Source: a candidate division WOR-3 bacterium UBA6260
GTDB taxonomy: Bacteria > Hydrothermota > 32-111
Direction of reading: 5' to 3'
Assembly (NCBI GenBank): GCA_002441125.1
Contig: DJVI01000009.1
Span: forward strand, 8,175-72,174
DNA length: 64,000 nucleotides
Part shown: one piece after another, positions 1 through 64,000 of the stretch
Position numbering within the stretch: position 1 is the stretch's first letter
How the letters are laid out: each line of letters opens with the position of its first letter
Program-made: the position numbers and the translations under genes
Notes under the pieces: generated by a model
The model's database searches: none
What the model saw: the letters and a program-made list of their open reading frames with translations, nothing else
What the model was told of the DNA's origin: nothing

Positions 1-1098
1 CTCCTTTCCAACACATGATCTGTTCTTTTCAACATCTATTTTCACTCCCATAAATTCGAGTCCTTTTAAAGATAACTCCCTAACATCAGGATCATTCTCT
101 CCAATTCCCGCTGTGAAAACTACAGCATCTGGTCCTTCAAGAACAACAGAGTATGCTCCAATGAATTTTTTAACTATGTAACAGAACATCTGAAAAGCTA
201 ACTCAGCTCTCTTATTACCGTTCTTAGCAGCATTCTTTACTTCTCTCATATCTGACGAAACACCTGAAACACCTAAAAGTCCAGAATGTTTTGTTAGAAG
301 TGATGTTGCCTGCTCTATCGTCAAATCCTCTTTCTCCATAATGTTTAAAATCACTGCTGGATCAAAGTCTCCACATCTTGTTCCCATCATTACTCCAGCT
401 ATAGTTGAAAACCCTAAAGATGTTTCGATTGACTTTCCATTTTTAACAGCACTTATAGAACAGCCATTCCCAAGGTGACAGGTTATAACTGAAAAGTTGT
501 TAATATTCTTTTCAAGTATCTCACAACTTCTTTTTGAAACATAGTAATGACTCGTTCCATGAAACCCATATCTTCTTATTTTATACTTTTCATAGAATAT
601 GTATGGGATAGGATAGATATAAGCCACTTCAGGAAGTGACTGATGAAAAGCTGTGTCGAAAACTGCAACCTGTGGAACTTTTGGAAGTGCTTTTATAGCA
701 GCCTGTATACCTCTCAAATTGTATGGATTGTGTAATGGTGCTATTTCAGAGTATTCCTCAATAGCTTTAATAACTTTATCGTTTATGAGTACTGATCTTG
801 AAAATTTTTCTCCACCATGAACCACCCTGTGTCCAACAGCATCTATCTCGTTGATTGACATCAAAACACCATGCTGTTTATCAACTATTAGTTTTAAAAC
901 ATTTTCTATTGCATAGGAGTGACTTATTATCTCCTCCTCAACTTCATAAATATCACCATCAAACCTCTTCTGTTTAATAACTGAACTTGTCATACCTATT
1001 CTGTCAACAAGACCTCTTATAAGAGAGTCTCCAGTTGATGTATCTATTATCTGATATTTTAAAGATGAACTTCCTGAATTTAAAACTAAAATTTTCAT
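1..1098 (-). CDS. ackA: acetate kinase (C-terminus beyond window edge)
   Basis: Minus-strand translation from ATG at 1096-1098 gives MKILVLNSGSSSLKYQ..., the canonical acetate kinase N-terminus. The frame stays open to position 1 and has no stop inside the window, so it is absent from the M-to-stop ORF track. A GGTAGG-like RBS lies upstream. Confidence 0.8.
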   Translation of the reverse strand, partial: MKILVLNSGSSSLKYQIIDTSTGDSLIRGLVDRIGMTSSVIKQKRFDGDIYEVEEEIISHSYAIENVLKLIVDKQHGVLMSINEIDAVGHRVVHGGEKFSRSVLINDKVIKAIEEYSEIAPLHNPYNLRGIQAAIKALPKVPQVAVFDTAFHQSLPEVAYIYPIPYIFYEKYKIRRYGFHGTSHYYVSKRSCEILEKNINNFSVITCHLGNGCSISAVKNGKSIETSLGFSTIAGVMMGTRCGDFDPAVILNIMEKEDLTIEQATSLLTKHSGLLGVSGVSSDMREVKNAAKNGNKRAELAFQMFCYIVKKFIGAYSVVLEGPDAVVFTAGIGENDPDVRELSLKGLEFMGVKIDVEKNRSCVGKE

Positions 1099-1104
1099 TT
1101 TGAC

Positions 1105-1965
1105 CTACCTGTAATTTAAAAATCCCTGTTTTACCTTTATTCCAGTGTACCCTTTATCTAAAAGGTTTTTTAATATTTCTGGAACTTTATAAACAGAGCT
1201 ATCTATTTTCGATAACTCTTCAATCCAAATTTTTATATTATCCAAACCAATCTCATCAGCCATTGAAAGAGGACCTTTGTACATTTTGAGTCCTTTTTTC
1301 ATAACATAGTCAAATTCTTCAGGAGAAACTCCAGTTTCTCTCATCACATCACATGCTTCAAGGATTGTTGCTATAAGAACTCTTGGACCGATAAGCCCTG
1401 CACCATCTTTTAGCTCTACAATTTTTAAATCTATTTTTGTAATAAATTCCTTTACTATTTCAATTGTCGTATCAGAAGTATTCTCACTTTTAAAAAGTTC
1501 TATCAATTTATATATTGGAACTGAAGGAACTGGATGTATATTGACACATTTTGATGCTATATCACTATCTTCGAGAAGATCTTTTAAACTGTTAGTCTGG
1601 GATGTGAATATTACGGGGATATTCATATTAACATCATTTTTTATCTTCTCTCTAACCTCTCTTTTTCTCTGTAATCTATCTTCAACAGATTCAATTATTA
1701 TGTCTATATCATGCTTTGAAAAATCTGAAAGATTCTCGATATGTTCCATCCTTGAAAGCATAACCTTTTTATCCTTTAAAGTTAATCCCCAGTGCTCAAT
1801 CTCATTATCAATATTTCTTTCAATTATATTTAGTGCTGACTGGTAAACATCATAATCCTTTTCATATATCACAGCAGTTAATCCTTTGTTTATAACTGTT
1901 TGAACGAGACCTGCTCCCAAATTCCTTATACCATAAAAACCTATTTTAGTTATCTTTACCATCAT
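1105..1965 (-). CDS. 3-hydroxyacyl-CoA (3-hydroxybutyryl-CoA) dehydrogenase family protein
   Basis: 286 aa. N-terminal Rossmann GxGxxG motif (KIGFYGIRNLGAGLVQ). Overall pattern matches the NAD-dependent 3-hydroxyacyl-CoA dehydrogenase family. Lies adjacent to ackA. Confidence 0.7.
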   Translation of the reverse strand: MMVKITKIGFYGIRNLGAGLVQTVINKGLTAVIYEKDYDVYQSALNIIERNIDNEIEHWGLTLKDKKVMLSRMEHIENLSDFSKHDIDIIIESVEDRLQRKREVREKIKNDVNMNIPVIFTSQTNSLKDLLEDSDIASKCVNIHPVPSVPIYKLIELFKSENTSDTTIEIVKEFITKIDLKIVELKDGAGLIGPRVLIATILEACDVMRETGVSPEEFDYVMKKGLKMYKGPLSMADEIGLDNIKIWIEELSKIDSSVYKVPEILKNLLDKGYTGIKVKQGFLNYR

Positions 1966-2402
1966 CTCTCCTTAAAAAAAACTTTTTTTTCATAAAGAAA
2001 AGATTTTTTCGAATCTGAAGCATGAACAGAGTTTCTTCTAAAAGTCTCTCCGAAAAGATGCCTTATGGTTCCCTCTTTTGCTTCTTTTGGATCAGTAGCA
2101 CCAACAATTTCCCTTAAATGGTTTATAGCGTTCTTTCTTTCAAGTATAACTCCAACAGTTAAACCTGAGCACATGTAATCTACAAGATCTTTGAAAAAAT
2201 CTTTTTTTCTATGCACAGCATAGAACTCTTTTGCTAAACTTTTTGACATTTTTTGGGATTTTATTTTTACTATCTTAAAACCTTCATCCTCAACTATCGA
2301 AAGTATTTTTCCCACAAGGTTTCTTTTTGTGGCATCAGGTTTTATCAACATAAGGGTTCTTTCCAGATTACCCCCTTTTGATAAGTGTTCCCGACTCTCC
2401 AT
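1962..2402 (-). CDS. ndk: nucleoside diphosphate kinase
   Basis: ERTLMLIKPDA N-terminal signature of NDK; about 146 aa. The ATG at 2402 overlaps arcC by 35 nt, so the true start may be an internal start such as the ATG near 2351. Confidence 0.8.
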   Translation of the reverse strand: MESREHLSKGGNLERTLMLIKPDATKRNLVGKILSIVEDEGFKIVKIKSQKMSKSLAKEFYAVHRKKDFFKDLVDYMCSGLTVGVILERKNAINHLREIVGATDPKEAKEGTIRHLFGETFRRNSVHASDSKKSFLYEKKVFFKER

Positions 2403-3309
2403 TTACAACATCTTTCCCAAGCTCAACTGAACCTATCAAAGCCCTTTTACCTGTATTCTCTACAAATCTTATCATCGCTTCGATTTTTGGTCCCATAGAA
2501 CCTGCTGGGAATTGTCCCTCTATAAAATATTTTCTCGCTTCTGAAACCGTCAACTCTTTCAACTCTATTTCGTTAGCTTTTCTGAAATTTATACAAACCC
2601 TTTTAACAGCTGTTAGAATGTAGAATTCATCCGCACCGATCTCCTCAGCAAGAAGTGCAGAAGCTTTGTCTTTATCTATAACAGCATCAAGTCCTTCAAG
2701 GTTACCTTTACTATCATAATAAACAGGTATACCTCCACCACCTGCTGCAATAACTATATAACCGTTTTCAAGCAATGTTTTTATAACATCCTTCTCAACT
2801 ATTCCTTTAGGCTCAGGTGATGGAACAACCCTTCTGTAACCTCTTCCAACATCATGTTTGACAACCCAACCTTTTTTCAAAAGGTTAGGGACATCTTCCT
2901 CTTTGTAGAATTTACCAACAAATTTTGATGGATTTTTAATTGATGGATCATTCTGATCAACAAGAACCTGTGTTATAACAACAGCCACCTGTTTTTGGAT
3001 GCCCTCTCTTTTCAACCTGTTCATCAAAGATTGTGAAATCATATAGCCAATTGATCCTTGAGTTTCAGCATCTATTACACCAAGTGGGAGTGTTGGGACT
3101 TCACCTTCAGCCATCTCATTTTTCAAAAGTTCAAAACCTGCCTGTGGCCCATTACCATGTGTTATAACTACAGAAAAATCTTGACGGAGTAGCTGGACTA
3201 CTCCGTCAAGAGACATTCTTGTATTAGCGAATTGCTCAGTAATAGTCCCCTTCTGTCCATCCTGTATCAAAGCGTTTCCACCAAGAGCAACTACAGCTAT
3301 CTTTGCCAT
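2368..3309 (-). CDS. arcC: carbamate kinase
   Basis: 313 aa. MAKIAVVALGGNAL N-terminus and overall amino-acid-kinase family pattern typical of carbamate kinase. Confidence 0.8.
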   Translation of the reverse strand: MAKIAVVALGGNALIQDGQKGTITEQFANTRMSLDGVVQLLRQDFSVVITHGNGPQAGFELLKNEMAEGEVPTLPLGVIDAETQGSIGYMISQSLMNRLKREGIQKQVAVVITQVLVDQNDPSIKNPSKFVGKFYKEEDVPNLLKKGWVVKHDVGRGYRRVVPSPEPKGIVEKDVIKTLLENGYIVIAAGGGGIPVYYDSKGNLEGLDAVIDKDKASALLAEEIGADEFYILTAVKRVCINFRKANEIELKELTVSEARKYFIEGQFPAGSMGPKIEAMIRFVENTGKRALIGSVELGKDVVNGESGTLIKRG

Positions 3310-3315
3310 AATATT

Positions 3316-4641
3316 TTACTTTTTAATCTTTTTCACAAAATTTTTCAAAACATCTTCAAGATTCGGTCTTCCTATTTCCTGAAGATCATAACCAACTCTT
3401 ACTGATGGTTTGTTTATTTTCACAAGTCTACCAAGATTTATAGGTGTAGCAATAACTATTGTATCACATGGTATCTTGTTTATTGTTTTTTCAAGGTCTG
3501 AGATCTGTTTTTTAGAATAACCCATAGCTGGAAGGATAGGTCCCGCTTCAGAATATTTTTCGTATGTTTCTTTTATTTCACCGACAGCGTATGGATGTGG
3601 ATCTATTATCTCTTTTGCTCCAAACCTTTTTGCTGCAACTACTCCAGCACCATATTTCATTTCACCATGTGTGAGTGTTGGTCCATCCTCAACTACAGCT
3701 ACTCTTTTTCCCTTTATTAGTTCTGGCTTTTCAACTGAGACAGGTGATGCTGCCTCTATAACTGTCGCTTTTGGATTTACCTTTGCAATACTTTCTCTAA
3801 CTATCTCGACATTTTCAGGTTTCGCTGAATCTATTTTGTTTATAACTATTACATCTGCAAGTCTAATGTTTACACAACCAGGATAGTATGTTAACTCATG
3901 TCCCGGTCTATGTGGATCGGCAACAGTTATAACAAGATCAGGTTTATAGAATGGGAAATCATTGTTTCCACCATCCCAAAGAATTATATCAGCTTCCTTT
4001 TCAGCCTGTCTTATTATATCCTCATAATCAACACCAGCATAAACAACTGTTCCATTATTTATATGTGGTTCATACTCTTCCATCTCTTCTATTGTACAGT
4101 TATGTTTTTTAAGATCTTCTATTGAAGCAAACCTCTGAACTCTTTGCTTTTCAAGGTCTCCATAAGGCATAGGATGCCTTATAGCAACGAGTTTGTAACC
4201 CATATTTCTGAGAATTGAAGAGACAGCCCTTGTTGTCTGTGATTTTCCAGAACCTGTTCTAACCGCAACTATAGATACAACTGGTTTTGTTGATTTTATG
4301 TATGTTTGTTCTGGACCAAGAAGCATATAACTTGCACCAGCAGCCATAGCCTCTGCACCTTTTGACATAACATATTGATTTGAAACATCAGAATAAGAGA
4401 AAACAACAAGATCGACCTTCTTCTCTTTTATTATTTTTGCCATATCCTTTTCATCATAGATTGGAATACCTTTTTTATAAAGTTTTCCAGCGAGTGATGG
4501 TGGATACAATCTTCCCTCTATATCTGGGATCTGTGTAGCAGTAAAACCAACAACCTCATATTCTTCATTATTTCTAAAATAAACATTAAAATTATGGAAA
4601 TCTCTCCCTGCAGCACCTAAAATCAAAACTCTCTTTTTCAT
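3316..4641 (-). CDS. COG2403-family predicted GTPase (cyclic 2,3-diphosphoglycerate synthetase-like)
   Basis: 441 aa. P-loop-like AVRTGSGKSQTT. Size and composition resemble the cDPGS/'predicted GTPase' family. The family assignment comes from memory of the motif layout and was not searched. Confidence 0.45.
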   Translation of the reverse strand: MKKRVLILGAAGRDFHNFNVYFRNNEEYEVVGFTATQIPDIEGRLYPPSLAGKLYKKGIPIYDEKDMAKIIKEKKVDLVVFSYSDVSNQYVMSKGAEAMAAGASYMLLGPEQTYIKSTKPVVSIVAVRTGSGKSQTTRAVSSILRNMGYKLVAIRHPMPYGDLEKQRVQRFASIEDLKKHNCTIEEMEEYEPHINNGTVVYAGVDYEDIIRQAEKEADIILWDGGNNDFPFYKPDLVITVADPHRPGHELTYYPGCVNIRLADVIVINKIDSAKPENVEIVRESIAKVNPKATVIEAASPVSVEKPELIKGKRVAVVEDGPTLTHGEMKYGAGVVAAKRFGAKEIIDPHPYAVGEIKETYEKYSEAGPILPAMGYSKKQISDLEKTINKIPCDTIVIATPINLGRLVKINKPSVRVGYDLQEIGRPNLEDVLKNFVKKIKK

Positions 4642-4732
4642 AACTAAACCTCCTAAAATTAAAACTATTTTTTACTTATAATAAAAAAAATAAGTTAACA
4701 TAATAAAATATTGTTGTCAATAGGTAAAATTT

Positions 4733-5758
4733 CTATTGTTTTTTTATGATCAGGTTCAAAAATGGATAAAAGAATCCTTCACTAATTTTTGGGTATATAG
4801 ATCTTAAAACATTTAAATATCTCCGCTCAACTGAAAATGGAACCAAAAATTGTTTCAAATATGAAACTACCTTTATTTTTTCAACTTTACTGTTTAAAGC
4901 AATTTCAAACTCATGAAAACTCACCCCTCTTCCCCTTCTTAAAAAATGAAGGAATTTCTCATCTGAAAATTCTTTGTATAGTTCTCTGAAATTACTTCTT
5001 TCACTGAATTTAGTATAATCGAACGCCAACCTATCAGGTAGCCAGTTGAAAAATGGTAGCAAAGATGTGTGTTCATCAAAATACCATAATCTGTTTGGAG
5101 CTTCAACAACAATTAAGAAAGAACCATTTGAAAGTATCGAAAAATATTTTTTAATTGATTCTATCCTTTCTTCATACAACATATGCTCTAAAGATGCGTA
5201 AAAAATTATCACATCAAATTTTTTTTCTTTAACTTTTTCAAAAAGTTCTAAACAGTTGCCAGATAAAAAATCAGCTTCAAGCCCATAAATTTTCATTCTC
5301 TCTTTTGCTATATTTAAACTACTCTCATCTATATCTATTCCTGTAACAAAAGCACCCTGTTCTGTTAAAGCAACAGTTGATGAACCTGTTCCACATCCAA
5401 TCTCAAGTATATTTGAGTTTTTAAGTTTAACAGTTTTATTTATCCAAGGTATATAATGGTATCTATTTTCAAAAAGCCTAAGATAGAGTTGAGTTTTTAA
5501 ATCATTTTCAAAAACTTTTTTAGAAAAATTATCTTTTCCTCTCCAACCTTTGAAAAATTCTTCTTCAAGAAGTCTTTTAAATTTCTCCAATTTTTCTTCA
5601 TCAACATTTCTAAAATTCTCTTTAAGTTTTTTGGGAAGAGTTTCTTTTTCAATTTTTTTATAAACTCTGTTAAAAAATCTTTTCATAAAAACCCTATTAA
5701 ATTTTTTAAACGAATACTCCCAAAAAGTCAAGACTTTTTTTAAATGGAAACCTTTCAA
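4733..5758 (-). CDS. class I SAM-dependent methyltransferase
   Basis: 341 aa. Motif I LEIGCGTGSST followed by acidic motif II (GIDIDE). Confidence 0.6.
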   Translation of the reverse strand: MKGFHLKKVLTFWEYSFKKFNRVFMKRFFNRVYKKIEKETLPKKLKENFRNVDEEKLEKFKRLLEEEFFKGWRGKDNFSKKVFENDLKTQLYLRLFENRYHYIPWINKTVKLKNSNILEIGCGTGSSTVALTEQGAFVTGIDIDESSLNIAKERMKIYGLEADFLSGNCLELFEKVKEKKFDVIIFYASLEHMLYEERIESIKKYFSILSNGSFLIVVEAPNRLWYFDEHTSLLPFFNWLPDRLAFDYTKFSERSNFRELYKEFSDEKFLHFLRRGRGVSFHEFEIALNSKVEKIKVVSYLKQFLVPFSVERRYLNVLRSIYPKISEGFFYPFLNLIIKKQ

Positions 5759-5938
5759 ATTTTAAAAATTTATGATTAAAACTTTTTGTATTAATGGCAA
5801 ACAGAGTTTCCAAAAATCATTTCAAAAAACATCCTTTTTAAACTTACTTCTAATCGTTGCGATAATCTAATGGCTATTCATAGTTTTTTATTTCTTTAAA
5901 AAATCATCAATAAAGGGAAAAAAGTAATATTTTTTTCT

Positions 5939-5976
5939 TCAAAAATGTCACACTGTCAAGCACCGTCCCCAATATT
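5939..5976. repeat. 38-bp direct repeat, left copy (tcaaaaatgtcacactgtcaagcaccgtccccaatatt); overlaps the 3' end of the KAP NTPase gene
   Basis: Identical by inspection to 15946-15983. It encodes the KAP protein's last residues NIGDGA plus the stop codon on the minus strand. Confidence 0.85.
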
Positions 5977-7944
5977 TGAATTTGAAATACCGTTACCAAT
6001 ATTGGAATTATTTACTATTTCCTTAAGTTTATTTAAACTATTTGTAATATCCTCTTTGAGATATTCATCAAAATTTTCTTTTTCCATTTCCATTTTATCA
6101 TTTACTTTAGCTAAAATATTTTGAAAAATATCTTTGACTTTTGCTTTATCATAATTACTAATAACATTAATCAAAATCTCTTCCAATAAAAGATCTCTTA
6201 TACTTAAACGAGATCCTTCTTTTACAAGTCGAAGATTATTTAAATAATGTTCTTTGATTTCATTTTTAAAGTTATCAAAATCTTTATTAAAAAATTCTAA
6301 AATTTCATTTATTGACTTAAATTTTTTTTTATTTATTTCTAAAAGATTTTCTTTTAAACCTAAATATAAATTCAGATTATATATTCTAAATAATCTTTTG
6401 AATAAAATAAATTGAACTACTTTTTTTTCGTTTTTTTTCATACCCTTAATAGTATTTTCAAATATGTCTTTAAAATCCAATTTTTCTTTAAATATTTCTC
6501 TAATAAAATTTATAATCATATTTTCTTGTTCTTCTTCATTATTTTTATAATTTATTTTAAAATAAATTAAAAACAATATAAGTTCCATTACACTTTTAAT
6601 CTCAACAATATTTTTATTAAGTAATAATTCTACTTTTTCAATAAAATTGTTTACTTTAGTTTTTTCGTCCTTATCACTTGACTGACCTAATATCTTATCC
6701 GAAATTTGTTCATTATTCTCTTTAAGGTTAATTAAATTTATATCTAATTGATGGATAAATAAAATCCTTTGGGTCATTAAATGTTCCCATATTAAAGGAT
6801 GCTTAAATTTTAACCATTCAATTAGGATAATATCTAACAAAAAAATATTCTCTGCTATTTCTTTTCTACCTTTTATTATTTGTTTCACATTTTCTGTTAA
6901 CATAATAACATCTCTAAAATCATCAAAATCAAAAATACTCGTTGATGTTAAGATATTGTTTAATAAAGCCAATATCAATTCTTTTTGAGAATCGTCATTA
7001 GATAAATGTTCATCAATTATTTCTATTTTTATTTTTTCTTGAAAAAAATCTCTCAAAATTTCAATAGGATTAACAAGTTCTATTTTATAATCGAATGTTT
7101 TATTTAAATAACCACTTATTAAATATTCCTTTTCAAAAATATTCATTAAAGCATTTCTATCAATAGTTGTTATAAGGTAAAAATTTGGAATCCTGCTAAA
7201 GCAGTTTATAAATTTAAATATCTCCAAAATTGTTTCACTATCTATTAATCTATCTAATTCATCTAATATTAGTATAAATTTTTTAGATTTAATATTTTTC
7301 TTAATATGATTTTTAAAATGGTTTAATCTATTTTCAAAATTTATAAGATCATCAATGTAAAATTTAAAACCACTAACTGTTACATCATAGTTTCTAAATA
7401 TATTTTCCCAATAACAATACCTAAATTTTAATCCTAAAAATTTTATAAGATTGTAATATATCTGCTCAGAAGAATAAAAACTTATTAAATTAAGATAAAC
7501 AATTTCTATTTCTTTATCTTTTTTACTTCCATTACTTTTTTTACAAAATGTTTTTTGAAAATATTTTAATAGAGTTGACTTACCTGTTCCCCATTTCCCT
7601 ACTACAGCAATTGTTGCATTATTAATCTCCACATTTTCAATAATACTCTTTAATTCTTCACAATTCTTTTTGATATTATATGCAGGTTCATCTATATTAC
7701 TCAAATGAGTATTTTTAATTTCATCATCTGAATATTGTACATTATTGAAAAATGTATCTCTCAAATACAAGATAAAAATAGAAATAATCAATAACAGTAA
7801 TGGTAAAATTATATTTAACAAATTTAGAAAATAATTGTAAAAAAGTTTAATTTTGAAAATTAATAACAAAATTAATAGAAAAAAGATTATTAAACCTATT
7901 CTATTTATAAACTTTTCTTTATTTGAATTAAACCACATCGACAA
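5956..7944 (-). CDS. KAP-family P-loop NTPase with N-terminal transmembrane helices
   Basis: 662 aa. Walker A AVVGKWGTGKST and Walker B ILILDELDRL, in the KAP NTPase arrangement. Two strongly hydrophobic N-terminal segments. Very AT- and Lys/Asn-rich. Confidence 0.65.
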   Translation of the reverse strand: MSMWFNSNKEKFINRIGLIIFFLLILLLIFKIKLFYNYFLNLLNIILPLLLLIISIFILYLRDTFFNNVQYSDDEIKNTHLSNIDEPAYNIKKNCEELKSIIENVEINNATIAVVGKWGTGKSTLLKYFQKTFCKKSNGSKKDKEIEIVYLNLISFYSSEQIYYNLIKFLGLKFRYCYWENIFRNYDVTVSGFKFYIDDLINFENRLNHFKNHIKKNIKSKKFILILDELDRLIDSETILEIFKFINCFSRIPNFYLITTIDRNALMNIFEKEYLISGYLNKTFDYKIELVNPIEILRDFFQEKIKIEIIDEHLSNDDSQKELILALLNNILTSTSIFDFDDFRDVIMLTENVKQIIKGRKEIAENIFLLDIILIEWLKFKHPLIWEHLMTQRILFIHQLDINLINLKENNEQISDKILGQSSDKDEKTKVNNFIEKVELLLNKNIVEIKSVMELILFLIYFKINYKNNEEEQENMIINFIREIFKEKLDFKDIFENTIKGMKKNEKKVVQFILFKRLFRIYNLNLYLGLKENLLEINKKKFKSINEILEFFNKDFDNFKNEIKEHYLNNLRLVKEGSRLSIRDLLLEEILINVISNYDKAKVKDIFQNILAKVNDKMEMEKENFDEYLKEDITNSLNKLKEIVNNSNIGNGISNSNIGDGA

Positions 7945-8266
7945 TTTTTATCTTATTTTAAGGAACCAATCTTTGAAATTTAAAAACTTTATTCCTAACT
8001 TCATTCCCTTTATACTTTTTTAAAATTATAAACAATAAAATTACTAAATCAAGCAAAAATTTTAAGTCAATTTACTTGTTTTGAATAACCTACATTGAAA
8101 TAAGTGATGGTATATTTATCTATAAAACTTAAAATAATCATAATAAAAATCATTTAAACATAGTAAAGTAAAAGGTCTTTATCTAACATTACATTAAGTC
8201 CTATAATTAAAAATATCCTTTTCTCAATAATATCTTATTTTATAACAGTTTTTGCAATTTTTATTT

Positions 8267-8365
8267 CTCATTCCCTTCCACTATTTTTATTTCTTCCTCA
8301 GTCAAACCATATAATTTATAAACCATCTGGTCAATCTGGCGTTCGTATTCTTTGACTTTGGCCTG
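8267..8365 (-). pseudogene. Duplicated ~100-bp fragment: 3' end of the MmeI-family methyltransferase gene plus the ATGA start/stop junction (non-functional remnant)
   Basis: About 90% identical by eye to 9292-9395. Translates on the minus strand to ...QAKVKEYERQIDQMVYKLYGLTEEEIKIVEGNEK*, against GLTDEEIKIVEGRQ* in the intact gene. It retains the overlapping ATG but continues into a 15-codon junk ORF. Confidence 0.7.
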
Positions 8366-8372
8366 GCAAATT

Positions 8373-9296
8373 TTAAAATAATGACAATTCCCCTTGTCCA
8401 GATTTTTCCTCAACATATTTTAAATTTCTATTAGTATAAAACTGGTTCCTATATCTTTTTGGGTCGCCAATATCTGTTTTTTCTTTTGGGAAAAATCTAA
8501 CCATTATTCTCTTATTATAAGAACTATTTTTCGTATTATCAATTAGTTCAATGAGTAATGGCAAATAACAATCAGCAAGTTCTTCTCTATATTTTGATTT
8601 TTTACTCTTTTCAATACCATGAATAATACTTGTTGTTACACCGAGAACACAATCACATAATTGTATTAGGTTGGAACGTCTGTCTACTTTATGGTCTTTT
8701 GGAAGAAAAGTTATTTCTTTACAATTGAAGAATATATCTTCTTGTTCACTTATTTTGTAAATACAGTGCCAAGGGAAATATTTGTGTTGTTTTTGTTGTC
8801 CATCCTCGTGATAAATATTCTCAACAATAATTTTTTTATTCCCAAAAAATGTTTTTATGGCATATAATAATGCTGACCGAAAAAAACGATTGTATTTACT
8901 ATTGAAGTCATTATTCTGGTCAAACTCTTCTTTTGAAAGGTATGAGTTATTTAATCCAAGAATATATGAATAAAATTTCTTTTGACTTTTATCAGGGTTT
9001 AAAATATACTCAAACCATCTTCTACATATATTTTTTTCATCTGCACTTGCAATTTCTGACCAATGCATAATATGGTTGTTTTTCACATAATAAGGAGAAT
9101 TTATATCAAAATTGCCCTTAAATCGTTCCTGAATAATATCATCAAGTAAAGGATTGTCAATATCTTCAACAATCAACCCTATGTAATGCCATTCATTCCC
9201 AGTATATGAACAAAATTTGGATTGGATTTCATCGGCATAAATATTAATTGTAACAGGATTTTCTTTTATTTCATTACCAAATAAATCCTTGCTCAT
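8373..9296 (-). CDS. hypothetical protein (possibly DUF3800-like), translationally coupled to the methyltransferase
   Basis: 307 aa. Its start ATG overlaps the methyltransferase stop TGA (ATGA). An N-terminal INIYADE motif is loosely similar to the DUF3800 'iyiDES' signature. No other recognisable motif. Confidence 0.5.
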   Translation of the reverse strand: MSKDLFGNEIKENPVTINIYADEIQSKFCSYTGNEWHYIGLIVEDIDNPLLDDIIQERFKGNFDINSPYYVKNNHIMHWSEIASADEKNICRRWFEYILNPDKSQKKFYSYILGLNNSYLSKEEFDQNNDFNSKYNRFFRSALLYAIKTFFGNKKIIVENIYHEDGQQKQHKYFPWHCIYKISEQEDIFFNCKEITFLPKDHKVDRRSNLIQLCDCVLGVTTSIIHGIEKSKKSKYREELADCYLPLLIELIDNTKNSSYNKRIMVRFFPKEKTDIGDPKRYRNQFYTNRNLKYVEEKSGQGELSLF

Positions 9297-12200
9297 TGTC
9301 TCCCTTCCACTATTTTTATTTCCTCATCAGTCAAACCATATAATTTATAAACCATCTGGTCAATCTGGCGTTCGTATTCTTTAACTTTGGCCTGCTTTTC
9401 TTTGTTCTGCAAATAATCATCGTCTTTTGTTATTTCAAGAATTTTATCTACGATGTCAATAAAGGGTTGTTGGTCAATTTTTTCTAGTTCAACTATTGGT
9501 AAAGAATATAAAGCATAAATCCTAAACTGCGCAAGGGTTCGGTTTTTCTGACCGTATAAACCATTTTGATATAAAAAAGACAATAGTTTAGATGAAAACA
9601 AAGCTAATAGTAGTTTTATATTTATATAATTCATTTTGGATTTTACAACATATAAATTTTGATGAGCAATTGCAAAATCATATTTCACGGGTGGGACACA
9701 TAATATTGTATCTCCTGTTTTTCTAATAAAAATTCTTTCACCATTATGTAAATTATAATCATATTTTTGGCATTGTTTTTTTGGTAGATAAACTATTTTT
9801 GCGTAACAGTATCTGTTTAATAGATCATCTCTGATTATAGGTAAAACATTTTTTGATTTTTTGTAAAAAATTTTAGAAAAATTATTATCTAATGAATGTT
9901 CACCTTCCGATATTTTACAATATTCTTTCATTTTTTTGAGGACGTTTAAATAAATCTTTTTTGCTAAATGATTTTTATAAAAACAAATATTCCCATTAAT
10001 ATATTCAACCTTGACTAATTCCTCATTTATAATGTCTCTAAGTATATATTTTCTTATTAAGTCACGTTCTATCATTTTTATATCCGAATAATTTACATAT
10101 TTATTTTCAGACTTTAATTTTTGTGAAATAAATATTGCCGTGGCAACAATTGGTTCTTCAAAAATATTGAAACCTAAATCTACTATAATAATATTATGGA
10201 ATTTATTAATAATTATATCCCGTATATCAGCATATTTAGATAGTGTAATATATGTGTTTGGAGTAATATATGTTATTATTCCTTTTTCCTTTATAATTTG
10301 AGTCCCAAGTTGTATAAACCATTTATATAAATCCTTACATCCTTTTGAGGATTCTGGAAATCTTTTTGTTATATCCGCCAATTCTTTTTCTAATAATTCT
10401 GCTTCCTTTCTTTTTCCTTTTCTTATTAATTCTTTTACAGGACTACCTTTCCCACTTAGAAATTTATACGGAGGATTTGCAATGACAATATCAAACCCAT
10501 TTTTTTCGCGAAATACTTCAGAAAAATAAATATGAAAGTCAAATTCTATATTTCCAATAGTATGGTCTATTGTTCTTAAAAATTTTAGTTGTTCGATAAA
10601 TAATTTTTGAATCTCATCTCTAATTTTAACTTTTTCCATTAAGGATGTAGTAGAAAATAAAAGTTTTTTCTTCTCTTCTATTCTTTCGTTAATATTATTA
10701 TTTGGTAGAATATTTTCTGGTAAACCTAAAAGTGAATTTCCGCATACAAGTTTGTAATCCAGGTTTGGCAAAGGTTTTATTTTTGTAACATCATCTTCGT
10801 CAACTATTAGAGAAAGCCAGAACCTGAGTTTAGCAATATCTATTGCTGATGAATCAATATCTACGCCATAAATACAGTTTTCAATGCAATGACGTTTGAA
10901 ATTATATGATGTTCGTCCCTCTTGGTTAGATAAAAAATTTGTTAAAATATTTCTTGCCTTTACAATTTCCAGCATCATTCCAACAGGAAAGGCGCCTGAA
11001 CCAACGGCAGGATCGCAAACACGGATGTTTTCTAATTTTTCATCTATAAGTTTAGCATTATTCTTTATACTTTCAGGCATCTTAATCTTTTTATATTTCC
11101 CATTATATTCCGGGTTTTCTTCTATCCTTGCAATGACAAGTTTATCGTGTTCAATTGTTATATCTCCGTATTTAATAAGTATTTCAATATCTTCTTTTTT
11201 CACCTTGCCTTCACATTCTGTTGCTAAATAATTTATCAAACTCTCCTGGCACATATAATGAACAATCTCACGAGGAGTATAATATGCCCCCTGACCTTTT
11301 CGCAAGTTCTCTTCAATCAGGTTTTCAAAAACTTTACCAAGTAATTCAGGATCAAGAGCGACCTCTTTTTCAAGTGGCTCATCTTCTTGCACAGTAAAAT
11401 TATACCTATCAAAAACATCAAGAATGCCAGTGCCTATATCTCCTTCTTTCGTTTTTTCATTATTAGAGAACAATTCATTAGGAATAATTAAATCTTTTTT
11501 TTGCCAGTCGTAGTTGTTTACTGGTTCAAAAAGACCACCATTTAAAAATGGGATTTTACAATCAAAATAGTTTGAATATGTTGAATCTGCCTGATTTGTT
11601 CTTGGATTATTTAATGTGTTATAAAACAATACTTCAAGATAATCATTAAAGAAATTTTTCTTTTCTTCACTGCACTTTTTAAATAATGAACGCAGAAAAT
11701 TCCTGTCCCCTTCTCCCCAGTTTTTATCTTTTGGAACACCAAGCCAACCCTTCTTTTGTAAAAAATAGAGGAAGACTATTTGACCTAAAAGTTTTTTGGA
11801 AAAGTCTGATGTTTTTATCTTTTTATTTTCAAATTCTTCTTTAACATTATTATCATTTTTAACAATTGTTTCAATGGTATTATTTAATTTCTGATATAGG
11901 CTAAGGTATTGACTAAGAAATTCTTTTGTAATTTTTTCAACACTAAACGCTTTTTCAAGTTGTTCTAATGTGGGATTATTTACATCATCTTGTAAAATAG
12001 GGAGTAATTGTTGTTGAGCAGTATGATTGGGCTCATTTTTGCCTACCAGAAAAGAATATCTACGAGCAGGTGTAAACTCTTCTTCTCCTTTTGGCTTGCC
12101 TGATTTTGTTTGTGTTAATTTGTATTCCTTTTTAACCAGAGAAAAACGCCAATCGTCAAGTTCTGGTGAAACAAAAGCAACAACAGCAGCATCTTTTTCT

Positions 12201-12517
12201 TTAACAGAACCATATTTACCAGCAAGATAACCTGCAATAAAATTTCGTTGCATTGTCCTGGCACGTTCAATTGAAGTTTCTTTTTTTAAGTAAACTATTA
12301 AAATATCAATTCTTTTGTCTTCTGATACATATTTGCCAACTCGTTCGTATTTGTTAATATATGGCTCATATGTATCTGGTATGTATTGTCCATGATATTC
12401 AAACGGTTCCAAAGAAATTTTATTAAATAAGTTCTTTACAAAATAGACAAATCTTTCCTTTTCAAAAGAGTTTTCAAATGTTTCTCTTATCAATTTTATA
12501 GCAGATTTTTTATCCAT
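9293..12517 (-). CDS. MmeI/PglX-family gamma-class N6-adenine DNA methyltransferase (Type IIG/IIL-like), with N-terminal MmeI-like domain and C-terminal target-recognition region
   Basis: 1074 aa. Motif X GAYYTPREIV, motif I DPAVGSGAFPVG, motif IV VIANPPYKF. Stretches resemble MmeI by recall (RNFIAGY, LFYNTLNNP...IPFLNGGLFEP). C-terminal ...LYGLTDEEIKIVEG helix. GAAGG RBS 8 nt upstream, inside the helicase 3' end. Confidence 0.8.
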   Translation of the reverse strand: MDKKSAIKLIRETFENSFEKERFVYFVKNLFNKISLEPFEYHGQYIPDTYEPYINKYERVGKYVSEDKRIDILIVYLKKETSIERARTMQRNFIAGYLAGKYGSVKEKDAAVVAFVSPELDDWRFSLVKKEYKLTQTKSGKPKGEEEFTPARRYSFLVGKNEPNHTAQQQLLPILQDDVNNPTLEQLEKAFSVEKITKEFLSQYLSLYQKLNNTIETIVKNDNNVKEEFENKKIKTSDFSKKLLGQIVFLYFLQKKGWLGVPKDKNWGEGDRNFLRSLFKKCSEEKKNFFNDYLEVLFYNTLNNPRTNQADSTYSNYFDCKIPFLNGGLFEPVNNYDWQKKDLIIPNELFSNNEKTKEGDIGTGILDVFDRYNFTVQEDEPLEKEVALDPELLGKVFENLIEENLRKGQGAYYTPREIVHYMCQESLINYLATECEGKVKKEDIEILIKYGDITIEHDKLVIARIEENPEYNGKYKKIKMPESIKNNAKLIDEKLENIRVCDPAVGSGAFPVGMMLEIVKARNILTNFLSNQEGRTSYNFKRHCIENCIYGVDIDSSAIDIAKLRFWLSLIVDEDDVTKIKPLPNLDYKLVCGNSLLGLPENILPNNNINERIEEKKKLLFSTTSLMEKVKIRDEIQKLFIEQLKFLRTIDHTIGNIEFDFHIYFSEVFREKNGFDIVIANPPYKFLSGKGSPVKELIRKGKRKEAELLEKELADITKRFPESSKGCKDLYKWFIQLGTQIIKEKGIITYITPNTYITLSKYADIRDIIINKFHNIIIVDLGFNIFEEPIVATAIFISQKLKSENKYVNYSDIKMIERDLIRKYILRDIINEELVKVEYINGNICFYKNHLAKKIYLNVLKKMKEYCKISEGEHSLDNNFSKIFYKKSKNVLPIIRDDLLNRYCYAKIVYLPKKQCQKYDYNLHNGERIFIRKTGDTILCVPPVKYDFAIAHQNLYVVKSKMNYINIKLLLALFSSKLLSFLYQNGLYGQKNRTLAQFRIYALYSLPIVELEKIDQQPFIDIVDKILEITKDDDYLQNKEKQAKVKEYERQIDQMVYKLYGLTDEEIKIVEGRQ

Positions 12518-12520
12518 AAA

Positions 12521-15500
12521 TTAGCCTTCTTTAATAAGGTATTCAGAAAGTATAACTTCTCTCGGACCAGATGTCTGCCCTGGTAACTCAGAGCTTGGTG
12601 TTTTAAAAAATGTTTCAGGAATATTCTTCTTTATTATTCCATATATTTTTAAGTAATTGTTTTCTTTTCCAATTTTTTTTATTATATTTTTAACTGTTTG
12701 TTTAGGTATAACTCCTTCTTCAAGTAGAATTAGAACTTTGTTTAAATACTCTTCATCATCTTCAGTAAAACCTTTCATTTTTGATATTGCCTTTATTAAA
12801 ATCTTTAATCTTACATCACTACTTTTACCACCTTTGGTTTTAACTTCTTGAATATCTTCAACTAATGATGACTTAAAAGCATCTTTGTTCTTGTCTAAGT
12901 AGTCATAATATTTCTGACCTATTTTTTCTCGTTTAGTATCTTTGTTTGATTTCAATATTTCTGCTGTTTGAAAGAAATCCAATTCTTTTGTTGATTCTGC
13001 GTTACTAATAAACATTTTTCTTAATTTACCTTTTCTAAAAAAAGTTATTACAGATTCTTTATCAACAGAATGAATTTTAGCACTTCGTGCTTTTTTAGGT
13101 AAGCGTTTTATTTTTTCAAATAAGTCAGGATTATTGTCCCTGATATTTCTGAGTTCAGAAAGGTATTTAAGTTCGGACTCTTCTGATTCCTCACCTTCAA
13201 TAACTTCTTTAGAATTTAACCTTTTGAAAAGTTCAAATGAATTGACCTCTTCCCCTTCAGTTAAATAAGATGCATCTTCACCAAGAATATTGTGGAAAGC
13301 CTGCAATTTTCCAATAGCTGCTTCTTCTAATTTTATTTCTTCATTTGATTGGACTGTCGGAAAGAAATTATAAATAAAAATTTTATCAAACTGTGTATCT
13401 ACTCTGTTTATACGACCTACTCTTTGAATTATACGAACAGGATTCCAAGGAATATCATAATTTATAATAACATTGGAACGATGAAGATTAACTCCTTCAG
13501 AAAGAATATCTGTGGTAATTAAAATTTTTATATCGTCTTTTGGCTTACTGCTTTTTGGATCAAAATTTTCAATTATTTTTTCCTTTATAGGAGCACCTGA
13601 TTTGCTGGAAAATGATATAACAGCGTCTTTATACATACTCTTTAAATTCTTTTCAAGATATTCCGCTGTTTCCATTGATTCGGTAAAAACAATTATCTTA
13701 TTTTCTTTCAATATTTTATCTGTTGATAGTTTATGTATAAACTCATTGATTTTAGGGTCTGTTGTTATATCTTCCCAAAGCGTTTTTATTTCTTTTAAAA
13801 TTTTTAAGTCATTGTTCAGGTCTTCAATAAATTCTGGTCTAAATTCATTTATTTTATATTTTCTAACTTTTTCTTCTTCAATCAATTTCATTATTTCATC
13901 AATATTGTCATTTTCTAAAAGGTCAAATATTTTATTGGTATATTTTTTACTGATGTAAATAGTTCCTTTATCGAACATATTGATAAATTGCTCATAAGAA
14001 TATATAAATCTATCAAGTGTATTTTTAAACGCAAAAAAACTGCTTTCAAGCCTTTTGACAAGCAACACCTTCATAAATACTTTTAAATTTTTCTGTCCAA
14101 TTTCCTCCTCTTGGATAGGATTTTCTAAATATAAGAGCGGTGTATATCTGGAATACTTAAATAGTTTTATTTTATTTATTGTTTCATTAAAAATAAAATC
14201 TGTCTTTTCATCAAATTTATAATATAGTCTTTTAGGTGTCTTTACATCGGGGAACTTTAACCCTTTTTTTGTCAGGTCTTTACTGAAATACTTTTTTATA
14301 TCTTCTCTTGTTCTGCGAACTATAAGATATTTCAGGACATCTTCCCTTATCTTTTTTGAATTATCTTTCATGATTTTTATATATTTATCGAATTCTTTTA
14401 ATCGGTCTATTCCTTTTAGTCGTTTTTGCAATGTATTAAAATATTTTTCCAGATTTTTTATATTAGGAATTGTGCTATTTCTTCCTTTTTGAAATAGTTT
14501 TATCTGACTTAATATATCATTTGGAGTATTGTTCTGCGGTGTAGCTGAAATCAAAATTACCCTTTTCCCCCAGCATATCTGTTTTAATTTTTCATAAGTT
14601 TGCGTTGACTCATTACGAAACCTGTGTGCTTCATCTATAAAAACATTTTTGTATTCTCTTTTTTTTGTTATTTCAATTATATCATCTAACTTCCCTAACG
14701 ACTCTACAATAACTGGAACATGAAAATCCTGAAATGTGCTTTCCCAATAATCTTTAAGGATTGGTGGACAGATAACTAAATTACGACCATCTAACTGTTG
14801 TGCCAGCATTGCAGAAATATATGTCTTACCAAGACCTACTACATCTGACAGGAATACACCGCCATATTCTTCTAATTTATTTTTAGCATCACTTACTGCT
14901 TCCCGTTGATATTCAAAATTCATAAAACCGTGCGGAACATCAGGTGTGTTTATTTCCTCTTGATCAATATTTATTGTTTCCTTAAAATATTCATACAAAT
15001 ATTTTAAGTAGAGTTCGTAAGGAGTTATACTCTCATTAACCCATGTTCTGGTCTTGATTGTTTCAATATATTCCTGCGAGATATCCACTGAATTCTCCCA
15101 CAATTTGTTAAATGCAGTGATAGCAAATTCATAATCAGACGGGTTTTTTAGTTCAACATTAAATTCTAAGTTTTCTTTAAGACCAGCCTTAGTAAAGTTG
15201 CTCGAACCTGTAATAACTCTTCCTATATCTCTATCATTCTCTTTAAAAGTCATGATATAAAGTTTTGAATGTATATTTTCAGTAGGATATGCTTTAATCT
15301 CTATTTTCCCCTTTTGTACCCATTCAACGAATTTTGACACACCTTCTTCAACATTATGATTATCATCCGAATACTCCATTTCTTTTATAATGGAGCCATT
15401 AATTTTTTCTTTAACTTCAGAATAAGAATAGTAGAGGTTTAGTTGTTCATTTAATCTTGCTTTTTCAATATTTTCCATAGTTTCCTTATCAGTACATATT

Positions 15501-15679
15501 CCAACTAAGATCCTTATTTTTTCAGTATTCTCTAAAGATTTATAAAGTTCATAAAAACCGCTCATATAAAAATACCCAACCAAGACATCAAAATAACGAG
15601 TATCTTTTATAAGTAATTTGAATCTTTCAAGAAGGCTTTTATCTTTTTCGTTGGTAATAAATGTTAAATCTGAATCCAT
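12521..15679 (-). CDS. PLD-family (HKD) nuclease domain fused to SNF2/DEAH-box superfamily-2 helicase
   Basis: 1052 aa. N-terminal PLD motif IHSKLYI...GSSNFT. Helicase motif I GLGKTYIS, motif II VFIDEAHRFRN, motif III ILISATPQN, motifs V/VI ...TDILSEGVNL...QRVGRINR. Only 3 nt separate its stop from the methyltransferase start. Confidence 0.8.
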   Translation of the reverse strand: MDSDLTFITNEKDKSLLERFKLLIKDTRYFDVLVGYFYMSGFYELYKSLENTEKIRILVGICTDKETMENIEKARLNEQLNLYYSYSEVKEKINGSIIKEMEYSDDNHNVEEGVSKFVEWVQKGKIEIKAYPTENIHSKLYIMTFKENDRDIGRVITGSSNFTKAGLKENLEFNVELKNPSDYEFAITAFNKLWENSVDISQEYIETIKTRTWVNESITPYELYLKYLYEYFKETINIDQEEINTPDVPHGFMNFEYQREAVSDAKNKLEEYGGVFLSDVVGLGKTYISAMLAQQLDGRNLVICPPILKDYWESTFQDFHVPVIVESLGKLDDIIEITKKREYKNVFIDEAHRFRNESTQTYEKLKQICWGKRVILISATPQNNTPNDILSQIKLFQKGRNSTIPNIKNLEKYFNTLQKRLKGIDRLKEFDKYIKIMKDNSKKIREDVLKYLIVRRTREDIKKYFSKDLTKKGLKFPDVKTPKRLYYKFDEKTDFIFNETINKIKLFKYSRYTPLLYLENPIQEEEIGQKNLKVFMKVLLVKRLESSFFAFKNTLDRFIYSYEQFINMFDKGTIYISKKYTNKIFDLLENDNIDEIMKLIEEEKVRKYKINEFRPEFIEDLNNDLKILKEIKTLWEDITTDPKINEFIHKLSTDKILKENKIIVFTESMETAEYLEKNLKSMYKDAVISFSSKSGAPIKEKIIENFDPKSSKPKDDIKILITTDILSEGVNLHRSNVIINYDIPWNPVRIIQRVGRINRVDTQFDKIFIYNFFPTVQSNEEIKLEEAAIGKLQAFHNILGEDASYLTEGEEVNSFELFKRLNSKEVIEGEESEESELKYLSELRNIRDNNPDLFEKIKRLPKKARSAKIHSVDKESVITFFRKGKLRKMFISNAESTKELDFFQTAEILKSNKDTKREKIGQKYYDYLDKNKDAFKSSLVEDIQEVKTKGGKSSDVRLKILIKAISKMKGFTEDDEEYLNKVLILLEEGVIPKQTVKNIIKKIGKENNYLKIYGIIKKNIPETFFKTPSSELPGQTSGPREVILSEYLIKEG

Positions 15680-15744
15680 ATTTTTTCCCCTAAGTTAATA
15701 TCTTGATATTTTTTTATTCTTTATAAAATAAATTTAATTTGGTT

Positions 15745-15773
15745 ATTATAAATCACAATTATTTTATTGTCAA
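15745..15773 (-). promoter_or_regulatory. Candidate sigma70-type promoter for the helicase-methyltransferase operon
   Basis: Minus-strand TTGACA (15768-15773), 17-nt spacer, TATAAT (15745-15750), about 65 nt upstream of the helicase ATG at 15679. Confidence 0.4.
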
Positions 15774-15945
15774 CTTTTTTGAATAAACAATATATTTTTA
15801 GGTGTTTATAAATTTGTTATTATAAGTAGATAAAGTTTTTTTAAAAACAAAAAACATTGGCCGTGCAGCAGTGATTGCAAACTCAATAATAGATTTCAGA
15901 GTTATGAGTCCTGTCTTTGACCAATTTGACAAAATTGTTTCAAGA

Positions 15946-15983
15946 TCAAAAATGTCACACTGTCAAGCACCGTCCCCAATATT
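15946..15983. repeat. 38-bp direct repeat, right copy (identical to 5939-5976)
   Basis: Perfect match by inspection. Lies in the intergenic region upstream of the island operon. Confidence 0.85.
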
Positions 15984-16104
15984 ATCCTTAAAACAAAAAT
16001 TTGATTTGTTGTTTTAATATGTTTTTGCAATGATCGGAGAAGAGAAAAATTCATTTGTAAATTTTTTCTTGAACTAAAAATTTTTATCTTTATACTTTTT
16101 TAAT

Positions 16105-16908
16105 ATGTATGAAATTTTAAAAATTTACGCCTTTATTGTAAGAAAATTTATAAATAAAAAAAAGAACATCAAAAAGATGCATCCCCATTTAAAAAAGGGA
16201 TATGAAGAGTATTTGAAGTTAAAAGATAAAGAAATAGTTGAAATAGAAAATAGAAAATTTAAAATAATAAAAATAAAGACAAAAATTTTTCAGGGTGGAG
16301 AGGATCTTATTGGTTACATATATGAAAACTTAAAAGAGAGTTTAAAAGATAATGATATTTTAACTGTTGCTGAATCTATAATAGGTGTAACACAGAATAG
16401 AGCATATAGAGTTGATGAGATAAAACCATCAAAATGGGCTTACTTTTTATACCCTTGGGTATCAAATGTTGATTATGGAACTGGACTTGGTATGGCTGAA
16501 ACTATGGAATGTGCTATCAGAGAGGTAGGTTTGAAAAGGATTTTAAAAGCTACCTTTTTTGGTTTTTTGGATAGAATACGAAAAAAAAGCGGTTCATTCT
16601 ATAGGATAGCAGGGAAAGAGGTTAAGAGCATTGATTTTAAGAAGAACCATCCTATACCTTTCAAAGGTTCCAACAACTATATAGTCCTTTCACCAAAAGA
16701 ACCAGAGATTTTTGCAAAAAAAGTTTACAAAAAATTTTCAAAAAATATTTTTGTCTCTGTTGTAGATGCCAACAATGTTTCAGTAGATGTACTTGCACTC
16801 TATCCTGAAGATAAAAAAATAGAAAAAATCATATATAATGTTATGAAAGGAAATCCAGCTGGACAGGACGATGAAAAAACACCTATCATTATTATCAGAG
16901 AAATTTAA
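16105..16908 (+). CDS. CofE-like (F420-0:gamma-glutamyl ligase family) protein
   Basis: 267 aa. Pattern FQGGEDLIGYI...DILTVAESIIGVTQNRAYRV resembles the CofE-family core. The start may be the internal ATG near 16177. Confidence 0.45.
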   Translation: MYEILKIYAFIVRKFINKKKNIKKMHPHLKKGYEEYLKLKDKEIVEIENRKFKIIKIKTKIFQGGEDLIGYIYENLKESLKDNDILTVAESIIGVTQNRAYRVDEIKPSKWAYFLYPWVSNVDYGTGLGMAETMECAIREVGLKRILKATFFGFLDRIRKKSGSFYRIAGKEVKSIDFKKNHPIPFKGSNNYIVLSPKEPEIFAKKVYKKFSKNIFVSVVDANNVSVDVLALYPEDKKIEKIIYNVMKGNPAGQDDEKTPIIIIREI

Positions 16909-18205
16909 ATCGAACTTTTTTAAGTCCATATTTTCAACTTCAATACTGATAGGTATATCGAGATTTACAGGTTTTTTAAGAGAGGTTGTCTACTCAGCAT
17001 ATCTCGGGACATCAAGGATAATGGATGGTTTTTTAGTTGCTTTTCTGATACCCAACTTTTTCAGAAGGATATTGGGAGAAAGGGCAGCTGAATCAGTTTT
17101 TTTACCAATGTATATAAGGGAGAGAGAAAAAAGTGAAAAAGATGCTAACGATTATATGTCAATTTTTTTCACAACAGTATCAATTATTTTGATTTTAGGA
17201 ATAATAGTTCTTTACATATTCTCTCCTCTAATACTAAAAATCCTTGCTCCGGGTTTTGACAAAGAAACTTTTAACATATCTTTGAAGATAACCTACATAA
17301 TTCTTCCATACATGTTTTTCATAGGAATATACAGTTTTTTAGGTTCTCTTCTTGAATCTTATAAAAGATTTTCTCTATATAACATCTCTCCTCTTTTATT
17401 CAACATTGTGATGGTTGTGGCTATTCCACTCTTTTATAAAAAAAATCCAGTTCTAACAATATCCTTCTCAGTTCTTGTCGGAGTTATAGCTCAAACAGCT
17501 ATACTTTTTTTAGGTTTAAAAAATTTACCTGTTAAATTCAGGTTCAAAATTTCTTTCAAAGATGAAAGGATAAAAAGAACATTTTATCTTCTTCTCCCAA
17601 TAATACTTGCAAGTTTTATAGAAAAAAGTGCTATATATATTGACAGGATTTTTGGGTCAATACTTGGTACAGGTGCTATATCCTCACTGCATTTTTCCTT
17701 TCTTTTAACCGACCTCCCTTTTGCAGTTTTTTCGATAGCTATTTCAAAAGTCATCCATCCTTACATTTCAGAGAAAGAAGTTTATTCCTCAAAAAATAAT
17801 TTCAAAAAGTATATAAAAAGAGGTATTATTTTAAATGTGATGATACTTTTACCAATAACTTTATTTTTTATAATATTTGCAAAAAGTATAATAAGGATAG
17901 TTTACTTAAGAGGTGAATTCAACATAAATTCTTTGAATATGACTTACCTTCCATTCATATATTATACAGTGGGACTGATACCAATGGGGTTGATACAAGT
18001 TTTTGCAAAAGGTTTTTATTCTCTTCTAAACACAAAAACTCCCCTTTATGTTTCAGGTTTTGCTATGTTAATTAATGTATTTCTTAATATAATTCTTATG
18101 CCAAAATTTAACATCGCTGGAATAGCGCTTGCGACATCCCTATCATACTGGATACACGCGATATACCTTTACTTTAAATTAAAAAAGAATATGGACAGAT
18201 TATGA
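16871..18205 (+). CDS. murJ: lipid II flippase MurJ (MviN family)
   Basis: 444 aa polytopic membrane protein. N-terminal RFTGFLREVVYSAYLGTS...DGFLVAFLIPNFFRRILGE signature of MurJ. Confidence 0.75.
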   Translation: MKKHLSLLSEKFKSNFFKSIFSTSILIGISRFTGFLREVVYSAYLGTSRIMDGFLVAFLIPNFFRRILGERAAESVFLPMYIREREKSEKDANDYMSIFFTTVSIILILGIIVLYIFSPLILKILAPGFDKETFNISLKITYIILPYMFFIGIYSFLGSLLESYKRFSLYNISPLLFNIVMVVAIPLFYKKNPVLTISFSVLVGVIAQTAILFLGLKNLPVKFRFKISFKDERIKRTFYLLLPIILASFIEKSAIYIDRIFGSILGTGAISSLHFSFLLTDLPFAVFSIAISKVIHPYISEKEVYSSKNNFKKYIKRGIILNVMILLPITLFFIIFAKSIIRIVYLRGEFNINSLNMTYLPFIYYTVGLIPMGLIQVFAKGFYSLLNTKTPLYVSGFAMLINVFLNIILMPKFNIAGIALATSLSYWIHAIYLYFKLKKNMDRL

Positions 18206-18570
18206 GAATTTCAAATGGAATAGATATTATAGAAATCGAAAGGATCAGAAAAAAATTTGAAAGAGATCTCAAATTCAAAGAAAAAATATTCACACAAAAA
18301 GAGTTGAAGCAGGTTGAAGGCCTTGAAATAGAATATATAGTTCTCGCCGGAAAATGGGCTTCAAAAGAAGCTTTTTCGAAAGCACTTGGAACTGGTATTG
18401 GGAAAGAGTTGGATTGGAAAGATATCCAGATAAGTAACGATATTACGGGTAAGCCTCAGGTTGAAGTTTCAAAAGATATTATAGAAAAATATGGTATAGA
18501 AGAGATTTCTTTATCAATATCACATATCAAAGATTACGCTGTTGCTTCAGTTGTCATCCTTTTCAATTAA
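18202..18570 (+). CDS. acpS: holo-[acyl-carrier-protein] synthase
   Basis: 122 aa. GIDIIEIERI...LAGKWASKEAFSKALGTG...ISISH motifs of the AcpS 4'-phosphopantetheinyl transferase. Confidence 0.8.
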   Translation: MRISNGIDIIEIERIRKKFERDLKFKEKIFTQKELKQVEGLEIEYIVLAGKWASKEAFSKALGTGIGKELDWKDIQISNDITGKPQVEVSKDIIEKYGIEEISLSISHIKDYAVASVVILFN

Positions 18571-21129
18571 ACCTGCTATCCTTTTCTTTAAACCTTTTAT
18601 AGAAGTGTTATCATCTTTCTCAATTTTAGAAATCTTTTCAAGATAACCTTTATACATTTTTATCAGATATCTGTATTTATCGTTAGAGATAAGTTTGTAA
18701 ATAGTAATATACTCTTCATAATTTTTTAAATCTCCAACATTCTGCATATACCTTAATGTTGAGGAGAACTCGGAAAGATAGTTAGATATAGCCTGCCTTA
18801 CTATCCTGTCCTTTTCACTATCAATTTTTTTAACGAAATACTCAACCTTATCAAACTTATGTTTTCTCATAGATTCAACTATCTCAACCTTCAACCTGTA
18901 ACTACCATTATCGAAATTTTCGAGTAGGAAGGAGAGATCAACATTTGTATCAAGTTCACCTATCGCGTAGACAACAAGTTCCTTTATTTTGTAATCAGGA
19001 TAGTTAACATTCTCTTTCAAAACATTGAAAGATGGATTGTATTTCATCTGTGAAAGTATATAAATGATATTTTTCTTAGTGTTTTTATCTTCAACTTTTT
19101 GTAGTTTTTGAACTATTTTATTTTTCAAACTATCTGAACAATTTTTGAAAAAGAAATTTATAGCTTCAAGTTCAAGACCATCATCTGTTGAGATTTTTTT
19201 ATCAAGTATATACCTGACAGATTCAGTCTCCCTTTCAAGTAATATCTTTCTTGCTTTTTGAACCTTATAAGAGTTATCCCTAACTGCCCACTCTGAAGAT
19301 ATTTCAAAAATTTTCTCTATCGGAAAATCATTTTTAACAATAAAAGTATCGGGTTCCTTTTTCTCTTCAACAAATCCAACATCAATTCCAAAGCCATAAA
19401 ATCTGTTTATCCAGCTTATAGAATCTCTACTACCACTTCTCGAATAGAAATCTTTTCCTTCACAATCTATGAAAAGTCCAATACCTGAAAATCCTCTCGA
19501 TTCGTTAACATCTCCATTTGAAAGTTTCTCACTGGTAAAGTAAGAATCGTTACCCTTTTTATCGAGAAATATCCCAACGGAATTGTTAAGACCAACTCCC
19601 TGTCCACCTGAAACTGTATAGTTGTCATCACCTTTTTGATCTATCAAAACTCCATAAGCGAAATCATGACCTTCTCCCTGAGATGGTCCAAACCTTGAGA
19701 AATAACTATCATCACCACTGTAATCGAAAAGCCCACCTGTTGAAAGATGTATTCCAGAACCTTGAGCATATTGTGCTGATGTGTAATAATCGTTTCCTGA
19801 AAAATCAAAAAGTAATCCTATACTATGCCAATAACTTCCACCCTGTCCAAATACTGATGAAAAATAGTTATCATTCCCTTTGTAATCAACAAGTATCCCA
19901 ATTCCACCACATGTTCTTGGTCTAAGACCAAAACCAAATCCTTGACTCATCGAAAGGTAATCATTTTCAAGTAATGGTGTATGTTTAAAAAAAGTTCCAG
20001 ATGTATAATTATCATCACCAGAAGAATCTACGAGTATCCCACATCCTTTAACGAATCCAAAACCCTGCGAAAATGCTGAAGAGTAGTATATATCGTTACC
20101 CGATAGATCTATTAACTCTCCCCTTCCATAATAACCAGCCCCCTGAGAGAAGAATCCAGATCTGTAATAATCATTTCCTGAAAGGTCACAAAGTTGGGAG
20201 AACCCTATAAATGCAGCACCAAGAGAAAAATTGGATGTTATATAAATATCGTTCCCGGCAAGATCGTAGAGAAAACTAACTCCATTTATTGAACCAAATG
20301 AAACTCTGAAACTATCTGTTGATAAATACTGGTCGTTACCATCAAAATCAATTATGAATTTAACTCTGTTTGTATAAGGGTATATAACTCCACCACTATT
20401 AACATATTTATCATCACCACCAAGATCTATTATAAAATCGTATTCATCATAGTATGTGTTTGAATAGATATCACCTACAAAAAGTCTTCCATTTGAAAGG
20501 AATGTGTCAATAGGATAAAAAAGACCCTTCATAAAAAATTCTGTGATCTTGGCTTTGAACTGATCTGTTAAAATTTTGATCCTATCAAAATCTGGATCAA
20601 CAAAATATGAGTATGTTATAAGAGAATCAACTTTCAAAGAGTTTGTATCAACATTCAAACCAAAAGATTGTTCTACTCTTCCTTTGTAAATATAGGATAA
20701 GGATTCTTCGAAAAAAAGGAGAGGAATAAGTTGTAATATATCTTTACTCTTATCAACATTAATTTTTATCTTCTCCCTTAAAATTTGATTGACATCTTTT
20801 GTGTAAGCATCTATTAGTTCAAAAGGGTTTGTGAAATTTTCGTAAACATTCTTTTTATCTTTTAAAAATTTCAATTCAACTATTGAATCTAAGTAGAATT
20901 CCCTTTTCTGAACAAGCAAAAGTGGTGAATTCAAAAGTGTATCAGCAAGTTTGAAAAGAAAAGAATCGTTTGATGAAAAATCTTTTTTAAAGTTTAGATC
21001 CTTTTCTATCAAACCAAAATTTTTCATCTTTTCGTTAATTATTCTATAATCGTCCTGCGGAATATTTCCAAAAATTGAAAGACAAAATAAAGTTATGATA
21101 AAGATTTTGATCAAATTTCTAAGAAACAT
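18547..21129 (-). CDS. secreted repeat protein (about 12-14 tandem D-x-x-G-(N/D)-D-x-Y units) with C-terminal HEAT-like region
   Basis: 860 aa. N-terminal signal-peptide-like hydrophobic segment. Central array of repeats such as DLSGNDIYYSSAFSQGFGF, DSSGDDNYTSG, DYKGNDNYFSSVFGQGGS, DFSGNDYYTSAQYAQGSG. Confidence 0.55.
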   Translation of the reverse strand: MFLRNLIKIFIITLFCLSIFGNIPQDDYRIINEKMKNFGLIEKDLNFKKDFSSNDSFLFKLADTLLNSPLLLVQKREFYLDSIVELKFLKDKKNVYENFTNPFELIDAYTKDVNQILREKIKINVDKSKDILQLIPLLFFEESLSYIYKGRVEQSFGLNVDTNSLKVDSLITYSYFVDPDFDRIKILTDQFKAKITEFFMKGLFYPIDTFLSNGRLFVGDIYSNTYYDEYDFIIDLGGDDKYVNSGGVIYPYTNRVKFIIDFDGNDQYLSTDSFRVSFGSINGVSFLYDLAGNDIYITSNFSLGAAFIGFSQLCDLSGNDYYRSGFFSQGAGYYGRGELIDLSGNDIYYSSAFSQGFGFVKGCGILVDSSGDDNYTSGTFFKHTPLLENDYLSMSQGFGFGLRPRTCGGIGILVDYKGNDNYFSSVFGQGGSYWHSIGLLFDFSGNDYYTSAQYAQGSGIHLSTGGLFDYSGDDSYFSRFGPSQGEGHDFAYGVLIDQKGDDNYTVSGGQGVGLNNSVGIFLDKKGNDSYFTSEKLSNGDVNESRGFSGIGLFIDCEGKDFYSRSGSRDSISWINRFYGFGIDVGFVEEKKEPDTFIVKNDFPIEKIFEISSEWAVRDNSYKVQKARKILLERETESVRYILDKKISTDDGLELEAINFFFKNCSDSLKNKIVQKLQKVEDKNTKKNIIYILSQMKYNPSFNVLKENVNYPDYKIKELVVYAIGELDTNVDLSFLLENFDNGSYRLKVEIVESMRKHKFDKVEYFVKKIDSEKDRIVRQAISNYLSEFSSTLRYMQNVGDLKNYEEYITIYKLISNDKYRYLIKMYKGYLEKISKIEKDDNTSIKGLKKRIAGLIEKDDN

Positions 21130-21731
21130 AAAATTTTTCCTTTTTTAAAAGTGAATAAAACTTTATCTTTTATTATCCTGTTACTGACACCTATAGGTGA
21201 ATCAAAATAGAGAGTTCTATTTTTGTATTCATATTCAAAACCTTTTGAAACTATTTTTTCACTCTTTGGTGTTATTGAAAAAAAAGAAACTCTTTTATCT
21301 TTCATATTTAAAAATTTATATATTGTTAAAGGCTTTAAAATGAATATCTCTTCTTTTGAAGTCAGAAGATGGATATTATACTTTTCATATTTTTTTAAAA
21401 GCATTAAAGATGTAAAAAAATGATCTTTTCTTGAACCGGATATCCCTGTTATAAAAATATTTTTATAGCCTTTTCTGATAGAATAAACTATTGCGAGTTC
21501 AATGTCGGTAAAATCTTTCCTTTGAGAAAATTTTATTTTTTCTATTCTTTCAGGTAGATCTTTTTCATCTATAGAATCAAAATCACCTATAACACATAAA
21601 GGTTTTACACTTTTCGGAATATTATTATAACCTCCATCCGCAGCAACTATATTTTCAAAATTTTTTATAGTTCCTTTGGAACAAAGATCCTCTCCGTTAC
21701 CAACTATTAAAATTTCTCTATCATTGTTCAT
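21111..21731 (-). CDS. thiamine pyrophosphokinase
   Basis: 206 aa. VAADGG...VIGDFDSI motif characteristic of the TPK catalytic domain. Confidence 0.65.
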   Translation of the reverse strand: MNNDREILIVGNGEDLCSKGTIKNFENIVAADGGYNNIPKSVKPLCVIGDFDSIDEKDLPERIEKIKFSQRKDFTDIELAIVYSIRKGYKNIFITGISGSRKDHFFTSLMLLKKYEKYNIHLLTSKEEIFILKPLTIYKFLNMKDKRVSFFSITPKSEKIVSKGFEYEYKNRTLYFDSPIGVSNRIIKDKVLFTFKKGKILCFLEI

Positions 21732-21771
21732 TCTTTTAATATATAACTCTACTTTTTTATGTCAACATTTT

Positions 21772-21806
21772 TATAAAAAAAAAAGGGGATCTTTAAAGAC
21801 CCCCTT
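21772..21806 (-). terminator. Rho-independent terminator downstream of the 779-aa secreted protein gene
   Basis: On the minus strand, GC-rich hairpin GGGGGTC-tttaaa-GATCCCC followed by a T-tract of 11-12 (plus-strand A-run 21773-21784), just past the gene's stop. Confidence 0.6.
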
Positions 21807-21826
21807 ATTGGAAAAGTTTTGAAAAT

Positions 21827-24166
21827 TCATTTACCTAAGTATAAAAATTTTCCCTTTGCTAAATTATTTTTTGACTCTATTTTGAAAAAGTAAACACCAC
21901 CGGAGATCTTTTCCTTCCCAAGATCTAAACTTATCCTGTCAACATTAGGATTGTAATCTACACTTTTTATTACTCTTCCATTGTTATCATAAATTTTTAA
22001 TGTTACATTTTCTTTAAGATTTTCGAAAAATGAGATTGAAAATATTCCTGAAGTTATTGTTGAAACATTTTTCACAAAATGTATTTTTTTACCATCTTTC
22101 GAAATTTCATCTATACCTGTAAGTTCAGATGCCTTGAAAAGATTGTGCAGAAGTGGTAGAAAATCCCCAGAAATCTCATCTCCAACAAACCCGTCAGCAG
22201 GGAAGATATTCACTCCTATAACACCACCCTTAGGGGAGGGAAGATTTCTATACCCTAAAAGCCATTCACCATCACTAAATCTTGCGACAGAATCAGCACC
22301 AGCATTTAAAACCAAATAATCTCTAAAATAAGAAACAAGTGAGTCCACATTTTGCATAAATGGATGTGAGGCAATATATGTACCAAGATCACTATAAGAG
22401 TAATGGCTATTTCCGTTTAAAGGTCTAAAAGGATTTATGAGCGTATCCATTATACCACCACGGAGATCACAACCAAATGAAGTAAACCAACAAAAAGTTC
22501 CTGTTATAACCCATTTACCTTCATTAACAAATTGTAGTAAGGTATCTCCAAGGCTATCAGGTTCAAGATAATTCATATTTGGCTGGGTATAAACAAGATC
22601 ATATATTGACAGGTCAACTCTGTTTGGAAGAAAAAGTGCAGCATTGAAGTAATCTATATTTCCAAAATCTGGATACTCTTCAATTTGTTGAATTATATTT
22701 TGAGAACAATTATAATCAGCAACAGCCCACATTATATTTGGATTGTTTCCATATACCCAGTACATATCTATATTTTCACCAATTTGTGAGTACGCATAAC
22801 CATAAGCATACTCAAAAGGCATTGTTGTGGCTATAATTCCACCTTTTTCTATCCTTTTTATGAAAAGTATAGTATCAATATTGTCTGATGTAAGAATTAC
22901 AGGGTATGAATTCTCAGGTAAATTGATCAAACCTCCATGAGAAGAGTGATTCCAACCTGAAAGTGTTGAACTGTTTTCATCAGAAAACTCATTTAAAAAT
23001 GGATGCCACTCTTTCAAAATTGAAACACTATCTTTTGTTTCAAAATGCATAGTAAAACCAAAAGGCATTTCAACACCACTCCAATCGTTAGAATTGTAAG
23101 TTGCACCATTGATCTGTAAAACACCTCCATTCCTGACCCAATCTTCATACCTTACTTTATCTGAAGATAACGCTTGATAAAAGCTATTAGGCTGAGCTGA
23201 GGCGAATATACATTTTTGAAATCTTGTCAGATCTACAAGATAAATTTCACTTCCGATAAAATGATGAAAAGCTATTCTATGATTATAAAGAATATCTTCA
23301 TTCGATGCTAAACCCCATGGGGCTTGGGTTTCAAAGTATGCTACCCTTGTTTTCGCGTATCCAACATCAAACCTGTATGCATAAGTATTCAAATAAGTTG
23401 TAACCCAAATATCGTTACCATCAAAAGCAACTCCTTCCCCTGTATTCGATGGCTCAGGATATGGAAAACTATCAATTTTTGCTGGTGGATCTACACTTAT
23501 ATCAAGTTTGTAAACCTTCTCGTTTACACCATCTAAAACCCAAAGAGTTGAATCTATATCACAATATGCTATATCCATAGGCCATCCAATAATTGTTGCA
23601 ATATGCAAAGTATCTATAATATTTAAAAGAGTATCGGTTACAAAAATAAAACCGCTACTGACACCTCCTCCAGTTGAGGCTATATAGAGTTTTTCACCAT
23701 CACTTGTTACTCCTCTTGTATAGTTTGAACCGGGTGAAATATAAGTAGAAACAGGTGTATGATTTTTATTTATTTTCTCTATGGTACCATTAGTAAAGTT
23801 TGAAATGTAAAGATTATCACCAACAATTCCTATTCCAAAAATTGAACCGAGGTTTGGCATAGGAATAGAATCTAAAATACCATAAATATAGTCAATTTTA
23901 AAAACATATGCAGGGTTTGTTTTATTGTTTGCAAGATAAAAATACCTGCCATCAAATTCTAAACCATTTGATTGTGACCTCTGGTAGTTAAAAGTATCTA
24001 TCGGATTACCATCCAAAGCTAAAGATTTAAAATTTCCAATTTTCCCTTCATAGCCACCAGAAAAAGATGATGAAAAAAGAAATGAGAAAATAAAAAGAGT
24101 TAGAAAAAAGACAGAGATTTTTTTCATATAACCTCCCTTTTTTAAATTTTTTTTATTATACACCAT
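21827..24166 (-). CDS. secreted protein with T9SS-type C-terminal sorting domain
   Basis: 779 aa. Signal peptide. C-terminal ...VTLKIYDNNGRVIKSV...GGVYFFKIESKN...GKFLYLGK resembles the Por/T9SS C-terminal-domain consensus. Confidence 0.55.
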   Translation of the reverse strand: MVYNKKNLKKGGYMKKISVFFLTLFIFSFLFSSSFSGGYEGKIGNFKSLALDGNPIDTFNYQRSQSNGLEFDGRYFYLANNKTNPAYVFKIDYIYGILDSIPMPNLGSIFGIGIVGDNLYISNFTNGTIEKINKNHTPVSTYISPGSNYTRGVTSDGEKLYIASTGGGVSSGFIFVTDTLLNIIDTLHIATIIGWPMDIAYCDIDSTLWVLDGVNEKVYKLDISVDPPAKIDSFPYPEPSNTGEGVAFDGNDIWVTTYLNTYAYRFDVGYAKTRVAYFETQAPWGLASNEDILYNHRIAFHHFIGSEIYLVDLTRFQKCIFASAQPNSFYQALSSDKVRYEDWVRNGGVLQINGATYNSNDWSGVEMPFGFTMHFETKDSVSILKEWHPFLNEFSDENSSTLSGWNHSSHGGLINLPENSYPVILTSDNIDTILFIKRIEKGGIIATTMPFEYAYGYAYSQIGENIDMYWVYGNNPNIMWAVADYNCSQNIIQQIEEYPDFGNIDYFNAALFLPNRVDLSIYDLVYTQPNMNYLEPDSLGDTLLQFVNEGKWVITGTFCWFTSFGCDLRGGIMDTLINPFRPLNGNSHYSYSDLGTYIASHPFMQNVDSLVSYFRDYLVLNAGADSVARFSDGEWLLGYRNLPSPKGGVIGVNIFPADGFVGDEISGDFLPLLHNLFKASELTGIDEISKDGKKIHFVKNVSTITSGIFSISFFENLKENVTLKIYDNNGRVIKSVDYNPNVDRISLDLGKEKISGGVYFFKIESKNNLAKGKFLYLGK

Positions 24167-24183
24167 AAATTTTTAATTTCAAG

Positions 24184-26484
24184 TTAAAAAAATTCAATTA
24201 TTGTCACTCCATCTCCCCCTTCATCTAATGGGGCTGGAGAAAAACCTTTAACGAATTTCACCCCTTTTAAAAATGACCGTATCTTATCTTTCAAAATACC
24301 TTTTCCATGTCCATGTATAACTCTTACCCTTTTAATTCCAGAACCTGAAGCTTTCAAAATGTAGTTTTCAAGTTCTTCCAATGCTTCATCAGAAAATTTT
24401 CCTCTAAGATCTATCTCCTCTTTTATATCTTCATCAACATAGTATCTCTTTTCAACACCATCCTTTCTTTCAATTATGTTAACTATATTTGCCAGATTGG
24501 TTTTCAAAATAACTCCATTTATATCTATAGAAACTCTATCCCCATCAATATTTTTGACAATCCCTTCAACTTTATCTCTAAGCTGAACAGTATCTCCCGG
24601 TTTAATAATTAAATTTTCTTTAATTGAAGATTTTTCACCTTCTTTAATAACAACATTCTCATCCAAAAATTTTCTAAAATTTTTTATTATCTCTTTCTTT
24701 TTACTCTTTTCTTTACTCTCGGTTAATTCTCTAACAACCTTTTCAAACTCACTCCTTAAACTCTCTATCTTTTGGTTTATCCTATTTCTATACTCTTTTT
24801 CCATCATATTTTTTTTATCCAAATAATCATCCAACTCTTTTTTTGTTATTTCCTCTATTTTCATTTGACTTTTTTTCAAAAGTTCTATTTTTTCTCTTTC
24901 AGATTCCAATTTTTCTATCTTTATCTGGTAATCTCTTATTATCTGGGTATAATCCAAAAAATCTTTCCCAACTATTCTATAACTCTCTTCAATTATTTTT
25001 TCTGGAAAACCATATTTCTTTAAAAGAGAAAACATCCCAGATTGCCCTACAGTCCCATATTCGAGTTCAAAATAAGGGATATTATTCTCAAAATCATATT
25101 TCATAGCACAGGTAGAAATTTTTTCGTTTTTTAAAGAAAAATCTTTTATAGGGTCAAAATGTGTTGTGAAAACTAAGGTAGATTCTTTTTCCAAAAAAGT
25201 TTTTATAAGTGATATAGCAAAAGATGTTCCCTCTTTAATAGAAGTCCCAGTTCCAACCTCATCAAGAAGTATAAGAGAGTTTTCATCACAATTTTCAACT
25301 ATTTCCTTATAGTTTAAGAGATGAGAAGCAAAAGTAGAAATACCATCCTCCAAAGATTGGTCATCACCTATATCACAGAAAATTTTATCAAACAACCTTA
25401 TCTTTGAAAATTCACTTGAACATACAGGAAGCCCAAGTTTAGTTAAGAGTGCTGAAACTCCAATAGTTTTAAGCACTGCGGTTTTACCACCCATGTTGGG
25501 TCCAGTTATCAAAAGTGATCTATTCTTTTCAATCCTTATATTTACAGGTTTTGCATCTTTACCTTTTACTTTTTTTATTATAGGATGGAAAACCCTTACA
25601 AGTTCAATATCATCATCTATCTGTATAAAGTTTGCATCATACTCATTCATAAAAAGAAGAATAGAATTTATAAAATCTATCTTCGGAATAAAACTTATAA
25701 AAATAGAGAAAATTGAAGAATTAGACAAGATATTATCTTTCAACTCTTCAAGTATCTTTGCTATCTCAAGTCTTTCCTCCTCTTTCAATTCGTTCAATCT
25801 ATTGTTCAAAAAAACAAGCTCTTCAGGTTCAATAAAAACTGTTCTTTTCGTGTTCGAATACGAATGGAAAACTCCTTTCACTCTGTTTTTTTCATGAACA
25901 TCCACCTGAAGAACTATCCTGTTATCAACAAGAGTAATGTTTGCCTCTGTAAGATATTTTTCATACTTTTTAAGTATCTTTGATATGATTCTGTCCTGAG
26001 AGGAAATAAGTTTATTTATATTTTTTCTAATCTGTGAAAGTTTCAACGATGCTTCATCTTTTATTTTCCCATCATCATCAACTATCTTTTCTATGTTATC
26101 CTTAAACAGGTATACTTTCTGAATATCGAATTGAAAATCAAAAAATGAAAAAAAATAGTTTTTATCAGCTTTGAAAAATTTTAAAGTATAATCAATTGAA
26201 CTCTTTATTTCAAAAAGATCTTCCTCTACAAGATGCCCATTCAAATTCTTTAGCCTTTCAGTTATTTCATCAATTTTAGAAAAACCGTTAAAAGGAAGTT
26301 TCAAAAAGATTTTTTTATTGTATTCGGTTACAATATCTTTTAATTTTGAATATTCTTCTTTATTCCTTATATAACTTAGGTTATCAAATTTTTCTTTGGT
26401 AGATTTTAAAAGGGAATTTTTCTTAAACTCTTCCAAGATAAGAGAAAGTTCTAACTTTTCCCTTTCCCTAATGTTTTCTAACAT
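24184..26484 (-). CDS. mutS2: endonuclease MutS2 (MutS ATPase domain plus C-terminal Smr domain)
   Basis: 766 aa. Walker A LITGPNMGGKT, Walker B LLDEVGTGT, C-terminal Smr (IDLRG...VRVIHGHGKGILK). Confidence 0.85.
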   Translation of the reverse strand: MLENIREREKLELSLILEEFKKNSLLKSTKEKFDNLSYIRNKEEYSKLKDIVTEYNKKIFLKLPFNGFSKIDEITERLKNLNGHLVEEDLFEIKSSIDYTLKFFKADKNYFFSFFDFQFDIQKVYLFKDNIEKIVDDDGKIKDEASLKLSQIRKNINKLISSQDRIISKILKKYEKYLTEANITLVDNRIVLQVDVHEKNRVKGVFHSYSNTKRTVFIEPEELVFLNNRLNELKEEERLEIAKILEELKDNILSNSSIFSIFISFIPKIDFINSILLFMNEYDANFIQIDDDIELVRVFHPIIKKVKGKDAKPVNIRIEKNRSLLITGPNMGGKTAVLKTIGVSALLTKLGLPVCSSEFSKIRLFDKIFCDIGDDQSLEDGISTFASHLLNYKEIVENCDENSLILLDEVGTGTSIKEGTSFAISLIKTFLEKESTLVFTTHFDPIKDFSLKNEKISTCAMKYDFENNIPYFELEYGTVGQSGMFSLLKKYGFPEKIIEESYRIVGKDFLDYTQIIRDYQIKIEKLESEREKIELLKKSQMKIEEITKKELDDYLDKKNMMEKEYRNRINQKIESLRSEFEKVVRELTESKEKSKKKEIIKNFRKFLDENVVIKEGEKSSIKENLIIKPGDTVQLRDKVEGIVKNIDGDRVSIDINGVILKTNLANIVNIIERKDGVEKRYYVDEDIKEEIDLRGKFSDEALEELENYILKASGSGIKRVRVIHGHGKGILKDKIRSFLKGVKFVKGFSPAPLDEGGDGVTIIEFF

Positions 26485-26950
26485 TTTTTAAAATCTCAGA
26501 ACTTATAAAAATTTTATAATAATTTAAAATTAAACTCTTCTCAAAACTTTTCAGAAAACTTACACCTAAATTTAAAGATACCAAAAAATTCAAAATAGCA
26601 CCTATCAGAAGAAAAGTAATTAAACCCCAAACCAAAAAGCCAAGAATCTTGTCGAATATTGTCAGAGGTGTTTTTTTCAATATATTGACTATTATCATAA
26701 CTACAAGAATTATAATGACAAAAACTATTATAAGAAGGATAAGGAATGATAGAAATTTTAAAAGATTCCCATCAATTTTTATATATCTTACCAAAACATT
26801 TGCAAAAGGTATATAATTTTTTAATGTAATGAAGAATGAAACCAAAAAAGCGAAAATATATCCGAAAGGTTGTAAAATTCCTTTAAAAAAACCTATAATA
26901 GAACTAATGAGGATTAAAGTCGATGAAACTATATCGACTATGTTCATCAA
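26468..26950 (-). CDS. CvpA-family membrane protein
   Basis: 160 aa, four hydrophobic segments. N-terminal IVDIVSSTLILISSIIGFFKG pattern typical of CvpA. Confidence 0.55.
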   Translation of the reverse strand: MMNIVDIVSSTLILISSIIGFFKGILQPFGYIFAFLVSFFITLKNYIPFANVLVRYIKIDGNLLKFLSFLILLIIVFVIIILVVMIIVNILKKTPLTIFDKILGFLVWGLITFLLIGAILNFLVSLNLGVSFLKSFEKSLILNYYKIFISSEILKNVRKH

Positions 26951-26951
26951 T

Positions 26952-27155
26952 TTAATCCTTCATCATGTTTGAACGATAGCTTTTCCTTACAGCTTGGATT
27001 TTTTCTCTTTTCTTTATTTCACTAGGTTTTTCATAGAATTGATGTTTTTTAATCTCACTTAAAATTCCAGCTTTTTCACACAATCTTTTGAACCTTTTCA
27101 ACGCTCCATCAAAAGATTCACCTTCTCTTACTTTTACTCCTGGCATTAAAATCAC
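26952..27155 (-). CDS. rpsU: 30S ribosomal protein S21
   Basis: [43 protein letters not shown] is a near-canonical S21 sequence. Confidence 0.85.
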
Positions 27156-27180
27156 CTCACTTTGGTTAATTTTTTATCGT

Positions 27181-27208
27181 ATTATATTAAAAATCTATAA
27201 ATTGTCAA
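27181..27208 (-). promoter_or_regulatory. Consensus sigma70-type promoter for rpsU
   Basis: Minus-strand TTGACA (27203-27208), 16-nt spacer, TATAAT (27181-27186), about 25 nt upstream of rpsU. Confidence 0.5.
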
Positions 27209-27263
27209 CAAAAATTTGGAAAATGTAAAAATTTCTTTTTTTTGGTAAAATAAAAAAATGATA

Positions 27264-27291
27264 TTGACAAAACAAAAAAAAATTATATAAT
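27264..27291 (+). promoter_or_regulatory. Consensus sigma70-type promoter for the OmpA-family gene (divergent from the rpsU promoter)
   Basis: TTGACA (27264-27269), 16-nt spacer, TATAAT (27286-27291). The -10 ends 9 nt before the annotated ATG at 27301, so the transcript may be leaderless or the true start lies downstream. Confidence 0.45.
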
Positions 27292-27300
27292 TTTTACAGA

Positions 27301-28308
27301 ATGAAAAGAATAATCAATATCTTTTTAATCTTTTTTCATTTTTCCTCTTTACTTGTTTTCGGGAAGGGGGTGGGGGAGATAGAATTTATAAAGGGGATTT
27401 ATAATTATAGAGGGGGTTGTTTATTTTCAAATTCTTCTTCCCCAAAAAGTTTTCTCAATTTCAAAAAGCATGAAGGATTTTTGGTTGCTAATGTTTTCTG
27501 TTTAGAGGATGGTTCTGAATTGGATGCTTTGATTTTAATAGGTAAAGAAAAATTCTTTATTGAAGATGGGAACAAAAAGATTAAATTAAAAGAGGGGAAA
27601 TACAAAGTAAAATTGTTATCCGATGAGATGGAACCTTTCGAAGATAGTGTAAAAATTTTTAAGGATTCAACTACAGTTAAAATATTTCAACTGAAACCTG
27701 TTGGAAAAAAGGTTGAGTTAAAAGGTAAAATTTTAGATTTTGAGAATTCAAAACCTATTCCTTTTTATTTTGATGCGACAAATTGCAAGAACTATTACGA
27801 TTGCGATTACGATTCTTTAACAGGGATATTCAGGATAAGCGGTTTTGTAGGCCTTTGCACCTTACAGATTTATCCTTATGGTGATTATTTACCTGTGTTA
27901 AGAGAAATAAATTTAACTGAAGATTGTGATACATTCCCTGATATATATATAGTGAATGGTAATGGAAACATTACAAAAAATTTGAGTTCGGTGAAATTTA
28001 AAAATAACAGTTTTATTTTAGAAAAAAATTCTTTTGAAGAACTTGATAGAATAGTTAATATTTTAAAAGATTATCCATCTTTAAAAATAAAGATCCATTC
28101 TTTTACAGATGACTCTGGAAAAGCTTCCGAAAATTTAAAACTGTCAGAAAAAAGGTGCGAGACGGTTAGGGAATATTTTTTGGAGAAAGGTATTGAAGAG
28201 GAGAGAATATCTATTAAAGGTTTTGGAGAGACCATGAATCTTTTCGACAACGAAACGAAAGACAACAGGTTAAAGAATAGAAGGATAGAGATAACTTTAT
28301 ACAGGTAG
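27301..28308 (+). CDS. OmpA-family peptidoglycan-binding protein
   Basis: 335 aa. Signal peptide. C-terminal OmpA-like domain (...IHSFTDDSGKASENLKLSEKRCETVREYF...NRRIEITL). Confidence 0.7.
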   Translation: MKRIINIFLIFFHFSSLLVFGKGVGEIEFIKGIYNYRGGCLFSNSSSPKSFLNFKKHEGFLVANVFCLEDGSELDALILIGKEKFFIEDGNKKIKLKEGKYKVKLLSDEMEPFEDSVKIFKDSTTVKIFQLKPVGKKVELKGKILDFENSKPIPFYFDATNCKNYYDCDYDSLTGIFRISGFVGLCTLQIYPYGDYLPVLREINLTEDCDTFPDIYIVNGNGNITKNLSSVKFKNNSFILEKNSFEELDRIVNILKDYPSLKIKIHSFTDDSGKASENLKLSEKRCETVREYFLEKGIEEERISIKGFGETMNLFDNETKDNRLKNRRIEITLYR

Positions 28309-28423
28309 TTAGTCTCCAAAAACCTTTAATATTATTCTCTTTCGAAAAATCCAATGATTAAAATTAGAAATTTTTCAAAAATCTAAAAAATAATATTTGG
28401 GAGAATTTTATTATTTTGGCTAT

Positions 28424-29566
28424 CTATTTTCGACCTTCTAAAAACAGATCTTCCAATTTGTTTCTATAAATTTCAACAGAATAAAATTTTGAATATTTTA
28501 AATTCATATCAATCTTTCCCCAATCTTTAAGAACTTTTTCAATAACAGACTTCAAATCCAAATGGTTTCTATTTTCAAAAATAAAAAGTTTTGGATAACC
28601 TTTAAGTAACTCCTTCGCTGCTGTCAGATTTGAGGATATTATAACTTTACCACATTTGGCACCCTCAAATATAACCCTTCCGGAAGTTTCAGGCCAAATT
28701 GAAGGAAAAATAAGAACATCGAAACTTTTTAAAACCTCATCTATTTTTTCACTTTTGAATTTCCCTTTTATAACTATCCTTTTATCTTTATTTTTTATTT
28801 TGATATTTCCATACAGAAGAAGTTTTATATTTTCATTCTTAAGAATTTTAAAAGCTTTCAGGATAGTTTGAAGACCTTTGTGGTAAGATGAATGTCCTAC
28901 GAAAGCAAACACAGGATAGTCTCCTTTTTCCCTTTTTTCACAATCAATATCTTTTTGAAAATTGTTTATAATTACACTTTTCTCTTTTTGTTTTAAAAAT
29001 CTGTCAGTTATATCAAAAGATTTTTTTGAAGGGTAAATTATTCTATCGATAAATGTAAAAATTTCATCAAAAAAATTTTTTCTATCTTTATACCATTTTA
29101 ATCTTTTTAAAACTAATGAAAGAAATGGGAACAAAAGATCCCTTATCTGTCTGGTTATAGGAATAAAAAGGTATTTATCCATATAACAGTAAATACAGTT
29201 CTTGCCATATGGACCAGAGCATAACATATTTCTGTTATTTATCAGGACAACCCTTTCACATATAGAATAATAATCATGTGAAATATATCCTATCTTAACA
29301 TTTCTTTTTTTCAATTCACTCAAAATTTTTGGAGTTAAAAATTTTAAAGAATGAAGTAAAAAAAGATCAAATTTTTCTTTATCAATTTTTTTGAAAAAAT
29401 CTTCTTCATCCAAAAAATTTCCTTTTAAAAGAGCCTTTTTTACTCTTCCATCCTCAAAATCTGATTTCGTAGTTAAAATAGTTTCATCTACCAAAGCGAG
29501 TTCCTTTACAAAACAAGATGAACCACCATCATCTTTATAACTATCTATATAATGTAAAATCTTCAT
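28424..29566 (-). CDS. glycosyltransferase family 4
   Basis: 380 aa. C-terminal GT-B pattern (...LIFPSIWPETSGRVIFEGAKCGKVIIS). Confidence 0.6.
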   Translation of the reverse strand: MKILHYIDSYKDDGGSSCFVKELALVDETILTTKSDFEDGRVKKALLKGNFLDEEDFFKKIDKEKFDLFLLHSLKFLTPKILSELKKRNVKIGYISHDYYSICERVVLINNRNMLCSGPYGKNCIYCYMDKYLFIPITRQIRDLLFPFLSLVLKRLKWYKDRKNFFDEIFTFIDRIIYPSKKSFDITDRFLKQKEKSVIINNFQKDIDCEKREKGDYPVFAFVGHSSYHKGLQTILKAFKILKNENIKLLLYGNIKIKNKDKRIVIKGKFKSEKIDEVLKSFDVLIFPSIWPETSGRVIFEGAKCGKVIISSNLTAAKELLKGYPKLFIFENRNHLDLKSVIEKVLKDWGKIDMNLKYSKFYSVEIYRNKLEDLFLEGRK

Positions 29567-30780
29567 AAAAGATTCTCCAAAATTTTATCTAACTGTTTGT
29601 TAAACCTTTTTTTATCAAATCGCCCTTCACTGTAACCATCGATGAGATCACTCCCATTTAAAGCTATATTCCTTGCATTTTCAGATAATCTCTTCTTAAG
29701 CTGTTGGTTAATGTATAGTTGTTTTAAATAGTTGTATGTTAAAAGATAATCTCCAAAAGGAACAAGGTATCCGTTTAAACCATTCTTCACAATATAAGTT
29801 GACCCCCAGCAGTAAGAGTTTATAGTTGGAATACCATAAGAATGAGCTTCAACACTAACTATCCCAAAAGATTCTGCTATTGAAGGCAAAATAAAAATAT
29901 CAGTTTTTAAAAAGAGTTCATCTTTTTCTTTATCTGTAACATATGGATGGTATTCAATAAAATCCATTCCCTTTACCATACTTAAATATTTTTCATCCAT
30001 TTTACCAACAATAGTGAACTTTATATTCTTGAACTCTGAGTATAAAAGTTTTACAGCATTTAAACTTGTTAGTATACCTTTTTCATAATTCTGTGTTCCA
30101 ATAGTTAGTATGTTGAAAAGGCCATTCCCACCTTTTGAAACTTTTTCAGGAATATCTATATAAGAGTTAAGGTAAAAAACTTTATTTCCAAAATTTTTTA
30201 AATATTCTTTTTCATTCGTGTTTAAGCACACAAGAATATCTGCCATTTCATACAAACTTTTGTAATATGGATGAAAAAATTCGTAAGAGAATCTTTCAGT
30301 TTTTGGAATAGTTGAGTGTATTTGCGGAATGAAAATAGATTTTTTTTTATATTTTTTCGAATAGTAAAGTGCCGGATAAACAACTGAAGTAAAAGGTAAG
30401 AAACCTGTTATAACAATATCATATTTTAGAATATTTTTTTTCAGGTTGTAAAGAAGAGATGGGGATACTATTTTAAAGTTCAAAGAATAGTATTTTAAAA
30501 TTCCATAATTTTCAAAAAATTTAAAAATTCTGTTTTTGTATCTAAAATCAATAAGAGAAAATCTTTTTATCGTAGAACCTTTTATATTCTCTTCCCTTTT
30601 CAAATTTCTATCGTTAAATTTATAAGAATCGTCAGATACTCTTAAAGTGTAAACATCAATATCAAAACCTTTTTCTTTCAGGTTATCAAAAATCATTTTT
30701 GAAAATTTTTCTGAACCAGATAATACAGGGTAAAATCTGTTGAAAACGAGTAAAACTTTTTTACCCATCCTTCCTTCCAA
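29563..30780 (-). CDS. glycosyltransferase family 4
   Basis: 405 aa. GT4 E-x7-E region (ILPSIAESFGIVSVEAHSYGIPTI). Confidence 0.7.
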   Translation of the reverse strand: MEGRMGKKVLLVFNRFYPVLSGSEKFSKMIFDNLKEKGFDIDVYTLRVSDDSYKFNDRNLKREENIKGSTIKRFSLIDFRYKNRIFKFFENYGILKYYSLNFKIVSPSLLYNLKKNILKYDIVITGFLPFTSVVYPALYYSKKYKKKSIFIPQIHSTIPKTERFSYEFFHPYYKSLYEMADILVCLNTNEKEYLKNFGNKVFYLNSYIDIPEKVSKGGNGLFNILTIGTQNYEKGILTSLNAVKLLYSEFKNIKFTIVGKMDEKYLSMVKGMDFIEYHPYVTDKEKDELFLKTDIFILPSIAESFGIVSVEAHSYGIPTINSYCWGSTYIVKNGLNGYLVPFGDYLLTYNYLKQLYINQQLKKRLSENARNIALNGSDLIDGYSEGRFDKKRFNKQLDKILENLL

Positions 30781-32077
30781 TGTAAGTTATTTTTACTTTT
30801 TCTTCAGTTTTTATTTTAATATTTATTTTCCTTTTTGATACCTTAAAATAGAAAGGTGATCTTTTTGAAACCATTTCAAAACCGTTGTAATAAATGTAAA
30901 CTTGCTGATTTTCAGGATAATATATAAGAACATATTCACAATCTTCCTTACTTTCCAAAAAGATCTCACCTTCAAAGAAAATGTATCTACCAACAGGAAA
31001 ATTTTTATCTAAAAAAGAGAATCCCCTTCCAATATAAAAATCATCTATTCCAAAAGTTATTGAGCTTTTTAAAGAAGGTATCTGTTCAAAAGTAGAAACT
31101 ACATTTACCCTTTCATCAAAAATTTCTTCAGTTTGAAAAGGTTTATAACTTTTTTCAAGAAAATGTTCTATCCTTTTTGCTTTTATGATAAATTTCCTTT
31201 TAAACCTAAAAAATAAAATTTTGGGCAAAAGTAAAAATAAAGAAACAAAAATTTTTATATGTAAAAGGTTTCTTTTCAAAAATCTTGTTTTCAGAAAGTA
31301 TATTTTTGCTTTTAAAAGATATGGGAAGGATAGAAATTTTAGAAGAAAAAGGTACTGATTTTTCAATATTAAAAAATCTTTCTTCTTTGAAAAATTTTTG
31401 AAACTCCCAGAATACTCATGGTAACATACTGCATCTTTGACAAAAGAAATTTTATAATCAGTTTCAGTTAAAATTCTTGCTGAAAGATCAGCATCCTCAT
31501 AGAATGAAGAGTAGGAAAAATCGAAAAGTGAAACCTTTTTTAAAAGTTCCCTTTTTATTCCAAAACAACCACCAGATAAAAAAATATTGGAATCACTTTT
31601 TATTTCAACATTATCGCCAAAACCGTAATCTCTGTTCTTCGCAAAACCGGTGAGGTTCAGAATAAGACCAGTTGAGTTGATAATATCTTTTTTTCTGTTG
31701 AATTTTATAAGTGGCATTGCAGCACCAACATCCTTTCTATTAAAAACTGGGTCCAGTTTTTCTAAAAAATCTTTTTCCAAGATTATATCGTTGTTCATAA
31801 CCAAAAGGATATCGGCTTGGGCGTAAAGAAAATATTTGAGTCCAAAATTATGTGAAACATAGCCAAGATTTTTGTTAACTCTTGTTACCTTAACAGCGGG
31901 AAAATTCTTATGAACATCTTCCACAGATGTATCTGTTGAGCAGTTGTCTATAAGATGAACTATATAATTTTTGTATGTCTGTTTAAAAATGGAACCTATA
32001 GATTCAAAAAAAACATCCTTTAAAAATGAACTCCCATTGTAGTTGAGTATTTGAACTATATAGAGATTTTTTTTCAT
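30761..32077 (-). CDS. glycosyltransferase family 2 with C-terminal extension
   Basis: 438 aa. N-terminal GT-A fold with DNCSTD (DxD-type) motif. Confidence 0.65.
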   Translation of the reverse strand: MKKNLYIVQILNYNGSSFLKDVFFESIGSIFKQTYKNYIVHLIDNCSTDTSVEDVHKNFPAVKVTRVNKNLGYVSHNFGLKYFLYAQADILLVMNNDIILEKDFLEKLDPVFNRKDVGAAMPLIKFNRKKDIINSTGLILNLTGFAKNRDYGFGDNVEIKSDSNIFLSGGCFGIKRELLKKVSLFDFSYSSFYEDADLSARILTETDYKISFVKDAVCYHEYSGSFKNFSKKKDFLILKNQYLFLLKFLSFPYLLKAKIYFLKTRFLKRNLLHIKIFVSLFLLLPKILFFRFKRKFIIKAKRIEHFLEKSYKPFQTEEIFDERVNVVSTFEQIPSLKSSITFGIDDFYIGRGFSFLDKNFPVGRYIFFEGEIFLESKEDCEYVLIYYPENQQVYIYYNGFEMVSKRSPFYFKVSKRKINIKIKTEEKVKITYIGRKDG

Positions 32078-32919
32078 AAGAACTCTTTAATAGATCTTTT
32101 CAAAGCATCCTCAAATGTTGGCATAATTTCTATACCAAGATTTTCAAGTTTTTCACTTTTTAAAGCACAATTTTTTGGAATCTTTTCAATAAGTTCATCG
32201 TTCCTTACATTTATTTTTACATCCTTTTTAAGAAAATCTTTTATAAACTTTGCAACATCTATATATGAAACGAAACCTTTATTAACAAGATGCAAAATAC
32301 CTGAAAAGTTAGTTTTTTTTCTCAATATCTCTTCGATCTTCAAAGAGAGATCCAAAGCGTATGTTGGTGAAGTGGTTATGTTGTATAAAGAAACATCCTT
32401 TCCTTCAAGTATCTTTTTTATCGTGAACCCTATAACATTATGACCTGGTGTAAAATTGCTATACCCAAAAATCTCATCAGTTCTTATTATCAAAGAGTCA
32501 GGGTTGTTTTCAAGTATCAGAATCTCCCCCTTGTATTTCGAAAATCCGTAAACTGTTTTTGGTTCGGGAAGATCACTTTCAACATACTCTGTTTTCTTTT
32601 CCCCGTTGAAAACAAATCCAGTTGAAAGATGAATGAATTTGCAACCAAATTCCTTAGAAATCTTTGCCATTTCTGCGGGAGAGTATGAGTTCACTTTCAA
32701 AGCTTCATCAGGGTGCTTTTCACAGTAATAGATGTTAGTTAAACCTGCACAGTTTATACAAACTTCTATTTTATTTTTCTTAATAAAAGAATGAAACTCT
32801 TCATAATTTAAGATATTCAACTCACTATGCGATGGTTTAAAAACTCTGTTACTCTTTTCAAAAATCCCAGACAGATATTTCCCAAGCAAACCTCCACTTC
32901 CCAAAATCAAAACATTCAT
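32074..32919 (-). CDS. dTDP-4-dehydrorhamnose reductase-like NAD(P)-dependent sugar reductase/epimerase
   Basis: 281 aa. N-terminal ILGSGGLLG Rossmann motif. YGFSKYKGE (YxxxK) catalytic motif, as in RmlD-type enzymes. Confidence 0.55.
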   Translation of the reverse strand: MNVLILGSGGLLGKYLSGIFEKSNRVFKPSHSELNILNYEEFHSFIKKNKIEVCINCAGLTNIYYCEKHPDEALKVNSYSPAEMAKISKEFGCKFIHLSTGFVFNGEKKTEYVESDLPEPKTVYGFSKYKGEILILENNPDSLIIRTDEIFGYSNFTPGHNVIGFTIKKILEGKDVSLYNITTSPTYALDLSLKIEEILRKKTNFSGILHLVNKGFVSYIDVAKFIKDFLKKDVKINVRNDELIEKIPKNCALKSEKLENLGIEIMPTFEDALKRSIKEFL

Positions 32920-32974
32920 TTCCCCTCCTTATTTTTAAAAAGAACTAAAGAAAATAGCAGGATATTTGAAAAAC

Positions 32975-34102
32975 TCATAATTTCCAACTTACAGGTATCT
33001 TTACAAAACCTAAATGTGTTTTTCTGTTACCTACAACCTCAAATGAAGAAGCAAAATCTATATGATCGTAAGGGAATCTATTAAAAATATCATAAAAAGC
33101 AACAGAGATGTAATATTTCCCAGGATTCAGATTCAAAGGTTGAAAAGAAAAATATAATTCACCTGTATCTTTCACATCAATATATTTCCCTTCATAATCG
33201 TAAGTGTTTGGACCACATATAACATTTGAAAACTGATCGGTTATAGCGAAACCGAATATTGCTTTTTCAACCTTTCCGTTCTTTTTGTATTTGATTTTAA
33301 AACTTATATTTTTCCTTTCATAAAAAGAGTAAATATCATTTTCACATATTATATCTGTTATCTCTACCTCTCTGCTTCCCCTTCTAATAAAATTTTTAAT
33401 AGGATCATTTTCCTTACGGGAAAGATATGAAGATACGACCTCTTCCGGATCACCTAACTTTACAAGTTCCCCTTCATCAAGCAATGCTACCCTATCTGAA
33501 AATCTTGTGATCATTCCCATATCATGAGAAACGAAAAGAATAGTTACCCCTTCATTTTTTAAACTTTCAACTTTTTCAAGACATTTTCTTTGGAAATGAA
33601 TATCTCCAACTGCAAGTACCTCATCTATTATAAGTATTTCAGGCTTTGTGAATATAGCAACAGAAAAACCTAACCTGACATACATACCTGTAGAATACTC
33701 TTTGACCTTCATATCTATAAAATTTTCAAGTTCTGAAAAATCTATTATTTTATCTATTATCGAACTTATGTATTTTTTTGAAAACCCCATAATGGTTCCA
33801 TAAAGAAAAATATTCTCCTTTCCAGTAAGTTCTGGATTGAAACCTATTCCAAGACCAAGAAAGGAAGAAACATTTCCATAAACTCTAACAGTACCTTTAT
33901 CAGGTTTTAAAATTTTTGAAACTATAGATAATAGAGTTGTTTTTCCTGAACCGTTGGCACCTATTATAGAAAAAAACTCATTTCTCGAAACATCAAAAGA
34001 AATATTTTTTAAAGCTTCAATTTTCTTCTTTTTGAAAAAACCTATGTTTGGATAGTAAGTTAAGGAAACATCTTTCAATGAAACTACAAAATTTCTGTTC
34101 AT
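32975..34102 (-). CDS. polysaccharide/teichoic-acid ABC exporter ATP-binding protein (Wzt/TagH-like)
   Basis: 375 aa. Walker A GANGSGKTT, Walker B ILIIDEVLAVGD. Extra C-terminal beta-rich domain as in Wzt. Confidence 0.8.
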   Translation of the reverse strand: MNRNFVVSLKDVSLTYYPNIGFFKKKKIEALKNISFDVSRNEFFSIIGANGSGKTTLLSIVSKILKPDKGTVRVYGNVSSFLGLGIGFNPELTGKENIFLYGTIMGFSKKYISSIIDKIIDFSELENFIDMKVKEYSTGMYVRLGFSVAIFTKPEILIIDEVLAVGDIHFQRKCLEKVESLKNEGVTILFVSHDMGMITRFSDRVALLDEGELVKLGDPEEVVSSYLSRKENDPIKNFIRRGSREVEITDIICENDIYSFYERKNISFKIKYKKNGKVEKAIFGFAITDQFSNVICGPNTYDYEGKYIDVKDTGELYFSFQPLNLNPGKYYISVAFYDIFNRFPYDHIDFASSFEVVGNRKTHLGFVKIPVSWKL

Positions 34103-34851
34103 AAACTTTTTACCATCCTATCCTCAAAAATGTTGAAGAAAAGGTATCCAAAAAGTGAGAATATTATTGAAAAGAAGAGAGAATTTATCATAACAGTTGT
34201 ATCTGGGAAAGTAGAATAGAAAAGAATATTCTGAACTCCTATTATATATACTGCCACAGGATTTAAAAGATAAATATGGATAAACTTGTAAGGAACATAT
34301 TCGAAAGGATAAAATATTGGACAAAGAAAAAACAGAGCTTGAACCAATATGTCCCAACCAGCTTTAATGTCTCTGAAAAAAACATAGGTAACTGAAAGTA
34401 TCGTTGATAAGCCAAAAAGGAAAAATGAAAAAACAATAATATAAGGTATGAATGAAAGAAAAACCAAAGGGAAAGATTTAGTAACAATTATATAGAAAAT
34501 AATATATATCAGGTATTCAAAGAAAGTTATTATAAGGTTTGAAATAACAAGTGATAAAGGTAAAATTAATCTATCTATCTTTACCTTTAAAACCAACTCT
34601 CTGTTTCTGTAAAAAAGATGTAAAGATTGTGATGTAGTGTTAACAAAAAATCTCCATAAGGTTGTTCCAGAAAGAATAAATAAAGGATAATTTTTCATGT
34701 TGAATCTCATAAATCTGTTAAAAACTATATATATGATAAACATCAGAAACAAAGGTTCAAAAATTATCCATAAAAATCCTAAAATTGAATTTTTATATTT
34801 TGTTTTAAGGTCAGATTTTATGAGTTCAACTACAAGATCAAAATTTATCAT
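34099..34851 (-). CDS. ABC-2 type polysaccharide exporter permease (Wzm/TagG-like)
   Basis: 250 aa, six hydrophobic segments. Overlaps the ATPase gene (operon). Confidence 0.7.
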   Translation of the reverse strand: MINFDLVVELIKSDLKTKYKNSILGFLWIIFEPLFLMFIIYIVFNRFMRFNMKNYPLFILSGTTLWRFFVNTTSQSLHLFYRNRELVLKVKIDRLILPLSLVISNLIITFFEYLIYIIFYIIVTKSFPLVFLSFIPYIIVFSFFLFGLSTILSVTYVFFRDIKAGWDILVQALFFLCPIFYPFEYVPYKFIHIYLLNPVAVYIIGVQNILFYSTFPDTTVMINSLFFSIIFSLFGYLFFNIFEDRMVKSL

Positions 34852-34937
34852 AAAAGTATTTTAACAGAGATTGAATTACAGTCAAGAATATTAAAGGTTG
34901 TATTGACTATTTAACTATATTGTGATATAAATAGATT

Positions 34938-35723
34938 ATGATAAGAGTTGGAGTTAATGGCTGTGCTGGAAAGATGGGCAGCATAATATGTTATAAAATC
35001 CTTAACGAAAGCGATATAGTTTTAACCGAAGCTTTTGAAAGATCCGGTTCAGAATTTATTGGAATGGATCTTGGTTTAGCTTTAGGTATTGAGGAATGGA
35101 AACTTAATATCAAAGAACTTAAAAGTTCTGAAAATTACAAAATGGATATTATAATAGATTTCTCATCTGAGGAAGGATTTTTAAATTCTCTCGAATACGC
35201 TTTTTCACATAGGATTCCATTCGTTGCAGGAACAACCGGACTATCAGAAAACAGTATGAAAAAAATGAAAGAATATTCTAAAAATATTCCTATACTCTAT
35301 TCTTCAAATATGTCAACAGGTATCAATTCTATATTGAAAATTTTGGAAAACATGAAAGATATTTTAAACGATAGAAAAAGGGACATTGAGATTATTGAAT
35401 ACCATCATAACAAAAAAAAGGATGCTCCGAGTGGAACAGCGTTGATGATAGCTGAAAAAATATCCGCACTAACAAAAAGGGATATAAACAAGAACGGAAA
35501 TATAACATTCCCAAGGGGTGATGAGATAAGGATACACTCTCTAAGAATTGGAGAGATATACGGTTACCATAAAATAATAATTTCAGGAAACGGTGAAACT
35601 ATAGAAATTTCCCACTCAGCGTTATCAAGGGAAACTTTTGCAAACGGAGTTATAGAAAGTATAAGATTTTTAATAGATAAAAAGGAAGGATTGTACTCTC
35701 TTTTAGACATCAAAAGGAGATAG
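34938..35723 (+). CDS. dapB: 4-hydroxy-tetrahydrodipicolinate reductase
   Basis: 261 aa. E(I)IEYHHNKKKDAPSGTA active-site signature of DapB. Confidence 0.85.
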   Translation: MIRVGVNGCAGKMGSIICYKILNESDIVLTEAFERSGSEFIGMDLGLALGIEEWKLNIKELKSSENYKMDIIIDFSSEEGFLNSLEYAFSHRIPFVAGTTGLSENSMKKMKEYSKNIPILYSSNMSTGINSILKILENMKDILNDRKRDIEIIEYHHNKKKDAPSGTALMIAEKISALTKRDINKNGNITFPRGDEIRIHSLRIGEIYGYHKIIISGNGETIEISHSALSRETFANGVIESIRFLIDKKEGLYSLLDIKRR

Positions 35724-35724
35724 G

Positions 35725-36870
35725 ATGTTTTCTCAAAATCTTAACAAACTCCCTTTGTACCTATTCGATCAGATAGATAAGATGAAAAAAAGTATACCTG
35801 ATCCAATAGATTTCGGTGTGGGAGATCCAGATATTCCGACACCAAAAATTATTGTTGATGAGTTGATAAAAAATGTAAAAAAATCAGAAAACCATAGATA
35901 CCCTCCATACGATGGAATTTTAGAACTAAAGAAGGAGATATCTGAATACTTTAAAAAAAGATTCTCTGTTAATCTTGATCCTGAAAAAGAGGTTTTGGTA
36001 CTTATAGGTTCAAAAGAGGGTATAGCCCATTCACTTGAAGCGTTTTTGAACAGAAACGATAAAGTTTTAATCCCTTCAATATGTTATCCAGTCTATAAAA
36101 ATCAAACTATCCTTAAGGGTGGAAAACCGGTAGAATATAAGATAAGATTTGAAAACAATTTTGTTCCAGAAATCAGCGAAATCGAAAAGAAAATAGATAA
36201 AAAAACAAAAATCCTATTTTTAAATTATCCTAACAACCCTACTGGTGCAAAAGTAAAAAAAGAATTCTATGACAGAATCTATGAACTATGTGCTAAAAAA
36301 AATATTATGGTTTTAAACGATAATGTTTATTCTGAAATATATTTCGATGATTCCCCACCTCCTTCATTTTTACAATCAGACAGGGATAAAAATTTATCAT
36401 GCGAATTCCATTCATTCTCAAAAGTCTTCAACATGACAGGTTGGAGAATAGGATTTTTGGTTGGAAATCAAAAGATTATAGAGATGGTTAAAAAGATCAA
36501 AACTAATACAGATTCCGGAGTTTTCATACCTATTCAAAAAGCGTCCATTGCAGGTTTAAAGAATATTGAAAAGATAAAAGAAAATAACATTAAAATATTC
36601 AAAAAAAGGATGGAGATACTTTCTGAGCATCTATACTCTAAAGGTTTTGAATTTCATAAACCTGTCTCAACCTACTATATATTCACTAAAACTTTAAAAA
36701 ATATGGATTCTTTATCTTTCACAAAACTTTTACTTCAGAAAGCAGGTATAGTGACAACACCAGGAATTGGATTCGGTAAGGATGGAGACAGATTTGTTAG
36801 ATTTTCAATTACTCTAAATGAAAAAGATTTTTATAGAGGTATAGAAAAAATAAAAAGAATGAAAATATAA
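35725..36870 (+). CDS. class I/II PLP-dependent aminotransferase (possibly LL-diaminopimelate or aspartate aminotransferase)
   Basis: 381 aa. SKVFNMTGWRIG PLP-lysine region. Sits between dapB and lysC. Confidence 0.6.
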   Translation: MFSQNLNKLPLYLFDQIDKMKKSIPDPIDFGVGDPDIPTPKIIVDELIKNVKKSENHRYPPYDGILELKKEISEYFKKRFSVNLDPEKEVLVLIGSKEGIAHSLEAFLNRNDKVLIPSICYPVYKNQTILKGGKPVEYKIRFENNFVPEISEIEKKIDKKTKILFLNYPNNPTGAKVKKEFYDRIYELCAKKNIMVLNDNVYSEIYFDDSPPPSFLQSDRDKNLSCEFHSFSKVFNMTGWRIGFLVGNQKIIEMVKKIKTNTDSGVFIPIQKASIAGLKNIEKIKENNIKIFKKRMEILSEHLYSKGFEFHKPVSTYYIFTKTLKNMDSLSFTKLLLQKAGIVTTPGIGFGKDGDRFVRFSITLNEKDFYRGIEKIKRMKI

Positions 36871-38046
36871 ATGGCATTAATAGTAAAAAAATTTGGTGGA
36901 ACATCTCTCGCAACCTGTGATCTTATAAAACATCTTGCAAAAAGAGTAGCTTCTGATATAAAGGCTGGAAACAAAGTTGTTGTCGTTGTTTCTGCGATGG
37001 GAAAAACGACAAACGAACTTATTTCTATGGCTAAATCTTTAACTTCAACACCTGATCAGAGAGAAATGGATATGCTTTTAACTGCTGGTGAAAGGATATC
37101 GATGGCTTTATTTTCAATGGCTTTAAACTCTCTCGATATAAAAGCTTACTCTTTCACAGGTTCTCAGGTAGGTATAATTACAACATCAACACATACTGAT
37201 GCAAAAATAATAACTGTTAAGGGTGAAAGATTGCTCGAAGCTCTATCAAACGGAATAACTCCAATAGTTGCAGGATTTCAAGGTGTTTCATCAACAAAAG
37301 AGATTACAACACTTGGAAGAGGTGGATCAGATACTACCGCTGTGGCTATAGCTGCATTTTTGAAAGCGGATCTATGTGAAATCTACACTGATGTTGATGG
37401 AGTTTTCAGGGTTGATCCAAGGATAGTTCCAGAATCCAAAATAATAGATAAAATCCCTTATGACCAGATGCTCTTAATGTCACATCTCGGTTCAAAAGTT
37501 CTACATCCAAGATCTGTTGAGATAGCGAAAAAATACAATATACCTATAGTTGTTAAATCATCTTTTAATGAAGGAGAAGGTACTATGGTAACAAATATTG
37601 AAAATATAGAATCCACAAATGTAAACAGTATAAGTGTTAAAGATGATCTCGCTTTGGTGAACATGAAAATTCAGGATATGGGACTTGTTAAATTGTTGAA
37701 TGAAATAAATGATAAGGATCTTAAGATTGAACTTTTTATGACAAAAAGTCCGGAAAATATTTCATTAATCATATCACAGGATAAGGTCAATGAACTTTTA
37801 TCTTTAGTTGAGAATTTTTCAAATTCTTTGAGTATAAGCAGTGATATATCTCTCATCTCATTCATAGGTGAAGGGATAGCTGAAGACAAAAACATAATAA
37901 AAAATATAATCGATATCGTTTCAAAATATGACAAAGATGTTTTTGGAATTTTTACTAATAAAATTTCTTACACGATAGTTACAAAGAAAGCTTATAAAGA
38001 GAAAATTGTTAAAGAGGCAGGAAAAAGATTTGAACTTACAAAATAA
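36871..38046 (+). CDS. lysC: aspartate kinase
   Basis: 391 aa. KFGGTSL and VVVSAMG motifs. C-terminal ACT-like region. Confidence 0.85.
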   Translation: MALIVKKFGGTSLATCDLIKHLAKRVASDIKAGNKVVVVVSAMGKTTNELISMAKSLTSTPDQREMDMLLTAGERISMALFSMALNSLDIKAYSFTGSQVGIITTSTHTDAKIITVKGERLLEALSNGITPIVAGFQGVSSTKEITTLGRGGSDTTAVAIAAFLKADLCEIYTDVDGVFRVDPRIVPESKIIDKIPYDQMLLMSHLGSKVLHPRSVEIAKKYNIPIVVKSSFNEGEGTMVTNIENIESTNVNSISVKDDLALVNMKIQDMGLVKLLNEINDKDLKIELFMTKSPENISLIISQDKVNELLSLVENFSNSLSISSDISLISFIGEGIAEDKNIIKNIIDIVSKYDKDVFGIFTNKISYTIVTKKAYKEKIVKEAGKRFELTK

Positions 38047-39007
38047 AAAAGCTAACATAGCTCTCGTCGGAGCGACGGGACTCGTTGGAGTTGAGTTTTT
38101 AAAACTTCTTGAGGAAAGGGATTTTCCTTTCAACATGTTGTATCTTTTTTCTTCCCAAAAAAGTGCTGGATTAAAGTTGAAAGTGAAAGGTAAAATTTAT
38201 ACTGTACGGGAGTTTGATAAGAATCTTTTTCAAAATATAGATATAGCATTTTTCGCTACATCTGCTGAAGAGTCCAAAAAATACATATCCTTAATTAAAG
38301 ATTTTAAAACTGTATCTATAGATAACTCCTCAGCTTTTAGATTGAAAAGGGATATTCCACTAATCGTTCCAGAAATAAATTTTGAAAATGTAAAAAAAAC
38401 AACGAAATTAATAGCGAATCCAAACTGTTCAACAATACAACTCGTTTTGGTCTTGAAGAGTTTGTTACAGTTTGGACAGATAGATTCTATAAATGTCTCA
38501 ACATATCAGGCGATTTCCGGAGCTGGAAGGGATGCTTTATCTACATTTTTTGAACAAGCAAAAGGTAAAAATAAAAAAGGTTCTCCAATATTTTACAACA
38601 ACCTTATACAACATATAGGGAGTTTTAAGGGAGAATGGTGTGAAGAGGAAAATAAGATTATAAACGAAACAAGAAAAATTTTAAACAAAAAGGATCTCAA
38701 GATCTCAGCAACAACAGTAAGAGTACCTGTTGTGAATTCACACACAGAGGTTGTGAATGTTGAGTTCAAAAATAATGTAAGTCTTGCAAAGATAAAAAGT
38801 GTTATAAATAAAACACCATACCTTATTCTTTTACCTGAAACTGATCCGATTTCTGTTTCTGGAACAAATTTGGTTTTCGTTTCAAGACTAAGGAAAGATA
38901 AATTTAGAGATAATGTGATTCATTTTATCGTTACAGCTGACAATTTAAGGATAGGTGCGGCTCTCAACGGTATAAAAATAGCGGAAAGGATCGTATATGA
39001 AAAATAA
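38006..39007 (+). CDS. asd: aspartate-semialdehyde dehydrogenase
   Basis: LVGATGLVGVEF NAD-binding motif. ANPNCSTIQLVL with the active-site Cys. The ATG at 38006 overlaps lysC, so the real start is probably a TTG/ATG near 38030-38050. Confidence 0.85.
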   Translation: MLKRQEKDLNLQNKKANIALVGATGLVGVEFLKLLEERDFPFNMLYLFSSQKSAGLKLKVKGKIYTVREFDKNLFQNIDIAFFATSAEESKKYISLIKDFKTVSIDNSSAFRLKRDIPLIVPEINFENVKKTTKLIANPNCSTIQLVLVLKSLLQFGQIDSINVSTYQAISGAGRDALSTFFEQAKGKNKKGSPIFYNNLIQHIGSFKGEWCEEENKIINETRKILNKKDLKISATTVRVPVVNSHTEVVNVEFKNNVSLAKIKSVINKTPYLILLPETDPISVSGTNLVFVSRLRKDKFRDNVIHFIVTADNLRIGAALNGIKIAERIVYEK

Positions 39008-40157
39008 AATACTATTTTTTATTCTTTTTTTATCAAGTTTACATCTCTTTTCATCATTTGAGGATGCTATAATAATAAGTGAGATAAATGTAGATTCAAT
39101 AGATAAACCATCTTTGAGTTTGAATATAGATATTCCTTCAAAGGATATAATTTTTTTGAAAGATAGTTCAAAATTCACTTCAAAAATCGGTATAACTTTT
39201 ACTTTTTTAAAAGATAATGATAATCCAATAGTTACAAGAAATGTTGATACTTCTTTCAGTTTCGATACTTTTCCATCATCTTTCGATACAGTAGTTTTGA
39301 AATTCAGAAACCTTAATTTTGAAGTTCCAGAACAAGCAAATAAAATATCGATAAACATTTTTGATAAACAGACCGATAGATCTAAAAGTTTTGTTTTCAA
39401 ACTCGATATTCCCAAAGTACCCAAAACAGGTAATTACCTGAAAAGTTTTTCCATATTTAATGGTAAAGATGGTACATTCTTCGCAAGAGATACAATAAAA
39501 ATTGAGACAAACCTTGTAAAAAGAGAAGAAAAAAAAGGAAGTTTCAATGTATTGATAGTTGATCAGACAGAAAGGATAGTTTACAAAAATAAATTCCCAT
39601 CTTTTGGAATAAATGATACGCTTCTTATCTTTAAAGAACTTTATGGTGGGAAATACAAACTGAAAGTTGAATACATTGAAGATAACAAGATTACAAACTT
39701 CCTGACAAAGGATATTCTCATAAAATTTTCTTTTATGAACTCAGAGAGTGAATTTCAGGATATACTGAATGCACTCTCCTATATAGCGAAATGGGATGAA
39801 CTTGATAGACTGAAAAAAGCTCCAAAAGAAAAAAGAGAAGAAGAATGGAACAGATTCTGGATAAAACAGATTTCTGAACCTGTCATTACAACAAATATAT
39901 CTTACTCTGAGTTTATGGAAAGATACAATTATTCGAACAAAAATTTTTCCGGATACAAAAAAGGTTACAGAACAGATTTTGGAAAGATATACATAATGTA
40001 TGGGAAACCTGATGAGATAGAAAGACATCCATTCGATAAGGATAGTAAACCATATGAGATCTGGTATTATTATTCGAACAATATACATTTCATCTTTGTT
40101 GATGTTAACGGTTACGGTGAATATGTTTTACAAAATTATCTTGAACAGTTGAGGTGA
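38997..40157 (+). CDS. GWxTD-domain secreted protein
   Basis: 386 aa. Signal peptide. C-terminal ...GYRTDFGKIYIMYGKPDEIERHP...YEIWYY resembles the GWxTD-domain signature. Confidence 0.5.
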   Translation: MKNKILFFILFLSSLHLFSSFEDAIIISEINVDSIDKPSLSLNIDIPSKDIIFLKDSSKFTSKIGITFTFLKDNDNPIVTRNVDTSFSFDTFPSSFDTVVLKFRNLNFEVPEQANKISINIFDKQTDRSKSFVFKLDIPKVPKTGNYLKSFSIFNGKDGTFFARDTIKIETNLVKREEKKGSFNVLIVDQTERIVYKNKFPSFGINDTLLIFKELYGGKYKLKVEYIEDNKITNFLTKDILIKFSFMNSESEFQDILNALSYIAKWDELDRLKKAPKEKREEEWNRFWIKQISEPVITTNISYSEFMERYNYSNKNFSGYKKGYRTDFGKIYIMYGKPDEIERHPFDKDSKPYEIWYYYSNNIHFIFVDVNGYGEYVLQNYLEQLR

Positions 40158-41473
40158 ATATGAGGGTTCTTAAATTTATGTTTGTTTTGCTATTTTCTAT
40201 TAGTATTTTTTCTAACTATGATGTTTCTATAACTTCTTTTAAGGCAAAAGATAACATACACCAGATTTTCTATGATATCCAATTCTATGCTAAAGATATA
40301 ACATACAAAAATATTGATGGAAAGAATACCGGAATACTACACTTCAAAGTTTTCGTAAAAAATATTGAAACATCACAGGAAATATTCGATGAATGGAATT
40401 CAAAATCCTATATATCACAGTCAGAACAGCTACACAGGGATATGTTTCTTCTCGATAGGGCTTCATTCATACTATCCCCTGCTAAGTATGAGATTAGAAG
40501 TTTAGTTGTTGATTCCTTTTCAAAGAAGGAATTCTCAAGGGTTGATACAATCAGTTTAAAACCCTATGATAACATTCCATCAATATCAAACATACTTGTA
40601 GGATACACAGTAAAAAAAGATTCATTAGAAGGAAAATTTACAAGGAATGGATATTCAGTAACTCCAAACCCATCTAAAATCTTTACTTTGGTGAATCCGC
40701 TCATATACCTTTATTTTGAAATTTATAATCTACATAACAAAGACTACACTATCGATTATCTAATCTACGACGAAAATGATTCTCTTGTTACTATAATAAA
40801 TGGTGACAAAAAAATCTCTCCACAGTTTGATTTTGTAGTTAACAATTTTTTTAATACACTCGGTTTTAAAGATGGGAAATACAGATTGGATGTAAAAATA
40901 AAATATGATGACAAAGAAATTGTTTCATCGACGAATTTTGAAAAATTATCAAATCTTTACTCTGGTCAGGAATCCAAATACAATCTCACAGAAGAGGAAT
41001 TGAAATACTACTCTTTAATCGATTATATAGCATCACCTTCAGAGTTAACACAATATCGTTCCTTAAAAGATCAAAAAGCAAAACACAATTTCCTTATAAA
41101 TTTCTGGGAAAGAAGGGATAAAGATAAGACAAATGATAAATTGGAATCTTTGAAAGAATTCATAACAAAAGTAAAATATGTCAGAAAAAACTTCTCTTCA
41201 GGTGGAGAGGATGGATACCTTTCAGCAAGGGGAAGAATTTATTTGAAATATGGCCCACCGGATGAAACTCTTCTTGTCCCTATGAGTAAAGGAACAAAAA
41301 ATTATGATTCATGGATATACTATTCTAAAGGTGGGATGCAATTTATATTTATGGATATTAAAGGATTTGGTAAATATGAACTTATATATACAAATGTTCT
41401 TGAGGAGGATATACCTCAGAATTGGTCTAATTATATTGATGATTACAATATAATACAATTCTATAGAAATTGA
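40154..41473 (+). CDS. GWxTD-domain secreted protein (paralog)
   Basis: 439 aa. C-terminal ...GYLSARGRIYLKYGPPDETLL...YDSWIYY has the same domain pattern as the upstream gene. Confidence 0.5.
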   Translation: MNMRVLKFMFVLLFSISIFSNYDVSITSFKAKDNIHQIFYDIQFYAKDITYKNIDGKNTGILHFKVFVKNIETSQEIFDEWNSKSYISQSEQLHRDMFLLDRASFILSPAKYEIRSLVVDSFSKKEFSRVDTISLKPYDNIPSISNILVGYTVKKDSLEGKFTRNGYSVTPNPSKIFTLVNPLIYLYFEIYNLHNKDYTIDYLIYDENDSLVTIINGDKKISPQFDFVVNNFFNTLGFKDGKYRLDVKIKYDDKEIVSSTNFEKLSNLYSGQESKYNLTEEELKYYSLIDYIASPSELTQYRSLKDQKAKHNFLINFWERRDKDKTNDKLESLKEFITKVKYVRKNFSSGGEDGYLSARGRIYLKYGPPDETLLVPMSKGTKNYDSWIYYSKGGMQFIFMDIKGFGKYELIYTNVLEEDIPQNWSNYIDDYNIIQFYRN

Positions 41474-41474
41474 T

Positions 41475-43046
41475 ATGAAAAACTTTGATATTATAGTTGT
41501 TGGCTCAGGAATCGCAGGTTTAACTTTCGCATTCAAAATAGCACCATATGTTAACAATGTTTGTCTTATTACAAAAAAGAGTATGGAGGATTCAAACACC
41601 AACTATGCTCAGGGAGGTATTTCAGCAGTATTTGGGGATGATGATTCTTTTGAACTACATATAAAAGACACATTGGAAACAGGAAGATTTTTATCTCACA
41701 GGGACGCTGTTGAAATAATGGTTACCAATGGTCCAAGACTCGTGATGGAGTTAAAAGAACTTGGAGCGAAATTTGAAACTGATGAAAATGGTAAATTCAA
41801 ACTCGGAAAAGAGGGAGGGCATTCAAGAAGAAGAATAGTTCATGCGGGAGATTATACAGGATATGAGATAGAAAAGACATTGATAGAAAATATTAAAACA
41901 TACAACAATGTTTTTATGCATACGAACCATTTCGTATGTGACCTTATTGTTGATGAGAACAATCTATGCCAGGGAGTCTATGTTCTCGATGTTGAAAAAA
42001 ATGAGATTGAGCCATACTTTTCACAGTTCGTTGTAATCGCAACCGGTGGATGCGGTCAGGTTTACAAATTCACAACGAATCCTATGATAGCAACTGGAGA
42101 TGGAATAGCGATTTCATACTTAGCCAACGCAAAGATTGCAAACATGGAATTCTTTCAGTTCCATCCAACAGCACTATACAATTCTGAAGAGATGGGAAGA
42201 TCTTTTTTAATATCTGAAGCTGTAAGAGGTGAAGGAGCATTTTTAAAACTGAAAGACAATAGACCTTTTATGCATAAATACAGTGAAAAAAAATCTTTGG
42301 CTCCAAGGGATATAGTTGCAAGAGCGATAGACACAGAGTTGAAACTTACAGGTGAAGATTTTGTATATCTCGATTTATCTCCTTTTACAGAAAAGAAGTT
42401 TAAGGAGAGGTTTCCTAAAATATATGAGAAATGTAAACAGATGAATATAAATGTTCCTTATGAACCGATACCTGTTGTTCCAGCAGCGCACTATTCCTGT
42501 GGAGGTATTTGCACAGACACAAACGCAAGAAGTTCAATAAAAAATCTCTATGCTATCGGAGAGGTGGCTTGCACAGGTGTTCATGGAGCAAACAGATTGG
42601 CATCCAATTCACTCTTAGAAGCCCTCGTTTTTGCTGATCTCGCCTTCAGGGATGTAAGAGAAAAATTGAAGGAACCATTCGAAACAACAGTTCCCGGTTT
42701 TTACAGCCAACCAAGGCCAATTGATGATGAAACAAAAAATACTCTTATGGGAATTAGAAAACAGTTGAAAGAGATAATGTGGAAAAAAGTTTCTATAGTA
42801 AAAACCGTAAAATCTTTAAAAGAGGCTGACGAACAGATAAACATACTTTCTGAAACTTTCTTCAGTCTTGAGAACTATAATAATGTCGAATATTTTGAAG
42901 TAAGGAATATGTTAATAGTTTCCAAAATAATAATCAATTCAGCTTTGAAAAGAAAAGAATCGAGAGGTTTACACTATGTAAAAGATTTTCCTGAAGAAAA
43001 AAATGAATATTTACATGACACAATCATTCAAAAGGAGGTTTTATGA
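41475..43046 (+). CDS. nadB: L-aspartate oxidase
   Basis: 523 aa. FAD-binding IVVGSGIAGL, YAQGGISAV, and RSFLISEAVRGEGA motifs of NadB/fumarate-reductase flavoproteins. Confidence 0.85.
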   Translation: MKNFDIIVVGSGIAGLTFAFKIAPYVNNVCLITKKSMEDSNTNYAQGGISAVFGDDDSFELHIKDTLETGRFLSHRDAVEIMVTNGPRLVMELKELGAKFETDENGKFKLGKEGGHSRRRIVHAGDYTGYEIEKTLIENIKTYNNVFMHTNHFVCDLIVDENNLCQGVYVLDVEKNEIEPYFSQFVVIATGGCGQVYKFTTNPMIATGDGIAISYLANAKIANMEFFQFHPTALYNSEEMGRSFLISEAVRGEGAFLKLKDNRPFMHKYSEKKSLAPRDIVARAIDTELKLTGEDFVYLDLSPFTEKKFKERFPKIYEKCKQMNINVPYEPIPVVPAAHYSCGGICTDTNARSSIKNLYAIGEVACTGVHGANRLASNSLLEALVFADLAFRDVREKLKEPFETTVPGFYSQPRPIDDETKNTLMGIRKQLKEIMWKKVSIVKTVKSLKEADEQINILSETFFSLENYNNVEYFEVRNMLIVSKIIINSALKRKESRGLHYVKDFPEEKNEYLHDTIIQKEVL

Positions 43047-43330
43047 ATATTAAAATCACAGGAAAACATTTGGAAATTTCACCTGAGATTAAAAATTTTA
43101 TTGAGGAATCTTTAAAACATATAGAGAAATTTGAGCATAACGTTATGGATTGTGAAGTTATTATAGAACTTAATGGTAGAAGGTATAAAGTTGAAATCGA
43201 TGTTGATGTTAAAAAACATAGATTCGTCTCTTCGGATGAATCTTATGATCTTATGACATCGATAGATAAAGCTATAGATAAAATGAAAACTCAACTTAAA
43301 AAGTTCGAGGAGAAAAAACATGACAGATGA
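43043..43330 (+). CDS. hpf: ribosome hibernation-promoting factor (RaiA/HPF family)
   Basis: 95 aa. MNIKITGKHLEISPEIKNFIEE is a canonical HPF N-terminus. Confidence 0.75.
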   Translation: MNIKITGKHLEISPEIKNFIEESLKHIEKFEHNVMDCEVIIELNGRRYKVEIDVDVKKHRFVSSDESYDLMTSIDKAIDKMKTQLKKFEEKKHDR

Positions 43331-44318
43331 AACAAAACATAAAAGTGAATTGACTGTTGAAGATCTTTTTAAAGATAACAAAGAAGAACTATCTTTGACC
43401 GTTGTTTCGGGAATTTTGGGAATGAACAATTTGATAAAGAGTAAAGAGGTAGTGAACGCTGGACTCGCTTTTGCTGGATACACAGAACATATTCAAAAAA
43501 ATTCAATAGTTGTTGCTGGAGATGTTGAACTAAATTTTTTTAACAACCTTAACGGTTCTAAAAGAAAACTTTTTCTATCTTCAATTTTTGATAAAGGGTG
43601 TGCTGCCCTCTTTATTATAACAGAAAAGAAAATCCCAAAAATCATAAAGATCTTTTCAAACAAAAAAAATATTCCCGTTATTACAAGTAACAGATCTATA
43701 TACAGCACCACGAATAAACTCTCTCTCTACCTATCGAGTAAACTTGCAGAATCTGTAACAAAACATGGAACTCTCGTTGATATTTATGGAGTGGGAGTTT
43801 TACTTACAGGTAAAAGCGGAATAGGAAAAAGCGAATGTGCGCTGGACTTGGTTGACAGAGGACATAGACTGGTAGCTGATGATGCGGTAAAAATATACAA
43901 AAGAGGTGAATATATCCTTATGGGAACAGGTATCGCACCAGATTCATCAATACAGTACCATATGGAAGTTAGAGGCGTTGGAATACTCGATATAGCCAAA
44001 ATCTTTGGTATTAGAGGTGTTAGGTTACACAAAAGGATCGAAATTGAAATTAACCTTATTGAGTGGAAACCTGATACAGACATTGAAAGGGTAGGACTAA
44101 AAGAGGAAACATCAAACATCCTCGGTGTTGAAATACCTCTTGTAAAGATACCACTCTTACCCGGAAAGAATATTTCAGTTATTGCAGAGGTTGTAGCTTT
44201 GAACCATCTATTAAAAATTTCCGGTTACGATACAAGTAAAGTATTCAACGCTACACTTATAAAACTGATGCAGGAGAAAGCAAAAAAATTGGCAAGACTC
44301 GATGAGGATGAAGAATGA
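43320..44318 (+). CDS. hprK: HPr kinase/phosphorylase
   Basis: 332 aa. P-loop GVLLTGKSGIGKSECALDL plus LVADDAV motif. Confidence 0.85.
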   Translation: MTDETKHKSELTVEDLFKDNKEELSLTVVSGILGMNNLIKSKEVVNAGLAFAGYTEHIQKNSIVVAGDVELNFFNNLNGSKRKLFLSSIFDKGCAALFIITEKKIPKIIKIFSNKKNIPVITSNRSIYSTTNKLSLYLSSKLAESVTKHGTLVDIYGVGVLLTGKSGIGKSECALDLVDRGHRLVADDAVKIYKRGEYILMGTGIAPDSSIQYHMEVRGVGILDIAKIFGIRGVRLHKRIEIEINLIEWKPDTDIERVGLKEETSNILGVEIPLVKIPLLPGKNISVIAEVVALNHLLKISGYDTSKVFNATLIKLMQEKAKKLARLDEDEE

Positions 44319-44692
44319 TATTTGGAATATTTGCAGGTCATGGTGATTTCGCTTACGAAACTGTTAAGAGTTGTGAAAGTATAATCGGAAATCAGGAGAA
44401 CTATTCTGTAATCTCTAACAGAGATCTTTCAAATGAAGAGATATATAAAAATTTTGAAAATATAATTAAAAAACATTCCGAACATAAAGAATTTTTTATT
44501 TTCGTTGATTTTTACGGCTCATCCATTTCACTTCCAGCTATCAGAATAAAACAAAATTCAGAAAACAGTATAACACTCATTTTTGGCTACAATCTTCCAA
44601 TGGTAATAGATTTTTTCCTTCACAGGAATAAACTGAAAGGTGAACAACTTTTTGAAAAAATAATTGATGTTGGAAGGAAAGGTATAAGATGA
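44315..44692 (+). CDS. PTS EIIA component, mannose/fructose family
   Basis: 125 aa. N-terminal GIFAGHGDFA with active-site His, typical of EIIA-Man. Confidence 0.6.
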   Translation: MIFGIFAGHGDFAYETVKSCESIIGNQENYSVISNRDLSNEEIYKNFENIIKKHSEHKEFFIFVDFYGSSISLPAIRIKQNSENSITLIFGYNLPMVIDFFLHRNKLKGEQLFEKIIDVGRKGIR

Positions 44693-45159
44693 AAATATTA
44701 AGGGTTGATGACAGATTGATACATGGACAGATAATAGCTGGATGGATACCCACTTTCACTATATCAAACATTATACTCATAAACGATTCTATACCTTTAG
44801 ATATGTTACAGATCTATAAGAATATGCTTCCTGTTGAGATTAACCTGTTAATTTTTAACATTAACGAAGTTGATAAGATTATCGATAAAAATTCTTCGAT
44901 TTATCTAATAGAGAGCATCAAGTTATTAAAAAACAATTTGCAAAAATTTGAAAATATCTCTTTCGATCTTTTCAATCTTGGAGGTATGAGAAGTAAAGTT
45001 GATAAAGAAAAGATTTTAGACTTCATTTATATGGATAAAAATGACATTAACGATTTTTTTGAAACTATTAAAAATTTAAAATTTAAAAAAGTTAACGCAC
45101 AACAGTTGCCAAATACACAATCTTTTGATATAAAGAGAATTCTTGAAAGAAGGAGTTGA
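44689..45159 (+). CDS. PTS EIIB component, mannose/fructose family
   Basis: 156 aa. [11 protein letters not shown] active-site His motif of EIIB-Man. Confidence 0.65.
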
Positions 45160-46831
45160 GATGAAAAAAAGAAAATATGGAAGAAGTCTTTTAACAACAA
45201 TTATCGCTACCGTTATTCCCTTTTATGTCGCTTTCCTTTTTATTATTCTTTTTTTCCTCGAATTTAACAATATTTCAAAACATAACAGAGATGTTGAAAA
45301 TTATTTTAAAACTATTATAGAAAACTATTCAGTTTCATCAACAAACTACATAGAAAATAATGATACTTTAGATATCTTTCTGATACTCAAAAATATCTCC
45401 AAAATTCAGGATTTCAAATTCGCTTTCATACTTGATTCTAATTTTGAAATTTTCACCTATTTGAAAGCAAAAGATAAAGATAAAATTGATTTTTCAAAAG
45501 AAACAGCAAAAAGATCTCTTGAGGAATTTTCAGTTATAAAAGAGTTCGATAAGAATATTTTGACGGATATATACTATGCTCCAATATTTTCAGAAAAAAA
45601 TGGGGAAAAGTATCCTGTCGGAGTCTTTTTGGTTGGGTTATCAAGAAGTGAGAATGTGAAATCAATATTTAAAATAATCTTTCAAACTCTTCTTATAATA
45701 GCATTTTCTCTCGTCCTCTTTTTCATAGTAATTCTTATTCTCTATAGAAGGATCAGAAACCCTATCATGATGATAACAAACCAGATGGAGCAGATAAATC
45801 AAGGCAAAGGAAATATTGAAAATCGTAAAATCACTGTTAAAGCTGAAAGAGAGATCAACGATCTCATCGAGGAATTCAACAAAGTTCTCGATATGCTTTA
45901 CATCGTAAAGAATGATGTTTCCCTTGTTACAAATCAGCTTAACGAACATATAGAGATCCTCTCATCCTCATCACAAGAACTTACAGCTTCTTCAGAAGAG
46001 ATCACTTCAACCATTCAAGAAATTTCCCAGAACTCATCTGACCAAGCTAAAAAAATAGAAGAAGTATTCAATAAAACTGAATCAACTAAAAATAATATCA
46101 AAACTTCGTTTGAAAAAACAAAAATGAATGAAGAGTTCTCATCAAAGATAAATCAGGTTACATTAACAGGTAAAGAACTATCCAAAAAGGCTGTTGAAAA
46201 AATTGAGACTATAATAAACAGTTCAAATGAACTTTATGAAAAGATTAAGGACATAAATGAAAAACAGGAAAAGATATCAATAATCACCGATACTATAGAA
46301 TCTATCACGAACAGGACGAACATACTATCTTTGAATGCATCTATAGAAGCTGCAAGAGCTGGAGAATATGGAAAAGGTTTTCAGGTAGTTGCTGAAGAGA
46401 TTAGAAAACTTGCTGAAAAATCACAACAGTCAGCTCTCTCTATCCATTCGATAATAAAAGAAATTAAAGATTCAATAGAGATCTTGATAAATCAAAGTAG
46501 AGAGAATGAAACGGTTCTTAGTGAAGGTAAAGAGGTTATAATAAACACTTCCGAAGTTCTTGAAAATATAAGTAACAGTATCTCTTCTATAGCAGAAAAC
46601 AGTAAAAGTATTTCAGATCAGATAAAGAATGTTAAAGATGTAATAGATGAGTTCAGTTCAACGATCGATGAAGTAGTTAAAATTTCAGAAACCAACGCTT
46701 CAGCGAGTGAGGAAATAGCAGCAAGTATAGAGCAACAGGGTGCATCAATAGAAGAGTTAGCTTCAAGTGCTCAACATCTATATGAAATAGTTGGAAAACT
46801 TAAAGAGGTCGTTAGTAAATTCCAAGGTTGA
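45143..46831 (+). CDS. methyl-accepting chemotaxis protein
   Basis: 562 aa. N-terminal TM/sensor region. Highly conserved MCP signalling motif [31 protein letters not shown]. Confidence 0.8.
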
Positions 46832-47419
46832 TCACAACCTTTGAAGTATCATTTTTGAAACTGCCTTAAGGGTTTCAAAAACTCCTATCCCTTGTGTAGC
46901 AACAGCTTCAAAGTATGGGACATTCCAAGGATTTAGAGCTTGTTGTAAATCTTCAATAGATGAAATGTTTGGAAGATCCCTTTTGTTGTATTGCATAACG
47001 AAAGGTATATCTTCTATTTTTAGATTATGTTCAGCAAGATTTTCAAGAAGGTTATCAACACTCTCTATATTATCTTCAAACCTTTCTATCTGTGAATCAG
47101 CAACAAAAACTATCCCATCAACTCCCTTCAAGATCAATTTTCTCGATGCATTGTAATATATTTGTCCTGGGACAGTGTAAAGCTGAAACTTTGTTTTAAA
47201 TCCTTTTACTGAACCAATATCCATAGGAAGAAAGTCGAAAAACAATGTCCTATCCATTTCTGTTGCAAGAGATATCATCTTTCCCCTTGTTTCTGGACTT
47301 ATCTTGTTATATATAACTTTAAGATTTGTTGTTTTCCCCCCTAAACCTGTTCCATAGTAAACTATTTTAAATGTAATTTCTCTTGATGAGTAGTTAATAA
47401 CTGACAAATTATCCTCCAA
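46832..47419 (-). CDS. mglA: Ras-like small GTPase MglA
   Basis: 195 aa. [17 protein letters not shown]-loop. MglA-like overall pattern. Confidence 0.7.
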
Positions 47420-47421
47420 TT

Positions 47422-47919
47422 TTACTTGAACAGATCATCGAGTTCACTCTCCGCTGCCTTTTTAAAATCCTCATTGAAAGTATCTCTCATCCTTTCAGAA
47501 TTACTGTTCAGTTTTGCAAAAATGTTTGTAAAAATCTTTTCAAGTTCAGTAACGGTAGTTTTAATCCTTATCCTTATAAGTCCAAGATTTGTTGATTTAC
47601 CAAAAATCACAACAAGGATTATTCTTGAAAGAATTATTGTAATATATATATTTTCCTGTTTACCCTGATGAAAGAGTTCAGTGAATTCATCTTCTCCAAT
47701 AAGCATTGCAAGTTGACTCGTTGCTGCAAAATCAGCTGCTGCAAGAGAACCAAAGGAAACAAGATCCAAATTCGAAATGTTTCCAACAGATGTTATGAGT
47801 TGTCCAGCTTTATCTACAAGAAGCAGAGCTGTTGCGTTTGTAGAAGTCAACAATTTATTCAGAGAATTGTTTATATCCCAGAAATCCTGTTCAAAGATGC
47901 TCAGATTTTCATATCCCAA
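47422..47919 (-). CDS. mglB: Roadblock/LC7-domain protein (MglB-like GAP)
   Basis: 165 aa. Roadblock-like pattern. Immediately upstream of mglA in the same orientation. Confidence 0.6.
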
Positions 47920-47927
47920 AAATCCTC

Positions 47928-48851
47928 CTATCTATTTGAACATTCCTCTTTTTTTAGAAGACTCTGATATTTTTCATTCAGATATCTTCTCAACTCTTCA
48001 ACAAGTTCTGGATTGTTCTTAAGATGTTTAAACCTTTGCTGTTTGAAAAGGAATTCCTCAAGAGGTTTTTCCTCTTTAGGTTTTACATTTACTTTATATT
48101 TTCCATTCTCGTACTCAAAAACATTCCAAAAGTGAGTTGATACAGCCAATTGTGATAATTCAACAGATGCTGAAGGTTCTGAACCCCATCCGAGTGGACA
48201 AGGTGAAAGAACATCTATAAAACTGGGACCATCAACCTTTAAAGCTTTTTTAACTTTTTCAACAAAATCGTTCCAATAGAATATTGATGCCTGTGCAACA
48301 TAAGGGATGTTGTGTGCTATCATTATTTCTGTTAGATCCTTTCTATGTTGCATCTTACCTTTTATCTCTTTTCCAGCTGGACTTGTCGTTGTGTTAGCTC
48401 CAAAAGGTGTTGCTGAAGACCTCTGGATACCTGTGTTCATGTAGGCTCCATTATCGTAACACACATAAAGAAGTTTATGTCCCCTTTCCATAGCCCCAGA
48501 TAAAGATTGCAAACCTATATCGTATGTTCCACCATCACCACCAAACGCTATTATATTTATATCCTTATTTATCTTCCCTCTTTTCTTCAAAGCTCTGTAA
48601 GCACTCTCTATACCACTTGCAGTTGCTGCTGAGTTTTCAAAAGCATTATGCATAAAAGGGATTTTCCATGAAGTGTATGGGTATATTGTTGAAACAACCT
48701 CCATACATCCTGTTGCTCCAACGAATACACTATTTTCACCTGCAGCAGCGGAAAGAAGTCTCAAAATTATTGTTCCACCACACCCTGCACATGCTCTATG
48801 TCCGGGGGTGAAAAGATTTCCTTTACTTGCTAAATCTTTTATATTAGCCAT
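47928..48851 (-). CDS. porB: 2-oxoacid (pyruvate):ferredoxin oxidoreductase beta subunit (TPP-binding)
   Basis: 307 aa. HRACAGCGG... and GDG..D TPP-binding pattern. Confidence 0.8.
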   Translation of the reverse strand: MANIKDLASKGNLFTPGHRACAGCGGTIILRLLSAAAGENSVFVGATGCMEVVSTIYPYTSWKIPFMHNAFENSAATASGIESAYRALKKRGKINKDINIIAFGGDGGTYDIGLQSLSGAMERGHKLLYVCYDNGAYMNTGIQRSSATPFGANTTTSPAGKEIKGKMQHRKDLTEIMIAHNIPYVAQASIFYWNDFVEKVKKALKVDGPSFIDVLSPCPLGWGSEPSASVELSQLAVSTHFWNVFEYENGKYKVNVKPKEEKPLEEFLFKQQRFKHLKNNPELVEELRRYLNEKYQSLLKKEECSNR

Positions 48852-48860
48852 TTTTTACTC

Positions 48861-50036
48861 CTACTCTCTTACAGTTATATATTTTACAGATTCACCTTTA
48901 CCATGATTTTCTGTAAAATCTTTTATGTCATTATAAACATTTTCAATGTCCTCAACATCGATATCTCTTCCACCGAGACCATAAACATAATCTCTTACAA
49001 ATGGTCTTGAAGAAGAGTTATAGAGTGCTGATTTTATATCGTTGAAAAGATGACCACCTGTACCAGCGAACATATCACTTCTATCAAAAATCGCACATCC
49101 TTTAATATTTTTCAAAGCTTCAACTATATCCTCCTCAAAGAATGGTCTATAAAATCTAACTTTCAACAATCCAACCTTTTTCCCTTCTTTTCTTAATTTA
49201 TCAACAGTATACCTTAAAGTTCCAGCTGTTGAACCCAAAGCAACAAAACAGAACTCCGCATCATCCATCATATATTTTTCGACAACACTGTAATCCCTTT
49301 TCATCTTTTTATTGAAGTCGTTCAAGATTTCTTTTATCTTAGATTTTGACTCCTTAATAAAGTTTGCCTGCTGGACCTTAATCTCCATATAATAATCCTG
49401 TAAAGCGAGTGGACCTACAGTTATCGGATTGTCAAGATCAAGAAGATTGTAAGGTGATTTAGGTTCACCAAGGTATTCCTTAACCTCTCTATCATCATAC
49501 ATTTCAACTCTCTGCATAGCATGTGATATTATAAAACCATCTGTCGTTACCATCGAAGGTATGAAAAGTTGTTCGGAAAGTTTCATAGCAAGAATAGTCT
49601 GATCGTAAGCTTCCTGAGGATCTTCAGAAAATATTTGTATCCATCCAGCATCCCTTGAAGCCATCGTATCAGAATGATCACAATGAATATTTATAGGAGC
49701 AGATAAAGCTCTATTAACTTCACATATAACTATAGGCAACCTTAAACCACCAGCTATAAAAAGTATCTCGTGCATCAAAGCAAGTCCTTGAGAGGATGTT
49801 CCAGTCATAACCCTTGCTCCGGCAGCTGCAGCACCAACACAGGCTGAAATTGCAGAATGTTCTGATTCTGTTGGAACAAAAACTGTATCAACCTCTCCGT
49901 TACTCACAAAAGATGAAAATATTTGAACTATCTCCGTAGCAGGTGTTATAGGATAGGCAGCAACAACATCTGGATTTATCTGCCTCATAGCTTCAGCCAT
50001 TGCCTCATTACCTGTTTTTGCTACTATTTTAGACAT
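48861..50036 (-). CDS. porA: 2-oxoacid (pyruvate):ferredoxin oxidoreductase alpha subunit
   Basis: 391 aa. Transketolase-like pyrimidine-binding domain pattern. Positioned between the beta and delta subunits. Confidence 0.8.
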   Translation of the reverse strand: MSKIVAKTGNEAMAEAMRQINPDVVAAYPITPATEIVQIFSSFVSNGEVDTVFVPTESEHSAISACVGAAAAGARVMTGTSSQGLALMHEILFIAGGLRLPIVICEVNRALSAPINIHCDHSDTMASRDAGWIQIFSEDPQEAYDQTILAMKLSEQLFIPSMVTTDGFIISHAMQRVEMYDDREVKEYLGEPKSPYNLLDLDNPITVGPLALQDYYMEIKVQQANFIKESKSKIKEILNDFNKKMKRDYSVVEKYMMDDAEFCFVALGSTAGTLRYTVDKLRKEGKKVGLLKVRFYRPFFEEDIVEALKNIKGCAIFDRSDMFAGTGGHLFNDIKSALYNSSSRPFVRDYVYGLGGRDIDVEDIENVYNDIKDFTENHGKGESVKYITVRE

Positions 50037-50052
50037 TTTATTCTCCTTTAAA

Positions 50053-50328
50053 TCATTTCTCTTCTTTTACCATATCTATAGCATCAAATGGACAAACTTT
50101 ACTACATATGCCACAACCTTTACAATGGTCGTAATCGATTCCCAACATCTTGCCATCTTTTACAATTATTGATGAATCTGGACAGAAAAGCCAACATTGT
50201 AAACATTGTTTACATTTATCATTCTTATATAAAGGTTTTTCAGATCTCCAATCACCTGTTTTGAACTCTTCGGCTGTTCCACCTTTAACTATAAGAGCGA
50301 TTTCAACTTCTTTCCAATTCTTTTTCAT
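50053..50328 (-). CDS. porD: 2-oxoacid:ferredoxin oxidoreductase delta subunit (2x[4Fe-4S] ferredoxin)
   Basis: 91 aa. Two CxxCxxCxxxCP motifs (CKQCLQCWLFCP; CKGCGICSKVCP). Confidence 0.75.
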   Translation of the reverse strand: MKKNWKEVEIALIVKGGTAEEFKTGDWRSEKPLYKNDKCKQCLQCWLFCPDSSIIVKDGKMLGIDYDHCKGCGICSKVCPFDAIDMVKEEK

Positions 50329-50906
50329 TCTGAAACAACCTCCTCATAAGCCCTTTTTATAGCTCTGATATTACCTTCAACTACTTCCGGCTTATTCACA
50401 AATTTCTTTTTCATTTTTTCTTCTGTATCTTTCAACATCCTTTCGAAATCAAGAATTTTTGTTACCTTCACAAGTGCTCCAAACATCGGTGTGTTCGGTT
50501 TGTTAGCACCTATCTCTTCCAATGAAATCTTTGAAGCATCAACTGTAAAAATTTTAATATTTTTATTTATCTTGTATTTTTCCCTAATCTCAGATGGTTT
50601 TTTTACAGTGTTTATTATAATTGTTCCACCATTCTCCATACCTGATGTAGTATCAACTGTATCCATAAGAGATTGGTCAAGGACAACAACAACATCAGGA
50701 TTTTTTATTGGGGAATGGATAGATATTTTGTTATCAGATAACCTGTTAAAAGATTGAACAGGTGCACCCATCCTTTCTGGTCCATACTCTGGAAAAGCTT
50801 GAATATATTTCCCTGTTGCCAGCGCTGAATCAGCGAATAAAAGAGCCACAGTTTTTGCCCCCTGTCCGCCTCTTCCATGCCATCTTATTTCAAAAAAATC
50901 TTTCAT
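50325..50906 (-). CDS. porG: 2-oxoacid:ferredoxin oxidoreductase gamma subunit
   Basis: 193 aa. GRGGQGAKT motif of POR gamma. First gene of the porGDAB operon. Confidence 0.75.
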   Translation of the reverse strand: MKDFFEIRWHGRGGQGAKTVALLFADSALATGKYIQAFPEYGPERMGAPVQSFNRLSDNKISIHSPIKNPDVVVVLDQSLMDTVDTTSGMENGGTIIINTVKKPSEIREKYKINKNIKIFTVDASKISLEEIGANKPNTPMFGALVKVTKILDFERMLKDTEEKMKKKFVNKPEVVEGNIRAIKRAYEEVVSE

Positions 50907-51014
50907 TATTAAACCTCCAATTCATTAAACCTATATTATATTTTAACTATTCTTAAAGTCAAGAAAATTTTCTTTTCTATTGATTTTATCATTTAAACAA
51001 TTAAACTATCTTTT

Positions 51015-52034
51015 ATGGAATCAATTTATAGGTTCACTTTAAAAAATTTAAAAGAAGATATAGAGAAAAAGGGATTTAAGCCTTTTAAAGCGGAACAGAT
51101 ATTCAAATGGATATATTGTAAAAAAATTAACGATTTTACAAAAATGACCGATATTTCTTTAAAAGATAGAGAAATTTTAAAAGATCTTTATGATACATCC
51201 CTTTTTACAGATTATAAAGAGTTCATATCCAAAATCGATAAAACAAAGAAATACCTCTTCAACATTTCAGAATATGAAAGTATTGAAGCAGTTTTTATGA
51301 AGGAGGATAAAAGGGTAACAGTTTGTTTGTCCTCCCAAACTGGGTGCCCTTTGAAGTGCAGATTCTGTGCAACAGGTAAGAAAAATGGAAGGAATCTTTC
51401 AATAGAAGAGATAGTTAAAGAGTTCACAACAATCTATTATCTAAATCCTGAAAGGATAACAAACATAGTTTTTATGGGAATGGGAGAACCGCTTTTAAAC
51501 TATTCAAATGTTTTTGAAGCTATAAAAATTTTCAACGAAGAAAAAGGGATAAAGATCGGTGCAAGAAAAATTACTCTTTCAACAGCCGGAATAGTTGAAG
51601 GAATTGAAAAAATAATTGAATTCCCATTACAGATAAAACTTGCTATTTCACTTAACAGCGCTATAGAGGAAAAAAGAGAGTACCTTATGCCTGTTACAAA
51701 AACAAACAATCTTTCCCAACTTAAAAAAGTTCTAAAAAAATATCAAGAAGTAAAGAAAAAGAGGATCACATTCGAATATATTATAATTCCCGGATACAAT
51801 GATGGCGGAAAAGATATAGAAGCACTTTTAAAATTCCTTTCAGAATTTGACTGCAAACTAAACCTGATTCCATACAACAGAACTGATGACCAGTTTAGGG
51901 AACCAACAGAAAAAGAGATAAAAGAATTTTATAGAAAAGTGTCAGTTTTGGAAGATGCAGTTTCAATAAGAAGAAGCAAGGGGAAAGACATTTCTGGAGC
52001 TTGTGGACAGTTGAAAGGGAAATTCACTTCTTGA
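51015..52034 (+). CDS. rlmN: 23S rRNA/tRNA adenine-C2 methyltransferase RlmN (radical SAM)
   Basis: 339 aa. CPLKCRFCATG radical-SAM cluster motif. GMGEPLLN. Confidence 0.8.
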   Translation: MESIYRFTLKNLKEDIEKKGFKPFKAEQIFKWIYCKKINDFTKMTDISLKDREILKDLYDTSLFTDYKEFISKIDKTKKYLFNISEYESIEAVFMKEDKRVTVCLSSQTGCPLKCRFCATGKKNGRNLSIEEIVKEFTTIYYLNPERITNIVFMGMGEPLLNYSNVFEAIKIFNEEKGIKIGARKITLSTAGIVEGIEKIIEFPLQIKLAISLNSAIEEKREYLMPVTKTNNLSQLKKVLKKYQEVKKKRITFEYIIIPGYNDGGKDIEALLKFLSEFDCKLNLIPYNRTDDQFREPTEKEIKEFYRKVSVLEDAVSIRRSKGKDISGACGQLKGKFTS

Positions 52035-52536
52035 ACAAGGGATACTTTTTAAAATTAAAAATTGAAGAAATTATACTATAAGGAAACTGTTCAATTTTCG
52101 TATTAAAATTTGTGACACACCAGTTATAATTTTCCCTTCTATCGGCAATGTGGTTTTCAATTGTTGTGATCCTTTTCTGAAGGTTCAAAAAATTTTCATT
52201 GGCTTTTAATTCTGGATACTTCTCCGCAAGTGCGAAAAGATTTTTTGTCTCTTTGGTAAGGTTGTTGTTGAATTCTGATTTCTCATTCACACCCATTTCA
52301 TCAGAATAACCACTTCTAATTTTTATTATTTTAGACAATGTTTCCTGTTCATAGGATGCATAACCTTTAACTACTTCTATAAGGTTTGTCAACTCATCGT
52401 TTCTCTGTTTTAAAAGAACATCTATATTTGAAAGGGATTGAAAAATTCTATTTTTTAAAAAAACAAGATCGTTGTAAAGGATAACAAAAGTAATGATTAA
52501 AAAAATAACAATCGCAATCAAAATTATTAAAATCAT
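52024..52536 (-). CDS. lemA: LemA-family protein
   Basis: 170 aa. N-terminal TM helix. YN..V.....FP LemA pattern (YNWCVTNFNTKIEQFPYS). Confidence 0.8.
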   Translation of the reverse strand: MILIILIAIVIFLIITFVILYNDLVFLKNRIFQSLSNIDVLLKQRNDELTNLIEVVKGYASYEQETLSKIIKIRSGYSDEMGVNEKSEFNNNLTKETKNLFALAEKYPELKANENFLNLQKRITTIENHIADRRENYNWCVTNFNTKIEQFPYSIISSIFNFKKYPLFKK

Positions 52537-54245
52537 TAAAAACCTCCAAAAATAAAGATTAAAACTATAAGTATTACAGCCATAAGTAAGGAAGATATAA
52601 GAAATATGTTGGAATACTTCAAAAAGGTCTTTTCACTTATATCTGAAATAAAAAGGATTTTATCATCTTTTGAAAAAACTATCTCAAGACTGTCAGTCTC
52701 TTTTCTCTGGTTGACTTTTCTTTCAAATTCTTTCTCAATGTTTACTTTTGCACTCTCCCATTCATCCTGATCTATCACATCATCTTTATTATAATCAAAA
52801 TTCTTCATATAATCTCTATCAAGCTTTTTGTTTTTAATATAATCATTTTTTTCCTTGTAATAGTCTTTATTTACTACAGAACCAACAACAAAGACCTCAC
52901 TCATCACAGGCAATATTTCCTCTTCATATTTTACATCATTTGAATCCTCTACTGAAAAAAATTTATAAAAAGTTCTTGTATATACAGTTTTGTTCTTCAA
53001 ATTGAATGTCGCATTGTTAGTTTTTACAGATATCCTGTTCCCTTCATCATCCTGAACTATAAATTTTTCAGGTAAGTATTCTCCTATATGCTCAAGTTGC
53101 CATTTTGTTTTACCTTCACTATCTTTAACCTTTCTGTACTTTTTGTACTGGAAATAGACACACCTTGTTCCAGATATGGGAGATGGAATAGAATAATCAT
53201 CAGTTATGAAACCTTTGATTTCATTTAATCCCACACTTATCGATTCCAACTTCGAAAATGGTATGGATTCGAGAAAAACTTTTAATTTCAAAACTTTAAA
53301 AAAGTAAAAAATATAGTAGATTGATCCCAAAAGGAAAAGATAGGATGAAATATTCAACATTCCTACTCTTATAAATATAAGTAAACCAAAAAATATTATT
53401 CCAAATGGAATAAAGAATATTTCAAGCAAATTGAACCTGTTTATCGATATACTCTTTTTTTTGAAGATGATATCCTGAGGTTTATAAATATTATAATTGA
53501 ATTCGTAAACTAAACTGTTTATATCAGATTCTCTATCTTTGTTAACAAAATTTTTATTGTATGAAAATGAATATAAACCGTTTTTAAAAAGTAAAGATGA
53601 AATAACTGAATAAGTTTTTAAATCAAAAAAAAGATCCTCAACATAATTTTCAGAATAGTTAAGATCCTCAACAAAATTTTGCGAAAATTCCTTTAAACTA
53701 TTATAGAGTTTAAAAAAATTCTCACTTTTGGAATATTTAGAAAAGTTTTTAATTTCTTTATAGTTTAACTTTTCATGTTCGCACCTTATTATGAGTTCAT
53801 TACTCTTGGTAAAAATATAAAACACAAAATTGTTTTCCAGTAGAAGTTTCTTTAAATTTACATTCTCCATCCTTTTTTTATCTATCCCGGCAACGAAAAA
53901 AATCGTATCATTTTTTGATATCGTTATTTCATCATTTCCTGAAAGAAATTTAATATTGTAATCATCAACCTGTCTTATGGATGATACATCGATAATTTTG
54001 TATGAAAAGATATCACTATCTGAAAGTATAACGGATTCTATTTTCAGAGAATCCAAACCATTTTTTATTTTTATTATTTCTTCTTCATCTTCAGATTTTT
54101 TTAAAATCGCCCATCCCTTACCTACGAACTTTTGTTTTAGAGTATAGATATCAATATTTGTTGCATTAAAAACTTGTTCAAAAAAATTTTTTTCAACAGC
54201 GTCAGTCCTATCGAAAATACACTTAATAAATAGTTTATATTCCAT
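52536..54245 (-). CDS. membrane protein, possibly GIDE-domain-like, partnered with LemA
   Basis: 569 aa. Internal and C-terminal TM helices. Adjacent to and co-oriented with lemA. The GIDE-like call is tentative, from recall only. Confidence 0.35.
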   Translation of the reverse strand: MEYKLFIKCIFDRTDAVEKNFFEQVFNATNIDIYTLKQKFVGKGWAILKKSEDEEEIIKIKNGLDSLKIESVILSDSDIFSYKIIDVSSIRQVDDYNIKFLSGNDEITISKNDTIFFVAGIDKKRMENVNLKKLLLENNFVFYIFTKSNELIIRCEHEKLNYKEIKNFSKYSKSENFFKLYNSLKEFSQNFVEDLNYSENYVEDLFFDLKTYSVISSLLFKNGLYSFSYNKNFVNKDRESDINSLVYEFNYNIYKPQDIIFKKKSISINRFNLLEIFFIPFGIIFFGLLIFIRVGMLNISSYLFLLGSIYYIFYFFKVLKLKVFLESIPFSKLESISVGLNEIKGFITDDYSIPSPISGTRCVYFQYKKYRKVKDSEGKTKWQLEHIGEYLPEKFIVQDDEGNRISVKTNNATFNLKNKTVYTRTFYKFFSVEDSNDVKYEEEILPVMSEVFVVGSVVNKDYYKEKNDYIKNKKLDRDYMKNFDYNKDDVIDQDEWESAKVNIEKEFERKVNQRKETDSLEIVFSKDDKILFISDISEKTFLKYSNIFLISSLLMAVILIVLIFIFGGF

Positions 54246-54286
54246 TTTTTCATTATATATTCATTTTAATCAATTTCAATACTTGA

Positions 54287-54886
54287 TTGGTTTTTTCAAG
54301 AATGTATAATTTTAAAATGTTTAAAAAAGAGGTTGAAAGAAGATTCCTTATAAAAAAGGGATCTTTAAAAAATGAAAAATTCACAAAAAAGATAAGGATA
54401 ATCCAAGGTTACTATAACTTAAAAAATTTAATTGATATTGAGCCGATAAAAGAAAACTTGTTCAAATATCCTTTTCTGAAAAAAGAAATCGTAAGAATTA
54501 GGATTGAGAATAAGAAAGATATTTATCTGACTTTAAAGAGAGGAAAAGGAGTTGAAAGGTATGAGTTTGAAATAAAACTGGATTTTAACAAAAAAATTTA
54601 CTCTTTTTTAAAAAATGATGAAAAAGTTTTAAAAAAGATCAGAAAAGAATTCATCATGGATGGTTTTAAGGCTATGCTTGATAGTTTTACCGAAAGATAC
54701 AAAGGAGTTAAAATAGTTGAGGTTGAGTTCAAAAATAAAAGGGAGGCGAAAAATTTCCAACCACCTAAAAATTTTATAGAAATTACCGATTTTATTTATC
54801 TGACAAACAAAAGTATGTATTTTAACGATGAGGAAAAAATTTTAAAAAGGATAAGGGAGATTTATGATAGTAAAAATCAAAAATAA
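54287..54886 (+). CDS. CYTH-domain (triphosphate tunnel metalloenzyme) protein
   Basis: 199 aa. N-terminal EVERRFLI (ExExK) motif of the CYTH domain. Confidence 0.55.
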   Translation: MVFSRMYNFKMFKKEVERRFLIKKGSLKNEKFTKKIRIIQGYYNLKNLIDIEPIKENLFKYPFLKKEIVRIRIENKKDIYLTLKRGKGVERYEFEIKLDFNKKIYSFLKNDEKVLKKIRKEFIMDGFKAMLDSFTERYKGVKIVEVEFKNKREAKNFQPPKNFIEITDFIYLTNKSMYFNDEEKILKRIREIYDSKNQK

Positions 54887-55871
54887 GGTTATAAAAAAAG
54901 GTGAAATTTTTATAATTGCTGAAGGCGGTGTTAACCATAACGGGGATATAAATCTTGCAAAAGAACTGATAGTAAAAGCAAAAGAAGCTGGCGCAGATGC
55001 TATAAAATTTCAAACATATAAAACCGAAAAGTTGGTGATAAAGAATAGCAAAACTGAAGATTTTTTCAAAATGATAAAGGATCTTGAACTTTCAGAAAAA
55101 GATTTTATAGAACTGAAAGAATATGCTGTTAAAAATGATATAATTTTTCTTTCAACCCCAGACGAGGAGGATTCCTTAAAATTTTTGATGTCTTTGAATT
55201 TACCAGCTATAAAAATAGGTTCAGGAGAGGCTAACAATTTACCTTTTCTCAAAAAAGTTGCGAAAACGAAAAAAACTCTACTTATATCTACAGGTTGTTG
55301 CACAGAAGGTGAGATAGATAGGATATATAAAACTGTATACCCTATAAATAAAAAACTTGTTCTTTTACATTGTATATCTGAATATCCAGCTGATATAGAT
55401 TCGCTGAACCTTAACTTTATAAAGAAGATGATTAAAAAATATAACTGTCCTATCGGTTTTTCAGATCATACCACTTCAATATTTACACCATCAATCGCTT
55501 ATATACTTGGTGCAACAGTTATAGAGAAGCATTTCACACTTGATAAAAATTTACCCGGTCCAGATCACAAATCTTCACTCGATTTTAAAGAGTTTAAAAG
55601 TATGGTTGAAATTTTATCAGAAACAAAAAAAGCTTTGGGGAAAGATATTAGAAAGATAACACCCCGTGAGGACAAAATTAGAAAGTTCATTAGAAAATCA
55701 CTATTCTCAAAAGATGAACTTAAAAGCGGTGAAATTCTGACTCCCCAAAATACAATTCTTTTAAGACCTGAAATAGGTATCAGAGCAGATCAAGCAGAAC
55801 TGATCTACGGAAAAAGAATAAAAGTTAAAAAAAACAGATATAAACCTATTTTCTTTGATGAAACAGATTAA
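54864..55871 (+). CDS. neuB: N-acetylneuraminate/pseudaminate synthase family (NeuB-like nonulosonic acid synthase)
   Basis: 335 aa. IIAEGGVNHNGD...AGADAIKFQT motif. C-terminal SAF domain. Confidence 0.8.
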   Translation: MIVKIKNKVIKKGEIFIIAEGGVNHNGDINLAKELIVKAKEAGADAIKFQTYKTEKLVIKNSKTEDFFKMIKDLELSEKDFIELKEYAVKNDIIFLSTPDEEDSLKFLMSLNLPAIKIGSGEANNLPFLKKVAKTKKTLLISTGCCTEGEIDRIYKTVYPINKKLVLLHCISEYPADIDSLNLNFIKKMIKKYNCPIGFSDHTTSIFTPSIAYILGATVIEKHFTLDKNLPGPDHKSSLDFKEFKSMVEILSETKKALGKDIRKITPREDKIRKFIRKSLFSKDELKSGEILTPQNTILLRPEIGIRADQAELIYGKRIKVKKNRYKPIFFDETD

Positions 55872-56026
55872 AAGATAGTATAAATGAATGGTGAAATTGT
55901 TGATGATGAGAATACGAATATAAGAATACCTAAAAGTAAAATTATTATAATCAAAGGCAACAACCAGTATTTTTTCTTTTTAATCAAAAATTTTGCCAAA
56001 GATTTTAAAGTTTTTAAAACTCCCAT

Positions 56027-56401
56027 TTAAAAAGGCTCCTCAATATCAAATTCGTTATCAGAATTTTTGTTATAATAAGTTTTTAAATTTTTATCAATTT
56101 TTCTGAAAAACCTTTTATCCATAATAAAAAGAATTGGTTTAAACATTAAAAAAATTATATAATAAAGAAAAACTATTATCAAGAAGGTAAAGACCAGAGT
56201 TATAATTTCAAAAAATTTATCGGTAAAATTTTTAACTCTCTTTAACTTTTCAGGTAAAAAGATAAAAAGTAATAGAGAAAAAAAGAATAAGGATATAAAA
56301 ATGATTTTCACTAAAAAAATCTTTCTAAAAATGAAAGATAGGATCAAAAATAATAAAACAACTTGAAGCAGTTTTAACCTTTCAATCGTTTCTTTTTTCA
56401 A
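56027..56401 (-). CDS. small hypothetical membrane protein
   Basis: 124 aa, three hydrophobic segments, no recognisable motif. Overlaps the carbamoyltransferase start by 20 nt. Confidence 0.3.
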   Translation of the reverse strand: MKKETIERLKLLQVVLLFLILSFIFRKIFLVKIIFISLFFFSLLLFIFLPEKLKRVKNFTDKFFEIITLVFTFLIIVFLYYIIFLMFKPILFIMDKRFFRKIDKNLKTYYNKNSDNEFDIEEPF

Positions 56402-58172
56402 TTTTAAAATCTCCCCTTTTTCTTACCTGTTCCTCTTTTCTCAAAATGAAATTACCTATAATCAAAACATCAATATCTGTTTCTATAAATGTTTTAAAAG
56501 CATCCTCAGGACTTTCAACTATAGGTTGACCTCTGACATTAAAGGAAGTGTTTATAACCATAGGGCATCCAGTTTTTTCATAAAAATGGTTTATAAGAGT
56601 GTAAAAAAGAGGATTACTCTCTTTGCTTACAAGTTGAACCCTTGATGTAAAATCAGAATGAACAACCGATGGGAACTGTGTTATACTTTTTCTTAAAATT
56701 TTAAAATCATGTTTTATCAGTTCATGAGTATTCTTAAATTCATCCTTGATCTCACATACCGTTAACATATAGAATGTTGGATATCCTTTTTTAAAAATAA
56801 GATCAAACTTGTCTTCAAGTACTGCTGGAGCAAGAGGTCTGAAGGATTCTCTGAATTTTATTTTAAGGTTCATTATCCTCTGCATTTCAGGATCTGTTGG
56901 ATCTCCCAAGATACTTCTGTTCCCCAACGCTCTTGGTCCATACTCCATCTTACCTTGGAACCAACCTACAACTTTTTTCTTAATTATCTCTTCAGATGCA
57001 ACTATTTCTGGAAAGTTTATCTTTTTATAAACTCCATTTAACTTTTTTAAACTCTCCTCTATCTGTTCATCTGAATATTCTGTTCCCAAAAAAGAATAGT
57101 TCTGACAGTTTCTTATATTCAATCCATAATACCTGTTCGCGACATACAGAGCAGCACCGAGAGAGCCTCCCGCATCCCCTGAAGCTGGCTGGATGAAAAA
57201 TTTTTCAGGCTGATATGCTTCAAGAACTTTAGAATTAGCAACACAGTTTAAGCCTACTCCACCACCTATTATCAAATTTTTTTCTTTACTCTCTTTTTTT
57301 AATCTCAAAGCCATTTTTATCAAAATCTCTTCTAAAACAACTTGAACTGATGATGCTATATCAGCATACTTCTCATTTAATGGTTCACTATCTTTCCTTA
57401 TTTTTACACCAAAAAGTTGTTCCATCCTTTTACCACACATTCTTAAACCGTTTTGGTAATCAAAAAATTTCATGTTTAATCTATATGAGCCATCCTCCTT
57501 TATATCGATAAGATTCTCTTTTATCAAAGAGACATATCTCGGCAAACCATAGGGAGCTAAACCCATAAGTTTGTATTCCCCAGAGTTAACCTTAAAACCA
57601 GCAAGGTAAGTGAATGTCGAATAGAACATCCCTAAAGAATGTGGATAATCTATAGAATAGATAATATTTATTTTTTTATCATCAACAACACCTATTGTGG
57701 TTGTTTCCCATTCTCCAACTCCATCATTGACAATGAACGCTGCCCTGTCAAGATCTGATGGATAAAATGATGAAGAGATATGAGAAATATGATGTGGAAC
57801 ATAAAAAATTTTGTAATCACCTTTTACAAGTTTTCTAAGTTTAGATTCAGTGTAGAGTTTATCTTTAAGCCAGATAGGTAAAGAGTTGAAAGCGAACTGA
57901 AAATTTTTTGGAGAAGTGTATATTAAATTTTCAATTATCCTTTCGAATTTTAAAATCGGTTTATCATAAAAAACAAGTGCTGTTAAATTTTTAGGATCAA
58001 AATCGAAATTTTTCACGAGTGCATCTATAGAGAGTTCAGGTGACCTCTCGTCGAACTTTATTTTTGAAAATCTTTCCTCTTGGAGAGCAGCAACAACCTT
58101 ACTATCCTTTATATATGTAACTGAAGAATCATGAAATAATGCTGAAACTCCTAATATCTCTATTTCACTCAT
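56382..58172 (-). CDS. NodU/CmcH-family carbamoyltransferase
   Basis: 596 aa. N-terminal ILGVSALFHDSSV...ALQEERFSK(I)K signature of the HypF/NodU carbamoyltransferase family. Confidence 0.8.
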   Translation of the reverse strand: MSEIEILGVSALFHDSSVTYIKDSKVVAALQEERFSKIKFDERSPELSIDALVKNFDFDPKNLTALVFYDKPILKFERIIENLIYTSPKNFQFAFNSLPIWLKDKLYTESKLRKLVKGDYKIFYVPHHISHISSSFYPSDLDRAAFIVNDGVGEWETTTIGVVDDKKINIIYSIDYPHSLGMFYSTFTYLAGFKVNSGEYKLMGLAPYGLPRYVSLIKENLIDIKEDGSYRLNMKFFDYQNGLRMCGKRMEQLFGVKIRKDSEPLNEKYADIASSVQVVLEEILIKMALRLKKESKEKNLIIGGGVGLNCVANSKVLEAYQPEKFFIQPASGDAGGSLGAALYVANRYYGLNIRNCQNYSFLGTEYSDEQIEESLKKLNGVYKKINFPEIVASEEIIKKKVVGWFQGKMEYGPRALGNRSILGDPTDPEMQRIMNLKIKFRESFRPLAPAVLEDKFDLIFKKGYPTFYMLTVCEIKDEFKNTHELIKHDFKILRKSITQFPSVVHSDFTSRVQLVSKESNPLFYTLINHFYEKTGCPMVINTSFNVRGQPIVESPEDAFKTFIETDIDVLIIGNFILRKEEQVRKRGDFKIEKRND

Positions 58173-60045
58173 ATTTGAAATCTTTTATATAAAATTTTAA
58201 AATATCGACAACTTTTCCGTTAGAACCTTTAAAATCCTCTACCATCTTTTCAACATTTTTCTCTTCAATTCTATCGTTACAATCTACCAGTTTATAAATC
58301 TTTTCAAATCTGGTTTTTTCTATTTTATCCTCTTCACCATGAAGTTCCTCATGAAGTTTTTCACCTTTCCTTATTCCAGTATAAACGATTTTTATATCTT
58401 TGTGTGGTATGTATCCATACATTCTGATAATATTTTCAGCAACATCGTTAATTTTAACAGGTTTCCCCATATCAAGCATGAAAGTTTCTCCACCTTCGGC
58501 GATTCCAGTTGCTTCAAGGCATAATGTCACCGCTTCTTGTATTGTCATGAAATATCTCGTCATATTCTTGTCCGTAACTGTTAAAGGACCTCCATTTTTT
58601 ATCTGCTCTTCGAAAATTGGGATAACACTACCTCTTGAACCCAAAACATTTCCAAACCTGACAGCAAAAAATTTTGTCACAGGATCCTTTTGGGAGGTAA
58701 CAATTATTTCACCTATCCTTTTTGTAGCACCCATTACAGATTTTGGATTTACAACTTTATCTGTTGATATGTAAAGGAAACTTTTCACCTTTCCCTTGGA
58801 TGCTTTTACAAGGTTGAAAGTTCCAAGAATGTTTGTTTTTACTGCCTCATATGGAAATAATTCGCATATAGGAACATGTTTTAATGCAGCTGTATGAAAA
58901 ACAAAAGAGATCTTTTCATTTTCGATAAGTTTTTCAATAAGATAAAAATCCCTAACATCAGCAAAAACCACATCTATATCTTTTGAATATTTTCTTTTTA
59001 TCCTTTCTTTCAAGTAAAAAAGTTCAGTTTCGTTAATATCGAGAGCATAAACTTTAGATGCGTTGAATTTAATAACCTGATTAACAATCTCACTCCCTAT
59101 AGACCCAGCAGCTCCAGTTATAAGAACATTTTCACCTTTTAAATATTCGCATATAAACTCAATATCATAAGAGACTTTTTCCCTTCCAAGAAGGTCAGTT
59201 ATATCTATATTTTTCAAATCTTTCGAAGAGACTTTACCATCCACAATACTATCAACCGATGGAAGAATCTTTATCTCTTTACATCCATTTTTTTCTAAAC
59301 TCTGAAAAATTCTTCTCAGATTTTCGCTATCTATAGATGGAATAGCTATTAGAACAGAATAACAATCATTCTCTTTCATAACACTTTTTATAGTATCAAT
59401 ACCACCAACAACTTTTAGACCATGGATAGTATTTCCTTTTTTATTTGGATCATCATCTATAAAAAGTATGGGATTGTAATCACTCTTCCTCGATAACATA
59501 TCTCTTACTATCTGTTCACCTGCATCACCTGCTCCATAAATAATTAGCTTTTTTCTTTTTTCAATATCCTTTTTTCCTTGAAAAGAGAGATAAACTCTTT
59601 TTAAACTTCTTAAAGTCAATAGAAACCATAGGGAAAGAAAATAATCAAGGAAGAATACTGACCTTGGTAAAAAAGATAGGATCTCTTGTTTAAGAAAAAT
59701 AAGTGATATATAGAAGGAGATCACTTGAGATAATGTCAAAGAAAAAACTACTTTCAAAGCATCGTTGAAAGAAAAGTATCTCCAGTTGAAAGAGTATATA
59801 TCAAAAATCAAAAGGAACAAAATTTTTGAAAGGATAAATATCGGAAAAAAATTTTTATAAAGATTAAAATTCGAAAAAACTTCACCGATACTGAATCTGA
59901 TACTGAAAGAAATAAAATATGAAAATGTAAAGAATATAAAATCAAAAAGTACAAAAAAGATAGCCCTTTTAAAATAATTCGGCCTAAAAAGCTTCTCTTT
60001 CAAAAAATTCTTCAATCTTTTCATAAACATATAACTGCTCTCCAT
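58165..60045 (-). CDS. membrane-anchored UDP-sugar 4,6-dehydratase (CapD/PglF/WbpM family)
   Basis: 626 aa. N-terminal TM helices. Two Rossmann regions (IIYGAGDAG; VLITGAAGSIGSE). Confidence 0.8.
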   Translation of the reverse strand: MESSYMFMKRLKNFLKEKLFRPNYFKRAIFFVLFDFIFFTFSYFISFSIRFSIGEVFSNFNLYKNFFPIFILSKILFLLIFDIYSFNWRYFSFNDALKVVFSLTLSQVISFYISLIFLKQEILSFLPRSVFFLDYFLSLWFLLTLRSLKRVYLSFQGKKDIEKRKKLIIYGAGDAGEQIVRDMLSRKSDYNPILFIDDDPNKKGNTIHGLKVVGGIDTIKSVMKENDCYSVLIAIPSIDSENLRRIFQSLEKNGCKEIKILPSVDSIVDGKVSSKDLKNIDITDLLGREKVSYDIEFICEYLKGENVLITGAAGSIGSEIVNQVIKFNASKVYALDINETELFYLKERIKRKYSKDIDVVFADVRDFYLIEKLIENEKISFVFHTAALKHVPICELFPYEAVKTNILGTFNLVKASKGKVKSFLYISTDKVVNPKSVMGATKRIGEIIVTSQKDPVTKFFAVRFGNVLGSRGSVIPIFEEQIKNGGPLTVTDKNMTRYFMTIQEAVTLCLEATGIAEGGETFMLDMGKPVKINDVAENIIRMYGYIPHKDIKIVYTGIRKGEKLHEELHGEEDKIEKTRFEKIYKLVDCNDRIEEKNVEKMVEDFKGSNGKVVDILKFYIKDFKYE

Positions 60046-61144
60046 ATTTCATATCTGTGTAAAAAGGTATTGCAACCAATTGACCCGATATTTTTTCGCT
60101 TATAGGGAAATCTCCTTTTTTATAACCAAATTGACTTTTATAGAATGGTTGGAGATGAATTGGATAGAAATACCTTTTTGAAGATACACCATTTCTGTTC
60201 AAAAAATCTATAAAATTATCCCTGATTTTTTTATCAACAAGAATGTAAAAAAGAAACCATGAATTTTTTTGACCTTCAAGAATTAAAGGTAACTTAATAC
60301 CATCAATATTTTTCAAAATTTTATAATATCTTTTTGCTACATTATTCCTTTTTTTCAAAATTTTATCCAGAATTTCCATCTGCCCCAAACCTATAGCAGA
60401 GTTTATATCACTAACCCTAAAATTGTATCCAAGATACCTATGGATGTAATTTGGATCACCTTCAACTCTCCCTTGGTTTCTCAAAGCTTTCATATAAAAA
60501 TATAGTTTTTCATCATCTGTTAATATAATTCCTCCCTCACCTGTAGTTATCTGTTTGTTAGGATAGAAGGCAAAAACAGAACCTTTACCAAAAACTCCAG
60601 ATTTTTTCCCATTAATTTCACTTCCAAGAGATTCTGACGAATCCTCAAAAAGTGTAAGGTTGTAATCTTTACACAAATCTTCCAATTTTTCATAGTCGCA
60701 GATGTTTCCAAGAATATCAACAGAAAGAATCCCTTTCAATATTTTCCCACTCTTTTTGTTAACTATATTTTTACCTTTCCTTTTATAATCTTTTTTTATC
60801 TTCTCCTCTATAAGAACAGGAGATATACAAAAAGTTTTTTCATCAATATCAACAAAAATTGGTATCGCGTTAGAGTGGAGTATAACATTTGAAGATGCTA
60901 TAAAAGAAAATGGAGTAGTTATAATCTCATCACCATCTTTTATTCCAGAACCCTTCAAAAGTAAGAATAAACCAGCGGTTCCAGATGAAACTACGAGAGC
61001 GAATTTTCTTCCAATGTAATCCTTAAAGATATTTTCAAATTTTTCTGTGAACTCTCCCATACTAAGGTTACCTTGTTTAAGTAACCTGTCAACATACTTT
61101 TTTTCATTACCTTTTAAATATAAGCCTGATAGGGGAATATTCAT
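59984..61144 (-). CDS. DegT/DnrJ/EryC1/StrS-family PLP-dependent sugar aminotransferase
   Basis: 386 aa. Fold-type I aminotransferase pattern typical of UDP-4-keto-sugar aminotransferases. Confidence 0.75.
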   Translation of the reverse strand: MNIPLSGLYLKGNEKKYVDRLLKQGNLSMGEFTEKFENIFKDYIGRKFALVVSSGTAGLFLLLKGSGIKDGDEIITTPFSFIASSNVILHSNAIPIFVDIDEKTFCISPVLIEEKIKKDYKRKGKNIVNKKSGKILKGILSVDILGNICDYEKLEDLCKDYNLTLFEDSSESLGSEINGKKSGVFGKGSVFAFYPNKQITTGEGGIILTDDEKLYFYMKALRNQGRVEGDPNYIHRYLGYNFRVSDINSAIGLGQMEILDKILKKRNNVAKRYYKILKNIDGIKLPLILEGQKNSWFLFYILVDKKIRDNFIDFLNRNGVSSKRYFYPIHLQPFYKSQFGYKKGDFPISEKISGQLVAIPFYTDMKYGEQLYVYEKIEEFFEREAF

Positions 61145-61145
61145 A

Positions 61146-62171
61146 TTACCTTTTTTTCAGAAAAATTTTTTTTCCATTTTTGGAAGCTTCATATATAGCC
61201 ATAATAAGCTCTAAAGATTTTCTTCCCTCATCTCCATCAGTTAAAGGGAAACCCTTTTCTTCAAGTGAATTTAAAACATTATCATAGTATGCGAAATGAC
61301 CTTCTCCATAAACATTTTTGGGAATATAGTTGACCTTCTCGACCAATGAATCGTCATCGTCATATTTTTCGAATTCCCATTTTTCTATTCTGTTTAGGGC
61401 TGTTCCCCCGACTTTAACTGTTCCCTTTTCTCCAATAACTGTTATTGATCCTTCATAATTTCTTGGATATGTAAGCATTGTTACCTGTAAAACACCTAAA
61501 GCCCCATTTTTGTACCTTAGAACTGCTCCGCCGGAATCTTCAGCTTCTATTTTTCTTGCAAGTCTTGCTGTTATTGAAACTACCTCTTTTACTTCTCCAC
61601 CGAGCCAGACCATAAGATCAACATAATGGGAAGCTTGATTTAAAAATGCACCTCCATCATATTTCCAAGTTCCCCTCCATTTAGCCTGATCATAATATTC
61701 CTGAGGTCTATTCCAGAATACCGTTGAGTTAATAAAATATATTTTTTCAAATCTATTCTTCTCTATAGCTCTTTTTAAAAGTTGTATAGTCGGATTCAAC
61801 CTGTTTTGCTTTACAACAAAAAGTTTCACCTTATTTTTTTTGCATTCGGAAATGAGTTTATCTGCATCTTTTAGATTAACAGCCATAGGTTTTTCAGTTA
61901 AAACATTTATCCTTTTTTTTGCTGCCATAATACCATGAACTGGATGTAAACCTGAAGGAGTACATATTGCAAGTAGATCCATACTCTCTTTTGAAATCAT
62001 ATCTTCTAAATTTTTGTAGTATGGAACAGAAAATCTTTCAGAAACTTTTTTGGCTTTCTCTAAAACTATATCACAAACTGAAACCAATTTTATCCTATCT
62101 TTAAAATTCTCATAAACTTCAAAATGTTTTTCAGATATTCTTCCACACCCAACAAGACCAACCTTTATCAT
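61146..62171 (-). CDS. Gfo/Idh/MocA-family oxidoreductase
   Basis: 341 aa. N-terminal KVGLVGCGRISEKH Rossmann pattern. Confidence 0.75.
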   Translation of the reverse strand: MIKVGLVGCGRISEKHFEVYENFKDRIKLVSVCDIVLEKAKKVSERFSVPYYKNLEDMISKESMDLLAICTPSGLHPVHGIMAAKKRINVLTEKPMAVNLKDADKLISECKKNKVKLFVVKQNRLNPTIQLLKRAIEKNRFEKIYFINSTVFWNRPQEYYDQAKWRGTWKYDGGAFLNQASHYVDLMVWLGGEVKEVVSITARLARKIEAEDSGGAVLRYKNGALGVLQVTMLTYPRNYEGSITVIGEKGTVKVGGTALNRIEKWEFEKYDDDDSLVEKVNYIPKNVYGEGHFAYYDNVLNSLEEKGFPLTDGDEGRKSLELIMAIYEASKNGKKIFLKKR

Positions 62172-63112
62172 AAAACACCTCTAAAATATTCAATAGTTTT
62201 TAAAATCCCAACTTCTATAGGAATATTGTTTTTATATTTTAAAACTTTTTTTGCAAGAGAAAGATCAGGTTTTCTTTTAACAGGATCATCTTTAGGTAAA
62301 TCTTTGAAAATTATTTTCGATTTTGATCCTGTCAATTTTATAACTATATTTGCAAGATCTATTACTCTGATCTCTTCATCTGAACCAAGGTTTACAGGCC
62401 CTGTAAAATCATCTTTGCTCTCACTCAAACTTATTATCCCTCTCAAAAGATCATCTATATAACAAAAGGATCTGGTTTGGTTACCATCTCCATAAACAGT
62501 TATATAATCATCTTTTAATGCCTGAACTATAAAATTTGATACTACCCTTCCATCATCTTTTGACATGAATTCACCAAAAGTGTTGAATATCCTGCAAACT
62601 TTAATTTTAATTTTAAAATTTCTAAAATATTCAAAAGTCAAGGTTTCAGCTACTCTTTTCCCCTCATCATAACAAGCCCTGATTCCAATTGGGTTAACAT
62701 TACCCCAATAATTCTCGTTCTGAGGATGAACAAGTGGGTCGCCATATATTTCAGAAGTTGAAGAAAAAATAAATTTTGCCCCGCTTTTTTTAGCAACTTC
62801 GAGCATATTCAAAGTTCCCGTAAAGTTAGTTTTCAATGTTTCTATAGGGTATCTCTGATAAAACTTTGGTGAAGCCATCGAAGCGAGATGAAAAATTTTA
62901 TCTATATTTTTATACTCTATTTTTATATTTTTTGAAACATCTTTCTTTAAAAATTCAAAATTTTTATATTTTCTTAAAATTTTTAAATTTCTTTCTGAAC
63001 CTGATGATAGATTATCTATTCCTAAAATCCTTTCCCCATTCTTCAAAAGTTTTAAAGATAGATTTGTTCCAATAAAACCAGCACAACCTGTTATAACTGT
63101 TATTTTCACCAT
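62168..63112 (-). CDS. NAD-dependent nucleotide-sugar epimerase/dehydratase (UDP-glucuronate decarboxylase-like)
   Basis: 314 aa. VITGCAGFIGTNL. Catalytic YxxxK (ACYDEGKR). Confidence 0.7.
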   Translation of the reverse strand: MVKITVITGCAGFIGTNLSLKLLKNGERILGIDNLSSGSERNLKILRKYKNFEFLKKDVSKNIKIEYKNIDKIFHLASMASPKFYQRYPIETLKTNFTGTLNMLEVAKKSGAKFIFSSTSEIYGDPLVHPQNENYWGNVNPIGIRACYDEGKRVAETLTFEYFRNFKIKIKVCRIFNTFGEFMSKDDGRVVSNFIVQALKDDYITVYGDGNQTRSFCYIDDLLRGIISLSESKDDFTGPVNLGSDEEIRVIDLANIVIKLTGSKSKIIFKDLPKDDPVKRKPDLSLAKKVLKYKNNIPIEVGILKTIEYFRGVL

Positions 63113-64000
63113 CCGATTCCTTTATAATTTTTTGAACTTTTCTTTTCTGGAAACATGTTAACAAGGTCAATTATTAAGATTTCTTTTTTTTGATAAGAAT
63201 TTAGAATCTCTCTATAAGAATTGTCCCTATTTGCAATAACAACAATCTCGACACTATCCAAAAATTTTTCTCCATCTTCAACAAGTATTTCGGAAATGTG
63301 TTTTATTTCCCTTTCAATATACTCTCTGTTGGAACCAACGAGTTTTGATAATTTTACATTCTCATCATATATTAAAACATTTTTACCTTTCCCAAGTAGT
63401 TTCTCAACAAGAACAACCGCTGGGGATTCTCTAAGATCATCTGTTCCGCTTTTGAATGTGATCCCCATAACTCCAATATTATTAAACTTCTCTTTCAAAA
63501 TTATATCAAAAGCCCAATCAATGTGTATAATGTTTGAATTCATAATATTTTCAATTATAGGTAAAGACAAACCGTTCTTTTTTGATTCATAAGATAAAGC
63601 TCTTACATCTTTTGGTAAACAGGAACCTCCGAATGCAAAACCTGGTCTTAGATAATATTCAGAAATGTTGAGTTTCCTATCCATAAGAAAAAGTTCCATA
63701 ACCTCTCTACTGTCTAATCCCTTCTTTTTGCAAATCCTTGCAATCTCATTTGCAAAACCAACTTTTAAACCATGGAAAGTGTTGTTAACATATTTTAACA
63801 TTTCTGCTGTTTTTATAGATGTTACAATAAAAGGTGCTTCAAGAAAAGAATACATCTGCCTTATAATTTTTTCACTCTGTTCACATTCACAACCTATAAG
63901 AGTAAAAGGTGGATTGTAAAAATCGTTTACTGCGTTTCCTTCCCTTAAAAATTCCGGGTTGGAAATAACATCAAAATCTTTTTTTCTTTTTTTACCACTT
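63106..64000 (-). CDS. UDP-glucose/GDP-mannose 6-dehydrogenase family (N-terminus beyond window edge)
   Basis: The ORF-track ATG at 63855 is internal. The frame stays open upstream and reads ...NPEFLREGNAVNDFYNPPFTLIG..., then GFAFGGSCLPKDVRAL with the catalytic Cys of nucleotide-sugar dehydrogenases. Confidence 0.8.
   Translation of the reverse strand, partial: SGKKRKKDFDVISNPEFLREGNAVNDFYNPPFTLIGCECEQSEKIIRQMYSFLEAPFIVTSIKTAEMLKYVNNTFHGLKVGFANEIARICKKKGLDSREVMELFLMDRKLNISEYYLRPGFAFGGSCLPKDVRALSYESKKNGLSLPIIENIMNSNIIHIDWAFDIILKEKFNNIGVMGITFKSGTDDLRESPAVVLVEKLLGKGKNVLIYDENVKLSKLVGSNREYIEREIKHISEILVEDGEKFLDSVEIVVIANRDNSYREILNSYQKKEILIIDLVNMFPEKKSSKNYKGIGW

What the first reader, a model, noticed from the sequence alone, without database searches (positions are those of the whole stretch)
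9293..15679. Candidate undescribed split restriction-modification/defense module: PLD-nuclease-SNF2 helicase plus MmeI/PglX-family methyltransferase
Two tightly linked genes (3-nt gap, RBS inside the helicase 3' end) encode (i) a protein with an N-terminal single HKD-type PLD nuclease motif (HSK...GSSNFT) followed by a complete SNF2/DEAH helicase core, and (ii) an MmeI/PglX-family gamma N6-adenine methyltransferase with TRD. Functionally this is the nuclease + translocase + methyltransferase + specificity set of a single-chain Type ISP enzyme, split over two polypeptides and using a PLD nuclease instead of Mrr. It looks like neither BREX (no PglZ, BrxC or PglY) nor DISARM (no DrmA or DrmB), though the PLD-SNF2 protein resembles a DrmC-DrmD fusion and the methyltransferase resembles PglX/DrmMI. 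I could not match this gene set to any defense system I know.
Basis: partly seen in the sequence, partly recalled or inferred. Interest (0 to 1): 0.85.

Follow-up and report, generated by a model that had tools for sequence, protein, structure and literature searches.

The report
Two-gene PLD-helicase plus methyltransferase restriction module
Two tightly coupled genes, a nuclease-motor protein and a DNA methyltransferase that picks the target sequence, form a widespread but unnamed and untested restriction-modification-like phage defence module that databases currently annotate as a single-protein "Type IIG" enzyme next to an unexplained helicase.

Summary
On the minus strand, 12521-15679 encodes a 1052-aa protein with one HKD/PLD motif and a complete Snf2 motor. 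A 1074-aa gamma-class N6-adenine methyltransferase with a variable specificity domain follows at 9293-12517, after a 3-nt gap with GAAGG as ribosome-binding site.

The pair is not a local accident. A methyltransferase homologue lies beside the helicase in almost every one of 80 genomes from many phyla where the contig allows. Starting from the methyltransferase N-terminus instead, 19 of 21 loci carry the full helicase directly upstream. No third gene is conserved.

All PLD, ATPase and methyltransferase catalytic residues are invariant in 42 of 42 pairs. The methyltransferase N-terminal domain has no conserved nuclease triad and co-varies with the helicase (r=0.91).

My best reading is a two-subunit, ATP-dependent restriction-modification enzyme that works like a split Type ISP or Type III enzyme. 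It is neither BREX, DISARM nor Hma/BR.

"Undescribed" is too strong:
- The methyltransferase matches a PADLOC Type IIG profile at 835 bits.
- HKD-Snf2 fusions in R-M contexts have been noted before.
- Milman 2023 listed this same adjacency.

The system has no name and I found no experiment on it. I rate it a new variant of a known kind. The other two genes are lineage-specific cargo of a 10-kb island flanked by a 38-nt repeat.

The parts
15745..15773 (-). Promoter-like site TTGACA-17-TATAAT, 66 nt upstream of the helicase ATG
   Evidence: 12 of 12 consensus match, the best in the 10.7-kb region scanned. The sequence is shown. This is a consensus match only; function was not tested.
12521..15679 (-). 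HEL: 1052-aa PLD(HKD)-Snf2 protein, the predicted restriction/translocase subunit
   Evidence: Foldseek on the AF2 model matches the Snf2 core of CSB, Mot1, ZorD and RapA.
15098..15544 (-). PLD-like nuclease domain (aa 46-194). The single HKD motif H137/K139...G158-S-S-N161 lies at 15197-15271.
   Evidence: Pfam PLDc_2, E 1.8e-10. H137, K139, G158, S159, S160, N161, E172 and N174 are invariant in 42 of 42 family members.
13400..14917 (-). Snf2 ATPase core (aa 255-760): Walker A G282-T286, DEAH 349-352, motif VI Q752-R759
   Evidence: Pfam SNF2-rel_dom and Helicase_C. The motifs are invariant in 42 of 42. Fold matches.
12524..13279 (-). Helicase C-terminal region (aa 801-1052), unassigned. Proposed, not shown, to contact the methyltransferase.
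   Evidence: No Pfam or PDB sequence match. Mean pairwise identity is low (0.24). Its divergence tracks that of the methyltransferase N-terminal domain (r=0.90).
12525..12529 (-). GAAGG ribosome-binding site for the methyltransferase, inside the helicase 3' end. The gap between stop and start is 3 nt.
9293..12517 (-). MT: 1074-aa gamma-class N6-adenine methyltransferase with target-recognition domain, the predicted modification/specificity subunit
11948..12517 (-). Family-specific N-terminal domain of MT (aa 1-190). No conserved nuclease triad. Candidate helicase-coupling or DNA-binding domain.
11213..11947 (-). Helical linker region of MT (aa 191-435), conserved
   Evidence: Alignment. Other PADLOC Type IIG profiles align only from about aa 190-240 onward.
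10418..11212 (-). Methyltransferase catalytic core (aa 436-700): motif I DPAVGSGAF at 10988-11014 and NPPY at 10466-10477
   Evidence: Pfam Eco57I and N6_Mtase. D502, G506-G508 and N681-P683 are invariant in 42 of 42.
9464..10727 (-). Exchangeable specificity segment, from about aa 598 to about 1017 (includes the TRD)
   Evidence: Unrelated sequence in a sibling strain whose flanks are 99% and 98% identical. TRD mean pairwise identity is 0.19, and its correlation with HEL is only r=0.18. Many homologues align over only 71-76% of the query.
8373..9296 (-). 307-aa accessory gene. UniRef calls a 90%-identity cluster member 'DUF3800 domain-containing'. It overlaps the MT stop by 4 nt. Not a core component.
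   Evidence: No Pfam, PADLOC, NCBIfam or PHROGs hit. UniRef name. No homologue in 101 related loci.
8272..8365 (.). 94-nt copy (97% identical) of the MT 3' tail (9301-9394). The two copies bracket the 307-aa gene.
5956..7944 (-). 662-aa AAA_22/KAP-type P-loop NTPase, lineage-specific cargo of the island. Local GC is about 20%.
   Evidence: Pfam AAA_22 at 2.2e-10 and KAP_NTPase at 6.7e-06; PADLOC PifA at 2.2e-10. GC. No homologue in 101 related loci.
5939..5976 (.). Left copy of the perfect 38-nt direct repeat R that bounds the island
   Evidence: (0 matches expected by chance)
15946..15983 (.). Right copy of the 38-nt direct repeat R

Best explanation
The two genes encode the two subunits of one ATP-dependent restriction-modification enzyme.

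MT recognises a short, probably asymmetric, DNA sequence with its C-terminal target-recognition domain. It methylates an adenine there to mark host DNA.

HEL supplies the other two activities: an Snf2-type double-strand DNA translocase and a PLD-family nuclease.

I infer the following steps, none of which is shown:
1. MT recruits HEL through its family-specific N-terminal domain, probably against the variable HEL C-terminal region.
2. An unmethylated site licenses ATP-driven translocation.
3. The DNA is cut when two HEL molecules bring their single HKD motifs together to form one PLD active site. This could happen in a standing dimer or on collision of two complexes.

Functionally this is a Type ISP enzyme (nuclease, motor, methyltransferase, specificity domain in that order) cut into two polypeptides at the motor/methyltransferase junction. 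It uses PLD in place of Mrr and Snf2 in place of the Type I-like motor. Specificity diversifies by exchange of the TRD segment.

What is shown:
- domain content and invariant catalytic residues;
- obligate genetic linkage in both directions;
- lack of a conserved nuclease triad in MT;
- TRD exchange between sibling strains.

What is inferred: physical complex formation, the trigger, and the mode of cleavage.
For: Linkage:
- Starting from HEL, an MT homologue including its N-terminus is found on the same contig in 65 of 80 genome loci spanning bacterial phyla. It lies directly downstream on the same strand in almost all of them and upstream in 5. Most of the rest end within a few hundred bases of the helicase.
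- The HEL-to-MT distance is mostly between -4 and +17 nt.
- Starting from the MT N-terminus, 19 of 21 IMG/VR loci have a full-length HEL directly upstream.
- Only these two genes are conserved: HEL in 75 loci and MT in 56, while the next largest cluster is in 7.

All three activities look functional. The PLD HKD residues, Walker A, DEAH, motif VI, methyltransferase motif I and NPPY are invariant in 42 of 42 pairs.

MT appears to lack its own nuclease:
- Across the family the N-terminal 190 aa keep only F115, R124, S126, R153 and T166.
- D71 and E58 are not conserved.

The N-terminal domain behaves like a coupling module:
- It is specific to this family. Other PADLOC Type IIG profiles align only from about aa 190-240 onward.
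- It is always at residues 1-200 of this one architecture.
- Its divergence tracks HEL with r=0.91, against 0.59 for the helical linker, 0.51 for the methyltransferase core and 0.18 for the TRD.

Expression and diversification fit an R-M system:
- A single strong promoter-like site lies upstream of HEL, and the MT ribosome-binding site lies inside HEL.
- In sibling strains with 99% identical flanks, only the TRD segment differs.
- Some relatives carry inverted MT fragments next to a resolvase-type invertase.

Context fits defence. The module sits in a strain-variable, repeat-flanked island with lower GC than its left flank.
Against: - Nothing here is experimental. No complex, methylation motif, ATPase activity or cleavage has been shown for any family member that I could find.
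- The r=0.91 co-variation could come from plain physical linkage. The MT N-terminus is the DNA nearest to HEL, so recombination breakpoints further downstream would produce the same pattern.
- L055 and L058 show no MT within the roughly 2-4 kb of contig that follows HEL.
- More distant PLD-Snf2 proteins occur in other contexts, including DISARM-like loci.
- The full-length HEL model was poor, with pLDDT below 50 across most of the PLD domain. The PLD assignment therefore rests on sequence alone.
Confidence: 0.68

Rival explanations
1. MT is a self-contained Type IIG enzyme that cuts with its own N-terminal nuclease. HEL is a separate or accessory defence protein, such as a SauUSI-like stand-alone nuclease-helicase, or a booster that only improves restriction.
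For: - MT scores 835 bits over its full length against PADLOC REase_MTase_IIG.
- The N-terminal domain sits where Type IIG/IIL enzymes have their nuclease.
- The solitary Type IIG enzyme Cj0031, which Milman et al. call a homologue of such methyltransferases, restricts phage on its own (PMC4889913; PMC9881135).
Against: - No D...(D/E)xK triad or other acidic/Lys set is conserved across 42 sequences.
- Foldseek gives no match at E<=0.001.
- The linkage is near-obligate in both directions, usually with overlapping or abutting genes.
- The N-terminal domain is restricted to helicase-linked proteins and co-varies with HEL.
- The PADLOC name reflects REBASE classification by similarity, not a tested nuclease.
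Confidence: 0.14
2. The pair is only the methyltransferase-helicase core of a larger multi-gene system of the BREX, DISARM or Hma/BR kind. In this lineage the KAP-type ATPase and the 307-aa protein would be the missing partners.
For: - The gene order Snf2 helicase then N6 methyltransferase mirrors DrmD-DrmMI, as I recall it from Ofir et al. 2018.
- PADLOC hits to DrmD (1.7e-36), DrmMI (1.4e-24), PglX (2.5e-23) and HmaA (9.6e-22).
- Type-2 BR systems use an HKD-Snf2 helicase together with an N6 methyltransferase and an ATPase (PMC12839542).
- In this WOR-3 lineage the four genes travel together in one repeat-flanked island.
- A Bacteroidota branch adds an ABC-type ATPase and a DUF1016 nuclease.
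- B. cereus plasmids hold a PLD-Snf2 protein inside a DrmA/DUF1998 locus.
Against: - No third gene is conserved across 80 genome loci.
- The 307-aa and 662-aa proteins have no homologue in 101 related loci.
- Neither the four island genes nor the conserved neighbours include PglZ, BrxC, DrmA, DrmB, DUF499 or DUF3780.
- NCBIfam scores are far below cut-offs: DrmD 141 against 610, PglX 76.5 against 500.
Confidence: 0.1
3. The module does not cut DNA. It works as a phase-variable epigenetic regulator, or as a BREX-like non-degradative block in which the Snf2 motor strips proteins from unmethylated foreign DNA.
For: - TRD shuffling and invertase-linked inverted fragments resemble phasevarions (PMC9881135).
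- From general knowledge, Snf2 motors commonly remodel protein-DNA complexes, and BREX blocks phage without obvious cleavage.
Against: - The HKD catalytic residues are invariant in 42 of 42, which argues for a working phosphodiesterase.
- The module sits in a mobile, strain-variable island.
Confidence: 0.06

Closest known systems
Type ISP restriction-modification enzymes (LlaGI, LlaBIII)
   Same: The domain order is the same: nuclease, SF2 motor, gamma N6-adenine methyltransferase, C-terminal TRD. If the two genes here were fused, the product would have that order. By inference it would also recognise asymmetric sites and cleave by ATP-driven translocation and collision (description in PMC3874165).
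   Different: - Two polypeptides instead of one.
- PLD/HKD nuclease instead of Mrr-like PD-QxK.
- Snf2-family motor.
- An extra family-specific N-terminal domain on the methyltransferase.
- No LlaBIII chain among the PDB sequence matches of the MT profile.
Type III R-M (Mod + Res, for example EcoP15I)
   Same: A two-gene system. One subunit carries the methyltransferase and specificity. The other carries an SF2 ATPase and the nuclease.
   Different: From general knowledge, Res has a C-terminal PD-(D/E)xK nuclease and a Rad25-like helicase, Mod is a beta-class methyltransferase, and the gene order is mod then res. Here the nuclease is an N-terminal PLD, the motor is Snf2, the methyltransferase is gamma-class, and the helicase gene comes first.
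Type IIG/IIL single-chain enzymes (Eco57I, BpuSI, MmeI, DrdV, Cj0031)
   Same: MT shares the architecture of helical linker, gamma methyltransferase and TRD. It matches a PADLOC Type IIG profile at 835 bits. The TRD is swappable. It is annotated as 'Eco57I R-M methylase domain-containing protein'.
   Different: No conserved PD-(D/E)xK motif in the N-terminal domain. It has an obligate Snf2-PLD partner. The MmeI Pfam models are not met.
DISARM class 1 (DrmD, DrmMI, DrmA, DrmB, DrmC)
   Same: An Snf2 helicase gene directly upstream of a large N6-adenine methyltransferase gene, plus a PLD nuclease. HEL looks like DrmC fused to DrmD.
   Different: No DrmA or DrmB (DUF1998). Scores are far below the NCBIfam DrmD cut-off. 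The similarity to DrmMI covers only the methyltransferase core.
Type-2 BREX-related (BR)/Hma systems (Rakesh & Krishnan 2026, PMC12839542)
   Same: An N-terminal HKD endonuclease fused to a Swi2/Snf2 helicase serves as the predicted effector, together with an N6 methyltransferase.
   Different: Those systems are defined by a DUF499 AAA+ ATPase, and 98% also carry DUF3780. Neither is present here. The HmaA model matches only the Helicase_C region.
SauUSI and CglI/NgoAVII (PLD-nuclease, ATP-dependent restriction enzymes)
   Same: A PLD-family nuclease is coupled to an SF2 ATPase for restriction. From general knowledge, a single HKD per chain requires dimerisation to build one active site. SauUSI is cited as an HKD restriction factor in PMC12839542.
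   Different: From general knowledge, SauUSI is a modification-dependent Type IV enzyme with no methyltransferase, and CglI/NgoAVII split the PLD and the ATPase into separate R and N proteins and use a C5 methyltransferase. The PLD region here has no PDB match at sequence level.

Membership tests
Type IIG R-M (single-chain nuclease + methyltransferase + TRD) | Sequence membership in a recognised Type IIG family | tested here: met
   PADLOC PDLC03596 REase_MTase_IIG, E 2.1e-251, 835 bits, full length
Type IIG R-M (single-chain nuclease + methyltransferase + TRD) | Own catalytic nuclease domain (PD-(D/E)xK or equivalent) in the same chain | tested here: not met
Type IIG R-M (single-chain nuclease + methyltransferase + TRD) | Gamma-class N6-adenine methyltransferase followed by a C-terminal TRD | tested here: met
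   Motif I precedes NPPY. Pfam Eco57I, N6_Mtase and TaqI_C. The C-terminal part is variable.
MmeI family (Type IIL) | MmeI-specific Pfam domains (MmeI_Mtase and others) above cut-off | tested here: not met
   MmeI_Mtase scores 24.4 bits against a cut-off of 27, and no other MmeI domain is found. MmeI chain E 0.33 against the family profile.
Type ISP R-M | All activities in a single polypeptide | tested here: not met
   Two ORFs with a stop codon and a 3-nt gap. No fused proteins in 80 loci or among the top 150 N-terminal-domain relatives.
Type ISP R-M | Mrr-like PD-QxK nuclease at the N-terminus | tested here: not met
   The nuclease domain is PLD/HKD
Type ISP R-M | Head-to-head site requirement and translocation-collision cleavage | not testable with these tools
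   Needs biochemistry
BREX | PglZ phosphatase and BrxC/PglY ATPase in the locus | tested here: not met
   No such Pfam or PADLOC hits in the four island genes. Flanks are housekeeping genes, syntenic in a strain that lacks the island. No third gene is conserved in 80 loci.
BREX | PglX methyltransferase above the family cut-off | tested here: not met
   NCBIfam BREX_1_MTaseX 76.5 bits against a cut-off of 500
DISARM | DrmA helicase and DrmB (DUF1998) | tested here: not met
   Absent from the island and from the conserved neighbours
DISARM | DrmD above the family cut-off | tested here: not met
   NCBIfam DISARM_DrmD 141 bits against a cut-off of 610
Type-2 BR/Hma | DUF499 AAA+ ATPase and DUF3780 protein | tested here: not met
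   The 662-aa ATPase hits AAA_22 and KAP_NTPase, not DUF499. The 307-aa protein has no Pfam hit. Definition taken from PMC12839542.
Type-2 BR/Hma | N-terminal HKD endonuclease fused to a Swi2/Snf2 helicase | tested here: met
   However, the PADLOC HmaA model aligns only to aa 583-761.
PLD-family nucleases | HxK(x)4D...GSxN catalytic motif | tested here: met
   H137, K139, G158, S159, S160 and N161 are invariant in 42 of 42. There is a single copy per chain, so dimerisation is inferred.

The most novel reading that the evidence does not exclude
This is the founding example of an abundant, uncharacterised class of two-subunit ATP-dependent restriction-modification enzymes. The family has at least 599 loci among the 185,579 species-representative genomes, and about 900 clusters at 50% identity. 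Databases currently mis-file it as single-chain Type IIG enzymes plus orphan helicases.

In this reading, a non-catalytic N-terminal domain of the methyltransferase licenses an Snf2 motor, and its single-HKD PLD nucleases cut only when two motors meet. The pair would also be the minimal module from which DISARM class 1 (DrmD-DrmMI + DrmC) and the HKD-helicase BR/Hma systems were elaborated.
Probability: 0.4. Interest if true: 0.68.

Novelty: new variant of a known kind. Interest (0 to 1): 0.55.

Why it matters
- **Annotation.** If the two proteins act as one enzyme, many genes now labelled 'Type IIG' would in fact be the modification/specificity subunit of a different, ATP-dependent enzyme class. 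Their neighbouring 'helicase-related proteins' would be the restriction subunit. REBASE, PADLOC and DefenseFinder calls would need correcting.
- **Mechanism.** It would add a third way of building a translocating R-M enzyme (PLD + Snf2). It would also give a simple two-gene system for studying how a bacterial Snf2 motor is licensed by a sequence reader.
- **Evolution.** It would offer a plausible minimal relative of DISARM class 1 and of BR/Hma effectors.
- **Practical use.** Members with swappable TRDs could be a source of new specificities.

Tried and rejected
- **Metagenome scan.** I ran the reciprocal test on IMG/VR instead.
- **Full-length HEL model.** AF2 gave a poor model, mean pLDDT 63.8 with most of the PLD domain below 50. 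Foldseek therefore only confirms the Snf2 core, and nothing can be said about the PLD or C-terminal fold.
- **PDB sequence searches.** The PLD region (aa 1-250) and the HEL C-terminus (aa 790-1052) found nothing at E<=10.
- **Fold of the MT N-terminal domain.** Foldseek against the PDB found nothing at E<=0.001. The afdb50 library was unavailable.
- **Accessory genes.** PHROGs found nothing for either one. Pfam at E<=1 gave nothing credible for the 307-aa protein.
- **Considered and rejected.** These readings were ruled out:
  - BREX, DISARM, Hma/BR and MmeI-family membership, because defining features were tested and not met.
  - A conserved four-gene system, because there are no homologues of the two extra genes in 101 loci.
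  - A tRNA-linked integration site, because the window has no tRNA.
- **Literature.** Full-text searches for cd09178, PLD-Snf2, COG1002/COG0553, DrmD/DrmMI fusions and HKD+Snf2+methylase turned up no named system and no experiment on this pair. The only hits were passing mentions.

Full report
**1. The observation**

HEL is 12521..15679 (1052 aa) and MT is 9293..12517 (1074 aa).

The junction reads AAA GAA GGC TAA ttt ATG. The gap is 3 nt, and a GAAGG ribosome-binding site lies inside the helicase 3' end. A perfect TTGACA-17-TATAAT site lies 66 nt upstream of HEL.

HEL has Pfam PLDc_2 (aa 46-194), SNF2-rel_dom and Helicase_C. It carries one HKD motif (H137-x-K139 ... GSSN 158-161), Walker A GLGKT, DEAH and motif VI.

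MT has Pfam Eco57I (E 1.1e-27), N6_Mtase and TaqI_C. Motif I (DPAVGSGAF) precedes NPPY, which is the gamma-class order.

The 'MmeI/PglX' label is imprecise. MmeI_Mtase is below its cut-off. A family profile against PDB sequences ranks CamA (3e-36), BseCI and TaqI first, then BrxX/PglX (7e-15), with MmeI at 0.33.

**2. How databases see the two proteins**

MT matches one PADLOC profile, REase_MTase_IIG PDLC03596, over its full length at E 2e-251 (835 bits). Other Type IIG profiles align only from about residue 190-240 onward.

HEL's best PADLOC model is 'C3a139, HKD+Snf2' (3e-42), followed by DrmD (1.7e-36). NCBIfam DrmD, PglX and 'phospholipD_antiphage' all score far below their cut-offs.

NCBI names the two proteins 'helicase-related protein' and 'Eco57I restriction-modification methylase domain-containing protein'. 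The source is a candidate division WOR-3 MAG.

**3. The pair is a conserved two-gene module**

The helicase family is large, with full-length relatives at 58-81% identity in many phyla. A scan of one genome per species found at least 599 loci, of which 80 were kept.

An MT homologue, including its N-terminus, is on the same contig in 65 of those 80 loci. It lies directly downstream on the same strand in almost all, and upstream in five. Most of the rest end within a few hundred bases of HEL. Two loci (L055, L058) show none within the roughly 2-4 kb of contig that follows HEL. Intergenic distances are mostly -4 to +17 nt.

Clustering all neighbouring ORFs shows only two conserved genes. HEL is in 75 loci and MT in 56, and the next cluster is in 7.

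The reciprocal test started from the MT N-terminal 200 aa in IMG/VR. Of 21 loci, 19 have a full HEL directly upstream and the other two have HEL remnants.

The 307-aa and 662-aa genes downstream in the window have no homologue in any of these 101 loci.

**4. Which activities are intact, and where the nuclease is**

Across 41 loci plus the window, the following are invariant in 42 of 42:
- the PLD residues H137, K139, G158, S159, S160, N161, E172, N174;
- Walker A, DEAH and motif VI in HEL;
- motif I and NPPY in MT.

Across the family this domain keeps only F115, R124, S126, R153 and T166. D71 and E58 vary, so no PD-(D/E)xK-type triad is conserved.

The domain occurs only at residues 1-200 of this one architecture. 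There are 894 clusters at E<=1e-3, and none of the top 150 hits is long enough to be a helicase fusion.

Its divergence tracks HEL much more closely than the rest of MT does:

| MT region | correlation with HEL divergence |
|---|---|
| N-terminal domain (aa 1-190) | r = 0.91 |
| Helical linker | r = 0.59 |
| Methyltransferase core | r = 0.51 |
| TRD | r = 0.18 |

I read this as follows. MT has no nuclease of its own. The PLD domain on HEL is the nuclease of the system. The MT N-terminal domain travels with, and probably docks, the helicase. The co-variation could also reflect simple adjacency on the DNA.

**5. Mechanism**

My best-supported model (confidence about 0.68) is a two-subunit, ATP-dependent R-M enzyme. 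MT reads and methylates the site. HEL translocates on double-strand DNA and cuts.

From general knowledge of PLD nucleases such as Nuc, BfiI and SauUSI, one HKD motif is half an active site. Cleavage should therefore need two HEL molecules, either as a standing dimer or on collision. That would make this a split Type ISP-like or Type III-like enzyme. Complex formation, the trigger and the cleavage mode are all inferred.

**6. Specificity exchange and mobility**

Sibling WOR-3 contigs are 99% identical to the window from the promoter through MT residue about 597. They are unrelated across window 10727-9464 (the TRD segment) and 98% identical again from 9463. That is a recent TRD swap.

A 94-nt copy of the MT 3' tail lies on each side of the 307-aa gene.

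In other genomes, inverted MT fragments sit next to a resolvase-type invertase. This fits the programmed inversions that Milman et al. reported for such loci.

All four genes lie between perfect 38-nt direct repeats at 5939-5976 and 15946-15983, where none is expected by chance. A sibling strain with identical flanks has one repeat and a different cassette (Guanylate_cyc+AAA_16 and two unknown genes). Others have both cassettes in tandem. This slot is a strain-variable hotspot, and the region has lower GC (0.20-0.30) than its left flank (0.33-0.37).

**7. Comparison with known systems**

It works like Type ISP or Type III, but it fails their membership tests. It has two chains, PLD rather than Mrr or PD-ExK, and an Snf2 motor.

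It is not BREX (no PglZ or BrxC), not DISARM (no DrmA or DrmB), and not Type-2 BR/Hma (no DUF499 or DUF3780).

More distant PLD-Snf2 proteins do occur in other contexts. Examples are a DrmA/DUF1998 locus on B. cereus plasmids and a different methyltransferase locus in Thermus oshimai. The same pair sits on a Parabacteroides distasonis plasmid among other defence-like genes.

**8. Novelty**

HKD-Snf2 fusions in R-M contexts were noted by comparative genomics (PMC3417536; PMC2292703). The adjacency to a Cj0031-like Type II methyltransferase was tabulated by Milman et al. 2023.

I found no name, no mechanistic proposal and no experiment for this two-gene module.

I rate it a new variant of a known kind, with moderate interest (0.55). 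It is widespread, probably mis-annotated and readily testable, but a specialist in R-M systems would not find it conceptually surprising.

Noticed in passing
window 5939-5976 and 15946-15983: A perfect 38-nt direct repeat brackets the four-gene island, 10,007 nt start to start. The left copy overlaps the last codons of the 662-aa ORF. There is no integrase or tRNA in the island. It looks like an att-type or cassette-boundary site.
   Followed up: partly
L107 5697-9946; L106 5704-9936; L111 1-3045: The same chromosomal slot in sibling WOR-3 strains (99% identical flanks) holds a different cassette. It has a Guanylate_cyc+AAA_16 protein (579 or 896 aa) plus proteins of 490-499 aa (and 316 aa in L107) with no Pfam hits on record. 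The cassette occurs either alone or in tandem with the HEL-MT island. It may be another defence cassette.
   Followed up: partly
window 8272-8365 and 9301-9394: A 94-nt direct repeat (97% identical) of the methyltransferase 3' tail flanks the 307-aa gene. The sibling strain L111 has matching copies at 9903-9996 and 10932-11025, in addition to its own MT' gene end. These are probably scars of TRD-cassette replacement.
   Followed up: partly
window 8373-9296 (-): The 307-aa protein overlaps the MT stop by 4 nt. It has no hit in Pfam, PADLOC, NCBIfam or PHROGs, although UniRef names a cluster member 'DUF3800 domain-containing protein'. Its function is unknown.
   Followed up: partly
window 5956-7944 (-): The 662-aa AAA_22/KAP-type NTPase has a weak PADLOC PifA hit. 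It sits in the lowest-GC stretch of the window (about 20%). It has a hydrophobic N-terminal segment and a low-complexity NIGNG tail.
   Followed up: no
L033, L036, L044, L048, L059, L066, L071: A more distant branch of the pair, largely Bacteroidota (33-37% identity to HEL), adds recurring genes. Downstream of MT there is an SMC_N/AAA_15 ABC-type ATPase of about 626 aa. A DUF1016/YhcG PDDEXK nuclease of about 376 aa and a small HTH protein lie upstream.
   Followed up: partly
L032 (MT fragment on the opposite strand, plus 16415-17026); L039 17303-17908; L078; L052: Inverted partial copies of the methyltransferase gene lie next to a resolvase-type serine invertase. This points to phase-variable TRD shuffling in some members.
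   Followed up: partly
L105 (B. cereus plasmid NZ_AP022916.1, 28632-42365): A distant PLD-Snf2 'helicase-related protein' is embedded in a DISARM-like locus: DrmA, DUF1998, PLD-Snf2, DUF4391, a site-specific methyltransferase and a DEAD/DEAH helicase. It looks like a DrmC-DrmD fusion variant.
   Followed up: no
L083 and L095 (IMG/VR): Two loci keep only a C-terminal remnant of the helicase upstream of the methyltransferase. L095 has two methyltransferase copies in tandem. These may be decayed or rearranged systems.
   Followed up: no

What the first reader, a model, noticed from the sequence alone, without database searches (positions are those of the whole stretch)
8373..9296. Unknown 307-aa protein embedded in the RM-like operon, translationally coupled to the methyltransferase
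The start codon overlaps the methyltransferase stop (ATGA), which implies co-translation with the methyltransferase and helicase. There are no nuclease, helicase or DNA-binding motifs I can recognise. The only hint is the N-terminal INIYADE, loosely like the DUF3800 'iyiDES' motif, and DUF3800 proteins are frequent defense-island passengers. It could be an effector, an anti-restriction control factor or an abortive-infection component.
Basis: partly seen in the sequence, partly recalled or inferred. Interest (0 to 1): 0.5.

Follow-up and report, generated by a model that had tools for sequence, protein, structure and literature searches.

The report
DUF3800 nuclease cassette behind a methyltransferase
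The unknown 307-residue protein is a divergent member of the DUF3800 family of predicted RNase H-like nucleases, and it sits on a 1-kb gene cassette that recombined into the tail of a restriction-type methyltransferase gene, so it is an add-on to that system rather than a core part.

Summary
The ORF is real. It lies at window 8373-9296 on the minus strand, encodes 307 aa, and its ATG overlaps the methyltransferase (MT) stop as ATGA. It has about 300 homologues.

Direct Pfam, PADLOC and NCBIfam scans find nothing. Four other lines place it in DUF3800. A profile-profile comparison with a bona fide DUF3800 protein gives 96.9% probability. Pfam DUF3800 matches 29 of 73 distant relatives. The AlphaFold model (pLDDT 90.5) is closest to RNase HII/HIII and to a phage DUF3800 model. 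The DE...H(D/E)...QxxD signature is essentially invariant. It is therefore a predicted metal-dependent nuclease. Its biochemical function has not been tested.

It is not a core subunit. The PLD-SNF2 helicase plus Eco57I-like MT pair occurs without it in 7 of 7 sampled homologous loci, and it co-diverges only weakly with that pair. It also occurs next to RmuC, HerA, UvrD and Type ISP genes.

The gene is bracketed by a 94-nt direct repeat (97% identical) that duplicates the last ~31 codons of the MT. The same bracketing recurs in many phyla and also around other defence genes at this position. The MT 3' tail is therefore a recombination hot spot that stacks cassettes. The mechanism is probably homology-driven and is not resolved.

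The parts
8373..9296 (-). Gene X. It encodes a 307-aa divergent DUF3800 protein with an RNase H2-like fold and is a predicted nuclease. Candidate catalytic residues are D22, E23, E164 (D in most relatives) and D215, together with H163, D201, H202 and Q212.
9301..9394 (-). R_up, the upstream copy of the 94-nt direct repeat. It is the functional 3' tail of the MT gene (codons for QAKVKEYERQIDQMVYKLYGLTDEEIKIVEG). It carries the Shine-Dalgarno-like GGGAG for X and abuts the ATGA overlap.
8261..8365 (-). R_down, the downstream copy of the repeat (8272-8365), read on to its own in-frame stop at 8261-8263 (...LTEEEIKIVEGNEK*). It is an orphan relic of an MT tail and starts 8 nt after the stop of X.
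9293..12517 (-). 1074-aa Eco57I-type (type IIG-like) N6-adenine DNA methyltransferase with a TaqI_C-like specificity region. Its TRD region differs between sister strains that are 98-99% identical elsewhere.
   Evidence: Pfam and PADLOC. TRD swaps.
12521..15679 (-). 1052-aa PLD(HKD) nuclease-like domain fused to an SNF2 helicase. It is the conserved partner of the MT.
   Evidence: Pairing conserved. Co-divergence with the MT: Spearman 0.80.
15745..15773 (-). Consensus sigma-70-type promoter-like site (TTGACA-17-TATAAT, 12 of 12) upstream of the helicase start. It is the likely promoter of the helicase-MT-X transcription unit.
   Evidence: This is a consensus match only. No terminator-like site was found between the MT and X or just after X.

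Best explanation
Gene X encodes a divergent DUF3800-family protein with a type-2-RNase-H-like fold and an intact acidic active-site set (D22-E23, H163-E164, Q212xxD215). It is most likely a divalent-metal-dependent nuclease acting on nucleic acid. An RNA/DNA hybrid or a structured nucleic acid is the best guess for the substrate, and that guess is inference. X is not a core subunit of the restriction-like module. That module is the two-gene pair of PLD-SNF2 helicase and Eco57I-type methyltransferase. X is an accessory defence-type cassette of about 1 kb that entered by recombination at the conserved 3' tail of the MT gene (R). The functional tail R_up was left fused to the MT and an orphan tail R_down was left behind X. 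Because R_up carries the ribosome-binding site and the MT stop overlaps the X start, X is co-transcribed with the helicase and MT and translationally coupled to the MT. In the cell it would act as an extra nuclease layer expressed together with the restriction module. Shown here: family and fold, conserved residues, operon junction, repeat bracketing, and the accessory status. Inferred: nuclease activity, substrate, a defence role, and homology-driven insertion.
Against: No biochemical or genetic data exist for any DUF3800 protein, so the nuclease activity, the substrate and a defence role are all inferred. X itself does not reach any Pfam, PADLOC or NCBIfam threshold. About 19 of 26 X loci with enough upstream sequence do have an Eco57I-type MT just upstream. 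That association is also what a genuine functional dependence on the MT would produce, so 'accessory and independent' is not proven. The co-divergence test rests on only 9 loci. I could not superpose the model on RNase HII to confirm the geometry of the acidic residues.
Confidence: 0.55

Rival explanations
1. X is an obligate third subunit (effector or sensor) of a three-gene helicase-MT-X restriction system. It is made in fixed ratio with the MT through translational coupling and acts only in complex with the other two proteins.
For: The ATGA overlap and the tight helicase-MT-X spacing. The same order helicase-MT-X is found in many phyla. X directly follows an Eco57I-type MT in roughly 19 of 26 informative loci. 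Stop/start overlap or gaps of 22 nt or less recur in other loci.
Against: The helicase-MT pair is complete without X in 7 of 7 sampled homologous loci. Other genes (UvrD, SMC-like, radical SAM, Shedu, Mrr, a 204-aa gene) are often interposed between the MT and X. X occurs with unrelated neighbours. X is phylogenetically incongruent with the pair: for example L001 and L017 have helicases 62% identical but X only 52% identical. In the 99%-identical sister strain L032 the MT has its own stop 190 nt upstream and X is no longer coupled to it.
Confidence: 0.15
2. X is a selfish, self-mobilising gene. It would be a homing-type nuclease or RNase-H-fold recombinase that cuts or recombines the conserved MT tail sequence R and so copies itself, with duplication of R, into MT genes of unrelated bacteria.
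For: X is the only gene inside the repeat unit (1029 nt in the window, 1088 nt in L001). R-X-R recurs in independent phyla. On the X side the junction is fixed, with R_down starting 1-34 nt after the X stop, while the truncation point within the MT tail varies. That pattern is expected from independent insertions of an element with a defined end. X is 59-66% identical across phyla whereas its neighbours are 25-55% identical. RNase H-fold enzymes include transposases and integrases.
Against: R-bracketed cassettes exist with no X in the locus: L069 has three R copies and two cassettes, and L063 and L065 have one cassette each. So R duplication does not need X in cis. Synonymous-site identity in R is barely above the rest of the MT (0.455 against 0.43), so there is no sign of a DNA-level recognition site. 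The fold is closest to RNase HII rather than to DDE or RuvC recombinases. No copies were found in the plasmid or phage collections. X has the same base composition as its host. No empty-site and filled-site pair was found.
Confidence: 0.12
3. X is a stand-alone single-gene defence or abortive-infection nuclease that works independently of the helicase and MT and is simply parked in a defence-island hot spot.
For: X occurs next to RmuC, HerA, UvrD, DUF2779 and Type ISP genes without the helicase-MT pair. No conserved partner gene lies downstream. The flanking genes are typical defence genes, including KAP/PifA-like NTPase, SIR2, TIR, SLFN/AlbA and Shedu. Canonical DUF3800 is PADLOC candidate PDC-M04A.
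Against: This overlaps largely with the best explanation and differs only in denying any functional link to the MT. The strong bias for the position immediately after an Eco57I-type MT, and the recurrent stop/start overlap, could still reflect functional coupling.
Confidence: 0.15
4. X is a housekeeping RNase H-type enzyme or a transcriptional or anti-restriction control protein of the operon.
For: The RNase HII-like fold and a position inside an RM-type operon, where control proteins are sometimes encoded.
Against: No match to RNase HII/HIII sequence families. The distribution is patchy, at about 300 clusters among billions of proteins, and all loci seen are in variable regions. No helix-turn-helix or other DNA-binding domain was detected.
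Confidence: 0.03

Closest known systems
DUF3800 (Pfam PF12686), including PADLOC candidate PDC-M04A
   Same: The N-terminal beta-strand DE motif and the C-terminal QxxD motif are both present. The fold is RNase H2-like. The profile-profile match is 96.9% probability, Pfam hits occur in 29 of 73 relatives, and the best viral structural hit is a DUF3800 protein. Its setting in defence islands matches too. A canonical DUF3800 (PDC-M04A) lies 1.7 kb downstream of the X homologue in L001.
   Different: X is about 309 aa against about 220 aa for canonical members. It has an insertion around residues 60-105 and an extra C-terminal region of about 80 aa with an invariant FFP motif. X itself is below every Pfam and PADLOC threshold. 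It has no conserved small partner gene. Its characteristic position directly behind an Eco57I-type MT has not been described, as far as my literature searches show.
DUF3800 accessory proteins of retron type VII and of CRISPR V-A2, Cas12a3 and VI-F loci (TPR-DUF3800)
   Same: [quoted passage not shown] A UvrD helicase sometimes accompanies it, both in the Cas12a2 loci (PMC10910872) and here in L008 and L020.
   Different: Here the host module is a restriction-type helicase-MT pair, with no RT, Cas or TPR. No associated structured RNA was found (Rfam scans), whereas 11 ncRNA motifs are reported near other DUF3800 genes (PMC5737381).
Type 2 RNase H (RNase HII, HIII, H2A)
   Different: Sequence identity is only 9-16% and there is no hit to RNase HII sequence models. 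H163, D201/H202 and Q212 are conserved in addition. The third carboxylate is E in X and D in most relatives. Substrate recognition elements were not examined.
PrrC anticodon nuclease inside the EcoprrI type Ic restriction-modification operon (from my own knowledge, not tested here)
   Same: It is an accessory nuclease gene lodged in and co-expressed with a restriction-modification operon. It offers a precedent for a second-line effector held together with an RM system.
   Different: PrrC is an ABC-ATPase/HEPN-type RNase unrelated to DUF3800. No evidence here shows that X is regulated by the MT or helicase.
Tandem integrative elements that duplicate the 3' end of a target gene (tRNA-gene islands, SCC elements at the rlmH tail) and integron cassette arrays (from my own knowledge)
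   Same: Arrays of cassettes are separated by direct repeats of the 3' end of one host gene, with n cassettes and n+1 repeats.
   Different: No integrase or recombinase gene lies in or beside the cassettes. The cassettes are single genes of about 1 kb. The repeat shows no extra DNA-level conservation. The relic boundaries vary.

Membership tests
DUF3800 (PF12686) | Match to the Pfam HMM at or above its threshold | tested here: not met
   X gives no Pfam hit at E<=0.1. However, 29 of 73 distant relatives of X match PF12686, best E 2.1e-6, and P0172 scores 22.9 bits against a cut-off of 21.
DUF3800 (PF12686) | Homology to a bona fide member by profile comparison | tested here: met
   hhalign of the 73-sequence family profile against the PF12686 protein L001:12615-13286 gives probability 96.9%, E 2e-10, over 189 columns covering both motifs. 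That protein is identified as PF12686.
DUF3800 (PF12686) | N-terminal DE motif and C-terminal QxxD motif (as described in PMC7736814) | tested here: met
   D22 is present in 73 of 73 relatives, E23 in 72 of 73, Q212 in 73 of 73 and D215 in 73 of 73.
DUF3800 (PF12686) | RNase H2-like fold | tested here: met
Type 2 RNase H (RNase HII/HIII) | Sequence-family membership (RNase_HII models) | tested here: not met
   No Pfam or NCBIfam hit. A PDB profile search found only spurious hits.
Type 2 RNase H (RNase HII/HIII) | DEDD carboxylates superposable on the RNase HII active site | tested here: inconclusive
   The order and secondary-structure positions fit: D22-E23 in strand 15-28, E164 at the end of strand 156-164, D215 in helix 208-226. 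No residue-level superposition was available.
Type 2 RNase H (RNase HII/HIII) | Cleavage of RNA/DNA hybrids or single ribonucleotides | not testable with these tools
   This needs a biochemical assay.
Class 1 DISARM (for the host module) | DrmA (YprA helicase) and DrmB (DUF1998) together with DrmD and DrmMI | tested here: not met
   The helicase and MT give only partial DrmD and DrmMI matches, far below the NCBIfam cut-offs (141 against 610 bits). No DrmA or DrmB gene lies in the neighbourhood.
Type IIG-like restriction-modification (for the MT) | Match to type IIG REase-MTase models, with Eco57I, N6_Mtase and TaqI_C domains | tested here: met
   PADLOC REase_MTase_IIG PDLC03596 E 2e-251. Pfam Eco57I 1e-27 and N6_Mtase 6e-11; TaqI_C 21.1 bits is below its cut-off of 26.5. 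Endonuclease activity of the N-terminal region was not assessed.
Integron-like or site-specific cassette system (for the R-bracketed arrays) | A recombination site conserved at DNA level beyond coding constraint, and an adjacent site-specific recombinase | tested here: not met
   Codon identity at identical-residue sites is 0.455 in R against 0.428-0.433 elsewhere in the MT. No integrase, recombinase or invertase domain was found in the window operon neighbours or in the cassettes examined.

The most novel reading that the evidence does not exclude
The 3' tail of Eco57I-type methyltransferase genes (R) is the attachment site of a previously undescribed cassette-capture mechanism that stacks single defence genes behind PLD-SNF2/MT restriction modules, giving arrays of the form MT-R-gene-R-gene-R. 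The DUF3800-like protein X, the most conserved and most widely spread cassette, would be an active player in this process: an RNase-H-fold nuclease or recombinase that nicks or recombines R and so mobilises itself, and possibly other cassettes in trans. That would give DUF3800 its first function and define a new kind of minimal mobile element.
Probability: 0.12. Interest if true: 0.8.

Novelty: new member of a known kind. Interest (0 to 1): 0.45.

Why it matters
DUF3800 is a widespread domain with no experimentally determined function. It keeps turning up as an accessory of immune systems, including retron type VII and CRISPR V-A2, Cas12a3 and VI-F. This locus adds a restriction-type helicase-methyltransferase module to that list. 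It also defines a compact, well-modelled subfamily of about 309 aa that would be convenient for biochemistry. The repeat bracketing matters separately. It shows how defence genes can be stacked behind a methyltransferase by recombination at its conserved tail, and it gives a simple sequence signature, orphan MT tails, for finding such hot spots and their cargo in metagenomes. If the nuclease itself drives this recombination, that would be a new mobile-element type. My evidence leans against that reading.

Tried and rejected
- Direct scans of X against Pfam, PADLOC, NCBIfam and PHROGs found nothing useful.
- A profile search of PDB sequences gave only spurious low-complexity hits to interferon gamma and designed repeat proteins.
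- The afdb50 fold library was unavailable.
- Rfam scans of the window, of the X flanks and of 15 related loci found only two tRNAs far from X and none of the DUF3800-associated RNA motifs.
- tblastn of X against the plasmid and phage collections found no match.
- Base composition is no evidence of recent foreign origin: X is 27.9% GC, like the helicase and MT.
- I considered R as a site-specific att-like site. This is disfavoured, because synonymous-site identity in R is not meaningfully raised and the relic boundaries vary.
- I considered X as the cis-acting agent of R duplication. This is disfavoured, because R-bracketed cassettes occur in loci without X.
- The tandem X copies in L005 looked like a possible circular or tandem form. 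The scaffold contains 100 N and the junction lacks R, so it may be an assembly artefact.
- P0261 looked like a transposase-X fusion (DUF772 plus X-like). It lacks the DE motif of X, so it is probably an IS-disrupted chimera.
- I looked for an empty-site allele among close relatives (L032, L066, L067, L068). All of them carry X.

Full report
**1. Observation**

The ORF is real. It lies at window 8373..9296 on the minus strand, starts with ATG and encodes 307 aa. Read on the minus strand, the junction with the upstream gene is ...GTGGAAGGGAGACAATGAGC. The ATG of the ORF (9296-9294) overlaps the TGA of the upstream gene (9295-9293), and a GGGAG lies 3 nt before the ATG.

The upstream gene (9293..12517, 1074 aa) is an Eco57I/N6_Mtase/TaqI_C methyltransferase (MT). 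It matches a PADLOC type IIG model at E 2e-251. The gene before it (12521..15679, 1052 aa) is a PLD(HKD)-SNF2 helicase (HEL). A perfect TTGACA-17-TATAAT promoter-like site precedes HEL. No terminator-like site lies around the ORF.

The surrounding window is a bacterial chromosome with housekeeping genes, including MurJ, ACPS, NDK and thiamin pyrophosphokinase, plus a T9SS sorting domain. A 96%-identical protein is attributed by UniRef to a candidate division WOR-3 bacterium. I call the 307-aa protein X.

**2. What X is**

X gives no hit in Pfam, PADLOC, NCBIfam or PHROGs. It does belong to a family: 292 proteins match at E<=0.01, almost all about 309 aa and annotated 'hypothetical'. They come from very diverse phyla, including Bacteroidota, Ignavibacteria, Planctomycetota, KSB1, WOR-3, Cloacimonadota, Omnitrophota, Saccharibacteria and a Nanoarchaeota MAG. 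A profile search of 1.8 billion representatives found 321 clusters.

A profile of 73 distant relatives aligns to a genuine PF12686 protein (L001:12615-13286) with 96.9% probability. 29 of those 73 relatives hit PF12686 directly.

The two motifs reported to define DUF3800 are an N-terminal DE and a C-terminal QxxD (PMC7736814). Both are invariant here. D22, Q212 and D215 are present in 73 of 73 relatives and E23 in 72 of 73. Position 164 is D or E in 69 of 73 and H163 is present in 70 of 73. The secondary-structure positions match the D-E-D-D order of RNase HII: strand 1, the end of a later strand, and a helix.

The statement that there are no nuclease motifs is wrong. X is a predicted metal-dependent RNase-H-fold nuclease.

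No DUF3800 protein has an experimentally determined function. The literature knows the family as an RNase H-like accessory of type VII retrons and of CRISPR V-A2, Cas12a3 and VI-F loci, and as a neighbour of 11 orphan RNA motifs (PMC7736814, PMC10910872, PMC12669027, PMC13594972, PMC5737381). I found no such RNA near X.

**3. Core component or add-on?**

X homologues often follow a HEL-MT pair. About 19 of 26 loci with enough upstream sequence have an Eco57I-type MT just upstream. Four observations argue against X being a core subunit.

- (a) I sampled seven MT homologues, 45-55% identical to the window MT, on long contigs. All seven have the HEL-MT pair and none has X.
- (b) HEL and MT co-diverge strongly (Spearman 0.80, Mantel p 0.001). 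X correlates weakly (0.45 with MT, 0.36 with HEL). There are clear incongruences: L001 and L017 have HEL 62% identical but X only 52% identical, while L003 and L006 have HEL 32% identical but X 64% identical (n=9 loci).
- (c) X also occurs right after RmuC (two loci), a HerA pair, DUF2779, UvrD and a Type ISP enzyme.
- (d) Other defence-type genes are often interposed between the MT and X. These are UvrD, an SMC-like ATPase, a radical SAM protein, Shedu SduA, Mrr and a 204-aa protein.

**4. The repeat**

The gene is bracketed by a 94-nt direct repeat, 97% identical, at 9301-9394 and 8272-8365. The upstream copy (R_up) is the last ~31 codons of the MT (...QAKVKEYERQIDQMVYKLYGLTDEEIKIVEG). The downstream copy (R_down) starts 8 nt after the X stop. 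It still reads ...LTEEEIKIVEGNEK* but belongs to no gene.

This is not peculiar to the window. Complete genome CP129490.1 (L001) has a 148-155-nt repeat, 86-89% identical, in the same arrangement. Among 40 non-redundant loci with full-length X, an R-like copy lies directly upstream in 18 of 37, directly downstream in 9 of 37 and on both sides in 7 of 35. All 73 R-like hits in 738 kb are on the MT strand and none lies elsewhere.

Arrays exist. L008 has MT-R-[UvrD]-R-X-R. L007 has MT-R-[SMC-like]-R-X-R. L006 has MT-R-[204 aa]-R-X. L036 has X-R-[two genes]-R. Some orphan copies carry in-frame stops, so they are decaying relics and not functional elements.

Loci without X show the same pattern. 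L069 has MT-R-[four genes]-R-[two genes]-R-[nSTAND6 gene]. L063 has MT-R-[SLFN/AlbA]-R. L065 has MT-R-[HEAT]-R. So 3 of 7 loci without X show R-bracketed cassettes. The duplication is therefore a property of the position, the MT tail, and not of X.

Three sister strains with HEL 98-99% identical carry three different MT specificity regions: WIN and L066, then L032, then L067 and L068. The right-hand recombination junction falls at the start of R in L032 and inside R in L067. In L032 the new MT brings its own stop, leaving R_up-X-R_down as orphan-flanked cargo.

Codon identity at identical-residue sites is 0.455 in R against 0.43 in the rest of the MT. The relic truncation point varies between loci, while the X-side junction stays within 1-34 nt of the X stop.

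My reading is that the conserved MT tail serves as a homology arm for recombinational exchange of specificity regions and downstream cargo. Cassettes therefore pile up behind the MT, each leaving an orphan tail. How the first duplication arises is unresolved. Possibilities are a circular intermediate with a single crossover, or one homologous and one illegitimate junction.

**5. Mechanism proposed**

X is transcribed with HEL and MT from the promoter upstream of HEL. It is translated by coupling to the MT, because the ribosome-binding site and the stop/start overlap lie inside R_up. It acts as an extra nuclease layer alongside the restriction module.

Shown: fold and family, conserved carboxylates, operon junction, cassette structure and accessory status. 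Inferred: catalytic activity, substrate, antiviral role and homology-driven insertion.

The rivals are an obligate third subunit, a self-mobilising nuclease that targets R, a fully independent single-gene defence, and a housekeeping or regulatory role. They are weighed in the structured fields.

**6. Comparison and novelty**

X passes three of four DUF3800 membership tests and fails only the direct Pfam threshold. It is best filed as a divergent, longer subfamily of DUF3800. UniRef already labels a near-identical protein as such. It is not a member of the RNase HII sequence family.

The host module is a type IIG-like MT plus a PLD-SNF2 helicase. The same pairing was noted in a survey of programmed inversions (PMC9881135). 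It is not DISARM, because DrmA and DrmB are absent.

The association of this DUF3800 subfamily with that module, and the orphan-tail cassette arrays, were not found in my literature searches. Those searches cover open-access papers only.

**7. Verdict**

This is a real gene, and its family is known but functionally uncharacterised. Interest is moderate. The protein adds a tractable member and a new context to an open DUF3800 question. The repeat-delimited stacking of defence genes behind an MT is a neat, checkable evolutionary observation. Nothing here is yet surprising enough to overturn current views.

Noticed in passing
L069:11016-15457; L063:11073-12760; L065:11094-11806: Loci with the helicase-MT pair but without X also carry orphan copies of the MT tail separating downstream genes. 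L069 has three copies delimiting an SMC_N-containing block and a 165+59-aa block ahead of an nSTAND6 gene. In L069 each cassette gene starts about 5 nt after a tail copy.
   Followed up: partly
window 9464-10729 (MT residues ~597-1018), compared with L032:8281-9834 and L067:4579-5929: Sister strains that are 98-99% identical elsewhere carry three unrelated MT specificity (TRD) regions. The left junction lies just after the catalytic region and the right junction at or inside the tail repeat. In L032 the swapped-in segment has its own stop, so the old tail became an orphan.
   Followed up: partly
L005:1-3449: A JGI scaffold shows a 1433-nt unit containing the X homologue (identical to L003:9987-11426) twice in tandem. 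It contains a 100-N gap, and the junction lacks an MT-tail repeat. This could be a real tandem duplication or an assembly artefact.
   Followed up: partly
L016:660-782 and L018:1-81: In two loci X is preceded not by an MT tail but by a shared GC-rich region with two strong hairpins (RNA fold -47 kcal/mol, z -2.9). An MT-tail copy follows X. Rfam gives no match. It might be a REP-like element, a terminator or an unknown RNA.
   Followed up: partly
proteins P0272 and P0288 (MT homologues): Two close homologues of the N-terminal half of the MT (81-85% identical over 50% of the query) carry a precomputed PF01797 (IS200-like Y1 transposase) hit in place of the usual C-terminal region.
   Followed up: no
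protein P0261 (567 aa): A DUF772 transposase N-terminal domain is followed by an X-like region that matches X residues 29-308 and so lacks the DE motif. It is probably an IS-disrupted or mis-called chimera and not a real fusion.
   Followed up: partly
window 3316-7944 (minus strand): Downstream of the cassette lie three genes: a 662-aa KAP/AAA_22 NTPase with a weak PifA match, a 341-aa SAM methyltransferase matching MADS mad2 (E 3e-21), and a 441-aa P-loop GTPase-like protein. Together with the helicase-MT-X operon they form a defence-island-like block of about 12 kb between housekeeping genes.
   Followed up: partly
L001:11206-13785: In complete genome CP129490.1 the X homologue and its orphan tail are followed by a SIR2-like gene and then a canonical 223-aa DUF3800 gene (PADLOC PDC-M04A, E 8e-83) with a 165-aa partner. 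Two different DUF3800 branches therefore sit 1.7 kb apart.
   Followed up: partly
L046:5697-8020 and L048:2778-5380: In two unrelated contigs the X homologue lies directly downstream of rmuC (RmuC family, E 1e-75 and 1e-99), with no MT or tail repeat nearby.
   Followed up: no
L063:7186-7995 and L006:4534-5889: Extra genes are also inserted between the helicase and the MT: YhcG/DUF1016 in L063 and SLFN_AlbA_2 in L006. The helicase-MT junction is therefore a second variable position in this module.
   Followed up: no

Follow-up and report, generated by a model that had tools for sequence, protein, structure and literature searches.

The window analyzed here, a stretch of 64,000 nucleotides, contained two adjacent genes on the minus strand. 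The downstream ORF (9293..12517, minus strand) translated to a methyltransferase/specificity subunit of 1074 aa, namely a gamma-class N6-adenine methyltransferase (MTase) with a C-terminal variable target-recognition domain (TRD). The upstream ORF (12521..15679, minus strand) encoded a partner of 1052 aa comprised of an N-terminal PLD (HKD) nuclease and an SNF2-type helicase (Pfam PLDc_2, SNF2-rel_dom, and Helicase_C). By the ORF coordinates, the junction of the two genes (12515..12530, minus strand) ran from the helicase stop codon through 3 nt to the methyltransferase ATG, and a purine-rich stretch lay inside the 3' end of the helicase gene at this junction; we infer from the sequence that translation of the helicase and the methyltransferase may be coupled. 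The window neighbors of the pair were a 307-aa ORF and a KAP/AAA_22 NTPase downstream, and the rest were housekeeping genes.

The methyltransferase began with a conserved, basic alpha/beta domain (residues 1-168; 12014..12517, minus strand) that belonged to no Pfam family and lacked a catalytic triad. Between this N-terminal domain and the MTase core was a helical region (residues 169-260; 11738..12013, minus strand). Helices in residues 165-260 were predicted at 165-176, 184-191, 194-221, 223-231, and 236-255, with pLDDT >90 at 201-250. Residues 169-260 sit where HsdM-N and PglX-type proteins have their helical bundle, to which they may correspond. The translation contained both MTase motifs: the AdoMet-binding motif I (D502-P-A-V-G-S-G508; 10994..11014, minus strand) and the catalytic motif IV (N681-P-P-Y684; 10466..10477, minus strand). 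MTases are divided into classes by motif order (the Malone classification); as motif I precedes motif IV here, the order is gamma. The block holding motif I (residues 501-525) had a mean top-residue frequency of 0.79. In the variable target-recognition half (residues about 801-1040; 9398..10117, minus strand) the top-residue frequency was 0.10-0.34, and divergence of this half was uncoupled from that of the helicase (r about 0.1).

Pfam matches of the 1074-aa protein were Eco57I (1.1e-27), N6_Mtase (6.4e-11), and a weak TaqI_C, and a PDB sequence search with the full protein returned MTase cores only (BseCI, CamA, TaqI, and DrdV). The PADLOC model REase_MTase_IIG (PDLC03596) spanned the protein end to end with 835 bits.

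In the partner, the catalytic residues of the PLD domain were conserved throughout the 52 partner proteins compared: H and K were invariant in H137-x-K139 (15263..15271, minus strand), as was all of G158-S-S-N161 (15197..15208, minus strand). Among the same 52 proteins the helicase Walker A motif (G282-L-G-K-T286; 14822..14836, minus strand) was invariant except for L283 (0.98), motif II (D349-E-A-H352; 14624..14635, minus strand) had invariant D and E with A at 0.90 and H at 0.98, and motif VI was invariant or nearly so. The SNF2 ATPase motifs are intact, there is one HKD half-site per chain, and the PLD domain is acidic (-8). PADLOC models matched by the partner were 'HKD+Snf2' (3e-42) and DrmD (1.7e-36). 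NCBIfam matches were phospholipD_antiphage (NF042964; 3e-43, 148 bits vs. a cut-off of 1100 bits) and DrmD (4.8e-41, 141 bits vs. a cut-off of 610 bits).

In a scan limited to a single genome for each species, at least 583 loci were seen to encode the N-terminal domain, and 80 of them were analyzed. In 72 of the 80, the PLD-SNF2 gene was directly upstream of the methyltransferase gene, with both on the same strand. Six of the other eight had less than 3.1 kb of upstream sequence, and the two with the full 10 kb upstream were decayed: one (L077) had an IS at the expected place of the helicase and the other (L078) contained a truncated orphan methyltransferase beside dxs. The helicase is present wherever intact upstream DNA is available, and the linkage is obligate. 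Helicase-MTase fusions were found in none of the 80 loci; the window and each of the 80 had two ORFs with a stop between them, and the longest ORF was 1367 aa. The distance from stop to ATG was 2-17 nt in most loci, and the junction was tight in loci without cargo insertions. The 307-aa ORF and the KAP ATPase were considered as third and fourth components and rejected, as neither recurred beside the pair in other loci (L026 was the one locus where the 307-aa ORF was seen again, at a distance of about 3 kb); the conserved unit is thus the two genes.

The N-terminal domain was matched by 1086 cluster representatives at E<=1e-3, and in nearly all of the best 150 of these 1086 it was located at the very N-terminus. 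Altogether, the family comprises over 1000 clusters (50% identity) and occurs widely among uncultivated anaerobes, with at least 583 representative genomes at the species level. The plasmid collection contained only a 153-aa remnant, on a Sulfitobacter plasmid. No Pfam domain was on record for any of 120 N-terminal fragments of the methyltransferase family, and no experimental work on this methyltransferase/PLD-helicase family was found in the literature searched.

Conservation was assessed in two sets: 120 close relatives, and 114 full-length representatives that came from a library after clustering at 50% identity. Invariant or nearly invariant residues of the N-terminal domain were R59, D71, L73, L77, R87, R91, N92, Y97, L98, W123-R-F-S126, R153, S155, V158, G159, E162, and H165-T-A167. 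The domain was conserved as strongly as the MTase core, whereas the C-terminal recognition half was hypervariable; the domain is no decaying relic. Across the family the domain had a mean net charge of +4.4 and a pI of 8.9. Being as conserved as the MTase core, basic, and rich in invariant arginine and aromatic residues, the domain has a function.

AF2 models of residues 1-260 and 1-168 were confident, with pLDDT values of 84 and 82. The predicted elements were helices at 3-14 and 20-31, strands at 35-42, 54-65, and 68-77, a helix from 84 or 87 to 98, and a strand at 110-116, after which long hairpins extended to 159. Residues 35-159 were predicted to be mostly beta strand. The order of these elements in the models was alpha-alpha-beta-beta-beta-alpha-beta. 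The restriction-endonuclease fold has the core order alpha-beta-beta-beta-alpha-beta.

Foldseek of the model against the PDB gave nothing significant, and the profile of the domain against PDB sequences gave nothing meaningful (the best hit was a MarR protein, E = 0.12). Searches of 34 N-terminal domains against Pfam at E<=10 gave sub-significant matches only: Cas_Cas4 (four members, best 0.067) and YhcG_C (one member, 0.005). Scores of this size are about what multiple testing allows. An hhalign comparison with a genuine YhcG nuclease was non-significant (0.08%) and aligned RID71IL with AIDLK. The domain is uncharacterised; Pfam has no model for it, and none of its relatives has been solved. 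Element order and the structural neighbors, together with the sub-significant Cas4 and YhcG matches, give weak but consistent support to its being a PD-(D/E)xK fold in which the catalytic site has been lost.

The active site of such a fold would be a catalytic acidic pair and a lysine on strands 2 and 3, and these were not found in the domain. On strand 2, residue 58 was E in 71 of 115 divergent relatives and K or R in 30; on strand 3, where the motif reads D71-x-L73, residue 73 was L in 108 of 115. Among residues 1-270 of 112 representatives, no aligned (D/E)xK exceeded a frequency of 47%. The first-pass annotation had suggested a catalytically inactive N-terminal domain and had named an intact triad elsewhere in that domain as evidence against it; a search of residues 1-270 found no such triad, and the sequence is consistent with inactivity. 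The annotation's word 'degenerate' may also hold, in another register, as D71-I-L73 falls at the place of (D/E)-x-K on predicted strand 3. Its further suggestion, that cleavage is delegated to the PLD nuclease of the partner, is credible given the linkage of the gene in 72 of 80 loci and the invariant H137, K139, and G158-S-S-N161. A narrower proposal, that the domain is an adaptor built on a dead nuclease fold, we hold tentatively and at slightly less than even chances.

Of the other explanations for the domain, the one that best survives is that it is not a protein-protein adaptor, but binds DNA or senses its state, by reading methylation or by gripping DNA beside the site. The basic charge across the family would fit this role, as would the five invariant or nearly invariant arginines with W123, F125, and Y97. 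There is also precedent, as a role in sensing nucleic acids has been proposed for inactive nuclease-fold domains of related helicases (PMC12839542), and in MANTIS a separate small protein has been proposed as a modification reader (bioRxiv 10.64898/2026.09.23.753747). However, the domain had no detectable similarity to the reader folds EVE, YTH, and SRA, and the role is compatible with that of an adaptor and does not exclude it. As a replacement for the adaptor reading, it is unlikely.

A second explanation is that the domain is an active, non-canonical nuclease or nickase (using, for example, D71, K108-D109, E162, and H165), which would give the system two nucleases, i.e., a Type IIG-like enzyme plus a helicase. 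The conservation of the domain equals that of the catalytic core, the polar residues D71, K108, D109, E162, and H165 are invariant, a nuclease-like fold signal is weak but present, and the PADLOC model that covers the whole protein was built from annotated Type IIG enzymes. That label, however, reflects annotation rather than an assay, the canonical strands carry no conserved (D/E)xK or equivalent, and the invariant set is mainly Arg, aromatic, and Ser, a composition seen more typically in binding surfaces. Additionally, the obligate partner already has an intact nuclease. This explanation is improbable, and clearly more so than DNA sensing; the adaptor remains the preferred role.

The third explanation was that of the first-pass annotation, which had read the domain as resembling the MmeI nuclease domain up to a shared FIAGY segment, with the MmeI residues D70, E80, and K82 replaced by a permuted or degenerate D71-x6-K78-K79-E80. 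Within the segment concerned (residues 60-100; 12218..12340, minus strand), strand 2 ends and is followed by strand 3, which carries D71, then by a variable loop, and then by the helix at 84-98, in which R87, R91, and N92 are invariant. The residues named by the annotation (D71, K78-K79-E80, and FIAGY at 93-97) are present in the translation, as confirmed by a hand check of the codons of 12218..12340, and the surrounding residues read GKYVSEDKRID71ILIVYLK78K79E80TSIERARTMQRNF93IAGY97LAG. The MmeI numbering of the annotation was also correct, as the N-terminus matches PDB chain 5hr4_C exactly. In 40 MmeI-family N-terminal domains D70, E80, and K82 were invariant, together with Q94-x3-Y98.

The comparison itself breaks down. 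FIAGY lies at 146-150 in MmeI, about 65 residues past E80-x-K82, and at 93-97 here, 13 residues after K-K-E. If D71 were matched to D70, a deletion of 53 residues would be needed to bring the two FIAGY segments together, and both anchors therefore cannot share one alignment. Of the MmeI pattern (D70...E80-x-K82 followed by Q94-x3-Y98) only D71 was conserved; its codon (12305..12307, minus strand) encodes the sole conserved acidic residue of residues 60-100, kept in 111 of 115 divergent relatives. In the same relatives K78 was K in 63, K79 was K in 64, and E80 was E in 52. The codons 12278..12286 (minus strand) thus encode a variable loop rather than a permuted E-x-K or another catalytic motif. 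G96 of F93-I-A-G-Y97 (12227..12241, minus strand) was mostly W, D, or R within the methyltransferase family, so FIAGY is not a motif of this family and its identity with MmeI 146-150 is chance.

Homology searches agreed with this result and put the N-terminal resemblance to the MmeI nuclease domain at chance level. BLASTP against MmeI found only a hexapeptide (E = 1.1). With hhalign, the family profile had a probability of 5.8% against the single sequence of MmeI residues 1-304 and, profile to profile, 0.43% against MmeI-family N-terminal domains. PF20464 (MmeI_N) was matched neither by the full protein nor, at E<=10, by the N-terminal domain; it was carried by 120 of 120 relatives of the MmeI N-terminal domain, in contrast to 0 of 120 methyltransferase-family fragments. 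A permuted, dead homologue of the MmeI (Type IIL) nuclease would share its architectural place, N-terminal to a gamma-class MTase, the conserved D71, and a sub-threshold MmeI_Mtase match confined to the MTase part (2e-05, 24.4 bits vs. a cut-off of 27), but with these profile scores, no PF20464, a non-colinear FIAGY, an unconserved K-K-E, and no equivalent spacing for Q94-x3-Y98 the explanation is largely refuted and is the most improbable of the three.

The annotation had also called the N-terminus PglX-like. In PglX/BrxX, however, the first 230 or so residues form a purely helical bundle with homology to HsdM-N (PMC12839542). As residues 35-159 of the present protein are rich in beta strand, the label was dropped. 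The functional conclusion of the annotation is supported; its reasoning from MmeI and PglX is not.

It is very likely that the N-terminal domain is not MmeI-like, has no canonical triad, and leaves the cutting to the PLD partner; DNA is almost certainly cut by the PLD/helicase protein encoded upstream. The reading as a whole, which joins this to the tentative view of the domain as an inactivated nuclease-fold module and adaptor within the modification and specificity subunit of a two-gene, ATP-dependent RM system, is held somewhat less firmly, though still on the favorable side of even. Methyltransferase motifs I and IV are intact and there is a single hypervariable TRD. The MTase-TRD would recognize an asymmetric site and methylate one adenine on one strand. 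An unmodified site would engage the SNF2 motor, which would then translocate on DNA. By analogy with SauUSI, MtsD, and Type ISP enzymes, two PLD domains would have to come together to build a single active site, so that DNA would be cleaved after complexes dimerise or collide. The N-terminal domain would dock the MTase-TRD subunit to the PLD-SNF2 motor-nuclease, and it would relay binding of an unmodified site to the latter, grip the flanking DNA, or both.

The most specific form of this reading is that the domain is an exapted, dead REase-fold module which couples recognition by the MTase-TRD to an MtsD-like PLD-SNF2 motor-nuclease and licenses activation of the latter, in a minimal two-protein class. 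This form is speculative, and we rate it below the adaptor role itself. In a mirror-tree analysis, distances in the N-terminal domain, the linker, and the MTase core correlated about equally with those in the helicase (r 0.5-0.76). As this correlation does not discriminate the N-terminal domain from the MTase core, the adaptor role is put forward here as a proposal.

Several known systems resemble the pair. Type ISP enzymes (LlaGI and LlaBIII) likewise have a nuclease, an SF2 motor, a gamma-class adenine MTase, and a single TRD, and an asymmetric site with ATP-dependent translocation before cleavage would be expected here as well. A dedicated coupler reportedly joins motor and MTase in Type ISP enzymes, as Chand et al. 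are said to have found in 2015. Type ISP enzymes differ in being one polypeptide with an Mrr-type PD-(D/E)xK nuclease, helicase, coupler, MTase, and TRD, whereas here there are two polypeptides, a PLD/HKD nuclease, and an extra domain at the MTase N-terminus.

In MANTIS/Gao_RL (BREX-related type 2), the effector MtsD is a PLD nuclease fused to an SF2 helicase, and two copies dimerise to create one active site (bioRxiv 10.64898/2026.09.23.753747). The partner has the same PLD-SF2 architecture, but its match to phospholipD_antiphage (148 bits) is far below the 1100-bit cut-off. MANTIS also requires the DUF499 AAA+ ATPase MtsA and the DUF3870 protein MtsB, and has an alpha-class MTase (bioRxiv 10.64898/2026.09.23.753747), whereas the MTase here is gamma-class with its own TRD and the extra N-terminal domain. 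No DUF499 or DUF3870 genes were present among the window ORFs scanned, and on these grounds and that of MTase class membership was rejected. By analogy, the present system may be viewed as a split Type ISP with a PLD nuclease or as a minimal system related to the effector arm of MANTIS.

Type IIG/IIL enzymes (MmeI, BpuSI, and DrdV) have an N-terminal PD-(D/E)xK nuclease; here there was neither a triad nor homology to MmeI_N, and the PLD-helicase partner is obligate. The gamma-class N6-adenine MTase motifs and C-terminal TRD of a Type IIG enzyme are present in the 1074-aa protein, but a functional nuclease within the MTase polypeptide is apparently absent, and the Type IIG label of this family is probably a mis-assignment.

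Class 1 DISARM (DrmD + DrmMI + DrmC, with DrmA/DrmB) and ARMADA also place an SNF2 helicase beside a large adenine MTase, together with a PLD nuclease, and the matches of the partner to DrmD were partial, as was one of the methyltransferase to DrmMI (1.4e-24, below the cut-off). Here, however, the PLD is fused to the helicase and all scores were far below the family cut-offs. DrmA/DrmB (DUF1998) genes were absent among the window ORFs scanned, and membership was rejected for lack of either. PglX/BrxX of BREX has in common with the present protein a gamma-class adenine MTase, a TRD, and asymmetric-site modification, with a partial BREX_1_MTaseX match (76 bits vs. a cut-off of 500); with no BrxC or PglZ genes, BREX membership was rejected. 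Hma membership was rejected as well, since the Hma helicase has a C-terminal PD-(D/E)xK nuclease.

Overall, the flagged motif itself is no discovery, being a chance pentapeptide and a variable loop. The object underlying it is a broad, large family of two-gene PLD-helicase plus methyltransferase systems, and its value is modest: the two-gene system is a variant of known ATP-dependent RM systems with an uncharacterised conserved domain. The filing of such proteins by PADLOC under Type IIG, i.e., as self-cutting enzymes, is suggested to be wrong, which affects censuses of defence systems and the use of these proteins as stand-alone Type IIG reagents. If the speculative reading of an exapted REase-fold module is true, a minimal two-protein class of ATP-dependent RM, a split, PLD-armed analogue of Type ISP, is now mislabelled as Type IIG. 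As MtsD is now structurally characterised, the family offers a simpler, two-protein setting in which to study how a PLD-helicase nuclease is switched on by a site-specific MTase.

Across 36 loci, divergence of the methyltransferase recognition half (residues ~601-1040; window 9398..10117, minus strand, and the homologous positions) was independent of divergence of the PLD-SNF2 helicase partner (r ~0.1-0.2), whereas divergence of residues 1-600 was correlated with it (r 0.5-0.76). With the recognition half uncoupled from the helicase and residues 1-600 coupled to it, the sequence comparison suggests that the target-recognition half (TRD) is swapped within a conserved chassis.

In 28 of 72 loci (among L002-L079), unrelated cargo of 0.35-2.1 kb separated the helicase gene from the methyltransferase gene; the junction was otherwise 2-17 nt long. 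Cargo lay between the helicase stop and the methyltransferase start at, for example, L007 7221-9357, L004 8955-10001, L019 9153-10001, L029 9393-10001, L042 2426-3283, and L010 6506-8598. Domains found in the representatives scanned were: SLFN_AlbA_2 with HATPase_c_4, DUF4062 with HATPase_c_4, a YhcG/DUF1016 nuclease, Bro-N, NYN, and DUF3800. Toxin-antitoxin pairs and an IS200-like gene were identified by eye only. Type I restriction-modification (R-M) operons also carry hitch-hiking genes, and the junction cargo of the PLD-helicase/methyltransferase pair is of the same kind.

In a Latescibacterota locus (L077; regions 8412-9809 and 13510-18016), a DDE transposase sat in the helicase's place, the methyltransferase N-terminus and the remainder of the protein were in different frames, and a Gabija-like pair (OLD-family ATPase and UvrD helicase) lay directly downstream. 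Several short proteins of 250-430 aa carrying the N-domain (the conserved methyltransferase N-terminus), namely P0029, P0096, P0103, P0119, and P0120, were encoded on contigs of 85 kb to 2 Mb; a frameshift or truncation of the methyltransferase gene may account for them, or the N-domain may stand alone in these proteins. The sole plasmid match to the N-domain (L081; Sulfitobacter dubius plasmid NZ_CP085149.1, 3325-4700) was a 153-aa protein annotated 'hypothetical protein', with 41.6% identity across residues 1-134. It was preceded by a 304-aa hypothetical ORF, and the locus looks like what is left of a two-gene system of this kind.

Within the window, a 307-aa ORF (8373..9296, minus strand) overlapped the methyltransferase stop by 4 nt and, because of this overlap, is probably co-transcribed with the methyltransferase. 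It had zero matches in Pfam, PADLOC, and NCBIfam; the only locus with a homologue (66% identity) was L026, where it lay ~3 kb downstream of the methyltransferase. At 5956..7944 (minus strand), a 662-aa P-loop NTPase of the KAP/AAA_22 type, whose N-terminus is hydrophobic, had a weak PifA-like PADLOC match (2.2e-10) and coincided with the window's lowest-GC patch (19.7% versus ~29%). It is probably an abortive-infection-type gene that was acquired separately and adjoins the R-M pair.

Among housekeeping genes, an 860-aa ORF (18547..21129, minus strand) had no Pfam match at 1e-5. The adjoining 779-aa ORF (21827..24166) matched Por_Secre_tail at 26.6 bits, below the cut-off of 27, which hints that the host carries a T9SS and resembles the FCB group.

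The PADLOC model PDLC03596 (Type IIG restriction enzyme-methyltransferase) spanned the window methyltransferase (9293..12517) end to end. Because the catalytic triad is missing and the PLD-helicase partner is obligate, the Type IIG label probably mis-describes the methyltransferase family as a whole.
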